Source: Mustelus asterias
Taxonomy: Eukaryota
Direction of reading: 5' to 3'
NCBI RefSeq assembly: GCF_964213995.1
Contig: NW_027590121.1
Coordinates: forward strand, 124,001 to 188,000
DNA length: 64,000 nucleotides
Shown piece by piece: positions 1 to 64,000 of the stretch (positions are counted from its first letter, which is position 1; each line of letters starts with the position of its first letter). Both the position numbers and the translations under genes were made by a program. A model generated the notes under the pieces. The model worked only from the letters and a program-made list of their open reading frames with translations. It did no database searches and was not told the origin of the DNA.

Positions 1-1478
1 CTCCAGAAACTTTTATTTGACCGAAAGTACGTAAAACTGCAGTTCACCGCTCTCACATGTGACAGCTGTAAATTACAGGAAATAATGTTGTGGTGTGACA
101 CTTCACTGTGAACAGTGGTATATTTAGGACAAGCACCCGTCGATGAATTGTCAATGTTATGGCAAAGGAGACTTGGAGAGTGAACTTTGCCAGCCATTGC
201 ATTTCATGGTGCACGGTCACAGGGTTTACTGAAGGAAAAAATCAGCGCAATGTTTCTAATTAATAGCGTTGATCAGTGAGGAGGACAGCAAAAGAGAGAG
301 AGGGAGGGTATGTCTGTGAGAGAGAGGTCGTGCGGGTTCCCATGCTTGTGATGTAAGATTTTGGTTACGATTGTTCACAAACACAAAGTATCCAGAAAAT
401 ACAAGGACTTGAAAATCTCTTCATTTCGCTATGAGCGCCAGAGAGACAACTCTTTGTGGCGGTGATCCACAATGCCCCGTGTCCTCTGTATAAATAATGT
501 TTCAAACAGCACACACAGCGGCTGCACTGGAAATAAACTTCCATCATTTGTAAAGTGCTTTCAGATGTCCAGAATCCATCAAGGGCGCGAGACCAGTAAA
601 AAAAACTTTTATTTCCCTTGAAGAGTAATAGTTTATTCCAAAGGTTAAACATGTTATCCGGCCGCTTCCATCAGGACGCGCAAAGGTTGCTGCTTTAAAT
701 TTCCGTTTCTTTATTTTAATCCATGATTGGGTGGATGAACAGTCACTAACTCCCGGGATATCCAGGATTCAGTCTTCAGTCTATTCCGAGATTCTTTCCT
801 CCCCACAAGACACACGGATTCTTTCAGGAAAAACAATGCCAGAAGGTACTTGGGTGACGCTGATGGAAAGTGACTGAGGCATCGAGAGGTTGCTCCTATC
901 TATCTCTCAGTTATCAGGCTGATCACCTCGATTAACCGTTGCATCAATCCGGCATGTGTAAATATAAACTATATATAAATTGTCAAAACAGTGTAAATAC
1001 CTCAGAATTAACAATATACGCGCTAATCTACACACAACGCTTGCCAGGCTAGGTTCCGTTGTTATTTTTACCGCCGATGAAGCAGAAGATTTGAGGAGAC
1101 TCTAGTCACAGGATCCATTCAGATGCGGCCGTGCACTCCGCGGCGGATGGTGAATTGTCAAAGGTGCCGAATGAGATGTTAAATCGAGGGCACCGACTGC
1201 CTTCTCAGATGGACGTGATAGTGCGCAAGGACACTATTTCGAAGAAGAGCAGTAGAGTTGCTCTAGTCAATAACTACCCAAGAATAAACGTCCTGAAACA
1301 GGCTATGCATAATAATGTTGTTTGAAGGACCATGGTGGGGGCCAAATTGGCTTGTGTTTTTTTCATTCATCGTATGAGTGACATTAAACACATTGTGTGA
1401 CATCCGGTAAATCGGCATATAAATATTCTATAATGATTCACTCAACTGCCACATTGGAATGTTGAGTAATGCTCTGAC

Positions 1479-1517
1479 AGTTTTTGTACAGGTTCAGCCC
1501 ATTTCTGTGTCTCTGTG
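1479..1517 (-). other. 23-RSS of V1
   Basis: CACAGAG (1517-1511), 23-bp spacer, ACAAAAACT (1487-1479). Confidence 0.9.
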
Positions 1518-2460
1518 GGTCTCAGTGCGCAGTAATACACCCCGGAGTCTGCCAGCTCTATCTTAGACACATTCAGCGGAATGGTGCTCTTCATAAAGTC
1601 AAACTCTGCAGAGAAACGGTCCCCTCGGAATCTTTCTGTGTTCCCGCTGTACCTACTTTTCTGATACAGAAACTCCATGGACCCGCTGGGATACTGACGA
1701 TACCAGAATAGAATACGTGAATTTTACCAGAAAGCCTAATGTCTGCAGTACAAATCTTGAGAAATACTTAGCTAGTCTGACAAACTCCGGTAAGATGTTA
1801 CTTGAGATTTGCTGGCATTGTATTAAAATCAGAAGGGAAGATTAGATAATTTTTAAATGTTGACACTTTCTCTTATTTTCTGGCTCATCGCTGGGTCGTT
1901 GCTGGTTGCAGCTGTAAAGTTACAGAACAACTGACCGTCACGTCCTTCACTCACTGTGACTGCAGCTGGTGTCTGTGTAACAGAGTCTCCTCCACAATAT
2001 CCTAAAGTATTCAGAGTAACAACAAATTAAACGATGTCAAACAACTACGTTTGTCACACCGAATCTGCATTTTGCCCTGCGCAACAGCCGGATAAATAAC
2101 TTGGTGCAACGAAAGTGAAACATATTTCCAACATCTCTGGGATTATAACTTGATTATATTTGATTCGAATAATAAGATTTCTGGAATGCACATTTGGCGC
2201 CATCTATCGGGTTCAGTTCCCCTCTAGCGTTTCCTGCAATTAGGGGAAACTGACAACTGTCCATAGGTTTTCAAGTCCACTGTTTGTCACAGGGTGTGTG
2301 GCGGTAAAGTGGTGAGGGTTAATTTATGATCAATCCATTGTTACCGATGTGATGATGCCATGTGTGGTAAATATATGAAACACAGCTTTGTGAAACTTGT
2401 GAACTGACCGGTTAACAGAGCAGCCGCTGTGAGGAATAAACACAAAGTGACAGGAGACAT
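1518..2460 (-). pseudogene. TCR alpha/delta V segment (V1), disrupted by a ~180-bp insertion in CDR1
   Basis: Leader exon 2460-2409 (MSPVTLCLFLTAAALLT/G, GT donor). V exon starts at 2001 (GDSVTQTPAAVTVSEGRDGQLFC... then ILFWYRQYPSGSMEFL...DSGVYYCALRP). Cys23 and Trp41 are 219 nt apart with in-frame stops between them. Confidence 0.88.
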
Positions 2461-2560
2461 GTTTTCAGAGACCTCATAGCACAGTCAACAGCAATGGGCT
2501 GAGGCTGAAAGTTTTCACTCAAGAATTGAGAAGCGGGTGAGCAACACCCACTACTCTTCT

Positions 2561-2590
2561 GATTGGTTCTTCGCCGCGTGCGTCATCAGT
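2561..2590 (-). promoter_or_regulatory. V1 promoter: CRE-like element and CCAAT box
   Basis: Minus strand TGATGACGCA followed by CCAATC, ~100-130 bp upstream of the leader ATG. Confidence 0.5.
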
Positions 2591-2814
2591 TGACATTGAA
2601 TCATCTAAAACAAATATGCGAACGATTCAACCAATAATGTCAAACTCCTTGGATCTTCAATTCCTACCCTCCACGCGGAGTGAAAGGTGATTTTATTCAT
2701 CTTAACCTGAGTACCCTCTGTGCAATAATTCCAGCGTTGGTCCTTTAGCTGCTCAATCTGTACAGCGGAGTCAGAGAAGGGAAACAATGAATGAAACAGT
2801 GAATGTATGGCCAC

Positions 2815-3140
2815 ATTCCCCTACAACTCAATTTTCAAGTTTGCTGATGACACCACCGTGGTGGGTCGGATTTCAAACAATGATGAGGCAGGAAAGAGAT
2901 GGAGAATCTGGTGAACTGGTGCGAGGACAGTAGTCGCTCCCTGAATGTCAGTTAAACGAAAGAGATAGTCATCGACTTCATTAAGCGTAGTGGAGGACAT
3001 GCACTATCGACATCAACGGGGATGAAGTGGGAATGGTCGAGAGCTTCAAGGTTTCTCGATGTCCAGATCACCAACAACTCGTCCTGATCCATCCACGCCG
3101 GCGCTATATATAAGAAAGCCCACCAACACCTCTCAAGAGG
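2815..3140 (+). mobile_element. Degenerate non-LTR retrotransposon RT fragment (Rex1/Babar-like)
   Basis: Translates to FKFADDTTVVGRISNNDE...LVNWC...TKEIVIDF with stops and indels. Confidence 0.65.
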
Positions 3141-3305
3141 CGAAGGGCTAGAACTTAGAACTATAACGTTTTCCTTTCACTGTCTCTAGGTCGAAATGCG
3201 GAGCTCTCTCCCGAATGGTTTTGTGTATATACTTACAACACATGGACTGCAGCAGTCCAAGACGGCAGCTCACTATCACTTTTACAAAGGCAAGTGATGG
3301 GCAAT

Positions 3306-4535
3306 CATAGAGTCATAGAGGTTTGCAGCATGGAAAAAAGGCCCTTCGACCCAAATTGTCCATGCCGCCCATTTTTTTAAACCTCTAAGCTAATCCCACT
3401 TGCCCGCATTTGGCACATATCCCTCTATACCCATCGTACCCATGTAACTATCTAAATGCTTTTTAAAAGGCAAAATTGTACTCGCCTCTACTACTACCTC
3501 TGGCAGCTTGTTCCAGACACCTACCATCCTCTGTGTGAAACAATTGCCCTTCTGAACACTTTTATATCTCTCCCCTCACACCTTAAACATATGCCCTCTA
3601 GTTTTAAAAAACACCTACCTTTGGGAAAAGATATTGACTATCTAGCTGATCTGTGCCCCTCATTTCATAGACCTCTATAAGATCACCCCTCAGCCTCCTA
3701 CGCTCCAGAGGAAAAAGTCCCAGTTTATCCAGCCTCTCCTTCTAACTCAATCCATCAAGTCCCGGTAGCATCCTAGTAAATCTTTTCTGCACTTCTTCTA
3801 GTTTAATAATATCCTTTCTATAATAGGGTGACCAGAATTGCACACAGTATTCCAAGTGTGGCCTGACCAATGTCTTGTACAACTTCAACAAGACATTCCA
3901 ACTCCTGTATTCAATGTTCTGACCGATGAAACCAAGCGTGCCAAATGTCTTCTTCACCACTCTGTCCACCTGTGACCCCACTTTCAAGGAGCTATGAACA
4001 TGTACCCCAAGATCTCTCTGTAACTCTCCCCAACGCCCTACCATTAACTGAGTAAGTCCTGCCCTGGTTCAATCTACCAAAATGCATCACCTCGCATTTG
4101 TCTAAATTAAACTCCATCTGCCATTCATCAGCCCACTCGCCCAATTGATAAAGATCCCGTTGCAATTGGAGATAACTTTCTTCACTGTCCACTATGCCAC
4201 CAATCTAAGTGTCATCTGCAAACTTAGTAACCATGCCCCCTATATTCTCATCCAAATCATTAATATAAATGACAATAACAGTGGACCCAGCACTGATCCT
4301 TGAGGCACACCGCTGGTCACATGCCTCCAGTTTGAAAAACAAGTCTCTACAACCACCCTCTGGTTTCTGTCAATGAGCCAATTTTGTATCCATTTAGATA
4401 CCTCACCCTAAATCCCGTGAGATTTAACCTTATGCAACAATCTGCCATGCGGTACCTTGTCAAAGGCCCTGCTAAAGTCCGTGTAGACAACATCAACTGC
4501 ACTGCCCTCATCTACCTTCTTGGTTACCCCTTCAA
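3306..4535 (-). mobile_element. CR1 LINE, 5'-truncated (RT C-terminus and 3' tail)
   Basis: ORFs 3742-4044 and 3992-4192 contain LVRPHLEYCVQFWSP and WQMEFN..KCEVMHFG; short-repeat tail near 3306. Confidence 0.9.
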
Positions 4536-4794
4536 AAATACAGCTTTGACAATAACGTTCACTTTTACTAAAGATGAAAAGAACACAACCTCTTACCCAT
4601 TACGTCAATCAAACCAACAACTGAACCAACCTCCTCATGCCCCCTTCGGCGAATGCGTTTAAATTTCATGAAATTTAATTCAGAATATGTGGGCGACTCG
4701 GGGTAACTTGCACCGACGAAAGACAGATAGAGATGAAATAGTAAATTACTGCAAACGACTGTCAGATTGTATGAATCGTTTTTTTTTTCACACT

Positions 4795-4965
4795 TGGCAC
4801 AGTTAGCACTCCTGCCTCACAACTCCAGGGACTTGGGTCACTGTCTGTGTGAAGTTTGTACATTCTCCCCGTGTCTGCGTGGATTTCCTCCGGGTGCTCC
4901 GGTTTCCTCCCACAGTCTGAAGATGTGCGGGTTAGGTTAATTGGCCGTGCTAAATTGCCCCTTTG
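4795..4965 (+). mobile_element. HE1-type V-SINE fragment
   Basis: V-domain core TTCTCCCCGTGTCTGCGTGGATTTCCTCCGGGTGCTCCGGTTTCCTCCCAC. Confidence 0.8.
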
Positions 4966-5089
4966 TGAATAGCCCGCACTGTAGGGATTCCATGATTCTA
5001 TTTCACCGATGCTATAATGTATATTGGCAACTTCTGTCCTGCCAAGAGGCGAGGGTCTCTTGCCGTGAATCTAACTTTTTATCACTGAA

Positions 5090-5396
5090 TGCCTCAGGGA
5101 GCAGAAATAAATTGCAGTGCCTCTCAGTTACAGCCCAGAGATGGGGAAAGTGAATTTTCTTGTCAAGCTGTTAAATTGCGCAAAAGAAGTATTTGGCAAA
5201 ACCTGTCTCATCGCTGAACCTCCCGCGTATTTTATCAGAATAAGCTCTGGCTTTGTTTCAGGAATGTTGCCGGTAGCAGTATAAATCATTGCAGTCGCTC
5301 GGTGTAGGATTATAGATGGAGGTTAAAGTCACCGCTTCTCCTTCTGTCTTAACTCCTGAGAATAGCAGCTGCTGATAGCGTTTCCATGACTCAGAT
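5090..5396 (-). pseudogene. TCR alpha/delta V pseudogene (V2), same family as V4/V10/V11
   Basis: Acceptor CCAG|ATCTGAGTCATGGA; KTEGEAVTLT and AIYFCSLR remnants; Cys23 and Trp41 mutated, frameshifts; heptamer decayed to TTCAGTG (5089-5083); leader relic without ATG at ~5598-5642. Confidence 0.8.
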
Positions 5397-6316
5397 CTGG
5401 AAAAAAAGATGTTCCAATGGTGATAGGTCAAACATGCGAGAATTTAAAAATCAGATTCGCAACATGTTGGAAGTAAAAGGACAAGTAAAATGTTTTGGAT
5501 CCGCTCATGTCGTAATTTCCACCATTTTACAAATAAGAATACATTGTTTAGTGCGGTTAGGGGGAGAGTGGAGTATTAGTCGGGAGGAAATACTTACTGA
5601 GATGTTACAGAGTTAGCAGGAAGGAAAGAGATAGTTCCGAATGTCGCTCCCGTTGTCTGTAACTCTGCAGACAATGAACCCCTCTGTCAAAGCAAGTGCT
5701 GGTCCCCAACCACAGAACTGCTCAGCCAACCGATGGCAGCCAGGGGATAGGTGCATCAATCTCACCACTTCAGAGACAAGGGCAGGCAGGTCAAATGGAA
5801 ACTGTGAGAGGTCCGACAACTGGCGCTGTTATCCTCCTGGGGTCTGTGCTTAAGAAATGATCGCGCTGTTCTCACTTTCTATCTTGTGTTGAAGTATTTC
5901 TATCTGTGAAACAAATCAACCCAAAAGACAGATTCTGGCCGGTGTGACTCGCTACAGAGGGTCATGTGTTTCTCTCAATCAGCTCCCCACCCAAGTGTCT
6001 GACTGATACCTACAACAATATTGGATACATCATGTAGTAAAAACATTTCCTGCAATTTTACTCCAATTTTAATTGTAGAGACGGACTCGGGAACACGGGT
6101 TCGAAGTGAAAAGTGCATTTCTGGGATAATATCGAAAAATGCTTCTCATTCACAGAAAGTGGTAAATGTGCGAAATAAATTTCTGGTTTCAATGGAAGGT
6201 GGCTGGAACCCTAGATATTTAAGGAGATGTTTGCAGATATATTCGTGGAGGGAGTTACTACATTTTCGTAAGTGGTTGCATGACCTCCCTCAATCCCAGT
6301 GATCACATGAACTGGA

Positions 6317-7690
6317 ATGAACAAAGAACAAAGAACAATACAGCACAGGAACAGGCCCTTCGGCCCTCCAAGCCTGCGCCACTTATGTGCCCAACTAGAC
6401 CATTCGTTTATATCCCTGTATTCCCAGTCTGTTCATGTGGCTATCTAGATAACTCTTAAACGATCCCAGCGTGTCCGCTTCAATCACCTTGCTTGGCAGT
6501 GCATTCCAGGCCCCCACCACCCTCTGTGTAAAATACGTCCCCCTGACATCTGTGTTGAACCTTGCCCCCCTCACCTTGAACCCGTGACCCCTTGTGTTCG
6601 TCACCTCCGACCTGGGAAAAAGCTTCCCACTGTTCACCCTATCTATGCCCTTCATAATTTTATACACCTCTATTAGGTCGCCCCTCATCCTCCGCCTTTC
6701 CAGGGAGAACAACTCTAGTTTACCCAATCTCTCCTCATAGCTAAGACCCTCCATACCAGGCAACATCCTGGTAAACCTTTTCTGTACTCTCTCCATAGCC
6801 TCCACGTCCCTTTGGTAGTGTGACGACCAGAACTGGACGCAGTATGCCAAATGTGACCGAACCAACGTTCTATACAGCTGCAACATCATATGCCAACTGT
6901 TATATTCTGTGCCCCGTCCAATAAAGGCAAGCATGCCATATGCCTTCTTGACCAGCCTCTCCACCTGTGCTGCCACCTTTAAGGATCTGTGGACTTGTAC
7001 ACCCAGGTTCTGCCATTTATTGTACAGCTCCCCCTTACATTAGATCTACCGAAATGCATCACTTCGCATTCATCTGGATTAAATTCCATTTGCCATTTCT
7101 CAGCCCAGTGTTCCAGCCTATCTACATCCTGCTGTAATATCTGACAATGTTCATCACTATCCGCAACTCCTGCAATCTTTGTGTCGTCCACAAACTTACT
7201 GATCACACCAGCTACACCTTCCTCCAAATCATTTATATATATATATATATATATATCACAAACAGCAGAGGTCCCAGTACAGAGCTCTCCGGAACACCAC
7301 TCGTCACAGACCTCCAACCGGAAAAAGACCCCTCCACTGTTACCCTCTGTCATCTATGGCTAAGCCAGTTCTCCACCCATCTAGCTAGCTCACCATTTAT
7401 CCCGTAAAGTTTAAACTTTTGCACCAGCCTGCGATGAGGGACGCTTTACTAAAATCCATATCGACGACATCCACGGCCCTTCCCTCGTCAATCGTTTTTG
7501 TCACCTCCTCAAAACACTCAACCAAATTTGAGAGGCATGACCTCCCTCGTACAAAACCATGCTGTCTATCGCGAATGAGATTATTCAGTTCTAAATGCGC
7601 ATATATCCTATCTCTAAGAATCTTCTCCAACAATTTCCCTACCACGGACGTCAAGCTCAGCGACCTATAAATACGCGCGGGTTATCCTTG
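6317..7690 (-). mobile_element. CR1 LINE, 5'-truncated, with an internal (TA)n expansion
   Basis: ORFs 6395-6976, 6979-7353 and 7397-7654 are CR1 RT; (AAAGAAC)n tail near 6317. Confidence 0.9.
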
Positions 7691-8219
7691 ACAAAAACAC
7701 TATTTCTGTTTCTCCTTATATTCCCGACGTAGAAACACTTTGTGTTCTTCTGCAACAGGGAAATAGTGTCCAAACTTTGCCAGTCTTGATGTTATTCAGT
7801 AAATTGTCATACAAATCGATCTATGAATATTCATTTAAAATAAAACGAGATACATTGGATCATGCTGCTGTATTTTTCCAACTGATTAGAAATATCGGTT
7901 TACAGTAGCTGATAGAAATTGATGCTGCCGTTGCAGATATAGAACTGGAACCCACCATCACAACGAGTGATTCCACTGTCTGTTCAAATGTTGAGCAGTG
8001 AAAATTTCAATCATTCTCTTCTGTGTCACGACGGTAGTGAGTCAATAAGTCAATTCACTCAACAAAGCCAGAATCAGTCAATCTTTCTCGCAACTTTCAA
8101 ACATGTTGTTATTCTCTACCAATTGCCATTGAGCTATACGAATAAGTGAATGCATTTGGTGATGGCAAAAATGTGCTTACCCTCTCGGGGAACACAATCA
8201 TATTGATGCACACACAAGG

Positions 8220-9260
8220 TAGGAATGGATTCCAAAGGCATGAATTCATGAAAAGAAAAAGGAAATCATGTCTGACTAATTTATTAGATTTCTTGGAGAA
8301 GTCCATCCCAGAGTGGATAGAAAGGGACCAGGGGATGTATTGTTTTTGGACTTCCAGAAGGTGTTCGACAAGGTACCTCGCAAAATGTTAACTCGTAACA
8401 TAAGAGCCCATGATGTTGGGGGTAGTATATTTGTCGGTAGAGAATTGGCTGATGGCAGGAAGCAGCATTTTAGGATAAAGGGTTTTCAGTTTGGCGACGT
8501 GTAACCGTAGGGTTCCAGAGGGATTAATACTGGGATCACAACTGTTTACAATAAATGTTAATGACTTGGAGGGAGGAAGCAAATATATCGTAGAAAGTTT
8601 TTCAGACACAAAAATAGGTGGGAAGGCAACTTGCGACAGGGATACAAACAGTTGATATCGAGATTTTGATAGGTTATCTAAGTAGTCGAAAAGTTGGAAA
8701 ATGAAATTTAATGCGGGGAAACCTGAAAGTGTTCAATTTGGATGGGAGAACAAACGAACAGAGTGCTATGCAAATAGGGAAACTGGATAACACTGCCACA
8801 CAAAGGGACTTAGGGGTACTTGTGCATGAAACACAGAAAGTTAGCAGACATGTGCAGCAAGTAATCAAGAAGGATAATGGGATGTTGACTTTCATTTCAA
8901 GGGTGTTGGAGTATAAGAGTAGCGAAGTTTTGCTGCAGCTGTACAAGGTATTGGTGAGACCACATCTGGAGTTCCGTCAGCAGCTTTGGTCCCCTTATTT
9001 AACGACATATCTTATTTCATTGCAGGTAGTTCAGGGAAGGTTTACAAAGCTGATCCCGAGTATGGAGGCATTGTCTTATGAGGAAAGATTAAACAGGTTG
9101 GGACACTACTCATTGGAATTTACAAAAATGACATGTGCCCTCATTGAAACATAGGATTATTGACGGCCTTGAGAGTCTAAATGCTGAGAAGATGTTTCCT
9201 CTCGTGGGAGAGTCCAGGGACAGAGGGCATAGTTTCAGAATAAACGAGTGCTAATTTATG
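8220..9260 (+). mobile_element. Old CR1 fragment
   Basis: LDFQKVFDKVP and LVRPHLEF motifs in ORFs 8313-8504 and 8711-9154. Confidence 0.8.
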
Positions 9261-9304
9261 AGTGAGATTATTTATTCTATTAGATTAAACACCCTGACAT
9301 CCTC

Positions 9305-9478
9305 CATAGTAAGAAGTCTCACTACACCAGGTTAAAGACCAACAGGTTTATTTGGAATCACGAGCTTTCAGAGCGCTGTTCCCTCATCAGGCGAGTCACC
9401 TGTTGGACTTTAACCTGGTGTTATGAGACTTCTTAACGTGTCAACACAAATTCAACGCCGGCATCTCCACATCATGGA
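9305..9478. mobile_element. Penelope-like terminal-repeat fragment in inverted arrangement
   Basis: ACACCAGGTTAAAGACCAACAGGT followed by its inverse ACCTGTTGGACTTTAACCTGGTG; shares sequence with the GIY-YIG element at 10885; CTGATGA..GAAA core on the minus strand at 9390-9366. Confidence 0.65.
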
Positions 9479-9489
9479 TCCTCCATAGC

Positions 9490-10730
9490 GCATAGACACT
9501 TAGAAACGAGAAGCAAGCGTCGGCCATTCGGTCCTTTTAACCTGCTCCGCCATTCATTTTGATCATAGCTGATTATCAAATTCAAAATCCTGATCCTGCC
9601 CTCCACCGATATCCCTTGATCCCTTTAAACCCAAGAGCGATATCTAGTTTCTTCTTGAAATCACACAAAGTTTTGACCTCAACTGCTTCCTGTGGTAGTG
9701 AATTCCATGCATTCTCCACTCTCTGGGTGAAGAAATCTCTGCTCACCTCAGTCCGAAAAGGTTTAAGCCTTACCCTCCAACTGCGACTCTTAGTTCTGGA
9801 CACCCCCATCATCGGGAAAAGTCTTTCTGAATCTATTCTGTCTCATCCTGGAAAGGGAGCAGGGCGAAGGTTTAACAGGCTGATTCCTGGGATGGCGGGT
9901 TTGTCATATGAAGAGAGACTAAATCGGTCAGGATTATATTCACTGGAGTTAGATGAGTGGGAGGGGGTCTCATAGAAACTTAGAAAATTCTAACAGGTTT
10001 AGGCAGGGTAGATTCAGAAAGAATGTTCCTAGTGATGGGGGAGTCCAGAACTAGGGGTCATAGTCTGAGGAAAAGGGGTAAACGTGTTAGAACTGAGGTA
10101 GGAAGAAATCTCTTCACCCAGAGGGTGGTGAATGTATGGAATTCACTACCACAGAATGTACTGGAGGCCAAAACGTTTTCTGATTTCAAGAATAAATTAA
10201 ATATAGCTCTTGGGACTAAAGGGATCAAAGGGTATGAGAGGAAGGGCGAATCAGGATGTTAAATTTGATGATCAACCATGATCAAAATGAATAGCGGAGA
10301 AGGCTCGATGGGCCGAATGGCTTATTCGGCTTCTAACTTCTGTGTGTCTTTGTAATCCTCTTATGAGGTTTCTATGAGAACTCCTCTCACTCTTTTGAAC
10401 TCCAATCAATACAATTCTAACTGATTTATTCTCTACTGAAATGCCAAACCTAACATCACAAGAAACAGCCTGGTAAACCTTCTCTGCACTCCCTCTGTAG
10501 CAAGGACATCCTTTCTCGGATGAGGACGCCAAATCTACACGCAATACTCCAGGTGTGGCCCCAACAATGCCCGATAGAATTGCAGCAAAACATCCCTATT
10601 CCTGTGCTCAAATGCTCTTGCTATGAAGGCTAGCATATCATTTTTCTTCTTCACTGCCTGCTGTAACTGCACGTTTACTTTCAGCGACTGACGCACGAGG
10701 ACACCAGGCTCTCGCTGAGTATCCATCTCG
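9490..10730. mobile_element. Three adjacent CR1 3' fragments (-, +, -)
   Basis: FFTQRVENAWNSLP (9582-9812 -), LFTQRVVNVWNSLP (10023-10262 +), RALLGPHLEYCV (10535-10726 -). Confidence 0.8.
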
Positions 10731-10875
10731 CTCCTGCTTTATCACTTTGGCGGGATAACAACTGCAAGCCCAAATGTTGAGATCAAAGTTTAGTACAACT
10801 ACCAAGATCACCGAGTTAACGATTAGCAAAGTCCTGATCTCCGAAACAGCTGTGTATTTCAGTGCCATGAGTCCC
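10731..10875 (+). pseudogene. 5'-truncated TCR V relic (V3)
   Basis: TTKITELTISKVLISETAVYFSAMSP (Cys104 changed to Ser), then heptamer CACACTG at 10876-10882; the 5' half is replaced by CR1. Confidence 0.75.
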
Positions 10876-10884
10876 CACACTGCT

Positions 10885-11621
10885 GTGGAGATGCCGGCGT
10901 TGGACTGGGGTAAACACAGTAAGAAGTTTAACAACACCAGGTTAAAGTCCAACAGGTTTATTTGGTAGCAAAAGCCACACAAGCTTTCGGAGCTCCAAGC
11001 CCCTTCTTCAGGTGAGTGGGAATTCTATTCCTAAAAAAGGCATATAAAGACACAGACTCAATTTACAGAATAATGGTTGGAGTGCGAATCCTTACAGCTA
11101 ATCAAGTCTTTCAGAAACAAAACAACGTGAGTGGAGAGAGCATCAAGACAGGCTAAACATATGTGTATTGTCTCCAGACAAAACAGCCAGTGAAACTCTG
11201 CAGGTCCAGGCAACTGTGGGGGTTACAGATAGTGGGACATGAACCCAATATCCCGGTTAAGGCCGTCCTTGTGTGTGCGGAACTTGGCTATCAGTTTCTG
11301 CTCAGCGACTCTGCGCTGTCGTGTGTCGCGAAGGCCGCCTTGGAGAACGCTTACCCGAATATCAGAGGCCGAATGCCCGTGATCCCTGAAGTGCTCCCCA
11401 ACAAGAAGAGAACAGTCTTGCCTGGTGATTGTCGAGCGGTGTTCATTCATCCGTTGTCGCAGCGTCTGCATAGTTTCCCCAATGTACCATGCCTCGGGAC
11501 ATCCTTTCCTGCAGCGTATCAGGTAGACAACGTTGGCCAAGTTGCAAGAGTATGTACCGTGTACCTGGTGGAGGGTGTTCTCACGTGTGATGATGGCATC
11601 TGTGTCAATGATATCTTGATA
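10885..11621 (-). mobile_element. Penelope-like retroelement fragment (GIY-YIG endonuclease and terminal repeat) with a 13-bp TSD
   Basis: ORF 11223-11681 has NVVYLIRC..WYIGET..RQRMNEH..GLNRD; flanked by TCCCCACACTGCT at 10872-10884 and 11622-11634. Confidence 0.88.
10978..11018 (-). ncRNA. Minimal hammerhead ribozyme motif of the Penelope-like element
   Basis: CUGAAGA-A-GGGGCU-UGG-AGCUCC-GAAA-GCUU: conserved core, paired stem II and palindromic AAGCUU. Minimal hammerheads are known in Penelope-like elements. Confidence 0.6.
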
Positions 11622-11625
11622 TCCC

Positions 11626-11665
11626 CACACTGCTCCAGAGATGCATCGGGTCCCAGTCAAAATCC
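11626..11665 (+). other. Displaced 23-RSS of V3
   Basis: CACACTG, 23/24-bp spacer, (G)TCAAAATCC, on the far side of the Penelope insertion. Confidence 0.6.
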
Positions 11666-12164
11666 CACAGCGACAATTCAAGTGACTACGCAGCAGAGGG
11701 CGCTCTCACACTGGTGAAGAGCAGCAATAATTCACTCAGCGGCGTGAGTGCCAGAGGGATCTTTCTCAACCTGCAAATAATACAAAGCACAACAATAGAT
11801 CTTGAGGTCCACTCGTAGAACTATATTATTTTATGATTTCAATTCGCAACATATTAAAAATAGACTCCATAAGTACATCTGTGGAGCCTTAATTGTTTAC
11901 ATGTTAATTGACCTCGTTCCTTTCAATTTATTTTCCCACTCTGTTCCTTGCCACCTCCAGTTTCAACTTTTCACCTGTAATTGCTTTACTTTCTTCCAAG
12001 ATTTAGTTTAACGGTTCAGAACCTAATTTTCCGCTCGGCATCTTAAATCAGTCTGGCAAAACTCCACTGAGCCACAAAAGGAAACTATCAGGCGGGGCCA
12101 ATGAATAACCAAAGATTCTCTCCTCTTCTGTCCACCGCCATCGGAACACTTCTCCGAATAGGCA

Positions 12165-12590
12165 CCAGTGGGCGGCACGCTGGCACTGCTGCCTCACAGC
12201 GCCAGAGCCTCTGGTCACTGCCTGTGTGGAGTTTGCACGTTCTCGTCCGGTTTCCGGAGGAAGAGGGTAGCTAAAGAGAGGGTGGGTCCACACAAGCACA
12301 GTGGAGAGAATTTGTGTGTGGAGCCAGATGAGGTGGGTGAGGTCTTTAGTGACTACTTTGCATCAGTATTCACAAAGGAGAAGGATGTGCTGGATGGAGA
12401 GTGTAGAAAGGAGGGATGTTGACATTCTAGGACATGTTGAGTTGATTGGCCATACTAAATTGCCCCTTAGTGTTCGGGGGACTGGTAGGATAAGTAGGTG
12501 GGGTTATGGGGTAGGGCCTCGATGGGATGGCGGAGGGTGCAGACTTGATGGACCAAATAGCCTCCTTCTGCAATGTATGCAATGATAATT
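12165..12590 (+). mobile_element. HE1-type SINE interrupted by a short CR1 piece
   Basis: GCACTGCTGCCTCACAGCGCCAG...TGTGTGGAGTTTGCAC head; CR1 peptide YFASVFTKEKD in the middle; SINE 3' part resumes at ~12431. Confidence 0.7.
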
Positions 12591-13431
12591 TAAATGCTTG
12601 AACTCAATTTGCCTCAATGTTTTGAAGAAGATAAAGTGGTCAATAATCATTACAAAAACATCCACATGTAGAAGGATTGGAGCCTGATATTGGTCAGAGG
12701 CCAGAGCGAGTGAGAGAAGGTGTGTCTGATGTGGAAAAGGCTGTCAAAATATGAATGAAAAACCCACATTGAGAACGGCTTTCTGAATTATTACACTGTA
12801 ATCATTTCAACTATGTTCATTTCTTTTATGAATGGAAGTGGCACTGAAAGGTTTACCTAGCCGGCTGGTAATGAATTGTAGGTAATGAGGACAAGCTTTA
12901 CATATCCTCTGGGGACTGTAAACTTGCTGTCTGAACTTTGCTCTCGTGTTTTGAACACATGATTGGCGCTGACATTATTATCAATTAAACAAATTCCAAA
13001 CTCCGATAGTCGTGGCTTATTGAATATACGATAACTAACCCGATTGAAGTTAATAATTTTAAACAGAGGTTCCATTGAGAGAAATCCTGCGTACAATAGT
13101 GGAAATGTTTATACTTCAAGATTGTTGCACGGAATGGACAGTGACAGCCAGTACCTTTGCTCCAAAGCGGCAGGTATACTTTTTAAGGATATCGTCACAA
13201 AGACATGTGTCTTCCTTTGAACTATGGTGGGAAGGATTCCATAACTGATTATCCGACCGCTGAACGGCGGCATAACCGCTCCTTCCTTCTCCAAAAGATC
13301 CTCGCTTTAGCCTTGAATTGGGAGTTTCTCTTCAAACGACAGGGACGCTGGCAATGTGGTGAGTCAATCAGCCACTCCGACACAAAATGCAATAATTGTT
13401 CAATAATTGCCTCAGTGCTTCAAGAGGGAAA

Positions 13432-14975
13432 TTGAGTGGTTGGTAAACTGATAGAGAAGATCCTGAGGGACAGGATATATGAGCATTTAGAGAGGTTTAG
13501 TATGCTCAAGAATACTCAGCATGGCTTTGTCAAGGGTAGATCGTGCCTTACGCGCCTGGTGGAGTTCTTCGAAAAGATCCAAAGATCTGCGGGTTAGGTT
13601 GATTGGCAAGGTTAAAAATTGCCCCTTAGAGTCCTGTGATGCGTAGGTTAGTGGGATTAGCGGGTAAATATGTGGGGGTAGGGCCTGGGTGGGATTGTGG
13701 TCGGTGCAGACTCGATGGGCCAAATGGCCTCCTTCTGCACTGTAGGGTTTCTATGAGTTCTATGAGTTCTAAAATGTGACTAAACACATTGACGAAGGGA
13801 AGGCCGTAGATGTGGTTTATATGGATTTTAGCAAAGCGTTCGATAAGGTCCCCCATGCAAGGCTTCCAGAAAAAGTGAGAGGGCATGGGATCCTAGGGGC
13901 TGCTGCCCGGTGGATCCAGAACTGGCTTGCCCAAAGGAGGCAGAGAGTGGGTATAGATGGGTCTTTTTCTAAATGGAGGTCGGTCACCAGTGGTGTGCCC
14001 CAGGGATCTGTTCTGGGACCCTTGCTGTTTGTCATTTTCATAAATGACCTGGATGAGGAAGCGGAGGGATGGGTTGGTAAGTTTGCCGACGACACGAAGG
14101 TTGGTGGGGTTGTGGATAGCCTGGAGGGATGTCAGAAGTTACAGAGGGACATAGATAGGATGCAAGACTGGGAGGACAAGTGGCAGATGGACTTCAACCC
14201 AGATAAATGCGTCGTGGTCCATTTTGGGAGGTCAAATGGGATGAAGGAGTGCAATATAAAGGGAAAGACTCTTGGTACTGTAGAGGATCAGAAGGACCTT
14301 GGGGTCCGGGTCCATAGGACTCTAAAATCGGCCCCGCAGGTGGAGGAGGTGATTAAGAACGCGTATGGTGTGCTGGCCTTTATCAATCGAGGGATTGAGT
14401 TTAGGAGTCCGGGGATAATGATGCAGCTATATAAGACCCTCGTCAGACCCCACTTGGAGTAATGTGCTCAGTTCTGGTCGCCTCACTATAGGAAGGATGT
14501 GGAAATAATTGAAAGGGTACAGAGGAGATTTACAAGGATGTTGCCTGGATTGAGTGGCATGCCTTATGAGGATAGGCTGAGGGAGCTCGGTCTTTTCTCC
14601 TTGGAGAGACGAAGGATGAGAGGAGACCTAATAGAAGTGCATAAGATGTTGAGATGCATAGATCGGGTGGACTCTCAGGGGCTTTTTCCCAGGGTGGAAA
14701 TGTCTGCTACGAGAGGACACAGGTTTAAGGTTCTGGGGGGTAGGTACAGGGGAGATGTTAGGGGTAAGTTTTTCACACAGAGGGTGGTGGGCGAGTGGAA
14801 TCGGCTGCCGTCAGTGGTGGTGGAGGCGAACTCAATAGGGTCTTTTAAGAAACTCCTGGATGAGTACATGGAGCTTAATAGGATGAAGGGTTATAGGTAG
14901 GTCTAGAAGGTAGGGATGTGTTCGGCACAACTTGTGGGCCGAAGGGCCTGTTCGTGCTGTAGTTTTTCTATGTTT
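13432..14975 (+). mobile_element. CR1 LINE, 5'-truncated, with a nested SINE at ~13577-13770
   Basis: ORFs 13776-14462 ([15 protein letters not shown]) and 14499-14900; near-identical to the copy at 31716-33220. Confidence 0.92.
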
Positions 14976-15372
14976 TTTCTACGAAATCTCGCAGTCATGG
15001 CTGAGCCATTCCCCCGATGGTAAGGCTTAAACGGACTGATCCTGAATGAACCAAATCCTGGACCAAGCTTGAGTTTGACGGCCACAATAATCAGAATCGG
15101 GTTACATGTCACCATCTGCTGTGTAAAACCGTAATATCCCCCCCCCCCCCCCCCCAATAAAGCACTGACTGTTACGCAGCTCTGAGCGTTTCCAATCATT
15201 GGCAGTCAGCCAATGGCAGCCAGCTCACCAGCCTGCCTATTCTCAATGTCACTGGGAACGTCAGAAAGTGAAGTGAAAACATCCTGAGACTCACAGCAGA
15301 TTACTGAGGGCAGGGTTTAGAACGGGTGTCTTCAAAATCCCCAACTCCTCTTCTACAGAGCGGACAGCGACA

Positions 15373-15835
15373 ATGCGGCTGCTCAGCATCTGGGTTGTGT
15401 GGGCAATATTTCTGACAGGTAAATGTGGACCAAACACATTTCAACTTTTTTGTTACATTTTTGAAACATGGTGTCAAACAAAATTTTCAACAGTCGCCGG
15501 TCAGATCTTTTTATATTTGTTATTTCAGATCTGATTCGTGGAGATTCTGTCACTCAGTCGCCGTCCTCAGATGTTAGGACAGAAGAAGAAGCGGTGACTT
15601 TAAATTGTAAATATGATACTGAAGCGAGGTACTACGATCTATACTGGTACCGGCTGCACCCAGACTCACAGCCTGAGTTTATATTGCGGAAATACTCAGA
15701 TGGCGGTGAAGGTAAAGCCGGTTTTGCCAAAAGACGTTTCTCTGCTAAGCTCCAGACCGAGAATAAATTCACCAGTTTAACCATCTGGGGTCTGAAGCTG
15801 GCTGACACCGCCGTATATTACTGCGCTATCAGACG
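15373..15835 (+). CDS. TCR alpha/delta V segment (V4), apparently functional
   Basis: Leader exon 15373-15418 (MRLLSIWVVWAIFLT/G); GT-AG intron; V exon 15529-15835 DLIRGDSVTQ...VTLNC...LYWYRL...DTAVYYCAIR with Cys23, Trp41 and Cys104 intact. Confidence 0.95.
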
Positions 15836-15874
15836 CACAGTGACAGAAAACAAGCTCAGTCCTGTACAAAAACT
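15836..15874 (+). other. 23-RSS of V4
   Basis: CACAGTG, 23 bp, ACAAAAACT. Confidence 0.95.
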
Positions 15875-17322
15875 GCCTATCACTACAGAATGAAAATCGC
15901 GGTAGATGTAGCCACAATGTACAGCGAAAGGAAACCAAGCCAACCTCGAATGAAACTGTTCCCAGAAGCAACTGCACAAACAAACTGCTGATTTCAATCC
16001 GACAAACAGATCAGCACAGAGTCATATTTGAAGATACCCGTTCTAATCCCCGCCTTTAATAATTTGTTCTCAACCCTCGGGATGTTCATGTCTCACTTCC
16101 ATGTGTGACTCTTGTTCTGTGAGAGCACTTGGTGGCGATCTGGTGCTGACATGGAAATAAAAGCGTCCGAGCCTGGCTACAGTCATGTCTTGATCGGGAA
16201 CGGCCGAAATTTCAGAGACTGGGGGAGGTGGAAGAGGTGGTCGGGGAATGTAATCCTGGTCTGTATATTATCATTAGAAAAAATTGGATTGTTAGTGCTG
16301 ACAGAAACCACACCAGCCTCCAGGAAACATTCTGAAGCTCACTGGGCACGAGGGAAAATCTACTTGGGGTTGGTTTAAAGATCACAGTCACCACTTTGCG
16401 AAATCTGTTCAATGTCTATAAGTTTTCTCTGTTTAAATAAACTGCGAGAGCTCCAGAAAACTGGGAGGGGATATGGAGAGAGGATTGTTCAATGTTACAG
16501 TCACGGAAAATACATCGAAAGGAAAAAAGTAATTGGAGTAATGAAGTAGATTACTAAAGGTTGCTCTCAGTATAACTGGAGTTAACTAACACAATTCCGC
16601 AAGTGTTCCTGACGTTTTTGTTTTGAGACTGCCGGTTACTCTGACTTTGTAGGCGGAGTTTTTGATTTTGTTTAGCAATGAGAGCGCTGTCTGGAACTCC
16701 CTGTGGGGTTTTTGTCCCGAACCTGCGACTTCTCTGCTGGCTGCGTAGCACAGAAATGCGGCGTCAGAGAAAACGTCTCCCGTGATTTTTCAAGGGACGG
16801 TTTGGTTTCCTTTGTGAAAATCAGCAGAGATCTTGCCTTGCACGTTTGGAGACCTGTTTTCAGCCCTCAGCAAAGGAGAGAGTCTGGAGAATGCATCCAC
16901 AAGACAGATCCCATCAGCTCCGAACAGAGGAGTTAGATGTCAGGCTCACTTCAAACTGAGCAATTGCGTGCAACCCTTAAACGTGTATTTGATAAACCAA
17001 CCTTTTTAACATATTCATTTTCACCTATTCACTGTCATTGTATTTCCACACTCTGTCTGGTATGGCACTATCACAGAGAACACCTGAGAACATCTTCCTC
17101 ATCGACCCCCGTCTCAAACTCAGTCTGATTAGTAACAGTGACTCAAATTCTAGGAACAGCTTCATCCACATTCAACACTTGCATTTCATTCTTCAAGGCG
17201 ATTTCTTTCAGTTCAATTGAAGGTAAACCTGTCTCTTAGCTCAATTAGGATCAAGCTGGCTGTCTTTACTCGCCTCGAGTTTATCGTCAATGTCTCAGTT
17301 CTCTGTAATCAGCGTTTAAGTT

Positions 17323-17343
17323 AGTGACGTCAGACCAATCAGA
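17323..17343 (+). promoter_or_regulatory. V5 promoter: CRE decamer and CCAAT box
   Basis: AGTGACGTCA at 17323-17332 and CCAAT at 17335-17339, ~160 bp upstream of the leader ATG. Confidence 0.7.
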
Positions 17344-17490
17344 TCCAGCGATCTCTGCTCTTCCTCCCATAGGTTCTGTAGGATGTGACGACGGATCAGC
17401 CTCAGCCAATGCTCTCAGCATTATCTTGTTCGATATTTTGCAGCTTTCGGAGACACAAGAAGTCCCTGGAATTCAGGAGCAGCACTAGGA

Positions 17491-19565
17491 ATGCGGATGC
17501 CGGTTCTCACTGTGAACTGGGTGACAGTCATTGTCGGTAAGAAGTTTAAAACTTGAAAAAAGCGTAAACTGAGTTTAAGTTCTGGAGAAAAAAAGCCAAT
17601 ATCGGGCCTGTCATACGTCTTTGCTCTTGGCTTTTACTTTCAGGAGTATAGTTTGGCGAAACGCACAGCAAACCGATACCAAAATTGGGAGATGACACCT
17701 ATCAGAAAGCAATGTAAACGTTGAGGTTAATTTTTACATAAGAACATAAGAAATAGGAGCAGGAGGAGGCCATCTAGCCCCTCGAGCCTGCCCCGCCTTT
17801 CAATAAGATCATGGCTGATCTGAAGTGGATCAGTTCCACTTACCCGCCTGATCCCTATAACCCCTAATTCCCTTACCGATCAGAAATCCATCTATCCGTT
17901 CTTTAAACATATTCAACGAGGTAGCTTCCACCACTTCAGTGGGCAGAGAATTCCAGAGATTCACCACTCTCTCAGAGAAGACGTTCCTCCTCAACTCTGT
18001 CCTAAACGGACCCCCCTTTATTTTGAGGCTGTGCCCTCTAGTTCTAGGTTCCTTTCTAAGTGGAAAGAATCTCTCCATCTCTACCCTATCCAGCCCCTTC
18101 ATTATCTTGTAGGTCTCTATAAGATCGCCCCTCAGCCTTCTAAATTCCAACGAATACAAACCCAATCTGCCCAGTCTCTCCTCATAATCAACACCCCTCA
18201 TCTCTGGTATCAACCTGGTGAACCTTCTCTGCACTCCCTCCAAGGCCAATATATCCTTCCGCAAATAAGGGGACCAATACTGCACACAGTATTCCAGCTG
18301 CGGCCTCACCAGTGCCCTGTACAGATGCAGCAAGAATCTCTGCTTTTATATTCTATCCCTCTTGCGATATAGGCCAACATCCCATTTGCCTTCTTGATCA
18401 CCTGTTGCACCTGCAGACTGGGTTTTTGCGTCTCATGCACAAGGACCCCCAGGTCCCTCTGCACGGCAGCATGTTGTAATTTCTTTCCATTTAGATAATA
18501 ATCCAATTTGCTATTATTTCTTCCAAGTGAATAACCTCGCATTTGTCAACGTTTTCTCCATCTGCCAGATCCTCGCGCACTCACTCAGCCTGTCCAAATC
18601 TCTCTGCAGACCTTCTACGCCCTCCACACGATTCACTTTTCCACTTATCTTTGTGTCGTCTGCAAACTTTGTTACCCTACACTCAGTCCCCTCCTCCAGA
18701 TCGTCTATACAAATGGTAAATAGTTGAGGCCCCAGTACCGATCCCTGCGGCACGCCACTAGTTACCATCTGCCAACCAGAAAAACACCCATTTATTCCGA
18801 CTCTCTGCTTCCTGTCGAGAAGACTAAAGCATAACCTGACTGGTGTATTTACAGTGATGAAGAGGTTTGACGTGGTGAACGGGGAGAGAATGATTCCACT
18901 TGGGCAGGATTCCATACCCATGTCCCATAAATCTAAGTGAAACAAAAAGATTAAGAAGAATTACAGAGAATCTTCTTTAGAAAGAGTTCTGTAGAAAGTG
19001 ACTCACATTAACACAATGAACACTTGAGGAGAGGAGTAAAAACACAGTTGCGTGAACTAGATAAAACAGCTGAGAGAGAAAGGGACAGAGGCATTTGACA
19101 TGAGGCGAGAGGGAGGATTCTACTGGGGATTGTAAACGGGGACGAAAAATCAGTTGGAACGAATGTATTATCATTTAATGTTTATTTTTATGTTACACCG
19201 TCTGCGAATTTCCACCCCCAGTGCAGTTTAATGTTTTTCTTTGTTTAAACGTGATTTCCAGATATGAGCAATGGAGATTCAGTTCGTCAGCCGGAATCCT
19301 CACTCACACGGTCAGAGGGAGAAGATGTCACTTTAAGCTGCACCAATACGGACAATGCTTATTATTTATTCTGGCACCGTCAATACCCAGGCAAACAGCC
19401 CGAGTTGGCGGTCCGGAAGGACACGAGCGGCAGTTATGAATTTAAGGCGGATTTCGCTCAGACCCGGTTTCCTGATACAATTCAGCACTCAGAAAAGTTG
19501 CACCGCTTGACCATCTCGGAGCTGCTGCTGTCTGACACCGCGGCCTATTACTGTGCACAGGATCT
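17491..19565 (+). CDS. TCR alpha/delta V segment (V5), open reading frame, with a CR1-expanded leader intron
   Basis: Leader exon 17491-17536 (MRMPVLTVNWVTVIV/G, GTAAG donor); V exon 19262-19565 DMSNGDSVRQ...VTLSC...LFWHRQYPG...DTAAYYCAQD. Confidence 0.9.
17737..18817 (-). mobile_element. CR1 LINE, 5'-truncated, inside the V5 leader intron
   Basis: ORFs 17830-18333 and 18306-18542; (CATAAGAA)n tail; same subfamily as the copies at 33474 and 60570. Confidence 0.92.
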
Positions 19566-19604
19566 CACAGTGATGAGAATTAGTGCAATCGTCGTGCAAA
19601 AACT
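19566..19604 (+). other. 23-RSS of V5
   Basis: CACAGTG, 23 bp, GCAAAAACT. Confidence 0.93.
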
Positions 19605-20639
19605 GCCGCAGGTTTCTGAGTCACGGTTGCAGTCTGCTGAGTACCGTTTACAACAGCGGGTCTGACACTGACACGTAAATATATCCCCGTGAACGCAAAC
19701 CCCGAGAACAATCCACATAAACACCATTTAAAATCGTTCACATCGAAGACAGATTCCTTCTGATTATTACATTCACTGTGCGAGGGCAGAATTGGCTGCA
19801 GTTTGTTTGGGGTTCACTGGGAACTCGGCACTAACATTGAGAATTCAAAGCGAAGCATCAGTCAATAGTGTAAACTGAAGCCCGCCAGCTGAGGCAAATC
19901 CCAATAACTAATCGTGACTAAACACCTCTCACTTAAATTCACTTATGAAGTGAGAATGGTTAACATAAGATTTGCAAAAGGATTACTTCCAGTCATGATG
20001 AGGAGCGATTAGTGGAGTAAATGATTTAAAACGAAATAATTGGCGTGGCTTAAGCACTGGAACGGATGGTATGAAAACCGACTAAGTACAGAAGCTGGAT
20101 TGACAAGAGCTTCAGAAAGTTTTCTAAAATCTCCAGAAGCGCTTTGGGAAATCGGAACAAGCCAGAGAATAATTTATGCCCACAAAATATGGATTCGTTT
20201 TCCTGCACTTCCCTCAGTGTTATTTACCTACTGTTACATTTACCTGTTGCCCGTACCTCCGTTAACATCTGGAACACAATAACAAATATTTAACACAGCA
20301 ATTATGTCACAAAATCTCCAATTTGCCAATGAGTATCAATTCTCCATTCACGTCTTTGCATTAATGTATTCGTTGTAAATGGAACAGAGGAAATATTCGC
20401 CAGTGCTGAATCTGTTAGTCAAGGCTTGTTAATATTTTGTATCTCTTTTAAATGAGAACAATTCGCTGATGGATTTAGAAATTCCAGTTGCTCAGTCCCC
20501 ACCCCCACCACACGTCCCCCCGCCACCCGCCCCCCCCCCCCCCGACCCCCCGGCCCCCGGAGACCCGTTCCTTTGACCCTCTATTCCCTTTGTCACACTG
20601 TATATCTGTTCAATATTTCCTCTGGTTTCAGTCACTGTG

Positions 20640-21111
20640 TCTCTCAGTCCGCAGTAATACACTGCGCTGTTAGACAGTCACAGCTCACGTATGGCGAAAC
20701 TCCCTTCACTTTTTGAAGTGTTCATAGATGCAGAAAATTGAGTCCCCACTCCCTCTGGTCTGGTCTGAAAACATCGCCATATATAGGGATGTAGATCAAG
20801 AATGGGGGGCTTTTCCCCCACATCATTCTGAAATCATTCATGAGCGAATCTCCTTCAAACGTTGTCGTAAAACGGCTCCTGTGAGACAGAATCTGAGTCG
20901 ATAACACCTAGCAACAAATTAAAAATACAGATTTTTAAAAAAAATTGGCAATGATATCAAGTTAACGGAATTGTTTGCAAACAGTGGAGAAACAGATAAT
21001 AGGTGATTTCCAAGTCCGGATCACGAGCAAAGTGAAAATTATTCAACCTAGGAACTTGACAGTTAAGAGCGCTGAAGCTGAGAGAATTTCTGCAAAGGTA
21101 ACAGTTAACAT
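20640..21111 (-). pseudogene. TCR V pseudogene (V6) with internal deletion
   Basis: Leader-like exon 21111-21048; V exon from 20907 (GVIDSDSVSQEP...PPFLIYIPIYG...FSASMNTSKSEGSFAIREL*LSNSAVYYCGLRD); the Cys23-Trp41 region is missing; RSS CACAGTG (20639-20633), 23 bp, ACAGATATA; TGACGTCA at 21316-21323. Confidence 0.82.
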
Positions 21112-21879
21112 GTTCACAGAGCTGATGCGGGATCTGAACTCAGTGAGTTGAAGCTCAATTTTTCCAGGACAGAGTTCACAAAATGTTGAGTCATATCGGC
21201 CTCACTAGCAGTTGGTTCATTCCTGATAGAGCCAACAGGAGACACCCAATCAGCTCACAGCTCCTTTGTCGTACATTTCATCTAATCAGCTAAGACTGTC
21301 TTCATTCTACAAACATGACGTCAGAGCGAGGAGTATGTAACAATTTGAATCTGTTCTTAGAACAATTAACTGGACAGAAGAACATCAGAGAATAGGAACA
21401 GGAGTTGGAGTGGACCATTTGCTCCTTTATTAGGGTCCGCTAGCTTCAGTAAGATCATGGCTGCTTTTCCTCACATCCATCTTCCTGCAATATCCGCATA
21501 TTCCTTATTTGCCTATCGTCACCCTTGTTGAATAACTATGTCTCTCTGTGATCGAGAATAGTAATGATGAGCATTAAAAATAATTGTGTTTCTTTATCTT
21601 TGCGATGGGTCACTCACAGGTAATAGTTCAAGTTGTTCCGATAACAGTACCAAAGTTTACCTGTCAATGAGCTGCTCGGTGATCTGGAAAACTACTATAA
21701 AGACGGGTTTTACAGAGAACGACACAGATTCAGCGCCGCAGAAATAAAACATTCGGGCAAGTTGGCTTTTTTAAATGTGTTTCTGTTATATTAACAGATC
21801 ACAGTCCAGATCACAGATCTGATTCAATAAGAAGAGGTGAGAGTGCCTTTGCTGTTTGTTGTAGACTGACTGTACCTCT

Positions 21880-22773
21880 AGAGGGAGAGGTAGTATTGAG
21901 GAAGCAGGGGAGTTGCAGAAGGAATGGAACAGGTTAGGAGAGTGGGCAAAGAAGTGGAAGATGGAATACAATGTGGAAAATTTTGAGGTTATGCACGTTG
22001 GAAGGAGGAATGGAGGCATGGACTATTTTCTAAATGGGAAAACGCTGAGGAAATTTGAAACACAAAGGGACCTGGGCGTCATTGTTCAAGGTTCCCTTAA
22101 GGTTAACGTGCAGATTCAATCGGCAGTTAAGAAGACAAATGCAATGTTTTGCATTCATGTCGAGAGGGCTAGAATACAAGAGGCTGTATAAGGCTCTGGT
22201 CAGAACCCATCTGGAATATTGTGAGCAGTTTTGGGCCCCGTATCTAAGGAAGGATGTACTGGCATTGGAAAGGGCCCAGAGGAGGTTCACAGGAATGAAC
22301 CCTGGAATGAAGAGCTTGTCGTATGAGGCACGGTTGAGGACTCTGGGTCTGTACTCGTTGGAGCTTAGAAGGATGAGGGGGTTGGGACGAACTTATTGAA
22401 ACTTACAGAATACTGCGAGGCCTGGATAGAGTGGATATGGAGAGTATGCTTCCACTCGTAGGAAAAACTAGAACAAAAGGGCACAACCTCAGGCTGAAGG
22501 GACGATCCTTTAAAACAGAAATGACGAGCAATTTCTTCAGCCAGAAAGTGGTGAATCTGTGGAACTCTATGCCACAGATGGCTTTGGAGGCCAGGTCATT
22601 GAGTGTCTTTAATACAGAGATAGATATCTTCTTGATTACTAAGGGGATCAGGGGTTCTGGGGAAAAGGCAGGAGAATGGGGGTGAGAAAAAAAATCAGCC
22701 ATGATTGAATGGCGGAGCAGACTCGATGGGCCGACTGGACTAATTCTGCTCCAGTGTCTTATGGTCTTATGGT
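21880..22773 (+). mobile_element. CR1 3' fragment inserted in the V7 RSS spacer
   Basis: ORFs 22055-22399 and 22431-22685; the (CTTATGGT)n tail ends 8 bp from the V7 heptamer. Confidence 0.88.
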
Positions 22774-22788
22774 CTCTGTAACAGTGTG

Positions 22789-23214
22789 GTGTTCAGCGCA
22801 CAGTGATACACGGCAGAGTCAGAGTCAAAGACCTCGGTGACATTTAAAGGACTTGTTTCCTTGTCTATGTACAAATCAGCAGAAAACCGGTCAGGACAAC
22901 CGGGAGACTTATTCCCCTTCCCCTTGCCGTAACTCCTCAGTAAATATCTCGGAGCTTCCCCGGGACACTGGATGCATCAAAAAAAAGTATTGTTTCGTAA
23001 GTGGGAGTTCAATATTACCGTCTGCCCTTACTGAAACGTTAATTCAGGCGGCTTCTGGGAAACTGAATCTTGGCCATTGGTTCCTGTAACAACATATAGA
23101 ATGTGCGAGAAATCTGTGAGTAAATATAACCCATGAAACACACACTGAGGATTTGAGCTCAGGCTCATCGGGCAGCATGACTATTATTATCAGTAAAGCA
23201 CACAGGGGACACAT
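22789..23214 (-). pseudogene. TCR V pseudogene (V7)
   Basis: Leader 23214-23169 (MCPLCALLIIIVMLP) with donor mutated to ATGAG; V exon from 23083 (GTNGQDSVSQKPPEL...PGEAPRYLL...DRFSADL...DSAVYHCALN) with stops; heptamer CACACTG at 22788-22782. Confidence 0.85.
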
Positions 23215-24146
23215 GGTTCCAGATTGGACAATAAACAGCGACACTGTTTAAAATATGTTGCTCCTTCTATTGTATCACAGAGTGAACTCAGATCAGAGGC
23301 AGCTTCTCTAATCGGGACACTGAATGGCGAATCTTTGTGCTGCGATTGGCTGGTCTCTTCGCTCTGAAGTCAGCTAAGGGCCAATCACGGTTAGTTGGTG
23401 GTATAATGGCTTACACTCTCCAATCAAATTCCATCCCTTGCCCTGTCTCCCATTGTCAGCCATTTTGTTATTGACTCGGTTCAAATCCTTTTCCTCTGAA
23501 CTTAATGGCCATCCCTTTCTCCGAAATGAAGGTAGAAGTTCAAATAAATATATTAAAGTAAGTCTCGATGCGCCGGAGGCCTTTTCTGCGCAATATACCT
23601 CTAAAATACTACAACTATATGACTCAATTCCCAGGGATATTTAGTGCTTGAACTTAATCAACAGTTTAAACCTTTTCAAAAGTACTGGGGATATTTAGTC
23701 ACCCAACTCCACATCGAGACGCAGTTCCACTGGCGCTGTTCTGGTACTGCCAAAATATTGATTACAGTTAATCATTATTTCTACCCACGAAAATGTGACA
23801 ACGCTGAAATTAGACCGCTGATAAACTGTGTCTCCTGATAGATTGTCAGGTGATCCAGAAATAATTTTACATGTACAGATTGATTGATCCAGGATATCTG
23901 CGGGTCTGTGCGAATGGGATCGGGAAATGATTGAATCCCACCCTGGAGTAATATGTCATCTTTCCCAACAGTGACAATCATTGGGTTCAGCGAAAGAAAG
24001 CCTCTCAGATGGGGCTGCATTGGTGCCTTCATTATCTGTACATATTATTTGAAATTCAGCCCCATGTGTTGCCCTGATCCGAAACTCTTGATTATCAATC
24101 AGCACCTGAATTTTGTGTGAGGCCTGCGGGAACCTCATTCACTGTG

Positions 24147-24931
24147 GGTCTCAGTGCACAGTAATACATGGCGCTGTCTGTCATCTTCAAGTTTCTCACG
24201 GACAAGTGAGATTCCCGCTGTGCTGTCGAAAGCCGGGAGCCGCCTTCTGAAATCAATAACTATTGGCCCTCAGCAGATACTGAGGAGGTCGTTGTGGACA
24301 CTGGCGACAGCAGAATAGACCATATTCTCTCGCTGAGCTCGGTACAGAGTAGCTGCAGGGTATTGATGAATCTCCACCCTCTGCTGCTTCAACTCCTTGA
24401 CTGGGTGACGTCTCCGTTACTCATTTGGGAAAATGAGCAGCAGGCAAAGAACGGGTTAGAAGGAGGGACATGAGGCGGATGAGCACCCAGAGATGGATTT
24501 TTAAAAATTCATTCGTGGGACCTGGGCGTCGCTGATCGGCCAGCATGTATTGCCCACCCTAGTTGCCCTTGAACTGAACGATTTGCTGGGCCATTTCAGA
24601 GTGCAATGGCGTTTTGCTGTGGTTCTGGAGTCACATATAGGTCTGACCAGGTAATGATGGCAGATTTCCTTCCATAAGGGGCATTAGTGAACTAGATTGC
24701 TTTTTTTTTCGATTATCGACAATGGTTTCCTGGTCATCAGTAGATTCTTAATTCCAGATTTTTTTAAATTGAATTCAAATTCCATGATATGCCGTGGCGG
24801 GATTCGAACCCGAGTCCGCAGAACATTGAAATGAGAATAAATATGAGGATTGGCTAATTTAGAGCAGAGGTTCAAATTGACCGACCTGTGATTAGGACAA
24901 TAAACAGAGGCAGACAGAATTCCACCCCCAT
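24147..24931 (-). pseudogene. TCR V pseudogene (V8)
   Basis: Leader 24931-24886 (MGVEFCLPLFIVLIT/G); SINE in the intron; acceptor mutated at ~24426; PCSYS...PPQYLL...DSAMYYCALRP with stops and indels; RSS CACAGTG (24146-24140), 23 bp, ACAAAATTC. Confidence 0.85.
24500..24860 (-). mobile_element. tRNA-derived SINE in the V8 intron
   Basis: B-box GGTTCGAATCCC on the minus strand near 24800; body related to the repeat at 29725-30085. Confidence 0.6.
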
Positions 24932-25799
24932 GATTCCAGTCTGAAATCCGTAAACAAAGACAGTTTCTGTACTAGACCTGTAATTGGAGATTTTCATCAG
25001 CCCGGTGGGGTGGGGGGGTGGGGGGGGGGGTGGGGGTGGTGTGGGGGGGGGAGGGGGAGGAGGTGTGGAGTTAATGAGTCGAATGCGATTTATTTCCTCC
25101 ACATATCTTCATGTCTTCAAACAGTGGCTTTCCCGAGGAGGGGATCGTGATCGCTCATAACTGATCGGAGAGCACCCTCCTGTGGACAGAATGACCGTTG
25201 GAAGCAGATGCACACGTGTAAAGATCTCCACGCATTGAGATCCACATTTGTCAGCGACAATATGTTTGCTTCCTTGGGTGCCGAGGAGGGATAAATGACC
25301 GAGTCAGCGTGAATGTTCACAGGCAAATCATTGAGCGTGCAGCGTTGTTATACTGAGAAAAATAAGGGGGATTCCATGTGTTGAATTAAATGCATTAAAT
25401 TCTGCTCGTTCAGTCCAAATGTTTCAACGGAGAGGAGGCACAAGATGAAAAGCTTGTGACCAGCGTAGAAATATTTTGACTGAATTCAAGTGCCATGTTT
25501 TTGTTTAATGGAATCTTCTGGCATTCATATTTGGTGGATTTATTTATTTTTACAGTCGTGACTGTCTATCCATTCCACTATATATACAGCACTTCTATTT
25601 ACCAATCAATTGTTGCACTACTTCTCTCTATTGTTGATCCCAAAGTATCTATGTCTTTAGGTATCTCTCGCATCCCGTCAACCTATCAAAAATATCCCTA
25701 TTTCCCCCTCCCTCCCTCACTCCCTCCCTCCTTTATCCTCCCTCCATCCATCCATCCCTCCATCTATCCCTTCCTTCCTCCCTCCCTCCCTCCCTCCGT

Positions 25800-27308
25800 C
25801 CATCCAATTGGCCCATCGAGTCTGCACGACCATTCAATAAGATCATGACTGATCTGATGTGATGGTGCTCAACTTTACTTTCCTGCCTTATCCCCATGAC
25901 ATTTGATTGCCTTGCTGATTGAAATCTACCTTTTTCAGCCTTGAACATACCTTTTACAATCCCCTGCGATAAGTAATTCCACAAATGCACTGCCCTATCA
26001 GAGTAGAATTTCCTCATCGTCTCTGTTTTAAATTGGCTACCCTTCATTCTGAGATCATGGCCTCTGGTCCTAGACTCTCCCACAAGGGAAAACAATCTCT
26101 CAACATCTACCCTGTCCAACTTCTTTGAAAATACGATACGTCAAATAGACGGTAAACTGCGTCTCAGGTTAATTTGAATTCAACTGCCCAGAAGTGATGA
26201 AAGTGAGGAGGTGTGGAATAGAGGGAAAGTTGGCCGATTGGATAGGTAACTGGCTGTCTGATCGAAGACAGAGGGTGGTGGTGGATGGAAAATTTTCGGA
26301 TTGGAGGCAGGTTGCTAGCGGAGTGCCACAGGGATCAGTGCTTGGTCCTCTGCTCTTTGTGATTTTTATTAATGACTTAGAGGAGGGGGCTGAAGGGTGG
26401 ATCAGTAAATTTGCTGATGACACCAAGATTGGTGGAGTAGTGGATGAGGTGGAGGACTGTTGTAGGCTGCAAAGAGACATAGATAGGGTGCAAAGCTGGG
26501 CTGAAAAATGGCAAATGGAGTTTAACCCTGATAAATGTGAGGTGATTCATTCTGGTGGGACTAATTTAAATGTGGATTACAGGGTCAAAGGTAGGGTTCT
26601 GAAGACTGTGGAGGAACAGAGAGATCTTGGGGTCCATATCCACAGATCTCTAAAGGTTGCCACTCAAGTGGATAGAGCTGTGAAGAAGGCCTATAGTGTG
26701 TTAGCTTTTATTAACAGGGGGTTGGAGTTTAAGAACCGTGGGGTTATGCTGCAACTGTACAGGACCTTGGTGAGACCACATTTGGAATATTGTGTGCAGT
26801 TCTGGTCACCTCACTATAAGAAGGATGTGGAAGCTCTGAAAAGAGTGCAGAGGAGATTTACCAGGATGCTGCCTGGTTTGGAGGGTAGGTCTTATGAGGA
26901 AAGGTTGAGGGAGCTAGGGCTGTTCTCTCTGGAACGGAGGAGGCTGAGGGGAGACTTAATAGAGGTTTATAAAATGATGAAGGGGATAGATAGAGTGAAC
27001 GTTCAAAGACTATTTCCTCGGGTGGATGGAGCTTACAAGGGGGCATAATTATAGGGTTCGTGGTGGGAGTTATAGGAAGGATATCCGAAGTAGGTTCTTT
27101 ACGCAGAGAGTGGTTGGGGTGTGGAATGGACTGCCTGCAGTGATAGTGGAGTCAGACACTTTAGGAACATTTGAGCGGTTATTGGATAGGCACATGGAGC
27201 ACACCAGGATGATAGGGAATGGGATAGCTTGATCTTGGCTTCAGATAAAGCTCTACACAACATCGTGGGTCGAAGGGCCTGTTCTGTGCTGTACTGTTCT
27301 ATGTTCTA
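25800..27308. mobile_element. Two CR1 fragments (25800-26120 -, 26190-27308 +)
   Basis: ORF 26194-27048 is CR1 RT ([15 protein letters not shown]); ORF 25733-26119 is an ORF2 C-terminus. Confidence 0.9.
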
Positions 27309-27318
27309 AGTGACATCA
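27309..27318 (+). promoter_or_regulatory. V9 promoter CRE-like decamer
   Basis: AGTGACATCA ~160 bp upstream of the V9 ATG, the same spacing as in its paralogue V5. Confidence 0.6.
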
Positions 27319-27478
27319 GATCAGCTCTTTCTGCATTGAACTTCTGCAGGAAGTAATATCAAACCAGTCCAAGCTCTGAGGATGTATTGTCCTTCATGTG
27401 GTGACAGCTGCTCTTATTTATTCAATATTCTACAACTTGCTCAGCTACAGAAATCCTTCGAATTCCGGAGAGGCAGGA

Positions 27479-28532
27479 ATGCGGCTCCTGGTTCTCGCTT
27501 TGTTCTGGATAACACTCATTCTGGGTAAGAAGGTTAAAATGTGAAAAACAGGAGAATCACATAAAAAGGAAGACATTTAAAAGGCAAGGAGCACATTTTA
27601 ATCTCCAGCCTAAATCTGGTTAGACTTCATTAAAAGTGTTTGTAAAATAATACAAATACGGAGGTGAAACCAGAAAATGCGGTTTATAAGGATACAGTCA
27701 AATCTCAGGTTAAAAGGAATTATCCGAAATCATTGTACATGCTAGGATTGTTATCTCGAGCAAAGGGAGCAATGCGTTAACTTGGGAGAAGTCTTTAAAA
27801 ATGTTGATGATGTTTCAGAATCCTGAAAAGGAGTCGCCCCCCTCCCCCCCCCCCCCCCCCCCCGCCACCCCCGCCCCCACGCACCCCCCCCCCCCCCCCC
27901 ACCCCCAAAGTAGACGATTTTAAAACGCGGTATATAAAAGCTATCAATGAGTCTGACAAAGATTCCAGGAAAAAGATCCCAACGCCGAGAGTGTCTCCAA
28001 TGTGGAAATCATTATCACCGGGAGGTTGCGGGTCGTTATTATAACTTAAATGAAGGAGAAAATTAATGAGAAGATTATGGAGAAAGCAGAAGATGGAAAT
28101 TTTCCGAGGGTGAGATGACTACGCTTGCAGGAGGCTCCTTGAAGTGTTAACCAGACATCAGTTGTGTCGAATGAAGGTTCATTCTCGGCTCTCACTCTAT
28201 CGAATGTAATAGAAAACTGACCTCCATGTTTCACCCGTTACAGTTTGGAACGATGGAAATTCTATTACTCAGCGGGAATTCTCAGTCATACAGACAAAGG
28301 GAGAAGATGTCACTTTAGCCTGCACCTATACTGGCAATTATTTGCACTTATTCTGGTACCGTCAGTACACAGCCAGACAGCCCGAGTTTGCAGTCCAGAG
28401 ATACACCAGCGGCCGTTCTGAATTGAAGCCGAATTTCGCTTGGAACCGGTTCAGCACTCAGACAATTTATTGACCATTTCGGAGCTGTGGCTGTCTGACA
28501 CCGCGGTCTGTTGTGCACTGTGCACTGAAACT
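27479..28532 (+). pseudogene. TCR V pseudogene (V9), paralogue of V5
   Basis: Leader 27479-27524 (MRLLVLALFWITLIL/G); V exon from 28244 is open to ...FAWNRF, then a deletion and frameshift lead to TGA; RSS CACAGTG (28533-28539), 23 bp, ATAAAAACT. Confidence 0.9.
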
Positions 28533-29724
28533 CACAGTGATGGGAACGAGTGAAATTCTCATATAAAAACTTCCGCAGATTTCTGGGTCAAAGCTGCTGT
28601 CGTTGGGAGTTGTTTACAAGAGCGGGTCACACAATGACACATGAATACATTCCCGTGAGCGCAGACATCGAATGCAATCTACGTAAAAGCCATTTAAATC
28701 AATTCACATTGAATCCTGACTCTGCCCAATGATTGCATGCATTGTGGGAGGGCAGAATTCGCTCTTCACCATCCGCATTAATAAAAAAATAAACTCTAGT
28801 TGTTTTCCCAAAACTAGTTCGCTTTGTTCAGCTGATTCATTGTGGAAAGATGGACGCCAGCTGAGGAGCCTTATATCGTCAAAGAAGCGCCCCTTGTTCA
28901 AATATATTCATCTGCTTCATCGATAACGTACCCTCCATCATAATATTGGAGTTTGGGATCGTTGCCGACGATTCCACAATGTTCTGAATCATTCGGGACT
29001 TCTGAGAAACTTAAGCAGTCAATTCCGGTATGTAGCAATATCGTTGACGAAGTTGTGGCAAATATCATTCATGCCCCAAATGTGGCAGGAATTGAGCATT
29101 TCCGGATCAAGTGCCTTCGCATCGCTGACCGGTAACAGTAAAACTAACCGTGCCTACCCATAAAACTCTGGCTACGAGAGCAGGTCAGACACTGGAATTT
29201 TTCTTGACTCCCCAATGTCTGTCCGCTAACTGCCAAACACAGAGTGTGTTGACCTGCTCTCCACTTACTTGGATAAGTGGATCTCAAGCAATACTCCAGA
29301 GGCTTGGTACACCACATTCACTCCTTCCACGTACAATGCTAGCAGTGTGCACATTATACAAGATAGAATGCAGCAACCTGCTAGGCGCACTTCGACAGCA
29401 GCTTCCAAACCCGCGACCCCTACCGCCCGAAGAGAAGCACAATAGGGGCATGGGAATCACACCATCTTCAAGATCCCTAACAAGATTGCAACTGTGTAAA
29501 ATGGAAGCTCGCTTATTCCTGCCCGAGATCAAGTAGGGCAACATATTCCAGCATCGGTTGCGACGTTGAAGTCCCTTGAAAGTGTGAACAAAAAGCTTTA
29601 ACTTTGAAGGGGATTCACCAGTCTCTGCAAGGGAGCTAAGGGAACTCAAGAGTACAAGTTGGCCCAGAATAAAACCAAAACTCGAGCTATGGGCTCAATG
29701 TAACCAGACAGTGTTTAACATCGT

Positions 29725-30085
29725 GGAGGCGATGGCCGAGTGGTGTTACCGCTGGACTCTTGATCCAGAAATTCAGCTAATCCCGCCAAGGCAGGTGATG
29801 GAATTAGAATTCAATGAAAAAAATCTGGATTAAATTAAACTTTATAAAAGAATATCGGGAATTAAGAACCTACTGATGACTATTAAACCATTTCCGATTG
29901 TCTGATAACCCCATCTGGTTCACTAGTGTTCTTTAGGGAAGGAAATCTGCCATCCTTACCTGGTCTGGCCAACATGGGACTCCAGAATCAGAGCAAAGTG
30001 ATTGACTCTCAACTTCCATCGGGCAACTAGGGATATGCAGTAAATGCTGGCCAGTCAGCGACGCCCATGTCCCACAAATGAATAT
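29725..30085 (+). mobile_element. SINE, same family as 24500-24860
   Basis: Shared CTGGTTCACTA...GGAAGGAAATCTGCCATC...GACTCCAGAA...CAGCGACGCCCA sequence. Confidence 0.6.
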
Positions 30086-30326
30086 ACCGAAACAGAGTCA
30101 CGCTGTTCTTTCATTCCGGAGTCACAAACACAGAACGGGTGACGACCGTCATGCAACACGGGTTTCAAATTATTCATAACTGACTCACGACCGCCAGTCT
30201 CACAGCGCCCCCAGCGATACAGGAAGTGAAATGTTGACATCCCGATACTCGGCGGATAAGTGGGGACGGGATTTAGAACAGATTCTACCAAATTGCCAGC
30301 TCCCTTTTGTAGAGCTGACAGAGACA

Positions 30327-30784
30327 ATGCGGCTGCTCAGCATCTGGGTTGTGTGGGTAGCATTTCTGGCAGGTAATTTGGGATTAAGTGCATTTCGTTT
30401 TTTCTCTCATTTGTCAAGCAGGGTTGAAATCTTTCCACGCTCTGGCCTGGCCTATTACTATGTGATCACCTTTTTCAGATCTGACTAATGCGGATTCTGT
30501 CACCTAGCGGCGCCCCGCACATATTAAAACAGAAGGAGAAGCGGTGGCATTGACCTGTACTTATGATACAACAGAAAGAAGCTATAGATTATACTGGTAC
30601 CGACAGTGCACAGATAATCAGCCTGAGTTTATAGTGTGGAAAAGCTCCGGAGGCTTTGAATATAAAGCAGAGTTACTAAGATCCGTTTCTCTGCTAATCT
30701 CCTGACCGAGAATAAAGTCACCAGTTTAACCATCTTGGGTCTGCAGCTGAGTGACATTGCTGTGTATTACTGCGCTTTCAGACT
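30327..30784 (+). pseudogene. TCR V pseudogene (V10), V4 family
   Basis: Leader 30327-30372; V exon from 30479 has DSVT-TAG (stop in place of Q) and a later frameshift; RSS CACAGTG (30785-30791), 23 bp, ACAGAAGCT. Confidence 0.92.
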
Positions 30785-30994
30785 CACAGTGATAAAATAC
30801 AGTCTCACCGCGCTACAGAAGCTCTAGATAAGAGCTCCATCTGCTGCGGGTTCTTCGGAATCGCGGGATGTTTCAGCAACAGAGAACAGCTCCGCCGTCA
30901 GCCGTTAAAACACAGTGAGAAAAAACCAGATTAACCTCGGATCAAACTGTCACTCAACAGTTCCACGAGTGGCTGAGAACACAAACTACACAAA

Positions 30995-33220
30995 CTCTGC
31001 TGTACAGAGGGACCTAGGTGCCTTTGTGCAGGTATCTCAAGGAGTTGGTCTGCAGGTGCAGCAGGTAATAAAGAAGGCAAATGGAATTTTGTCCTTCATT
31101 GCGAGAGGGATGGAGTTAAAAATTATGTTGCAGCTGTATAAGGTGCTGGTGAGGCCACACCTGGAGTACTGTGTACACTTTTGGTCGCCTTACTTGAGAA
31201 AAGATATACTGGCACTAGATGGGTTGCAGAGGAGATTCACAAGGCTGATTCCGGAGTTGAGAGGGTTGGCTTATGAGGAGAGACTGAGTAGACTGGGGCT
31301 ATACTCATTGGAATTCAGAAGAATGAGGGGAGATCTTATAGAAACATATAAGATTAAGAAGGGGACAGATAGGATAGAAGCAGGGAAGTTGTTTCCACTG
31401 GCGGGTGAAACTAGAACTAGGGGGCATAGCCTCAAAATAAGGGGAAACAGATATAGGACTGAGTTGAGGACGAACTTCTTCACACAAAGGCTGGTCAATC
31501 TGTGGAATTCCCTGCCCAGTGAAGCAGTTGACGTTACCTCATTGAAGGTTTTTAAGCAAGGATAGATAATTTTTTGAACAGTAAAGGAATTAAGGGTGAT
31601 GGCGAGCGGGCTATTAAGTAGAGCTGAGTCCACAAAAAGATCAGCCATGATCTTATTGAATGGCGGAGCAGGCTCAAGGGGCCAGGTGGACCACCCCTGC
31701 TCCTAGTTCCTATGTTCGTAAAGATCATGGCGATGATCTTTGCATCGTCGATGGAGACGGGAGAGGTGCCGGAGGATTGGAGGATTGCGGATGTGGTTCC
31801 TATTTTCAAGAAGGGGAATAGGGATAGCCCAGGTAATTACCGACCGGTGAGTCTAACCTCAGTGGTTGGTAAACTGATGGAGAAGATCCTGAGGGACAGG
31901 ATAGATGAGCATTTAGAGAGGTTTAGTTTGCTCAAGAAAACTCAGCATGGCTTTGTCAAGGGCAGATCGTGCCTTACGAGCCGAGTGGAGTTCTTCGAAA
32001 ATGTGACTAAACACATTGACGAAGGGAAGGCGGTAGATGCGGTTTATATGGATTTTAGCAAGGCATTCGACAAGGTGCCCCATGCAAGGGTTCTAGAAAA
32101 AGAAAGAGGGCATGGGATCCTAGGAACTGCTGCCCGGTGGATCCAGAACTGGCTTGCCCAAAGGAGGCAGAGAGTGGGTATATATGGGTCTTTTTCTAAA
32201 TGGAGGTCAGTCACCAGTGGTGTGCCTCAGGGATCTGTTCTGGGACCCTTGCTGTTTGTCATTTTCATAAATGACCTGGATGAGGAAGCGGAGGGATGGG
32301 TTGGTAAGATTGCCGACGACACGAAGGTTGGTGGGGTTGTGGATAGTCTGGAGGGATGTCAGAAGTTACAGAGGGACATAGATAGGATGCAAGACTGGGA
32401 GGACAAGTGGCAGATGGACTTCAACCCAGATAAATGCATCGTGGTCCATTTTGGGAGGTCAAATGGGATGAAGGAGTACAATATAAAGGGAAAGACTCTT
32501 AGTACTGTAGAGGATCAGAAGGACCTTGGGGTCCGGGTCCATAGGACTCTAAAATCGGCCCCGCAGGTGGAAGAGATGGTTCAGAAGGCGTATGGTGTGC
32601 TGGCCTTTATCAATCGAGGGATTGAATTCGGAGTCCGGGGATAATGATGCAGCTATATAAGACCCTCGTCAGACCCCACTTGGAGTACTGTGCTCAGTTC
32701 CGTTCGCCTCACTATAGGAAAGATGTGGAAAAGATTGAAAGGGTGCAGAGGAAATTTACAAGGATGTTGCCTGGATTGAGTGGCATGCCTTATGAGGATA
32801 GTCTGAGGGAGCTCGGTCTTTTCTCCTTGGAGAGACGAAGGATGCGAGGAGACCTAATAGAGGTATATAAGATGTTGAGAGGCATAGATCGGATGGACTC
32901 TCGGAGGCTTTTTCCCAGGTTGGAAATGTCTGCTACGCGAGGACACAGGTTTAAGGTGCTGGGGGGCATGTACAGGGGAGATGTTAGGGATAAGTTTTTC
33001 ACACAGAGGGAGGTGGGCGAGTGGAATCGGCTGCCGTCAGTGGTGGTGGAGGAGAACTCAATAGGGTCTTTTATGAGACTCCTGGATGAGTACATGGAGC
33101 TTAATAGGATGGAGGGTTATAGGTAGGTCGAGAAGGTAGGTACGTGTTCGGCACAACTTGTGGGCCGAAGGGCCTGTTTGTGCTGCAGCTTTTCGATGTT
33201 TCTATGTTTCTATGTTATGT
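30995..33220 (+). mobile_element. Two tandem CR1 fragments (30995-31715 and 31716-33220)
   Basis: ORFs 30915-31565, 31712-32644 and 32644-33126 are CR1 RT. Confidence 0.92.
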
Positions 33221-33563
33221 TCTAATGTAAATAGAACAGAGACAAAGCACAGAACCATAGTTCCAACCAGACCTTCTCATTCCCACCGTCAACAAACCTC
33301 GGTCCTCTGAAGCCTGTCGGGGGTGAGCTGCATCTTAATGAATGGAAACTTTCCCGGCTGGGTTGCAGACAAACTCCCTGCAGGTACCCATCCAGACGCC
33401 TCTTAAATGTTGCTAATGTGCATGCTTCCAAAACAGCGGCGTGTTCCAGGCACCCACCACCTCCCCCGCAAATAAGAACATAAGAAACAGGAGCAGGAGT
33501 AGGCCATCTAGCCCCTCGAGCCTGCCCCGCCATTCAATAAGATCATGGCTGATCTGACGTGGA

Positions 33564-36500
33564 TCAGTACCACTTACCCGCCTGATCCCCATAACCCTTA
33601 ATTCCCTTACCAATCAGGAATCCATCCATCCGCGCTTTAAACATATTCAGCGAGGTAGCCTCCACCACCTCAGTGGGCAGAGAATTCCAGAGATTCACCA
33701 CCCTCTGGGAGAAGAAGTTCCTCCTCAACTCTGTCTTAAACCGACCCCCCTTTATTTTGAGGCTGTGTCCTCTAGTTTTATCTTCCTTACTAAGTGGAAA
33801 GAATCTCTCCATCTCCACTCTATCCAGCCCACGCATTATCTTATAAGTCTCCATAAGATCCCCCCTCATCCTTCTAAACTCCAACGAGTACAAACCCAAT
33901 CTCCTCAGCCTCTCCTCATAATCCAAACCCCTCATCTCCGGTATCAACCTGGTGAACCTTCTCTGCACTCCCTCCAATGCCAATATATCCTTCCTCATAT
34001 AAGGGGACCAATGCTGCACACAGTATTCCAGCTGCGGCCTCACCAATGCCCTGTACAGGTGCATCAAGACATCCCTGCTTTTATATTCTATCCCCTTCGC
34101 AATATAGGCCAACATCCCATTTGCCTTCTTGATCACCTGTTGTACCTGCAGACTGGGCTTTTGCGTCTCATGCACAAGGACCCCCAGGTCCCTTTGCACG
34201 GTAGCATGTTTTAATTTGTTTCCATTGAGATAATAATCCCATTTGTTATTATTTCCTCCAAAGTGTATAACCTCGCATTTCTCAACGTTATACTCCATTT
34301 GCCATATCCTCGCCCACTCACTCAGCCTGTCCAAATCTCTCTGCAGATCTTCTCCGTCCTCCACACGATTCACTTTTCCACTTATCTTTGTGTCGTCTGC
34401 AAACTTCGTTACCCTACACTCCGTCCCCTCCTCCAGATCATCTATATAAATGGTAAACAGTTGCGGCCCGAGTACCGATCCCTGCGGCACGCCACTAGTT
34501 ACCTTCCTCCAACCGGAAAAACACCCATTTATTCCGACTATTTGCTTCCTGTCGGATAGCCAGTCCCCAATCCACTTTAACACACTACCCCCAACTCCGT
34601 GTGCCCTAATCTTCTTCAGCAGCCTTTTATGGGGCACCTTATCAAACGCCTTTTGGAAATCCAAAAACACCGCATCCACCGGTTCTCCTCCATCAACCGC
34701 CCTAGTCACATCTTCATAAAAATCCAACATGTGCGTCAAGCACACCTTTCCCCTCATGAATCCATGCTGCGTCTGATTGATCGAACCATTTCTATCCAGA
34801 TGCCCTGCTATCTCCTCTTTAATAATGGATTCCAGCATTTTCCCTACTGCAGATGTTAAGCTGACCGGCCTATAGTTACCCGCCTTTTGTCTCCTTCCTT
34901 TTTTAAACAGCGGCGTAACATTAGCCGTTTTCCAATCAACCGGCACTACCCCAGAATGCAACGAGTTTTGATAAATAATCACTAACGCATCCACTATTAC
35001 CTCTGACATTTCTTTCAATACCCTGGGATGCATTCCATCCGGACCCGGGGACTTGTCCACCTTCAGTCCCATTAGTCTACCCAGCACTGCCTCTCTGGTA
35101 ACATTAATTGTATTAAGTATTTCTCCTGCTGCCAACCCTCTATCGTTAATGTTTGGCAAACTATTTGTGTCCTCCACCGTGAAGACCGACACAAAAAACT
35201 TATTTAAAGACTCAGCCATATCCTCATTTCCCACTATTAACTCCCCCCTCTCGTCCTCCAAGGGTCCAACATTCACTCTAGCCACTCTATTCCTTTTTAT
35301 ATATTTATAAAAACTTTTACTATCATTTTTTATATTAATTGCTAGCCTAGCTTCATAGTCTATCCTTCCTTTCTTTATCGCTTTCTTAGTCTCTCTTTGT
35401 TGTTTCTTAAATTTTTCCCAATCACTTGTTTCTCCACTATTTTTGGCCACTCTGTACGCAGCTGTTTTTATTTTAATACTCTCCTTTATTTCCTTCGTTA
35501 TCCACGGCTGGTTCTCCCTTTTCTTACAATCCTTGTTTTTTGCTGGAATATGTTTTTGCTGAGAACTGAGAAGGATCTCCTTAAAAATCCTCCACTGTTC
35601 CTCAGCTATCCTACCTGCCAGCCTGCTCTCCCAGTCTACCTTAGCCAATTCATCCCTCATCCTATCATATTTCCCTCTGTTCAAACAGAGGACACTGGTT
35701 TGGGACCAAACTTTCTCCTCTTCCATCTGAATCAGAAATTCGACCATATTGTGGTCACTAGACCCAAGAGGGTCCTTCACAATAAGATCCTTAATTCTAC
35801 CTACCTCGTTACACAATACCAGATCCAAAATAGCTCGTTCCCTCGTCGGTTCCGTAACATGCTGTTCAAGGAAACTATCCCGACAGCATTCTAAGAACTC
35901 TTCCTCCATTCCACCCTTACCGACTTGAGTCTGCCAGTCAATGTGCATGTTGAAGTCCCCCATGATTATTGCCGTTCCGTTTTTACACGCATCCCTTATC
36001 TGCTTGTTTATAGCCCTCCCTACCTCAACATTATTATTTGGGGGTCTATATACCACACCTACTAGTGTCTTTCTCCCCCTACTATTCCTCATCTCTACCC
36101 ATAATGATTCCACGTTTTGTTCCTCAGAGCCTATGTCATCCCTCAGTACTACCCTGATATTATCTCTTATTAATAGCGCGACCCCACCACCTTTTCCTTC
36201 CTGTCTATCCTTCCTAAACGCCTGATACCCCTGGATATTCATCTCCCAGTCCTGGTCACCTTTCAGCCACGTTTCTGTAATGGCCACCAGATCGTACCCA
36301 CTTGTGCTGATTTGCACCATCAACTCATTTACCTTGTTCCGAATGCTTCGTGCATTCAGGCAAAGTGTCCTTACTCCAGCTTTTATCTGGACCCGCTTTG
36401 ATGAGTCGCGAACACCCTCTCCCTCTACTCCCTTACCTAAATTACCGCCTTCATTCACTTGCACCCTCTCCTCTACCATTAATTTTGTACTTCCCCTTAC

Positions 36501-36569
36501 CCCTGCATCCTCCACCCCATCAATTAGTTCCTTGATCCTAGTCAACTCTTCTAGCTCCCCTCCCCCCAA
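33564..36569 (-). CDS. CR1 ORF2 (APE endonuclease and reverse transcriptase), uninterrupted
   Basis: 1001-codon ORF with [32 protein letters not shown] and FADD motifs. Confidence 0.95.
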   Translation of the reverse strand: MGGGELEELTRIKELIDGVEDAGVRGSTKLMVEERVQVNEGGNLGKGVEGEGVRDSSKRVQIKAGVRTLCLNARSIRNKVNELMVQISTSGYDLVAITETWLKGDQDWEMNIQGYQAFRKDRQEGKGGGVALLIRDNIRVVLRDDIGSEEQNVESLWVEMRNSRGRKTLVGVVYRPPNNNVEVGRAINKQIRDACKNGTAIIMGDFNMHIDWQTQVGKGGMEEEFLECCRDSFLEQHVTEPTRERAILDLVLCNEVGRIKDLIVKDPLGSSDHNMVEFLIQMEEEKVWSQTSVLCLNRGKYDRMRDELAKVDWESRLAGRIAEEQWRIFKEILLSSQQKHIPAKNKDCKKRENQPWITKEIKESIKIKTAAYRVAKNSGETSDWEKFKKQQRETKKAIKKGRIDYEARLAINIKNDSKSFYKYIKRNRVARVNVGPLEDERGELIVGNEDMAESLNKFFVSVFTVEDTNSLPNINDRGLAAGEILNTINVTREAVLGRLMGLKVDKSPGPDGMHPRVLKEMSEVIVDALVIIYQNSLHSGVVPVDWKTANVTPLFKKGRRQKAGNYRPVSLTSAVGKMLESIIKEEIAGHLDRNGSINQTQHGFMRGKVCLTHMLDFYEDVTRAVDGGEPVDAVFLDFQKAFDKVPHKRLLKKIRAHGVGGSVLKWIGDWLSDRKQIVGINGCFSGWRKVTSGVPQGSVLGPQLFTIYIDDLEEGTECRVTKFADDTKISGKVNRVEDGEDLQRDLDRLSEWARIWQMEYNVEKCEVIHFGGNNNKWDYYLNGNKLKHATVQRDLGVLVHETQKPSLQVQQVIKKANGMLAYIAKGIEYKSRDVLMHLYRALVRPQLEYCVQHWSPYMRKDILALEGVQRRFTRLIPEMRGLDYEERLRRLGLYSLEFRRMRGDLMETYKIMRGLDRVEMERFFPLSKEDKTRGHSLKIKGGRFKTELRRNFFSQRVVNLWNSLPTEVVEATSLNMFKARMDGFLIGKGIKGYGDQAGKWY

Positions 36570-36574
36570 CCTAT

Positions 36575-37513
36575 CTAGTTTAAATTCTCCCCAGTAGCCT
36601 TAGCCATCCTACTGGCCAGGATATTGGTCCCCGTGTGATTCAAGTTCCACCCGTTTTTTGTATACAGATCACCCCTGCCCCTAAAGAGGTCCCAATGATC
36701 CAGGAACCTGAATCCCTGCCCCCTGCACCAGTCCCTCAGCCACACATACATCCTCCACCTCACTCCATTCCTGCCCTCACCTTCCCGTGGCACAGGCAGT
36801 AATCCTGAGATTACTACCTTTGCTTTCCTCTTTCTCAGCTGTCTCCCTAATTCCCTGTACTCCCTTTTCATGACCCCTTCTCCCTTCCTACCCACATCAG
36901 CGGTACCAATATGTACCGCTACCTCAGGCTTCTCTCTCTCCCACCTCAGGATTTCCGGGACGCGACTAGCGACATCCTGGATCCCGGCCCCAGGGAGGCA
37001 GACCACCATGCGAGAATCTCGCCTACCTCCGCAGAAACGCCTGTCTGTCCCCTTCACCATCGAGTCCACGATTAATACCGCCTTCCTCCTCTTTTCCTTA
37101 GCCCTCTGAGTTACAGGGCTGGACTCCACTGCGGAGACACGGCCACTGCTGCTTCCCCCAGGCGGGCTGTCCCCCCCAGCAGTACTCAAGCAGGAGTACT
37201 TGTTGTGCAGGGGCAAATCCACCGGGGTGCTCTCAACCACCCTAGCCTTACCCTTCCTGGCCGTCACCCACTTGGCCTCCTCCCGTGGCCCTGGTGTGAC
37301 CACCTGATGATAGCTCTTGTCTATCACCTCCTCATTCTCCCTCATCAGCCTAAGATCCTCGAGCTGCAGTTCCAGCTCCCTAACACGGTCCCTCAGGAAC
37401 CGCAGCTCGACACACCCCTCACAGATGTGGATGTCCGGGAGGCCAGATGCCTCCAGGACCTCCCACATCCTACACTGGGAACAACACACTGGTTTCACAC
37501 TCATACTGGACAC
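36575..37513 (-). CDS. CR1 ORF1 (zinc finger/coiled coil and SGNH esterase-like domain)
   Basis: CxxC...CxxC, leucine-heptad LRDRVRELELQLEDL, LIVDS / CLPGA / HIGT / VISGLLP blocks. Confidence 0.88.
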   Translation of the reverse strand: MSSMSVKPVCCSQCRMWEVLEASGLPDIHICEGCVELRFLRDRVRELELQLEDLRLMRENEEVIDKSYHQVVTPGPREEAKWVTARKGKARVVESTPVDLPLHNKYSCLSTAGGDSPPGGSSSGRVSAVESSPVTQRAKEKRRKAVLIVDSMVKGTDRRFCGGRRDSRMVVCLPGAGIQDVASRVPEILRWEREKPEVAVHIGTADVGRKGEGVMKREYRELGRQLRKRKAKVVISGLLPVPREGEGRNGVRWRMYVWLRDWCRGQGFRFLDHWDLFRGRGDLYTKNGWNLNHTGTNILASRMAKATGENLN

Positions 37514-39324
37514 TTTATGTCAAGTAAGACAGTGAAAAGTTAATAAGAGTGTAAGGAAACAAAAACTCACCCCTGCTCGTCCAAGCCCTGTGAGCCAAAG
37601 CCCTGACAGCTCACTGAACTTCCCACTCACTCTGCTGCCCGCTACGATGCTGCCCGCTGTATACCTTGGTGCGCTTTTAAACCCTCCAAAAACTTCCCCA
37701 GGCCACTCCTGGCCCGACTTCCGGTTTTGAAAAAAACCTCCGATTTTAAACCCAAAATTAACTGAAAAAATAAATAATTAATTACAGTCAGAAAACCCAC
37801 TCTCTTACCCTCAGCCTGCTCCTGGGAACAAATCTCCCTCAAACTTCCCCTTGAACCAGTGCTCCCCTTGTAATTGACACGTCCACCCTGTCTATGCCTC
37901 CAATAATGTTGTAGATCCAATCCAGGTCTTCCCTCAGCCTCTGTATTTCAGTAAAAACAGTCCTAGTCTATTCATACTCCTCATAGCCAACGCCCTCGGG
38001 ATCGTGCAGCATCCTGGGGAACATTCTTTGAACTCTCTCCAAAGCTTCTAAGTCCTTTTGGTCGGACTGGGAGGTCCGGGGTGGATGTAACCCTGGTCTG
38101 TAGTTTATCGTCAGGAAATTCTGAATTGTTAGCGCAAAGTTCTAGAAGAACAGCGCCTCATTAACACTGGACTGCCGACATACGACAACCACAGTGTCCC
38201 AACTCTGACCTGTTCCTCCAGTATCTGCGGGAGCTCTGACACATTTACTGAAGGCAAACAGCTCTCGGAGTTACACTCGCTGCTGATTTTCACAAGGAAA
38301 CAAAGTTGTCCCTTGAAATATCACAGGAGAAGTTCTCTCTGACATCGCCGTGCATGGTTGTGCTATGGAGCCAACACTGCTACAGAGAAGTAACAGATCC
38401 AGAACACAAAAAAAAACATACTCCCAGTATCCAGACAGCGCTCTCACTGCTGAACAGAAGTAAAAATTCCGCTTCCAAATGCAGAGTCACCTGGAACTTT
38501 ACAATAACAACAAAATTCAGGAAAACGTACGGAATTGTACTGGTTAAATCCAGTGCAGTTATGCTGAAATCAGCATTCAGAAATTTACTTCCTTACTTGA
38601 ATTTACTTCTTTTTCCTTCGATGTGTTTTCCGGGACTGTCTGTGACATTGAACAACCCTCTCCATCCCTCTCCCAGTTTCGTGGAACCTTCGACCACGGC
38701 CTGTTAACACGATTTATTTAATCAGAGTGCGTTGCTGGATCAAAGAAAACTTATAAACACTGAATAGATTTCGCAAAGGGGTGACTATCATCTTTAAAAC
38801 AACCCCAAGGAGATTTTCCTCAGTGAGCACTGAGCTTCAGAATGTTTCCTGGAAGCTGGTGTGGTTCTTGTCAACACGAACAATCCGGAATTTTCTGATG
38901 ATAATTTACAGACCAGAGTTACATTCCCCGGCCACCACTTCCTCCTCCCCAGTCTCTGAAAGTCCGGCGATTCCCCTGTCAGGGCACTGACTGTAACCAG
39001 GCTCGGACACTTCTCTTTCAATATCAACCCCAGATCACCACCAACTGGCCACAGAGAACCAGAGACAGACACGCAAGTGAGGCAAGAGCATCCCGGGGGA
39101 AGAGAACAAGTTATTAAGGGCGGGATTTCGAACGGGTGTCTTCTAATGTGATTCTGCGATGATCTGTTTGTCTGATTGAATTCTGAAGTTTGTTTTCTCA
39201 GTCTCTCCTGGGAACAGTTTCATTCGAGGTGAGTTTGGTTTCCTTTCGCTGCACATTGCGGCTGCATCTACTACAATCCTTCACAGACCCCAACAGACAG
39301 CAGCTGCACTCTGCAGTGAAATAC

Positions 39325-39363
39325 AGTTTTTGTACAGGGCTGAGCTTGCTTTATATCACTGTG
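39325..39363 (-). other. 23-RSS of V11
   Basis: CACAGTG (39363-39357), 23 bp, ACAAAAACT (39333-39325). Confidence 0.95.
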
Positions 39364-39832
39364 CGTCTGAAAGCGCGCAATAATACACGGCGGCGTCAGT
39401 CAGCTTTAGACCCAAGATGGATAAACTGGTGAATGTATTCTCTGTCTGAAGCTCAGCAGAGAAACGGCTTTTGGCAAAATTGGCTTTTTCTTCACTGCCG
39501 CCCGAGTATTTCCACAAAATAAACTCGGGCTGTGAGTCTGGGTGCTGCCGGTACCAGTATAGATAGTAGTAGCTAAATGCAGGATCATAGTTACAGTTTA
39601 AAGTCACCGCTTCTCCTTCTGTCCTGACATCTGAAGACAGCGACTGAGTGACAGAATCTCCATGAATCATATCTGAAAAACAACATTCAAATATCAAAAG
39701 ATCTGACCGATAACTGTTGAAAATTAAGGTTTACGTCATGTATGAAAATTGAAAGACAAGTAGAAATGTGTTTGGTCCACATTTACCTGTCAGAAATATT
39801 GCCCACACAACCCAGATGCTGAGCAGCGGCAT
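39364..39832 (-). CDS. TCR alpha/delta V segment (V11), apparently functional, close paralogue of V4
   Basis: Leader 39832-39787 (MPLLSIWVVWAIFLT/G); V exon 39672-39364 DMIHGDSVTQ...VTLNC...LYWYRQ...DAAVYYCALSD. Confidence 0.95.
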
Positions 39833-40283
39833 TGTCTCTGGCCGCTCTGTAAAAAGGGAGTTGGGGATTTTGAAGACACCCGTTCTAAACCCCGCCCTCA
39901 ATAATCTGCTGATGCCTCAGGAAGTTCTCACTTCACTTCCTGGTGTTCCCAGTGACAGTGTGAACAGGCAGGCCGGTGAGCTGGCTGTCAGAGCTGGGTA
40001 ACAGTCAGTGATTTATGGGGGGAATATTCCCGTTTTACACAGCAAATGGTGACAGTTAAATCCGATTCTGATTATCGTGACCGTCAAACTCAGGTTTGCT
40101 CCAGGATTTGGTTCATTCAGGATCAATCCGTTTATTGAAGTCTTACCATCAGGGGAGTGGCTCAGCCGTGAATGCGAGTTTTCCCTCATGAAACTCCGAG
40201 GCAATTGTTGAACAATTATTGTATTGTATGTCCGCGTGGCTGATTGACTCACCAGGCTGTCTTGTGACACATTGGCAGCGTCA

Positions 40284-41510
40284 AAGAACAAAGAACAGTA
40301 CAGCACAGGAAACAGGCCCTTCGGCCCTCCAAGCCTGTGCCGCTGCTTGGTCCAACTAGACAAATCGTTTGTATCCCTCCATTCCCAGGCTGCCCATGTG
40401 ACTATCCAGGTAAGTCTTAAACGATGTCAGCGTGCCTGCCTCCACCACCCTACTTGGCAGCGCATTCCAGGCCCCCACCACCCTCTGTGTAAAAAACATC
40501 CCTCTGATATCTGAGTTATACTTCGCCCCTCTCACCTTGAGCCCGTGACCCCTCGTGATCGTCACCTCTGACCTGGAAAAAGTTTCCCCCTTCATAATCT
40601 TGTACACCTCTATTAGATCTCCCCTCATTCTTCGTCATTCCAGGGAGAACAACCCCAGTTTACCCAATCTCTCCTCATAGCTAAGACCCTCCATACCAGG
40701 CAACATCCTGGTAAACTTCTCTGCACTCTCTCTAACGCCTCCACGTCCTTCTGGTAGTGCGGCGACCAGAACTGGACGCAGTACTCCAAATGTGGCCTAA
40801 CCAGCGTTCTATACAGCTGCATCATCAGACTCCAGCTTTTATACTCTATACCCCGTCCTATAAAGGCAAGCATACCATATGCCTTCACCACCTTCTCCAC
40901 CTGTGTTGCCACCTTCAAGGATTTGTGGACTTGCACACCTAGGTCCCTCTGTGTTTCTATACTCCTGATGACTCTGCCATTTATTGTATAACTCCTCCCT
41001 ACATTATTTCTTCCAAAATGCATCACTTCGCATTTATCCTGATTAAACTCCATCTGCCACCTCTCCGCCCAACTTTCCAGCCTATCTATATTCTGCTGTA
41101 TTGCCCGACAATGCTCTTCGCTATCCGCAATTCCAGCCATCTTCGTGTCATCCGCAAACTTGCTGATTACACCAGTTACACCTTCTTCCAAATCATTTAA
41201 ATATATCACAAATAGCAGAGGTCCCAGTACAGAGCCCTGCGGAACACCACTGGTCACAGATCTCCAGCCGGAAAAATACCCTTCGACCACTACCCTCTGT
41301 CTCCTATGGCCAAGCCAGTTCTCCACCCATCTAGCCACTTCTCCTTGTATCCCATGAGCCTTAACCTTCTTAACCAACCTGCCATGTGGGACTTTGTCAA
41401 ATGCCTTACTGAAATCCATATCGACGACATCCACGGCCCTTCCTTCATCAACCGTTTTTGTCACTTCCTCAAAAAACTCCACCAAATTTGTAAGGCACGA
41501 CCTCCCTGCC
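40284..41510 (-). mobile_element. CR1 LINE, 5'-truncated
   Basis: ORFs 40625-41530 and 40356-40628; (AAAGAAC)n tail. Confidence 0.92.
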
Positions 41511-42279
41511 TTTCGAAGAGAAACTCCCAATTCAAGAACAAAGTGAGGACCTGTTGGTGAAGGAAGGAGTCGTTATGCCGCTGTTCCACGTCTGATATCA
41601 ATTATGGACTCCTTCCCACTATAGTTCAAAGGAAAGAACATGTGTTTGTGGCAAGATGCTTCAAAAGTATTCCTGCCGCTTAACAGCAAAGATACCAGCT
41701 GTCACTGTACATTCAGTTGTACAATCTTAAAGTATGAACACTTCCACTAATGAACGCAGGATTCATCTCAATGGCACCTCTGTTTAAAATTAATATCTAC
41801 AATCGGGTTAGTTATTGTTTTTACAAAGAGCCATGACCTTCGGAGATTGGAATTTTTAAAAGAGGGAATAATGTCAGCGCTTCCAGTAACTCGACACTCA
41901 GGTGTTCAAAGCACGGGAGCAAAGTTCAGACAGCAGGTTGACGGTCCCCAGGAGATATGCAAAGCTAGTTCTCATTAACTACAATTAAATACCAGCCGGC
42001 TAGGAAACCCTTTCATTGTCACTTCCACCCATAAAAGAAATGAACAGAGTGCTGAGATGGTTACAGTGCAATAATTCAGAAGGCAGCTCTCAAAGGGGGT
42101 TTTCATTCACATGTTCACATGTGTTCCCATATCAGAAACACCTTCTCTCACTCGCTCTGCCCTCTGACTAATATCAGGCTCCAATCCTTCCACATGCCGA
42201 TGTTTTTGTGATGATTATTGACTCCTTTACCATCTCTAAAACATTGAGGCAAATTGGGTTCAAGCATTCAACTTATCAT

Positions 42280-43982
42280 AGACTCTCTTCAGTGCAGAAG
42301 AAGACCATTCGTCCCATCGAATATGCGCCGATCACAATCCCACCCAGTCCCTATTCCTGTAACCCCACATATTTCCCCTAATCCCGCAAACACTAAGGCG
42401 TAATTTTCCATGGCGGATCAACCTAACCTGTACATTTTTGGATTGTGGGAGGAAACCGGAGCACTCGGAGGAAACCCATGAAGACACTGGGAGAATGTGC
42501 AAACCACACAGACAGTGACCAATACAAAGAACAAAGAACAATACAGCACAGGAACAGGCCTTTCGGCCCTCCAAGCCCGCGCCGCTCCCCGGTCCAGGAT
42601 TGAATCCTGAATCCAGGATCCCGCCCAATTTTCCAGCCTACCTACATACCAATATCCTATCCACCGAGCTGTCCCTCACAGCTACGATGCTTTGTTCATT
42701 ACAACCTATTAACTCACCCCCACCCCCCCATTCCAGACCATGTGATCTCCAGGGAGAGGCGAAAACCCAGAGTGAAAAACCCCAGGGCCAATATGGGGAA
42801 AAAAAACCTGGGAAATTCCTCTCCGACCCCCTGAGGCGATCGAAACGAGTCCAGGAGATCACAATGGCCCTGATCGGAAAATGCTTCCCAACCCTAGTCA
42901 TTTCCACTTCCACGAACACCATATGAATTCCCTGCCCCCGAGACAGGTTCCCAACTATTCGCAGTCTCGCTCTGTACTGGCACCAGCAAGATGATCATAG
43001 AATGAAGCCTTGAAACGAGAAACAAGGAACAATTAGCCCGCGCCGCTCCCTGGTCCAAACTAGACCACTCTTTTGTATCCCTCCATTCCCACTCCGTTCA
43101 TATAGCTGTCTAGATAAGTCTTAAACGTTCCCAGTGTGTCCGCCTCCACCACCTTGCCCGGCAACACATTCCAGGCCCCCACGACCCTCTGTGTGAAATA
43201 TGTCCTTCTGATATCTGTGTTAAACCTCCCCCCCTTCACCTTGAACCTATGACCCCTCGTGAACGTCACCACCGACCCGGGGAAAAGCTTCCCACCGTTC
43301 ACCCTATCTATGCCTTTCATAATTTTATACACCTCTATTAAGTCTCCCCTCATCCTCCGTCTTTCCAAGGAGAACAACCCCAGTTTCCCCAATCTCTCCT
43401 CATAACCAAGCCCCTCCATACCAGGCAACATTCTGGTAAACCTCCTCTGTACTCTCTCCAAAGCCTCCACGTCCTTCTGGTAGTGTGGCGACCAGAACTG
43501 GACGCAGTATTCCAAATGCGGCCGAACCAACGTTCTATACATCTGCAACATCAGACCCCAACTCTTATACTCTATGCCCCGTCCTATAAAGGCAAGCATG
43601 CCATATGCCTTCTTCACCACCTTCTCCACCTGTGACGTCACCTTCAAAGATCTGTGGACTTGCACACCCAGGTCCCTCTGCGTCTCTACACCCTTTATGG
43701 TTCTTCCATTTATCGTGTAGCTCCTCCCTACATTATTCCCACCAAAATGCATCACTTCGCATTGATCAGGAGTGAACTCCATCTGCCATTTCCTTGCCCA
43801 AATTTCCAGCCTATCTATATCCTTCTGTAGCCTCTGACAATGTTCCTCACTATCTGCAAGTCCGGCCAGTTTTGTGTCGTCCGCAAACTTACTGATCACC
43901 CCAGTTACTCCTACTTCCAGATCATTTATATAAATCACAAACAGCAGAGGTCCCAATACAGAGCCCTGCGGAACACCACTAA
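42280..43982 (-). mobile_element. HE1 SINE (42280-42520) and CR1 fragment (42523-43982) with a nested insert in its 3' UTR
   Basis: ORF 43060-43956 is CR1 RT; SINE V-domain core at 42440-42520. Confidence 0.88.
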
Positions 43983-44269
43983 TGACCGGGATTATACTTT
44001 AATTAGTCCCTGCTATAAACTTCATCCCGCTCCCTGAAAACTGGCTGAGGTTAAACCATAACGTTCACAACCACAGTATCATATTTAACCTCAAGCCACA
44101 TCATCACCGAGGCCAACTATTTCCACCTCAGTCACATCAGCCAATTCCGCCCTATTCTCAGCTGATCTTGTGCTGAAGGCATCACCCCTTTCCTTAGTTA
44201 CCGCCAGACTTAACTATCTTATCACACTCTCACCTGCCTCCCCGGTAATCTTGAAGAAATCCAGAACAG

Positions 44270-46975
44270 ATGGAGAATAATGGAGGAAAATGTGACCTTT
44301 TCCACTTTGGCAGAATAAACAGAAAAACAGGGTATTTTTTAAATGGCGAGAGATTGCCAAACTCTGCTGTACAGAGCGATCTAGGAGTCCTGGCACATAC
44401 ATCACAAAAAAGTGAGTAGACATGAGTAGACAGAATAGGATGTGCCTGAAAAAATGAAGGATAGGAAAGGTAGAATTCGAGAACCGTGGATAACCAGAGA
44501 AATTGAGGGATTGGTCAAAAAGAAAAGAGAGGCGTACGTTAGGTCCAGGCACCTAAAAACGGAGGGAGCTCTGGAGGAATACAAAGAAAGTAGGAAAGAA
44601 CTCAAACGAGGAATTAGAAGGGCAAAAAGGGGTCAAGAAGTGTCCTTGGCAGACAGGATTAAGGAGAATCCCAAGGCATTTTATTCATACGTTAGGAACA
44701 AAAGGGTTGTCAGGGAAAAAGTCGGACCTCTCAGGCACAAAAGTGGGGAATTATGCTGAGAGCCCAAAGAAGTCGGGGAGATCCTAAATGAATACTTTGC
44801 GTCGGTATTCACAAAGGAGAGGGATGTGTTGACTGGGAGTGTCTCGGAGGGGAGTGTTGACCCGTTCGAGAAAATCTCCATTACAAGGGAGGAAGTGTTA
44901 GGTTTTTTTAGGGAATATAAAGACTGACAAATCCCCAGGGTCTGATGGAATCTATCCCAGGCTGCTCAGGGAGACGAGAGATGAAATCGCTGTGCCTCTG
45001 ACGCAAATCTTTGTCTCGTCATTGGACACAGGTGAGGTCCCAGAGGATTGGAGGATATCTAACGTGGTCCCGTTATTTAAGAAGGGTAGGAAGGATAACC
45101 CAGGAAATTATAGGCCGGTGAGCTTGACGTCCGTGGTAGGGAAGTTGTTGGAGAGGATTCTTAGAGATAGGATATATGCGCATTTAGAAAGGAATAAACT
45201 CATTAACGATAGTCAGCATGGTTTTGTGAGAGGGAAGTCATGCCTCACTAACCTGGTGGAGTTTTTTGAAGAAGTGACTAGAATGGTTGACGAGGGAAGG
45301 GCCGTGGATGTCGTCTATATGGACTTTAGTAAAGCATTTGACTAAGTCCCTCATGGTAGGTTGGTGCAAAAGGTTGGATCTCATGGGATAAAGGGGAAAG
45401 TGGCTAGATGGGTGCAGAACTGGCTTGGTCACAGAAGACAGAGGGTGGTAGTGGAAGGGTCTTTTTCTGGCTAGATGCCTGTGAGTAGGGTGTTCCGCAG
45501 GGCTCTGTATTGGGACCTCTGCTGTTTGTGATTTATATAAACGATCTAGAAGAAGGTGTAACTGGGGTGATCAGTAAGTTTGCGGACGACGCGAAAATGG
45601 CTGGACTTGCAGATAGTGAGGAACATTGTCAGAGGCTACAGAAGGATATAGATCGGCTGGAAATTTGGGAAAGAAATGGCAGATGGAGCTCAATCCTGAT
45701 CAATGCAAAGTGATGCATTTTGGTAGAATTATACGATAAATGGCGGAACCATAAAGGGTGTAGATACGCAGAGGGACCTGGGTGTGCAAGTCCACAAATC
45801 CTTGAAGGTGATGTCACAGGTGGAGAAGGTAGTGAATAAGGCATATGGCATGCTTGCCTTTATAGGATGGGTCATAGAGTCTAAAAGTTGGGGTCTGATG
45901 TTGCAGTTGTACAGACCGTTGGTTCGGCCGCATTTGGAATACTGCGCCCAGTTCTGGTCGCCACACTACCAGAAGGACGTGGAAGCTTTAGAGAGAGAGC
46001 AGAGGAGGTTTACCATGATGTTGCCTGGTATGGAAGGGCTTGGTTATGAGGAGATATTGGGTAAACTGGGGTTGGAAAGACGGAGGATGAGGGGAGACTT
46101 ATTAGTGGTGTATAAAATTACGAATGGCATAGATAGGGTGAACGGTGGGAAGCTTTTTCCCAGGTCGGTGGTGACGTTCACGAGCGGTCATAGGTTCAAG
46201 ATGAGGTGGGGGAGGTTTAAAACGGATATCAGAAGGACGTATTTTACACAGAGGGGGTGGGGGCCTGGAATGCGCTGCCAGGCAAGGTGGTGGAGGCGGA
46301 CACACTGGGAACGTTTAAGGCTTATCTAGATAGCCACATGAACGGAGTGGGAATGGAGGGATACAAAAGAATGGTCTAGTTGGGACCAGGGAGCGGCGCG
46401 GGCTTGGAGGGCCGAAAGGCCTGTTCCTGTGCTGTATTGTTCTTTGTTCTTTTTGTTCTTTGATTAGCAAGTGTTCCTTATTGCAAAGGGAACAGGATGT
46501 GAAAGCAGGGATGTTTTATTGCAGTTGTACAGGGTGTTGGCAAGGCCATATCTGGAATAATGTACAGTTTTGGTCTCCTCACTTATGATAGGATATAATT
46601 ATATCAGAAGCAGTTCGGAGATGGTTCACTTGACTGATTTCTGGGATGAGGAAGTGTCTCAGGAGGAAATATTGGACAGATTGGGCTTGTATCCATTGAA
46701 GTTCAGAAGAATGAAGCAATCTTATTGAAATGTTTAAGATCTTGAGGGGACTTAGCAGTATAGATGCTGAGAGAGTGTCTTCCCTTGTATGAGAGACGAG
46801 CACTTGAGGAGTTAGATTAAAAATACTGGGCCCAAGATGTAAGAAAGAGAGGAGGAGAAATATTTCCCCTGAGACGGTCATTAGTCTGTGGAATTCTCTT
46901 CCCTGGAGAGCAGTGAAAGCAGAGTTATTGAATATTCTTTAAAGGCTGACTTAAATAGAGGCTTGATTACCAGTA
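44270..46975 (+). mobile_element. CR1 (44428-46462) nested in an older CR1 fragment
   Basis: ORFs 44442-44759, 44992-45345 and 45784-46329; (TTCTTTG)n tail at ~46440-46462; older CR1 sequence resumes afterwards. Confidence 0.88.
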
Positions 46976-47314
46976 TTGCTGTGGTTTCAAATTGTGTAAC
47001 ACGAATGTCGTTTAACACAAAAGTTTAGGACATTCAAAACAGACAAAGCAATTGATGAGGATTCAAACTAAAGTTCGGATTATTTCCGTGCATACGTCCA
47101 TGTAAATTTAAGTATATTATAATAAGATTAATAGGAACAAGAAAAAATACAGCAGCATAATCCTGCAACAAGATCCTTCAGTGATCTGAGAATTTACTGA
47201 TCTCCCAAGCAGAGGCCATTTACCTCACGTCACCACCAGAGGGAGCTCTCTCACATGTTTTGTGTTCACTGTATCAGGAGCGGGTTCCATTACGCAGTGA
47301 CATAGGGAGACATA

Positions 47315-47742
47315 AATCAGGAGAATTGGATTAATTATTGGATTACACAGTGTAATGTAGGAGTACTGCTTTAATTGTGGGATTACACAATGACATGTTA
47401 CAGAGCAGAAATCCAGAAGAACTGGATTAATTGTTGGATTAACAGTGATATGTTACAGAGCAGTAATACAGGAGAACTGGATTAATTCTGAGAATACACA
47501 GTAATATTTGACAGATCATTAATCCAGGGGAACTGAATTAATTGTTGGATTCCAATAATATGTTACAGAGCAGTAATCCAGGGGAACTGGATTAATTGTT
47601 GGATAACACAGTGATATGTTACAGAGCAGGAATCCAGGGGAACTGGATTAATTGTTAGAATACACAGTGATATGTTACAGAGCAGAAAACACGGAGAACT
47701 TGATTAATTGTTGGACTACACAGTAATATTTTACAGAGCAGA
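47315..47742. repeat. Minisatellite, ~58-bp unit, ~7.5 copies
   Basis: Unit approximately GGAGAACTGGATTAATTGTTGGATTACACAGTGATATGTTACAGAGCAGTAATCCA. Confidence 0.9.
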
Positions 47743-47744
47743 TA

Positions 47745-48360
47745 TGGATGCTGAATTTGCTGATGACACAAAGATAGATAGGAAAATAAATGGTGAAGAG
47801 GATGTAAGGAGACGATAAAGGTATATAAAAAGCTGAAGTGAGTGGGCAAAGCTCCGCCAAGTTGGCAAATGTGAAACTGTCCATTTTCGCAGGAAAAAAG
47901 TAAAATACGGTTAATATCTAAATGGTGAGAGATCACAAAATTCTGAGGTACAGTGAGACTGGGCTGTCCTAGGGTGTGAATAAAAAGGGGCCAATATACA
48001 GGTACAGCAATTAATTAGAAACGTCATAAAATGTTATCATTTATTCCGAGGGAATGTATTATAAAATAGGAAGGACCATAAATTCGTAAGATATAGGAGC
48101 AGGATTAGGCGATATGGCCCATCAAGTCCGCTCCGCCATTCAATCATGGTTGATATGCTCCTCATCCCTATTTTCCTGCCGTCTCCCCATAACCCTTCAA
48201 CCCATTACCAATTAAAAATCTGTCTAACTCCGCCTTAAGTTTACTCTGTGTCTCAGCATCGACCGCACTTTGGAGTAGCGAATTCCACAAATTCAAAACC
48301 CTTTGGGAGAAGTAGTTTCTCCTCAACTCTGTTTTAAGTTTGCTACTCCTTCTCCGAAGA
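47745..48360. mobile_element. Old CR1 fragments
   Basis: TTTGCTGATGACACAAAG (FADDTK) on +; CR1 3' end on - at 48075-48360. Confidence 0.7.
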
Positions 48361-51078
48361 CAGGGGCCTCCAAACTTTTCAGGACGAGGGCCACGTCGTA
48401 TATTTTACACATTTTCGGGGGCCAAAGAAAAAAAATAGTTTTATAAATGAATGAATAAAATTTAAATGAATGAATAAGTTTTATTTGGATCATCTTTGTA
48501 ATCAGGATGATATGGTTCAGAACAAAAGAGAAATGTGACAATTACAAAGAAACAATGCCATGCTTACACTGAGAGAAGATATATAATGAGTAAAAATATC
48601 AAACATTAGCAAATGCTCTGACGAAATAATCAATTACTTAACTGCAGATGAGAAATGCAGGCTATTCATTTTTTGATTTATTTTATTTACTGAAATTTTA
48701 CAAATGTTTACTTGAAATGAGAATTTGCCCAATTTTGTGGCACACAATGAGAAAAATAAACACAGCCCAAGAAAGAACTTCAGTAAAACAAGGCAAAGAA
48801 ATTCAAAATAAACTTGAACCATTCATGAAGGTCGAACAAAAATAAATTGAGTCTGCACCTTTCTACACAATTCTGGCAATTGGAGTTTTCATTCGTAACC
48901 AACAAATCATGAAGTTTTGCACAAGATTAATGGGAATGATGGAACTGCTTTTTAAATTTCAAAATATTGCTGAACTGAGGTTTCAAGCTTGAAATTTTTG
49001 AAAATGTTCGATGACACAGGTACGTTGTACCAAAAACTGATACAAACCCACAAGCAAATCGCTTCAAATTTGGAAACCGGTCAGGCTGCAAAGATTTATA
49101 AATTTGGATCAGATTTCCTTCTTTATACTTGTGTTTCAGCATGTCATCTGATTGGAGATCAATAATTTCCATTTGAAACTGACTTGGGAGTGTTTCAACA
49201 TTGCAGCCAAATGGATTTTGAAACAGCTTTATTTCATCTGTGTTTCCATCAAGATCAGAACATCGTTCCTGAAATTGGTTTTGCAAGTCCTTAATGATTT
49301 ATGTTGCAAATGAAGAAGGAAATTCTGCTTCAAATTCTTCATGAAATTTTTCACAACATGGAAAATGAACCAAGTTATGAACTTTCAGCTGTCCTTGAAA
49401 TAGCACCAGTTTTGCCCTGAATGCCTTGACATCCGCGAATAGATCACAAATCAATTTGTTTCACCTTGCAACTTCAGATTCAATTGATTCACATGGCCTG
49501 TCACGTCTGCAAAAAATGTCAATTTCCAAAGCCAGTCAGTGTTTGATAAAAGTGGTCCGGGTCGATTCTTCTGTGTGAGAAAGGACCATGATAGAACCTT
49601 TTCACAACTAAGCCATCGAACTGCTGTATAATAAGGCAAGTCACCGAACTCAGAATCAGTTTCTTTCAGAAAATCAGGAAACTGGCGATGATTAAGCCCA
49701 TGAGATAGAATGAAATTCACTGTTGGAACAACAGGTTTCAGAACGCAAGACAGATCCACATATTTTCCACACAATGCTTGTTGATGGATAATGCAATGCA
49801 GAAAAATAGGCTTTGAGAATTCACCAACCTCACAAGCTTTTGTGATTTGTCCAACCAAACCTTTCTTCACCCCAGATATGTTCTTTCCTCCATCAATTGT
49901 CACGCATTGCAGTTTATTCCACTCCAGGTTACATGATAACACAGTTTTTTTGCAATTCTTTGAAGATGTCTTCTCCAGTTACTGTGCTGTGCATGCTATG
50001 CACTGATGCTAATTCTTGTGTCACATTAAATTCACGGTCGACGCCACGGATGAATACTTGGAGTTGTGATGTGTCACACACATCAGTCGATTCATCCAGT
50101 GCGAGAGAATACAACTGAAAATGTCTTGCTTTGTCTGCAATTTGATGAATTATATTGCTTCCTATATCCTCAATTCTACGAGCAACAGTATTTGGTGCAA
50201 GAGCGATGATTTTGAACAGATTTGCTTTTACTGGGCATAACTCTTCCACTGCTTCCATTATACACTCTTTGATGAGATCTCCATCGGTGAATGGCTTTCC
50301 TCTTTTAGCCAACACATAAGCTAGTTTGTAAATGGCCCTGGTTAAAGCTTCATTTTCAGTTATCTTCTGCGTAAAAAAAGTTTGTCGGGAAAGGAACCTG
50401 CTTTGCATTGATTCAAATTTTTCCGAACGCTGTGTTCCTGTGAATTGGGAATAACTTGGTTCATGTTTGGTCTCAAAGTGCCGAAGTACATTGTACTCCT
50501 TCAAAACTGCAACAGTGTCGTTGCATATGGCACACAAGGCTTTATCACCTGCTTGTACAAGGAAGTACTTTACACCCCATTCTTCATTAAACAGGCGGCA
50601 TTCACTGTCCACTTTTCTTTTTTTTTCCTTCCATAGCCGAATTGGTCTGAATTACCGCCATCATTGTCATTGTTCTCGCTCATTTCAGACAGCCGGAGCT
50701 TACGGATTGGATAAAGCAGCTGCCACTCAGTCACTGCAGAGCGGCAATTGGATAACAGATGTCTCAATTGCTGATTCGTATAATGAACTGTCAGTCACAG
50801 GACGGCAGCTCTGATTGGAGAATAGGCCGGTAAAGAGGGCGGGGATTCCTATGGGTCCATCAGACACCGTGCGGAGCGGCAGCAAATGTCCGGCCTGTGG
50901 CTTCCGTCCCCGCGTCCGGATCCTGAGTCAGCGGCGGGGTTCCGGACGCGGGAATGTTTTCGGCAGCGGGAATCCCGTCCCGCCCCACTGGCTGCGGGCC
51001 AGATGTAGCCCGCTGCGGGCCGGATGTGGCCCGCTGCGGGCCGGATGTGGCCCGCGGGCCGTAGTTTGGAGACCCCTG
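48361..51078 (-). mobile_element. hAT DNA transposon (Charlie/SPIN, GTF2IRD2-like transposase), frameshifted
   Basis: TIRs CAGGGGCCTCCAAACT and CAGGGGTCTCCAAACT; ORFs 49929-50612 (CAIC..RHFETKH, SLALDESTD), 49451-49942 (HCIIHQ, VRWLS) and 48927-49286 (FGTTYLC); three GGCCCGCTGCGGGCCGGATGT-type subterminal repeats. Confidence 0.92.
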
Positions 51079-51319
51079 GCCGAGTTAAAACGATAAAGTC
51101 AACCCCATTGCCACCCAGATTTTTCCTTGTATCCCCATCTCTATCGCCAGCGCTTTGCAGCCTATTACTGTCCTTCACTATCTGTGTTTGCTTTTGCCCT
51201 GTTGCTCATGTGACATTTCCAACTCGGACACAACATGACAAATCTCAATCTAATGATTCTCACTGAGCTGTTTCGATCAGGAAGCAATTCAGGTTTGTTA
51301 AACGGATTATCAAAAACTT

Positions 51320-51390
51320 TAAACTTGAGTATATCGAAGCCGATCTATGACCCTGAAAGTGTCGAATCCTAACTACTCGACCACCAGGGT
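51320..51390 (-). pseudogene. Decayed tRNA-Glu(TTC)-like sequence
   Basis: CCCTGGTGGTCGAGTAGTTAGGATTCGACACTTTCA matches the tRNA-Glu 5' half; the 3' half is degenerate. Confidence 0.6.
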
Positions 51391-51694
51391 CTTATCTTCC
51401 TCATTCTCCCAGATCTTGAGTACAGGAATATGCACTGTGCCAATCAAGCACAGTCGCATTCTCTTTCTAGTCTTTCGCACGTTGCTTAGCTTTGAAATTG
51501 TTCATCTTTTCACATTAGCTTCCAGCGTGCTAAAAAACGAGCTGTGATCAGCTCAAGTTTTTCAACAGGTTTACCACAATAAGTTTTATCACAGAATGAT
51601 GCTGACATTGCTCTTTATATGTGGTGAGCTACAATGAAGTTTAATGCAGTAGAAGGTATCTCACTTTTTCTGAGACGATGTACCAGCAATTGCA

Positions 51695-51885
51695 ATGATG
51701 TGAAGATACCGGCGTTGGACTGGGATGGGCACAACATGAAGTCTCATAACACCAGGTTAAAGTTCAACAAGTTTATTTGCTCCGGTAATAAAAGAAAATT
51801 GCTTTATTTTATCAGCACTCCGAAAGCTCGTGATTCCAAATAAACCTGTTGGACTTTAGCCTGCTGTTCTGAGACTTCTCAATGT
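51695..51885. mobile_element. Penelope-like terminal-repeat fragments in inverted arrangement; another piece at ~52590-52665
   Basis: CCGGCGTTGGACTGGG...ACACCAGGTTAAAG and CCGAAAGCTCGTGATTCCAAATAAACCTGTTGGACTTTA, as at 9305 and 10885. Confidence 0.65.
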
Positions 51886-52043
51886 AAATACGAATTGTTG
51901 TCGATAAGTGACAGCATTGTGGAATAAGGCTGATTTCTTCCTCCCTGCTGCTCAACCTGGTAGAAGTATCACACCCGTTTTCGATCAGGAAACAATTCCA
52001 GCTCCTCCTAATTCATGTGCTGCATGAGAGCAATGAATCATCA

Positions 52044-52115
52044 TTCCCTGACTGGGAATCGAAAACTGGCTGCGACGGTGAAATCGCCGAATCCTAACCA
52101 CGAGACCAACAGGGA
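52044..52115 (-). tRNA. tRNA-Glu(TTC), probably a pseudogene
   Basis: 72 nt TCCCTGTTGGTCTCGTGGTTAGGATTCGGCGATTTCACCGTCGCAGCCAGTTTTCGATTCCCAGTCAGGGAA; acceptor stem intact, T-stem mispaired. Confidence 0.8.
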
Positions 52116-52144
52116 CATTAATGTGATCAGCACATTACTGGCCA

Positions 52145-52195
52145 TGTGTGTGTGTGTGTGTGTGCGTCTGTGTGTGTGTGTGTGTGTGTGCGTGC
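52145..52195. repeat. (TG)n microsatellite
   Basis: Seen directly. Confidence 0.9.
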
Positions 52196-52276
52196 ATGGT
52201 GTGTGGGGCGGGGAAGGGGGGGAGGTGCGGGGAAGGGGGGTGGAAAAAGGCCTCATGCCCCAGAACAATCCATGCC

Positions 52277-52348
52277 TGTTTCATGGTGTAATGGTTAGCA
52301 CTTTGGATTTTGAATCCAGCCATCCGAGTTTGCATCTTGGTGGAACCA
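52277..52348 (+). tRNA. tRNA-Gln(TTG), probably a pseudogene
   Basis: CATGGTGTAATGGTTAGCACTTTGGATTTTGAATCCAGC...GGTGGAACC; B-box damaged (GTTTGCATC). Confidence 0.8.
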
Positions 52349-53420
52349 CTATTCTCATCGACCCTCCTCTTGTTTAAACTGGGACAGATGAATAGGTGAA
52401 GCCGTCAACCACTTCATCTCTGAACTTTTTGTGTTGTTGAGCAATCATCCTCTGGGGCTGCAGCAGTGGTGCCAGGAGAGTCACTCCCTACATCATCTGC
52501 AATGTGATCGCATTGCGATTTGCTGAAAGTTCCTATTTTTTTAAAACATCGACTTTTTGCGAATTTTAATAAAATGCCCTTCAGCAAACCGGTAAGAATT
52601 CTCACGACACCAGATTAAAGTCCAGCAGGTTTATTTGGAATCACGAGCTTTCGTCGCTCTCGCTGAGGATTCACCACATTGCTCTGCCTTTGACTGAAAG
52701 CAGTAGATGTCTCGTGAATTCCCCGGTATCCTGAGTGTCTGACACTGATTAACACAATGCACTGTTCTTAATGTGAAATTAAGCGGTTTGATTCCATGTG
52801 GAGGATTTACACTTACATACTTCCGGGAAGCTGGTGACATCGTGGTAAAATCAGTGGAGTATGAATCCTGTGGCCCAGGCTCAAACGTCCGGATCCCACC
52901 ACAGTCCAGAACTCAAAATGAAGTGAAAGCTAGTTTCAGTAAAATAAAACAACAAATGCAGTGTGCATAAAGCAAGTTGTAAAACAGGCTGCAAGCTGCT
53001 GCTCTGGTGGTTAGAGTTTGACACTTTCACTGCTGTTTAGATTGCAAGTCAGGAGATGGAGATTTGTTGCTCTGATCCAAACCGTAAAAACAAATGTCAG
53101 TTATTGCCTGGTGGAACATATGAAACCCAATCTCGCCTCGTGTCCTGAAGTGAAGAATGACTAAATTCAACAGGAGGTTTTTTTTGTCATTTCTGGCAGG
53201 ATATTGGGAACCAGACAAGGTTACGGGCAGTTTAAATGGTGCTGGTCCTTCACTGCAGCTCATTCTGTTTCTAACTGGATGGGATTCCAGCTTGTTACAC
53301 AGTTCAGGGTGAATTTATTCAGTGAAGGAGCAGGCTCAAGCCAACTGATGGACTTTCGCAGCTCCTTTGCTGCTAATGGATTTCAGTAACAATATCAGTA
53401 AAGGGCACAATTGCTTACGT

Positions 53421-53501
53421 GGTAGCTGAGCCGAGTCATGTAAACCGGTGGATTAAGGTCCAGTCCCTACGGAGTCGTTGGTTCGATTGCAGCCACTGCT
53501 A
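53421..53501 (+). pseudogene. Decayed tRNA-Leu(AAG)
   Basis: GGTAGC..GCCGAG...TGGATTAAGG.CCAGTC..CGGAG..GGTTCGA...CTGC follows the tRNA-Leu(AAG) layout with a long variable arm. Confidence 0.65.
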
Positions 53502-54049
53502 GAATGGATTTGGATTTTGGTCCAAGCAGCTGAAGTCCAGCATTTCAGTTTGAATGCAGGAGTTTGTGCCGTGTCACTTTTGGCATGAAGAAAGAGGAAC
53601 GACAGAGCAATGTAAACAGTTGTTGAGGTAAAGGAACGAGTGTGGAAGGACTGGAGCAAATTATCGTGGATTCTGGAATCAGAAACAAAGAGAGAAAATG
53701 CTGGAAAATCTCACCAGGTCTGGCAGCATCTGTAAGGAGTGAAGAAAGTTGACATCTCGAGTCCAGATGGCCCTTTGTCAAATCTGGGAGGAGTGGAGTT
53801 GCTTCGATAGAGAATACAAACGGGAACACCGGTTGAATGGCTCTCTGTCGAAATAAACAACAGGATTGCAAACATTGAGACTGCAGTCCCGGCCCAGGGG
53901 ATGGATTGGGATTTTCAAACTGAGGTTCAAATCCTGCCATGTGCGCTTCCCGTCATTCCTCATTGTGATTTTTCTTTTATTGAAGGTTATTGGAAATGAA
54001 GCAATGGGTGCAGAGATGATCAACTCATTGCAAATCTCTCACATCAGCG

Positions 54050-54111
54050 TCACTGAGGGTCCAGTAATCAGCGTCGGCGCCGTGACGTGGTTTCGATTTC
54101 CAGTCACGGAG
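54050..54111 (+). pseudogene. Highly decayed tRNA-Glu-like relic lacking the anticodon loop
   Basis: TCACTGAGGGTCCAGT...TCGGCG/CCGTGACGTGGTTTCGATTTCCAGTCACGGA. Confidence 0.4.
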
Positions 54112-54462
54112 TGAATAACTTTTTGTTCATTTCTTCATTTAATAAAAACAAGGCTCACAGCGTCTGTGAAGGGAGCAACATCTAAATCTTTCAGCTGGAT
54201 GAACTTGTATCAGAGCTGGAAAAGTCAGAGATGTAACATTAACGATAAACTCTGAAGAAGAACCACATGACACACACAAGATACATGTCAAGTACATACA
54301 CAATACACATGCCAAATCATGTCACTTTCAAGTTGTGTCTTTTAACTTCCTGCTCTCCACCTCAGACATTTCCACATTCATCAAAAACCTCCGACCTCAA
54401 ACTCCATCCTGGTCCTCTATCCACTGATAATGCTACACTTATGGGGCACGTGAGCAGCATTT

Positions 54463-54535
54463 GGCTCCAGAGCTCAGTGGTTAGACCACTGGTCTTGTAA
54501 AGCAGGCGTCGCGAGTTCAATTCTCGCTGGAGCCA
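54463..54535 (+). tRNA. tRNA-Thr(TGT), likely a recent pseudogene
   Basis: GGCTCCAGAGCTCAGTGGTTAGACCACTGGTCTTGTAAAGCAGGCGTCGCGAGTTCAATTCTCGCTGGAGCCA; acceptor and T stems pair; single mismatches in the D and anticodon stems. Confidence 0.85.
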
Positions 54536-54859
54536 GTAGCAAAATTTAGCTGTTAGAAGCTGTAGGTGAGGGACTGGGAAACGAAATAGAGAGCTTTGAT
54601 GAGTGGAGGCTCAGATCGGGTTTAACTTTGGTAAGCGAATTGATATTCCCTCCTTGGTAAAAAAAAATAGAAAGAGCACGACATCTGTGAAGAGATGGAA
54701 AAAAATAAATGTCGATATTAAGAATAGGATAGTTGCGTTTTGTACAAGGAATGCATAAAGCGAGCATGTAGGTGCAAGCAATGATTAAAAGGGAAGTTAC
54801 ATTTTGGTCTTTATTGTCGGCAGACTGGGGTCCAAGAATAACGAGGTGTTGCTGCAGTT

Positions 54860-55385
54860 CATAGAAATCATAGAAACCCTACAGTGCAGGAGGAGGCCAT
54901 TCGGCCCATCGAGTCTGCACCGACCACAATCCCACCCAGGCCCTACCCCCCACATATTGACCCGCTAATCCCTCTAACCTACGCATCTTAGGACTCTAAG
55001 GGGCAATTTTTAACCTGGCCAATCAACCTAGCCCGCACATCTTTGGACTATGGGAGGAAAGATGTCCAAAGATGTGCAGGTTAGGTTGATTGGCCAGGTT
55101 AAAAATTGCCCCTTAGAGTCTTGAGATGCGTAGGTTAGAGGGATTAGCGGGTAAATATGTGGGGGTAGGGCCTGGGTGGGATTGTGGTCGGTGCAGACTC
55201 GATGGGCCGAATGGCCTCCTTCTGCACTGTAGGGTTTCTATGTTCCTATGAAACCGGAGCACCCGGAGGAAACCCACACAGACAGGAGGAGAATGTGCAA
55301 ACTCCACACAGACAGTGACCCGAGCTGGGAATCGAACCCGGGACCACTGGAGCTGTGAAGCAGCAGTGCTAACCACTGCGCTACA
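54860..55385 (-). mobile_element. HE1 SINE containing an inverted second SINE (55061-55250), within an old CR1 (~54680-55965)
   Basis: tRNA-like head at 55385-55320 (TGGTTAGCACTGCTGC...GGTTCGATTCCC); (TTCTATG)n tails at both ends of the palindrome. Confidence 0.88.
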
Positions 55386-57829
55386 GTTGCACAGGGTTTT
55401 GTTGATACCACATGTTGAATATTCTGTGCAGATATGATATTCACATTTAATAAAGGATATGTTTGCATTGGAAACGGTGCAGATAAGGTTCAGCAGATGA
55501 TCCCTGGGATGAGGGAGTTGTCGTATGATGAGAGGCTGAATAAATTGGGCTGAAATTCTCTGGAGTTTGGAAGAATGAGAGGCGATTTCATTCGACCTAC
55601 ACAAGTCTGATTGGGTTTGATAGGTTGGAGGCTGAGAGAGTTTTTCTGCTGGTCGGGAACTCTAACACACGGCAGCAGAGTCTCAGGAAAATGGGCTGAT
55701 CATTTCGGGCTAAGGTAAGGATAAATTACTTCACTGAAATGGTTGTGAACCTTTGGAATGCTCTATGCCAGACAGTTATGGAAGCTCCATCATCGAGTAT
55801 ATTTAAGGTTGGGATAGACAGGTTTCTGGCCTCTCGGGGAATTCAGGCATATGGGGAACTGGTGGAAAAACTGAGTTGTAGCCCAAGATCAGCCATAACG
55901 GTATTGAATGGCGGAACAGACTCGATGGACCAAGTGTCTACTCCTGCTCCGATTTATTGTGTTCATGTGGATGATCAAACTAGTAATTCATGTTATAATA
56001 AAACGTTCTCAGAAGCTGTTGCGACAAATGTGAAGCAGACAGAGTCAAGGTTCCGAGTCTAATATGACTCTTATTAAACCAGCAACTGAGTGTGAGTTAC
56101 AGCATTGAGCACAATATCGAAACAGGGAATTGAATTGAATCCAGGCAGTGAAAGCCCTGAATTTAAACTCCTGTATTATTTCTGCAGTAGACTTGTTCAG
56201 GAAACGTGCTTGCCAATTGAAAGTGTGGAGGTTTGAGAGCACCCCGAGCCAAATGGACTCGCGCTATTCCTGTTTCTGCTTATATTCCCGACATATATTT
56301 ACTTTGTGCCCTTCTGTAACAGTGAAACATTGTCCAAACTTGGCCAGTCTTGCTGTTATTCATTAAATTACCATACTGTTATGACACAGAGGTTAATCCC
56401 TTTTATCTCACATCATAATCTGGAAAAACTATTTGTGAAGCTGCTAACTGTTCTTAATTAACGTTCAGAGGCTTATTAATTTTAAAAATGCCTGTTACTC
56501 ACTTTGAGTGAATAATTAACAAGCTATTTGTTTAAATAACCAAGAACTTTAAGTAAACAAGTAACATGTTAATTAAGGTACGGTTCGACTGAAATGCTGT
56601 TCAAATAATACTAGGAACATTCATTACCAAAACTGTACTCACAGAATTTTAGTCACTCTCAAAGAAATTACACAACCAGCTTTGATGGGATTCAGAAGAT
56701 TTTGGAGTCCTTCAGTAGTTGTGCGCAGTCTGTAATGTCTTTCTAACTCCATATCCTTATGTTAGATAGTTTTCTAAAGCGATTTTTAAACTAGCAGGGG
56801 TCGAGAACTGCTGTAGAGACAAATGTTTTTTTGACTGGCTGCCCTGGCCTCTGGAGATGTTCACCCAAGATATTATCTAGAGATGGCTGCTCCTCTGGCC
56901 TGTTTTATCTGCCATGACCTCTCAGTTTTCTTACACCACGATTGGTTTGATGCTGACAACAATAAAAAAATCAAAGCTGATAGGTTCCCTTGAGCTGAGA
57001 GTTTACTTTAAACTCATACGTTGTTAGCTGAGTGTCTTCTTTAATTCAAATCCTAACAGAAAGGAAAAACCTGTGGAGGCTGTTATTAAGTCAACCCTGA
57101 TGTTTGGTCCCTTGCAAACAAATGTTGCAACCTGAAGTCTGTGTGTACTCTACATTTTAGCACAGAACTCAAAAACAGCATTTAAAGGACTGTTTTCTTC
57201 CCTCTAGCATTTTTTACAACTCTTTTATATATTTACAAACATTATTTTGTATGTTCACAAACTCAACTTGAAACTGGCAGATACAAACCGGGGTGCTGGC
57301 TCTCATCTGTTTCTTTTCAGGATGGAATTCGTCTGGTCTTCATGCTCACTGAAGCACCAACACGGCAAGGAGACCATTTGCTGGTTCAATCCATCCGAGT
57401 AGTTCCACGGATCTGTACTGCCCAATAAGACATCGGTGTCCACGCGTGAAGGAGCGAGTCCAATTGAAAAATAGTGTTGAGAAAAATGTCAAGGAGAAAA
57501 AATAAGTGAGGTATGAAGTTTTATTTAACGTGAATTTGAACAGACAGTATATAGAACATGTTTATTTTGTTAGACTATTTGGAATGTGCTGTAAACCCAA
57601 ATAAAATTCGTATATTTGACCAAGCTACGTGTTAAGTTGGTTGTTCAGGAAGAATACTCAATTTCTTCACTCTTCACTCACCTCCTACTCAATTAGAACA
57701 TAGCCTTGTGATGAGTGCATTAATTTCAACATCATGTTTCTCATGAATGGCGATAGTTTTGTCGAGATATATGGTATAAGCGATGATAAAGGAACACGGT
57801 TCCCCCCATCACCAACAGTTGGGGCAGTA

Positions 57830-58110
57830 CATTGGCACCGTGCTGCTTCAGAGCGCAGGGACCCATGTTCGAATCATGGCTTGGGTCACTGTCTGTGTGG
57901 AGTTTGCACATTCTCCTTGTGTCTGCCTGAGTTTCCGCCGGGGCTCCAGTTTCCTCCCACAGTCCAAAGATGTGCAGGTTAGGTGAGTTGGCCATGTGAA
58001 GTTCTCCCTGTGTATATGAGCAGGTGCTGGCGTGTGACGACTAGGGCATTTTCACAACAACTTCATTGCAGTATTAATGTAAGACTACTTGTGGCTAATA
58101 AATAAACCTT
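57830..58110 (+). mobile_element. V-SINE
   Basis: GTTCGAATC...TGGGTCACTGTCTGTGTGGAGTTTGCACATTCTCC...TTTCCTCCCACAGTCCAAAGATGTGCAGGTTAGG; ends AATAAATAAA. Confidence 0.8.
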
Positions 58111-59839
58111 AGCTCCATTCGCCCCACAGCGTTCAGGTGGGTATCCGACCAACCATAATCCGTAAGCAGTACTGCAAGTCTTTTTTCGTGTTACATTTAA
58201 AATCGCATGCAATTCTCTCCAAGTATCAATATTTTGATGCTTCATGGCCTTTAAAAATATTTGATTTCAGATTAGTAGGGCGGAACAGAATAAGCTCATA
58301 TTTACGCCTATAATACTTCAGGTGCCACCTTGTTTATCATTCAGTTATCCTGTCTATGTTTCCTTGCAGACTCTCGGTCCTTTCTTACGGTTTACAGTCC
58401 ACAGTTCACCTCGCCTGACATCATCAGAGGAATGCAAACATTTATTCTGCCTCTTTGTGTAAGTCGTTAAAATAAGCTGCAAATAACTGAGGATGAGGGG
58501 CTGATCCGCGAGGCACGTCATTGTTCATAGCTTTCAACTTGAAGATGTAACATGTACCTATTTGTGCTTGTTCTAAATAACTTGTCCTCTTTCCATGCTG
58601 ATGTATTGGTCCGACTCAATGAACCTTTATCATGCATCTTATCAAGTAAGTTTGGAAATTCAGCTTATGTCATCTACTGGTTTCCCTTTAACTAATAGAT
58701 AGTATCATCTGAAGATGCGGGAGGAGGGGGTGGGTCGGGGATGGTGGTGGTGGCGGGTTGGGGGGGGGGCGGGGTGGGGGGGGGCGGTAATTAAGAAGTA
58801 GAATAAAACCCTTTGGAATGCCAGGTTGACTTTTTGTTTTCTGATTGCAAAGTGCAAAGTTGATACTTCCTCAGTAAGGTGCCCTGTCACTTTCACGATA
58901 TTGTTGTCAAGTTAACTGCCCTCTCGTTACCTGACTTCAGAGTTGCATTACTGTTCATTAAGACTGCATCCACAATTGGAAGAAGAACTCCTCAACAACG
59001 TCAATTTTCTGTGTGATGTCTTCATAGAATTGATGTGCACCCACAGGTATCTAAAGCGTTTGTCCATTCAACAACTCCAAGCTGTATTACTCCTGCCACT
59101 GGAAGTCCACATCGAGTACGTGCCCCAGAGAGTCAGCTGCATCACCAAGAAGGAGAGCGGATAGAACACATAGACAACAAAAATGTATTGAGATAGAGGC
59201 AGAATAAGAGCCACTGAAAGAGTGAGAGTCCAAGGTCGATGCACAGAAAAAATAATCAGCGGTGTTTGAACTTGGAAGGAACAGATTAACTTCACAAGTC
59301 CATACAATTTGTAATTTATATTGGCAGGCAACACGAATATAAAAATATTACTCAGATTTGAACAGTGCCTGATCCAGACACCAGGACACAGCTGAACGCA
59401 TTAAACAGATGCAGTATCTCTGAACAATAATCGTTGTTGTCATCTTTAGGAGATTTTGTTTACAAATGATCTGGTTCAGAAAATACAAAACAACGATCTG
59501 AGGAATTACTCCTTGATGCGCATTACCTCTTTATCCATCTGTAAGGGAATATTTTTTGATGCAGAGTAAGCAAATGCAACCGTGAAACTGACTGAAAATA
59601 TCATCGCAAATCCCTGCCTAAACAGCGGCAATGTCTGTCACTTCTAATAAGTCGAAAGTCAACCTTCTCTTTTGTAGAATTTTTTTTTTAAATGTCCAGT
59701 TTCTCCTGAAGCCTGGTGATAAATAATCTGTGGTTTTCTGTAACAATTTGCAGTGAACTTTGATCTTCACCATTGGAACTCATGACAGTATAAACAGTTC
59801 AAAACGTCCGAGGTATTTTAGTTCGGTTTATTAGTTTTA

Positions 59840-60560
59840 CAAATGCATTCCCCAGATGAGTTAATTGCCTTAACCACTGGTCCTCCTTTATCTATTCTAC
59901 TACTTATATCCTCAAAAAACGCCCGTAGATTTAGTACAACATGATATGCCTTTCGTAGGTCCATGCTGGCATTGTCAAATCCCATTGACGCTTAATAATT
60001 AGTTAGTTACCACGTTTTTCTTTGTAATACACTCAAACACCTTTCCGGTGAGTAATGTCAAGCTAACTGGTCTATAATTCCCATGTTTTCTATCCGTCCC
60101 TTTTTAAATAGTGGGGTTACATTTTCCACCCTCCAATCTGTACGAACTATTCCTGAGTCGATAGAATTTTGGAAGATGACCACCAATGCAACCAACATTT
60201 CCAGGGTCCCTTCCTTTAATACTGTGGGATGTAGGTTATGAGGCTCTGGTGATTCGTCAGCCTTTAACTCCACTCATTCCCCCAGCCACGAATTTCTTTT
60301 TAATACTGATTTCCGAGAGTTCCGAAGTCCCATTAGACCCTTCGTTCTTTATCAATTCTGGGAGGTTATCTTTGTCCTCATTTGTGAACACCGAACCAAA
60401 GTCTGTGTTCTATTCTTCCGCCGCTTCTTTGTGATTATAATTGCCCTTGTTTCTGCCAGGTACCAACATTAGTCTTTACTAATCATTTTCTCCTCAGATA
60501 TTTAGTCAGTTTCTATGTTTCCTGCAATTTTACTCTCATACACTATTACTCCCCTTAATT
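59840..60560 (-). mobile_element. Old CR1 ORF2 fragment
   Basis: ORF 60058-60273 has LHPTVLKE...DWRVENVTPLFKKG. Confidence 0.75.
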
Positions 60561-60569
60561 ATGTTGTGT

Positions 60570-63500
60570 CATAAGAACATAAGAACATACGAAACAGGAG
60601 CCGGAGTAGGCCATCTAGCCCCTCGAGCCTGCCCCGCCATTCAATAAGATCATGGCTGATCTGAAGTGGATCAGTTCCACGTACCCGCCTGATCCCTATA
60701 ACCCCTAATTCCCTTACCGATCAGAAATCCATCTATCCCTGATTTAAACATATTCAACGAGGTAGCCTCCACCACTTCAGTGGGCAGAGAATTCCAGAGA
60801 TTCACCACCCTCTGAGAGAAGAAGTTCCTCCTGAACTCTGTCCAAAACTGACCCCCCTTTATTTTGAGGCTGTTCCCTCTAGTTCTAGTTTCCTTTCTAA
60901 GTGGAAAGAATCTCTCCATCTCTACCCTATCCAGCCCCTTCATTATCTTATAGGTCTCTATAAGATCCCCCCTCAGCCTTCTAAATTCCAACGAGTACAA
61001 ACCCAATCTGCTCAGTCTCTCCTCATAATCAGCACCCTTCATCTCTGGTATCAAACTGGTGAACCTTCTCTGCACTCCCTCCAAGGCCAATATATCCTTC
61101 CGCAAATAAGGGGACCAGTACTGAACACAGTATTCCAGCTGCGGCCTCACCAATGCCTGTACAGATGCAGCAAGACATCTCTGCTTTTATATTCTATCCC
61201 CCTTGCGATATAGGCCAATATCCCATTTGCCTTCTTGATCACCTGTTGCACCTGCAGACTGGGTTTTTGCGTCTCATGCACAAGGACCCCCAGGTCCCTT
61301 TGCACAGTAGCATGTTGTAATTTTTTTCCATTTAGATAACAATCCAATTTGCTATTATTTCCTCCAAAGTGAATAACCTCGCATTTGTCAACGTTATACT
61401 CCATCTGCCAGATCCTCGCCCACTCACTCAGCCTCTCCAAATCTCTCTGCAGACCTTCTACGCCCTCTACACAATTCACTTTCCCACTTATCTTTGTGTC
61501 GTCTGCAAACTTTGTTACCCTACACTCAGTCTCCTCCTCCAGATCGTCTATATAAATGGTAAATAGTTGACGCCCCAGTACTGATCCCTGCGTCACGCCA
61601 CTAGTTACCATCTGCCAACCAGAAAAGCACCCATTTATTCCGACTCTCTGCTTCCTGTCGGATAACCAATCCCCAATCCATGCTAACACCCTCCCCCCAA
61701 CTCCGTGTGAACCAATCTTCATCAGCAACCTTTTGTGAGGCACCTTATCAAACGCCTTTTGGAAATCCAAAAACACCGCATCCACCGGTTCCCCTCCATC
61801 AACCGCACTAGTCACATCTTCATAAAAATCCAACAAGTTCATCAAGCACGACTTTCCCCTCATGAATTCATGCTGCGTCTGCTTAATCGGACCATTGTTA
61901 TCCAGATGGTCTGCTATTTCTTCTTTAATGATGGATTCCAGCATTTTCCCAACTACAGACGTTAAGCTAACCAGCCTGCAGTTACCCGCCTTTTGTCTAT
62001 TTCCTTTCTTAAACAGTGGCGTAACATTAGCCGTTTTCCAATCCGCCGGCACTGCCCCAAAATCCAACGAATTTTGACAAATAACCACTAACGCATCCGT
62101 TATTACCTCTGACATTTCTTTCAGTACCCTGGGATGCATTCCATCCGGGCCCGGTGACTTGTGCACCTTCAGTCCCGTTAGTCTACCAAGCACTGCCTCC
62201 CTGGTAACATTAATTGTATTGAGTACCTCTCCTCCTACCAACCCTCTATCGTTAATATTCGGTAAACTATTTGTGTCTTCCACCATGAAGACCGACACAA
62301 AAAACTTATTTAAAGTTTCAGCCATTTCCTCATTTCCCACTATTCAATCCCCCCTCTCGTCTTCCAACGGTCCAACATTCACTCTTGCCACTCTATTCCT
62401 TTTTATATATTTGTAAAGCTTTTACTATCATTTTTTATATTTAGAGCTAGCCTGGCTTCATAACCTATCTTTCCTTTCTTTATCGCTTTCTTAGTCGTTC
62501 TTTGTTGTTTCTTAAAGTTTTCCCAATCTTCCGATTCTTCACTATTTTTGGTCACTCTGTACGCATCGGTCTTTAATTTAATACTTTCCTTAATTTCCTT
62601 CGTTATCCACGGCTGGTTGTCCCTTTCCTGACAGTCCTTCTTTATCACCGGAGTATATTGTTGCTGAGTACTGAAAAGGATCTCCTTAAAAATCCTCCAC
62701 TGTTCCTCAGCTGTCCTACCTACCAGCTGCTCTCCCAGTCCACCTTAGCCAATTCAGCCCTCATCCTATCGTACTTCCCTCTGTTCAAACAGAGGACACT
62801 GGTATGGGAGTCTACTTTCTCCTCTTCCATTTGTATCAGCAATTCGACCATATTGTGATCACTTGACCCAAGAGGGTCCTTCACAAAAACATCCTTAATT
62901 CTACCTACCTCGTTACACATTACCAGATCTAAGATAACTCGTTCCCTCGTCGGTTCTGTAACATACTGTTCAAGGTAACTATCCCGACAGCATTCTAAGA
63001 ACTCTTCCTCCATCCCACCCCTTCCAACTTGATATGCAGGTTGAAGTCCCCCATGATTATTGCCGTTCCGTTTTCGCATCCATTATTTGCTTGTTTATAG
63101 CCTTCCCACCTCAACATTGTTATTTGGGGGCCTATAGACCACGCCTACTAGTGTCTTTCTCCCCCTACTATTCCTTATCTCTACCCATAACGATTCCACG
63201 TTTTGTTCCTTCGAGCCTATGTCATCCCTCACTTCTACCCTGATATTATATTTTATTAACAGAGCTACCCCACCACCTTTTCCTTCCTGTCTATTCTTCC
63301 TAAATGCCTGATACCCCTGGATATTCATCTCCCAGTCCTGGTCTCCATGCAGCCACGTTTCTGTAATGGCCACTAGATCATACTCATTTGTGCTGATTTG
63401 CACCATCAACTCATTAACTTTGTTCCGAATGCTTCGTGCATTCAGGCAAAGTGTCTTTATTCCAGCTTTTATCTGGACCCGATTTGATGAAATGCTATCA

Positions 63501-64000
63501 ACCTCTCCCTCGCCCTCTCCTCCTTTAACTACTTGAATGCCCTCATTCACTTGCACTCGCTCCCTCTCCTCTACCATTGATTTCGTAATTCCTCTGACCT
63601 CTGCACCCTCCCCCCATAAATTAATTTAAAGCCCTATCTACAGCCCTCGTGATACGATGCGCTAGGACTCTGGTCCCAGCACGGTTCAAACGGAGACCCT
63701 CCCATCTATACAGGTCCCATCTGCCCAAATACTGGTGCCAATGCCACATGAATTCGAAACCATTCCTTCCACTCCAATCCTTGAGCAATGCATTCGTCTT
63801 CTTAATCCTATTAACCCTGCGCCAATTCGCGCGTGGCTCAGGTAGTAATCCAGAGATTACCACCTTGTTGGTTCTGCTTTTAATTTGTTCCCAAGCTCTT
63901 CGTACTCCCTCTGCAGATCCTTAGTTCCTGTTTTGTCTATGTCATTGGCACCTACATGGACCACGACAACTGGATTTTGACTCTCCCACTCCAAATTTCT
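60570..64000 (-). mobile_element. Long CR1 LINE (ORF1 C-terminus and frameshifted ORF2), running off the window end
   Basis: ORFs 63621-63863 (ORF1), 63095-63577, 62720-63079, 62403-62648, 61147-62340 and 60671-61153; (CATAAGAA)n tail. Confidence 0.93.

Follow-up and report, generated by a model that had tools for sequence, protein, structure and literature searches.

Ribosomes very probably reach the second open reading frame (ORF2) of CR1 LINEs through a programmed -1 frameshift on the last two codons of ORF1, an arrangement that would yield a minor fusion protein beside abundant free ORF1 protein. This view is based on sequence comparisons that centre on a young CR1 copy on the minus strand of a 64,000-nucleotide stretch of Mustelus asterias DNA (contig NW_027590121.1; hereafter the window) and that include 205 distinct ORF1/ORF2 junctions of the genome, ten subfamilies and more distant relatives.

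A slippery heptamer at the end of ORF1

Read off the minus strand, ORF1 of this element ends GAG AAT TTA AAC TAG, which places TTTAAAC in the X_XXY_YYZ register, as a preliminary description of the window had stated (Table 1). The tRNA-Leu and tRNA-Asn on UUA AAC would re-pair on UUU AAA, and the slipped ribosome would miss the UAG and continue as L-N-L-D-R; the adjacent stop codon may contribute a pause. The predicted product is an ORF1-linker-endonuclease-reverse transcriptase fusion of 1313 aa in this element. The same description had given the junction peptide as L/F-K-L-D-R, whereas classical two-tRNA slippage predicts G-E-N-L-N-L-D-R. In the ten subfamilies a stop closes the -1 frame one codon (three subfamilies) or five codons (seven) upstream of the heptamer, which leaves no start further 5' from which F-K-L could be read. 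One gene model, from a ray (P0188), runs from the esterase through FKLD into the endonuclease; mutation of the copy or faulty gene modelling may account for it. Another record, P0190, was considered as a natural in-frame fusion and set aside as not relevant, its esterase being C-terminal to a different-looking reverse transcriptase.

Table 1. Features of the CR1 junctions in the window.
Feature	Position	Strand	Remarks
Young full-length CR1 LINE copy	33472..37835	-	5' end approximate
ORF1, 309 aa, C-terminus L-N-stop	36575..37504	-	Pfam Lipase_GDSL_2, E 6e-9
TAA shutting the ORF2 frame, 5 codons 5' of the heptamer	36600..36602	-	no start codon in between
Slippery heptamer U_UUA_AAC, predicted -1 frameshift site	36578..36584	-	register X_XXY_YYZ
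ORF1 stop TAG, adjoining the heptamer on its 3' side	36575..36577	-	
Candidate stimulator: G-rich motif of GGGGG-RD-GGG type, separated from the heptamer by 10 nt and starting at +11	36557..36567	-	
ORF2 frame (-1), 1006 codons counted from the heptamer	33564..36584	-	Pfam Exo_endo_phos, RVT_1
First in-frame AUG (MVEE), codon 36	36477..36479	-	context TTA-AUG-G
3' tail containing a stem-loop and a short terminal repeat	33472..33563	-	
ORF1/ORF2 junction of the other, decayed CR1 copy (A161 subfamily), TTTAAAT TAA	63606..63630	-	

The element carries an APE endonuclease and a reverse transcriptase in ORF2 (Pfam), an esterase-type ORF1 (Pfam Lipase_GDSL_2) with homologues in rays, skates and sharks, and a 3' stem-loop with a short tandem repeat in place of poly(A). 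Its assignment to CR1 was made from these features, without a reverse transcriptase tree, and the junctions look by eye like CR1-labelled ones in the available part of the supplement of PMC13343379. ORF1 consists of a Cys-rich N-terminus, as judged from the alignment, followed by an SGNH esterase domain with altered catalytic motifs, and by analogy with the available part of PMC3905857 it likely contains a coiled coil. ORF2 begins with a linker of about 70 residues, followed by the endonuclease and the reverse transcriptase. The -1 frame is indeed uninterrupted; its length, previously put at 1001 codons, is 1011 codons from stop to stop. The insertion has been multiplied by segmental duplication into at least five copies, this one among them (L001-L005, which have a common 5' flank). 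The earlier designation as an intact CR1 holds for the reading frames and fails for the esterase motifs. GDS has become VDS here; of 30 close copies, 22 have LIGDS and 5 have LIVDS, while 3 were not parsed. DGLHL is replaced by NGWNL in 29 of the 30.

The second CR1 junction of the window does read TTTAAAT TAA at 63630-63621 as described; it can no longer count as an independent variant of the heptamer. The A161 subfamily to which it belongs has AAC, a G7 run and a 161-nt linker as its modal state, and the copy has AAT, G6 and 160 nt, so that its ORF2 falls outside the -1 frame; ORF1 of this copy carries a frameshift as well. It is a decayed member of another subfamily and provides no evidence for a natural U_UUA_AAU site.

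Conservation of the heptamer at synonymous positions

The heptamer was present in 194 of the 205 distinct junctions (TTTAAAC in 186, TTTAAAT in 8), and a stop codon directly followed the heptamer position in 198. Elsewhere in ORF1, an in-register heptamer occurred at 71 of 16,335 upstream codon positions (0.4%, from copies that are not independent), and on that background its presence at the last codon pair by chance is unlikely, even in one element. TTTGAAC in four young copies was considered as a spreading subfamily lacking the site and rejected; the single 5' flank of these copies identifies them as one duplicated insertion.

Ten subfamilies were compared, which have common ancestry and whose ORF1 C-termini are 39-90% identical (median 57%). 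The junction Leu codon was TTA in all ten, against 17 of 144 other Leu codons, and none of the 12 other conserved Leu columns had an invariant codon. Likewise, the junction Asn codon was AAC in all ten, against 22 of 64 elsewhere. The codon before TTA ended in T in every subfamily while encoding six different residues (G, A, R, N, S and T); among control columns, an invariant third position was seen in 1 of 34. The junction thus combines two properties of eukaryotic -1 sites, a heptamer in the zero-frame register and conservation beyond protein constraint. The alignment of junctions that had been proposed as a check found both heptamer and frame kept across divergent subfamilies, and the comparative tests favour the -1 frameshift originally suggested to join ORF1 and ORF2, since heptamer, register and frame are preserved at synonymous sites.

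These data bear on the view that a C-terminal Leu-Asn is needed by the ORF1 protein or merely inherited, the DNA motif being secondary. The terminal Asn is invariant in 24 aligned ORF1 proteins, and in 31 of 48 cases a distance of 22 residues separates LN from the DGxH-type motif before it, as such a constraint would have it. However, synonymous positions are fixed at the junction only, and the LN, GN and KN ends lie anywhere from 20 to 35 residues from that motif, a spread indicating that they track the stop and not the fold. Nor does protein constraint account for the -1 frame, the open linker or the downstream GGG Gly codons. We regard this explanation, already disfavoured, as very improbable.

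Of the distant ORF1 proteins, 86 terminate close to the end of the profile, and in 57 of these the last two residues are LN (46), GN (9) or KN (2), the background of slip-compatible residue pairs being 6.6%; the LN-ending ones include records from turtle, lizard and swallow. The other 29, which belong to a set of proteins not assigned to clades, have different endings. Among six metagenome loci, one had a comparable junction. In this locus, L091, whose ORF1 is 29% identical, the junction reads G_GGA_AAC TAG and the -1 frame is open through to the endonuclease; this change of the heptamer is known from that single DNA locus. L092 and L096 show no such junction, and L093-L095 resemble other elements. 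Scans of viral contigs and prokaryote genomes yielded no further DNA for the GN-ending and amniote lineages. In the available part of the PMC13343379 supplement, which was searched by motif and gives no denominator, 18 of 23 matches to TTTAAAC plus stop lay at the ORF1/ORF2 junction as judged by eye, and the motif is present in published consensus CR1s of crocodilians, lizard, frog, coelacanth and bowfin. Contigs of four runs span the junction, with no heptamer change among the differences listed; contigs of this kind carry no information on translation or splicing.

ORF2 is kept in the -1 frame

Random frame relations between ORF1 and ORF2 had been named as an outcome that would speak against frameshifting. 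The endonuclease was in the -1 frame in 137 of the 187 junctions where it was found, and 121 of these 137 linkers were open. We read the 50 out-of-frame junctions and the 16 in-frame linkers with a stop as probable decay, although as they stand they count against frameshifting. The modal linker corresponds to the -1 frame in all six clusters with a clear mode; clusters 6-8 have no modal linker, and in subfamily B lengths of 343 and 344 nt are equally frequent. The subfamily linkers measure 116, 122, 134, 161, 176, 200, 212 and 344 nt, and thus differ by multiples of three. As the ten representatives were chosen for an open -1 linker, their zero linker stops are partly due to selection. Other decoding routes soon meet stops, within 7-76 codons for zero-frame readthrough and within 2-27 codons for -2 slips. 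In agreement with a -1 site, the downstream frame is open from the heptamer onwards and would need no start of its own.

The absence of an AUG from the first 30 or so ORF2 codons was confirmed, the first being codon 36. The AUG of MVEE had been called conserved, which it is not across subfamilies. An in-frame AUG precedes the endonuclease Asn in 1 of 23 copies of C122, 0 of 10 of D116 and 0 of 1 of J161, and the first Met of C122 and D116 is at codon 143-145. We take this Asn, part of the NAR motif, to correspond to the catalytic Asn of the L1 endonuclease; a PDB sequence search with the endonuclease gave no match. A linker AUG is found in nearly all copies of five subfamilies, including that of the present element, which counts against frameshifting.

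Termination-reinitiation of the L1/SART1 kind would have the ribosome restart at an AUG overlapping the stop, at a linker AUG or at a non-AUG codon, with the G motif tethering the small subunit. This is the accepted route in human L1 and SART1 (PMC2881922, PMC3894237, available parts), it is described as AUG-independent for L1 in the available part of PMC5009743, and a restart at the stop would likewise preserve the -1 frame and the open linker. UAAUG, the SART1-type stop-start with its AUG in the ORF2 frame, occurs at 12 of 205 junctions, namely in L102 and throughout cluster 6 (11 copies), and 66 others have ATT or ATA at the equivalent place. In the remaining copies, however, the codon overlapping the stop is mostly GAT, GAA, GAG, AAT or GTT; the present element has TAGAT and lacks a UAAUG overlap. 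Linker AUGs, where present at all, occupy unrelated positions (codon 14-79); in this element the AUG of MVEE comes after two others, at +57 and +69, that are out of frame. UGGGA, the core of the calicivirus reinitiation signal, is found at +17 in 94 of 205 junctions; the viral signal lies upstream of the stop, whereas this one lies downstream and is missing in clusters 0 and 5 and in the present element. Moreover, reinitiation leaves the strict in-register XXXYYYZ, or a switch to G_GGA_AAC, unexplained. We consider it improbable.

A separate spliced or internally started RNA for ORF2 appears to us scarcely credible. It is favoured only by the resemblance of TTTAAA to a TATA-like box and of CTAG or CTAA to splice and branch signal consensus sequences. 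Such an RNA needs no phase with ORF1 and would leave the AUG-less subfamilies without a start; a pyrimidine tract is absent, and the AG is missing in the TAA subfamilies.

A fixed G motif downstream of the heptamer

The G-rich tract reported to begin 6 nt past the heptamer does have GG at +7; its conserved core lies further downstream, in this element as a G6 run from +11. GGGGG at +11 to +15 is modal in all ten subfamilies, exact in 157 of 205 copies and matched by at least four of five G in 199. In ORF2 of this element, GGG makes up 29 of the 87 Gly codons.

The hairpin or pseudoknot 5-9 nt downstream that is typical of -1 sites was not found: a search for local hairpins gave no stable fold in any of the ten representatives (z -0.26 to +1.28), with a fold model that does not include pseudoknots. 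A G-quadruplex as general stimulator was rejected, being predicted in just 3 of 10 representatives. As a pairing partner for the G tract, the 3' tail was among the best 1% of windows in 7 of 12 elements, one match lying in flanking DNA. Across the ten subfamilies, matched combinations of junction and tail had no advantage in stability over mismatched ones (p 0.82 and 0.76), and this pairing was also rejected; the tail pairs with itself. What the junction does share with protein-stimulated sites of the arterivirus/cardiovirus type is a fixed sequence motif at a matching distance, such motifs lying some 11-14 nt past the shift site (range from the available part of PMC5009743). We tentatively suggest that the unpaired G motif, ten bases downstream, might act as the stimulator through a protein bound at the mRNA entry channel.

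Implications and comparison with known systems

How the second gene of LINEs is translated has been called an open question, with known answers from L1 and SART1 (PMC3894237, available part), and CR1-group elements are the dominant retrotransposons in most vertebrates (PMC13343379, available part). If a gag-pol-like fusion is made, annotated CR1 ORF2 starts would be wrong, and the fusion would explain how an RRM-less ORF1 protein stays with enzyme and RNA. The short junction cassette is within direct reach of a reporter assay, and the G motif, unpaired and constant in position, may represent a type of stimulator that is so far undescribed. A wider picture, which we regard as somewhat doubtful, is of an ancient -1 cassette common to CR1s from sharks to birds and stimulated by a G-rich protein-binding site in place of folded RNA, much as arteriviruses use a C-rich one. 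In that case reverse transcriptase levels would be controlled by a host protein that binds G runs or by the ORF1 protein itself, and the enzyme would arrive fused to the esterase ORF1 protein.

The word 'frameshift' is absent from the available main text of PMC13343379 and PMC3905857, which in that part does not take up the translation of ORF2, and no earlier report of CR1 frameshifting was found in a literature in which older primary papers were partly covered. The vertebrate canonical CR1 of these two publications shares with the present element an esterase ORF1, an ORF2 with APE and reverse transcriptase, and a structured, repeat-bearing 3' tail. A stated precedent exists in the Dictyostelium APE-type LINEs TRE5-A and TRE3-A, said to need a -1 frameshift for ORF2 (PMC5911963, available part), which differ from CR1 in lineage and ORF1. 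L1 and SART1 resemble CR1 in having a bicistronic LINE RNA with ORF2 dependent on ORF1 translation (PMC2881922, PMC3894237), and UAAUG, a SART1-type feature, is also seen in one CR1 cluster here; however, L1 and SART1 yield separate proteins, and a start codon at the stop is missing in most of our CR1 junctions.

According to the available part of PMC5009743, U_UUA_AAC and G_GGA_AAC are both among the most shift-prone heptamers. Coronavirus and retrovirus -1 sites use identical heptamers and the same logic of fusing a structural protein to a polymerase (PMC5009743). An RNA structure usually follows them at 5-9 nt, whereas none is predicted in CR1, where the zero-frame stop abuts the heptamer. 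In the arterivirus PRRSV, as in CR1, a short motif without base pairing lies some 11 nt past the shift site (PMC5009743); the viral motif is C-rich, is bound by nsp1beta with PCBP and directs mainly -2 frameshifting, whereas the CR1 motif is G-rich and ORF2 lies in the -1 frame.

The ORF1-ORF2 junction of the window element

On the minus strand, ORF1 of the window element, a young full-length CR1 LINE, ends GAG AAT TTA AAC TAG. The preliminary description had placed a slippery heptamer, U_UUA_AAC (TTTAAAC), in X_XXY_YYZ register immediately before this stop, and the sequence agrees. It had also described ORF2 as continuous in the -1 frame from the heptamer, which is correct, except that 1006 codons without a stop were counted rather than 1001; the APE endonuclease and RT domains lie inside this frame. 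The first ~30 codons of ORF2 indeed lack an AUG, the earliest being codon 36, which has a weak context and is preceded by two out-of-frame AUGs. Heptamers in register occupy 71 of 16,335 ORF1 codon positions (about 0.4%).

Features of the window, with positions counted within it
Feature	Position	Strand	Remarks
Window element (CR1)	33472..37835	minus	ATTTG at both ends (37835 and 33472)
ORF1	37504-36575	minus	309 aa, SGNH esterase domain
Esterase region of ORF1	37070-36630	minus	no DGxH motif
T at -25, A at -24	36602-36600	minus	upstream of heptamer
Heptamer	36584-36578	minus	TTTAAAC
Junction of second CR1	63606..63630	minus	subfamily A161
ORF	49451-50651		resembles hAT-type transposase fragment (by eye)
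ORF	11223-11705		resembles GIY-YIG (Penelope-like) endonuclease fragment (by eye)

The junction reads TTTAAAC TAG in 26 of 30 close copies and TTTGAAC TAG in the other four. These four have a single 5' flank in common and therefore go back to one insertion with subsequent duplication; four duplicates exist of the window copy as well. An array of ~20-nt units precedes many close copies (L010, L011, L015, L017, L019, L021-L025, L027 and L030) and is absent before the window copy, while at another locus, L014, a 5' UTR unit is tandemly repeated. An older CR1-like sequence surrounds the window element, which lies in its 3' part. The ATTTG at both ends of the window element may be a target duplication, although other copies have it at the 5' end too. 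In the esterase, NGWNL is found in 29 of 30 copies of the young subfamily, which lacks DGxH, and the window insertion additionally carries VDS in place of GDS. Judged from these sequences, esterase activity was apparently not needed for the recent spread of this subfamily.

Junction survey in the Mustelus asterias genome

Eight queries of the 3.68-Gb genome yielded 240 loci (the best 30 per query; for protein queries, the best 30 of tens of thousands of candidates). Together with the window these gave 243 junction matches and 206 distinct sequences, which need not be independent insertions, and 205 remained after removal of one spurious match. The heptamer position was occupied by TTTAAAC in 186 and by TTTAAAT in 8; the remaining 11 had other sequences, 4 of them apparently mis-anchored. 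A random frame relation would count against frameshifting; among the 187 junctions for which the endonuclease was located, however, 137 had it in the -1 frame (121 open), as opposed to 27 and 23 in the remaining frames. The modal linker between heptamer and endonuclease was in the -1 frame in all six clusters with a clear mode, three small or old clusters having none.

On the basis of cluster and length of the -1 linker, which ranges from 116 to 344 nt, we distinguished ten subfamilies, one being a single copy and one tied at 343/344 nt; their comparison used open-linker copies and thus a selected sample. The second CR1 in the window, put forward earlier as a further heptamer case, lies where claimed, but it is a decayed member of a subfamily with AAC, G7 and a linker of 161 nt.

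Conservation beyond protein constraint

ORF1 is 39-90% identical among the ten subfamilies (median 57%). Its final Leu is TTA in all ten, compared with 17 of 144 remaining Leu codons, and none of the 12 other conserved Leu columns has an invariant codon. AAC is used at the junction in 10/10 subfamilies versus 22/64 elsewhere. The codon before TTA has T as its third base in every subfamily, although six amino acids are encoded, whereas third positions were invariant in 1 of 34 control columns (9 of 121 counting two-fold sites too). Since the -1 frame is shut 1 or 5 codons upstream of the heptamer and the short gaps shown hold no start codon, what is conserved cannot be the F-K-L encoded in that frame. 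An ordinary CR1 element carries a real, strongly conserved recoding-type signal.

Further upstream, T at -25 (10/10) and A at -24 (9/10) create a tendency to a -1-frame stop five codons ahead of the heptamer, and G at -10 is invariant. Junctions of subfamilies C122, G116, H176 and J161 (the number gives the linker length; e.g. loci L101, L062, L033 and L132) read GAG GGT TTA AAC, so that one codon further upstream another heptamer stands in register, G_GGU_UUA, the site of the yeast L-A virus.

Junctions beyond this genome

Named ORF1 relatives came from rays, skates and sharks. An ORF1 profile search supplied 150 representatives, of which 86 finished near the profile end, 23 extended and 41 were fragments. 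Of the 86, 57 ended in LN, GN or KN, with one exception 20-35 residues past a DGxH-type motif; LN-ending proteins with a named source were from turtle, lizard and swallow. Another ORF1, P0024, is 50% identical to that of the window element; its NCBI record calls it an SGNH hydrolase of Pseudomonas aeruginosa, but it is probably fish DNA contamination.

The junction comparison asked for in the preliminary description came out in its favour: heptamer and -1 frame are kept in the ten subfamilies, and, in the rows seen of the PMC13343379 supplement (400 characters each, judged by eye, no denominator), TTTAAAC plus stop stands at the apparent junction in 18 of 23 matches. We read their abbreviations as alligator, crocodile, bearded dragon, bullfrog, coelacanth, bowfin, a halosaur, elephant shark, sharks and rays; birds are represented by a single row seen, whose noisy consensus lacks the C of the heptamer. 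A metagenome contig, L091 (ORF1 29% identical), ends CAG GGA AAC TAG, with the -1 frame open up to the endonuclease: a different heptamer in the same pattern and register.

Routes to ORF2

Judging from sequence, the CR1 junction very probably works by -1 frameshifting. The majority of ribosomes would terminate at UAG and release the ORF1 protein, while a minority would slip on U_UUA_AAC, decode L-N-L-D-R and yield a 1313-aa fusion. Readthrough and -2 slips reach a stop within 76 codons in all ten subfamilies. The main rival is reinitiation after ORF1 termination, the mechanism generally accepted for L1 and SART1 (PMC3894237, PMC2881922, PMC5009743). An in-frame UAAUG is indeed present at 12 of the 205 junctions, and ATT or ATA occupies the same place in 66; however, most junctions, including that of the window element, have no start codon at the stop. 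An AUG precedes the endonuclease Asn, which we take to be catalytic as is its L1 counterpart, in 1 of 23 C122 and 0 of 10 D116 copies, the earliest Met of both subfamilies lying ~95 codons inside the domain. Moreover, reinitiation leaves both the heptamer and its change in L091 unaccounted for. Heptamer and UAAUG, with its AUG in the ORF2 frame, occur together at L031, L032, L035, L038, L044, L047, L049, L051, L054, L055, L060 and L102, and 5 of the 8 U_UUA_AAU variants fall in the UAAUG cluster. This lineage might use both frameshifting and the stop-start route.

The G motif and comparison with known systems

In 10/10 subfamilies GGGGG is modal at +11 to +15, and in 9/10 the same holds for GGG at +18 to +20; the G positions kept include -1-frame third positions. 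The 10-nt spacer is identical in the three crocodilian rows seen in the PMC13343379 supplement, whereas L091 has merely a looser G-rich stretch at this place. No stable local fold was predicted near the junction, and a quadruplex was predicted in only 3 of 10 subfamily representatives. Pairing of the G motif with the 3' tail was rejected, as it failed a matched-versus-mismatched test. In all likelihood the recoding signal is a -1 frameshift site; the precise spacing of its G motif is explained by none of these structures.

Our full-text literature searches, judged for most papers by listing and opening of the abstract, brought up no description of CR1 frameshifting; older papers, including the first full CR1 descriptions, lay outside their reach and may hold an earlier remark on the overlap. 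There is precedent among LINEs, as a -1 frameshift is stated to be needed in Dictyostelium TRE5-A and TRE3-A (PMC5911963). According to the review PMC5009743, structural stimulators lie 5-9 nt from the slip site and those of arteriviruses and cardioviruses 11-14 nt, the PRRSV site having a PCBP-bound motif 11 nt 3'. The spacing of the CR1 G motif resembles that of the arterivirus and cardiovirus group and not that of structural stimulators, and by this analogy a protein bound to the G motif would be the favoured candidate stimulator.
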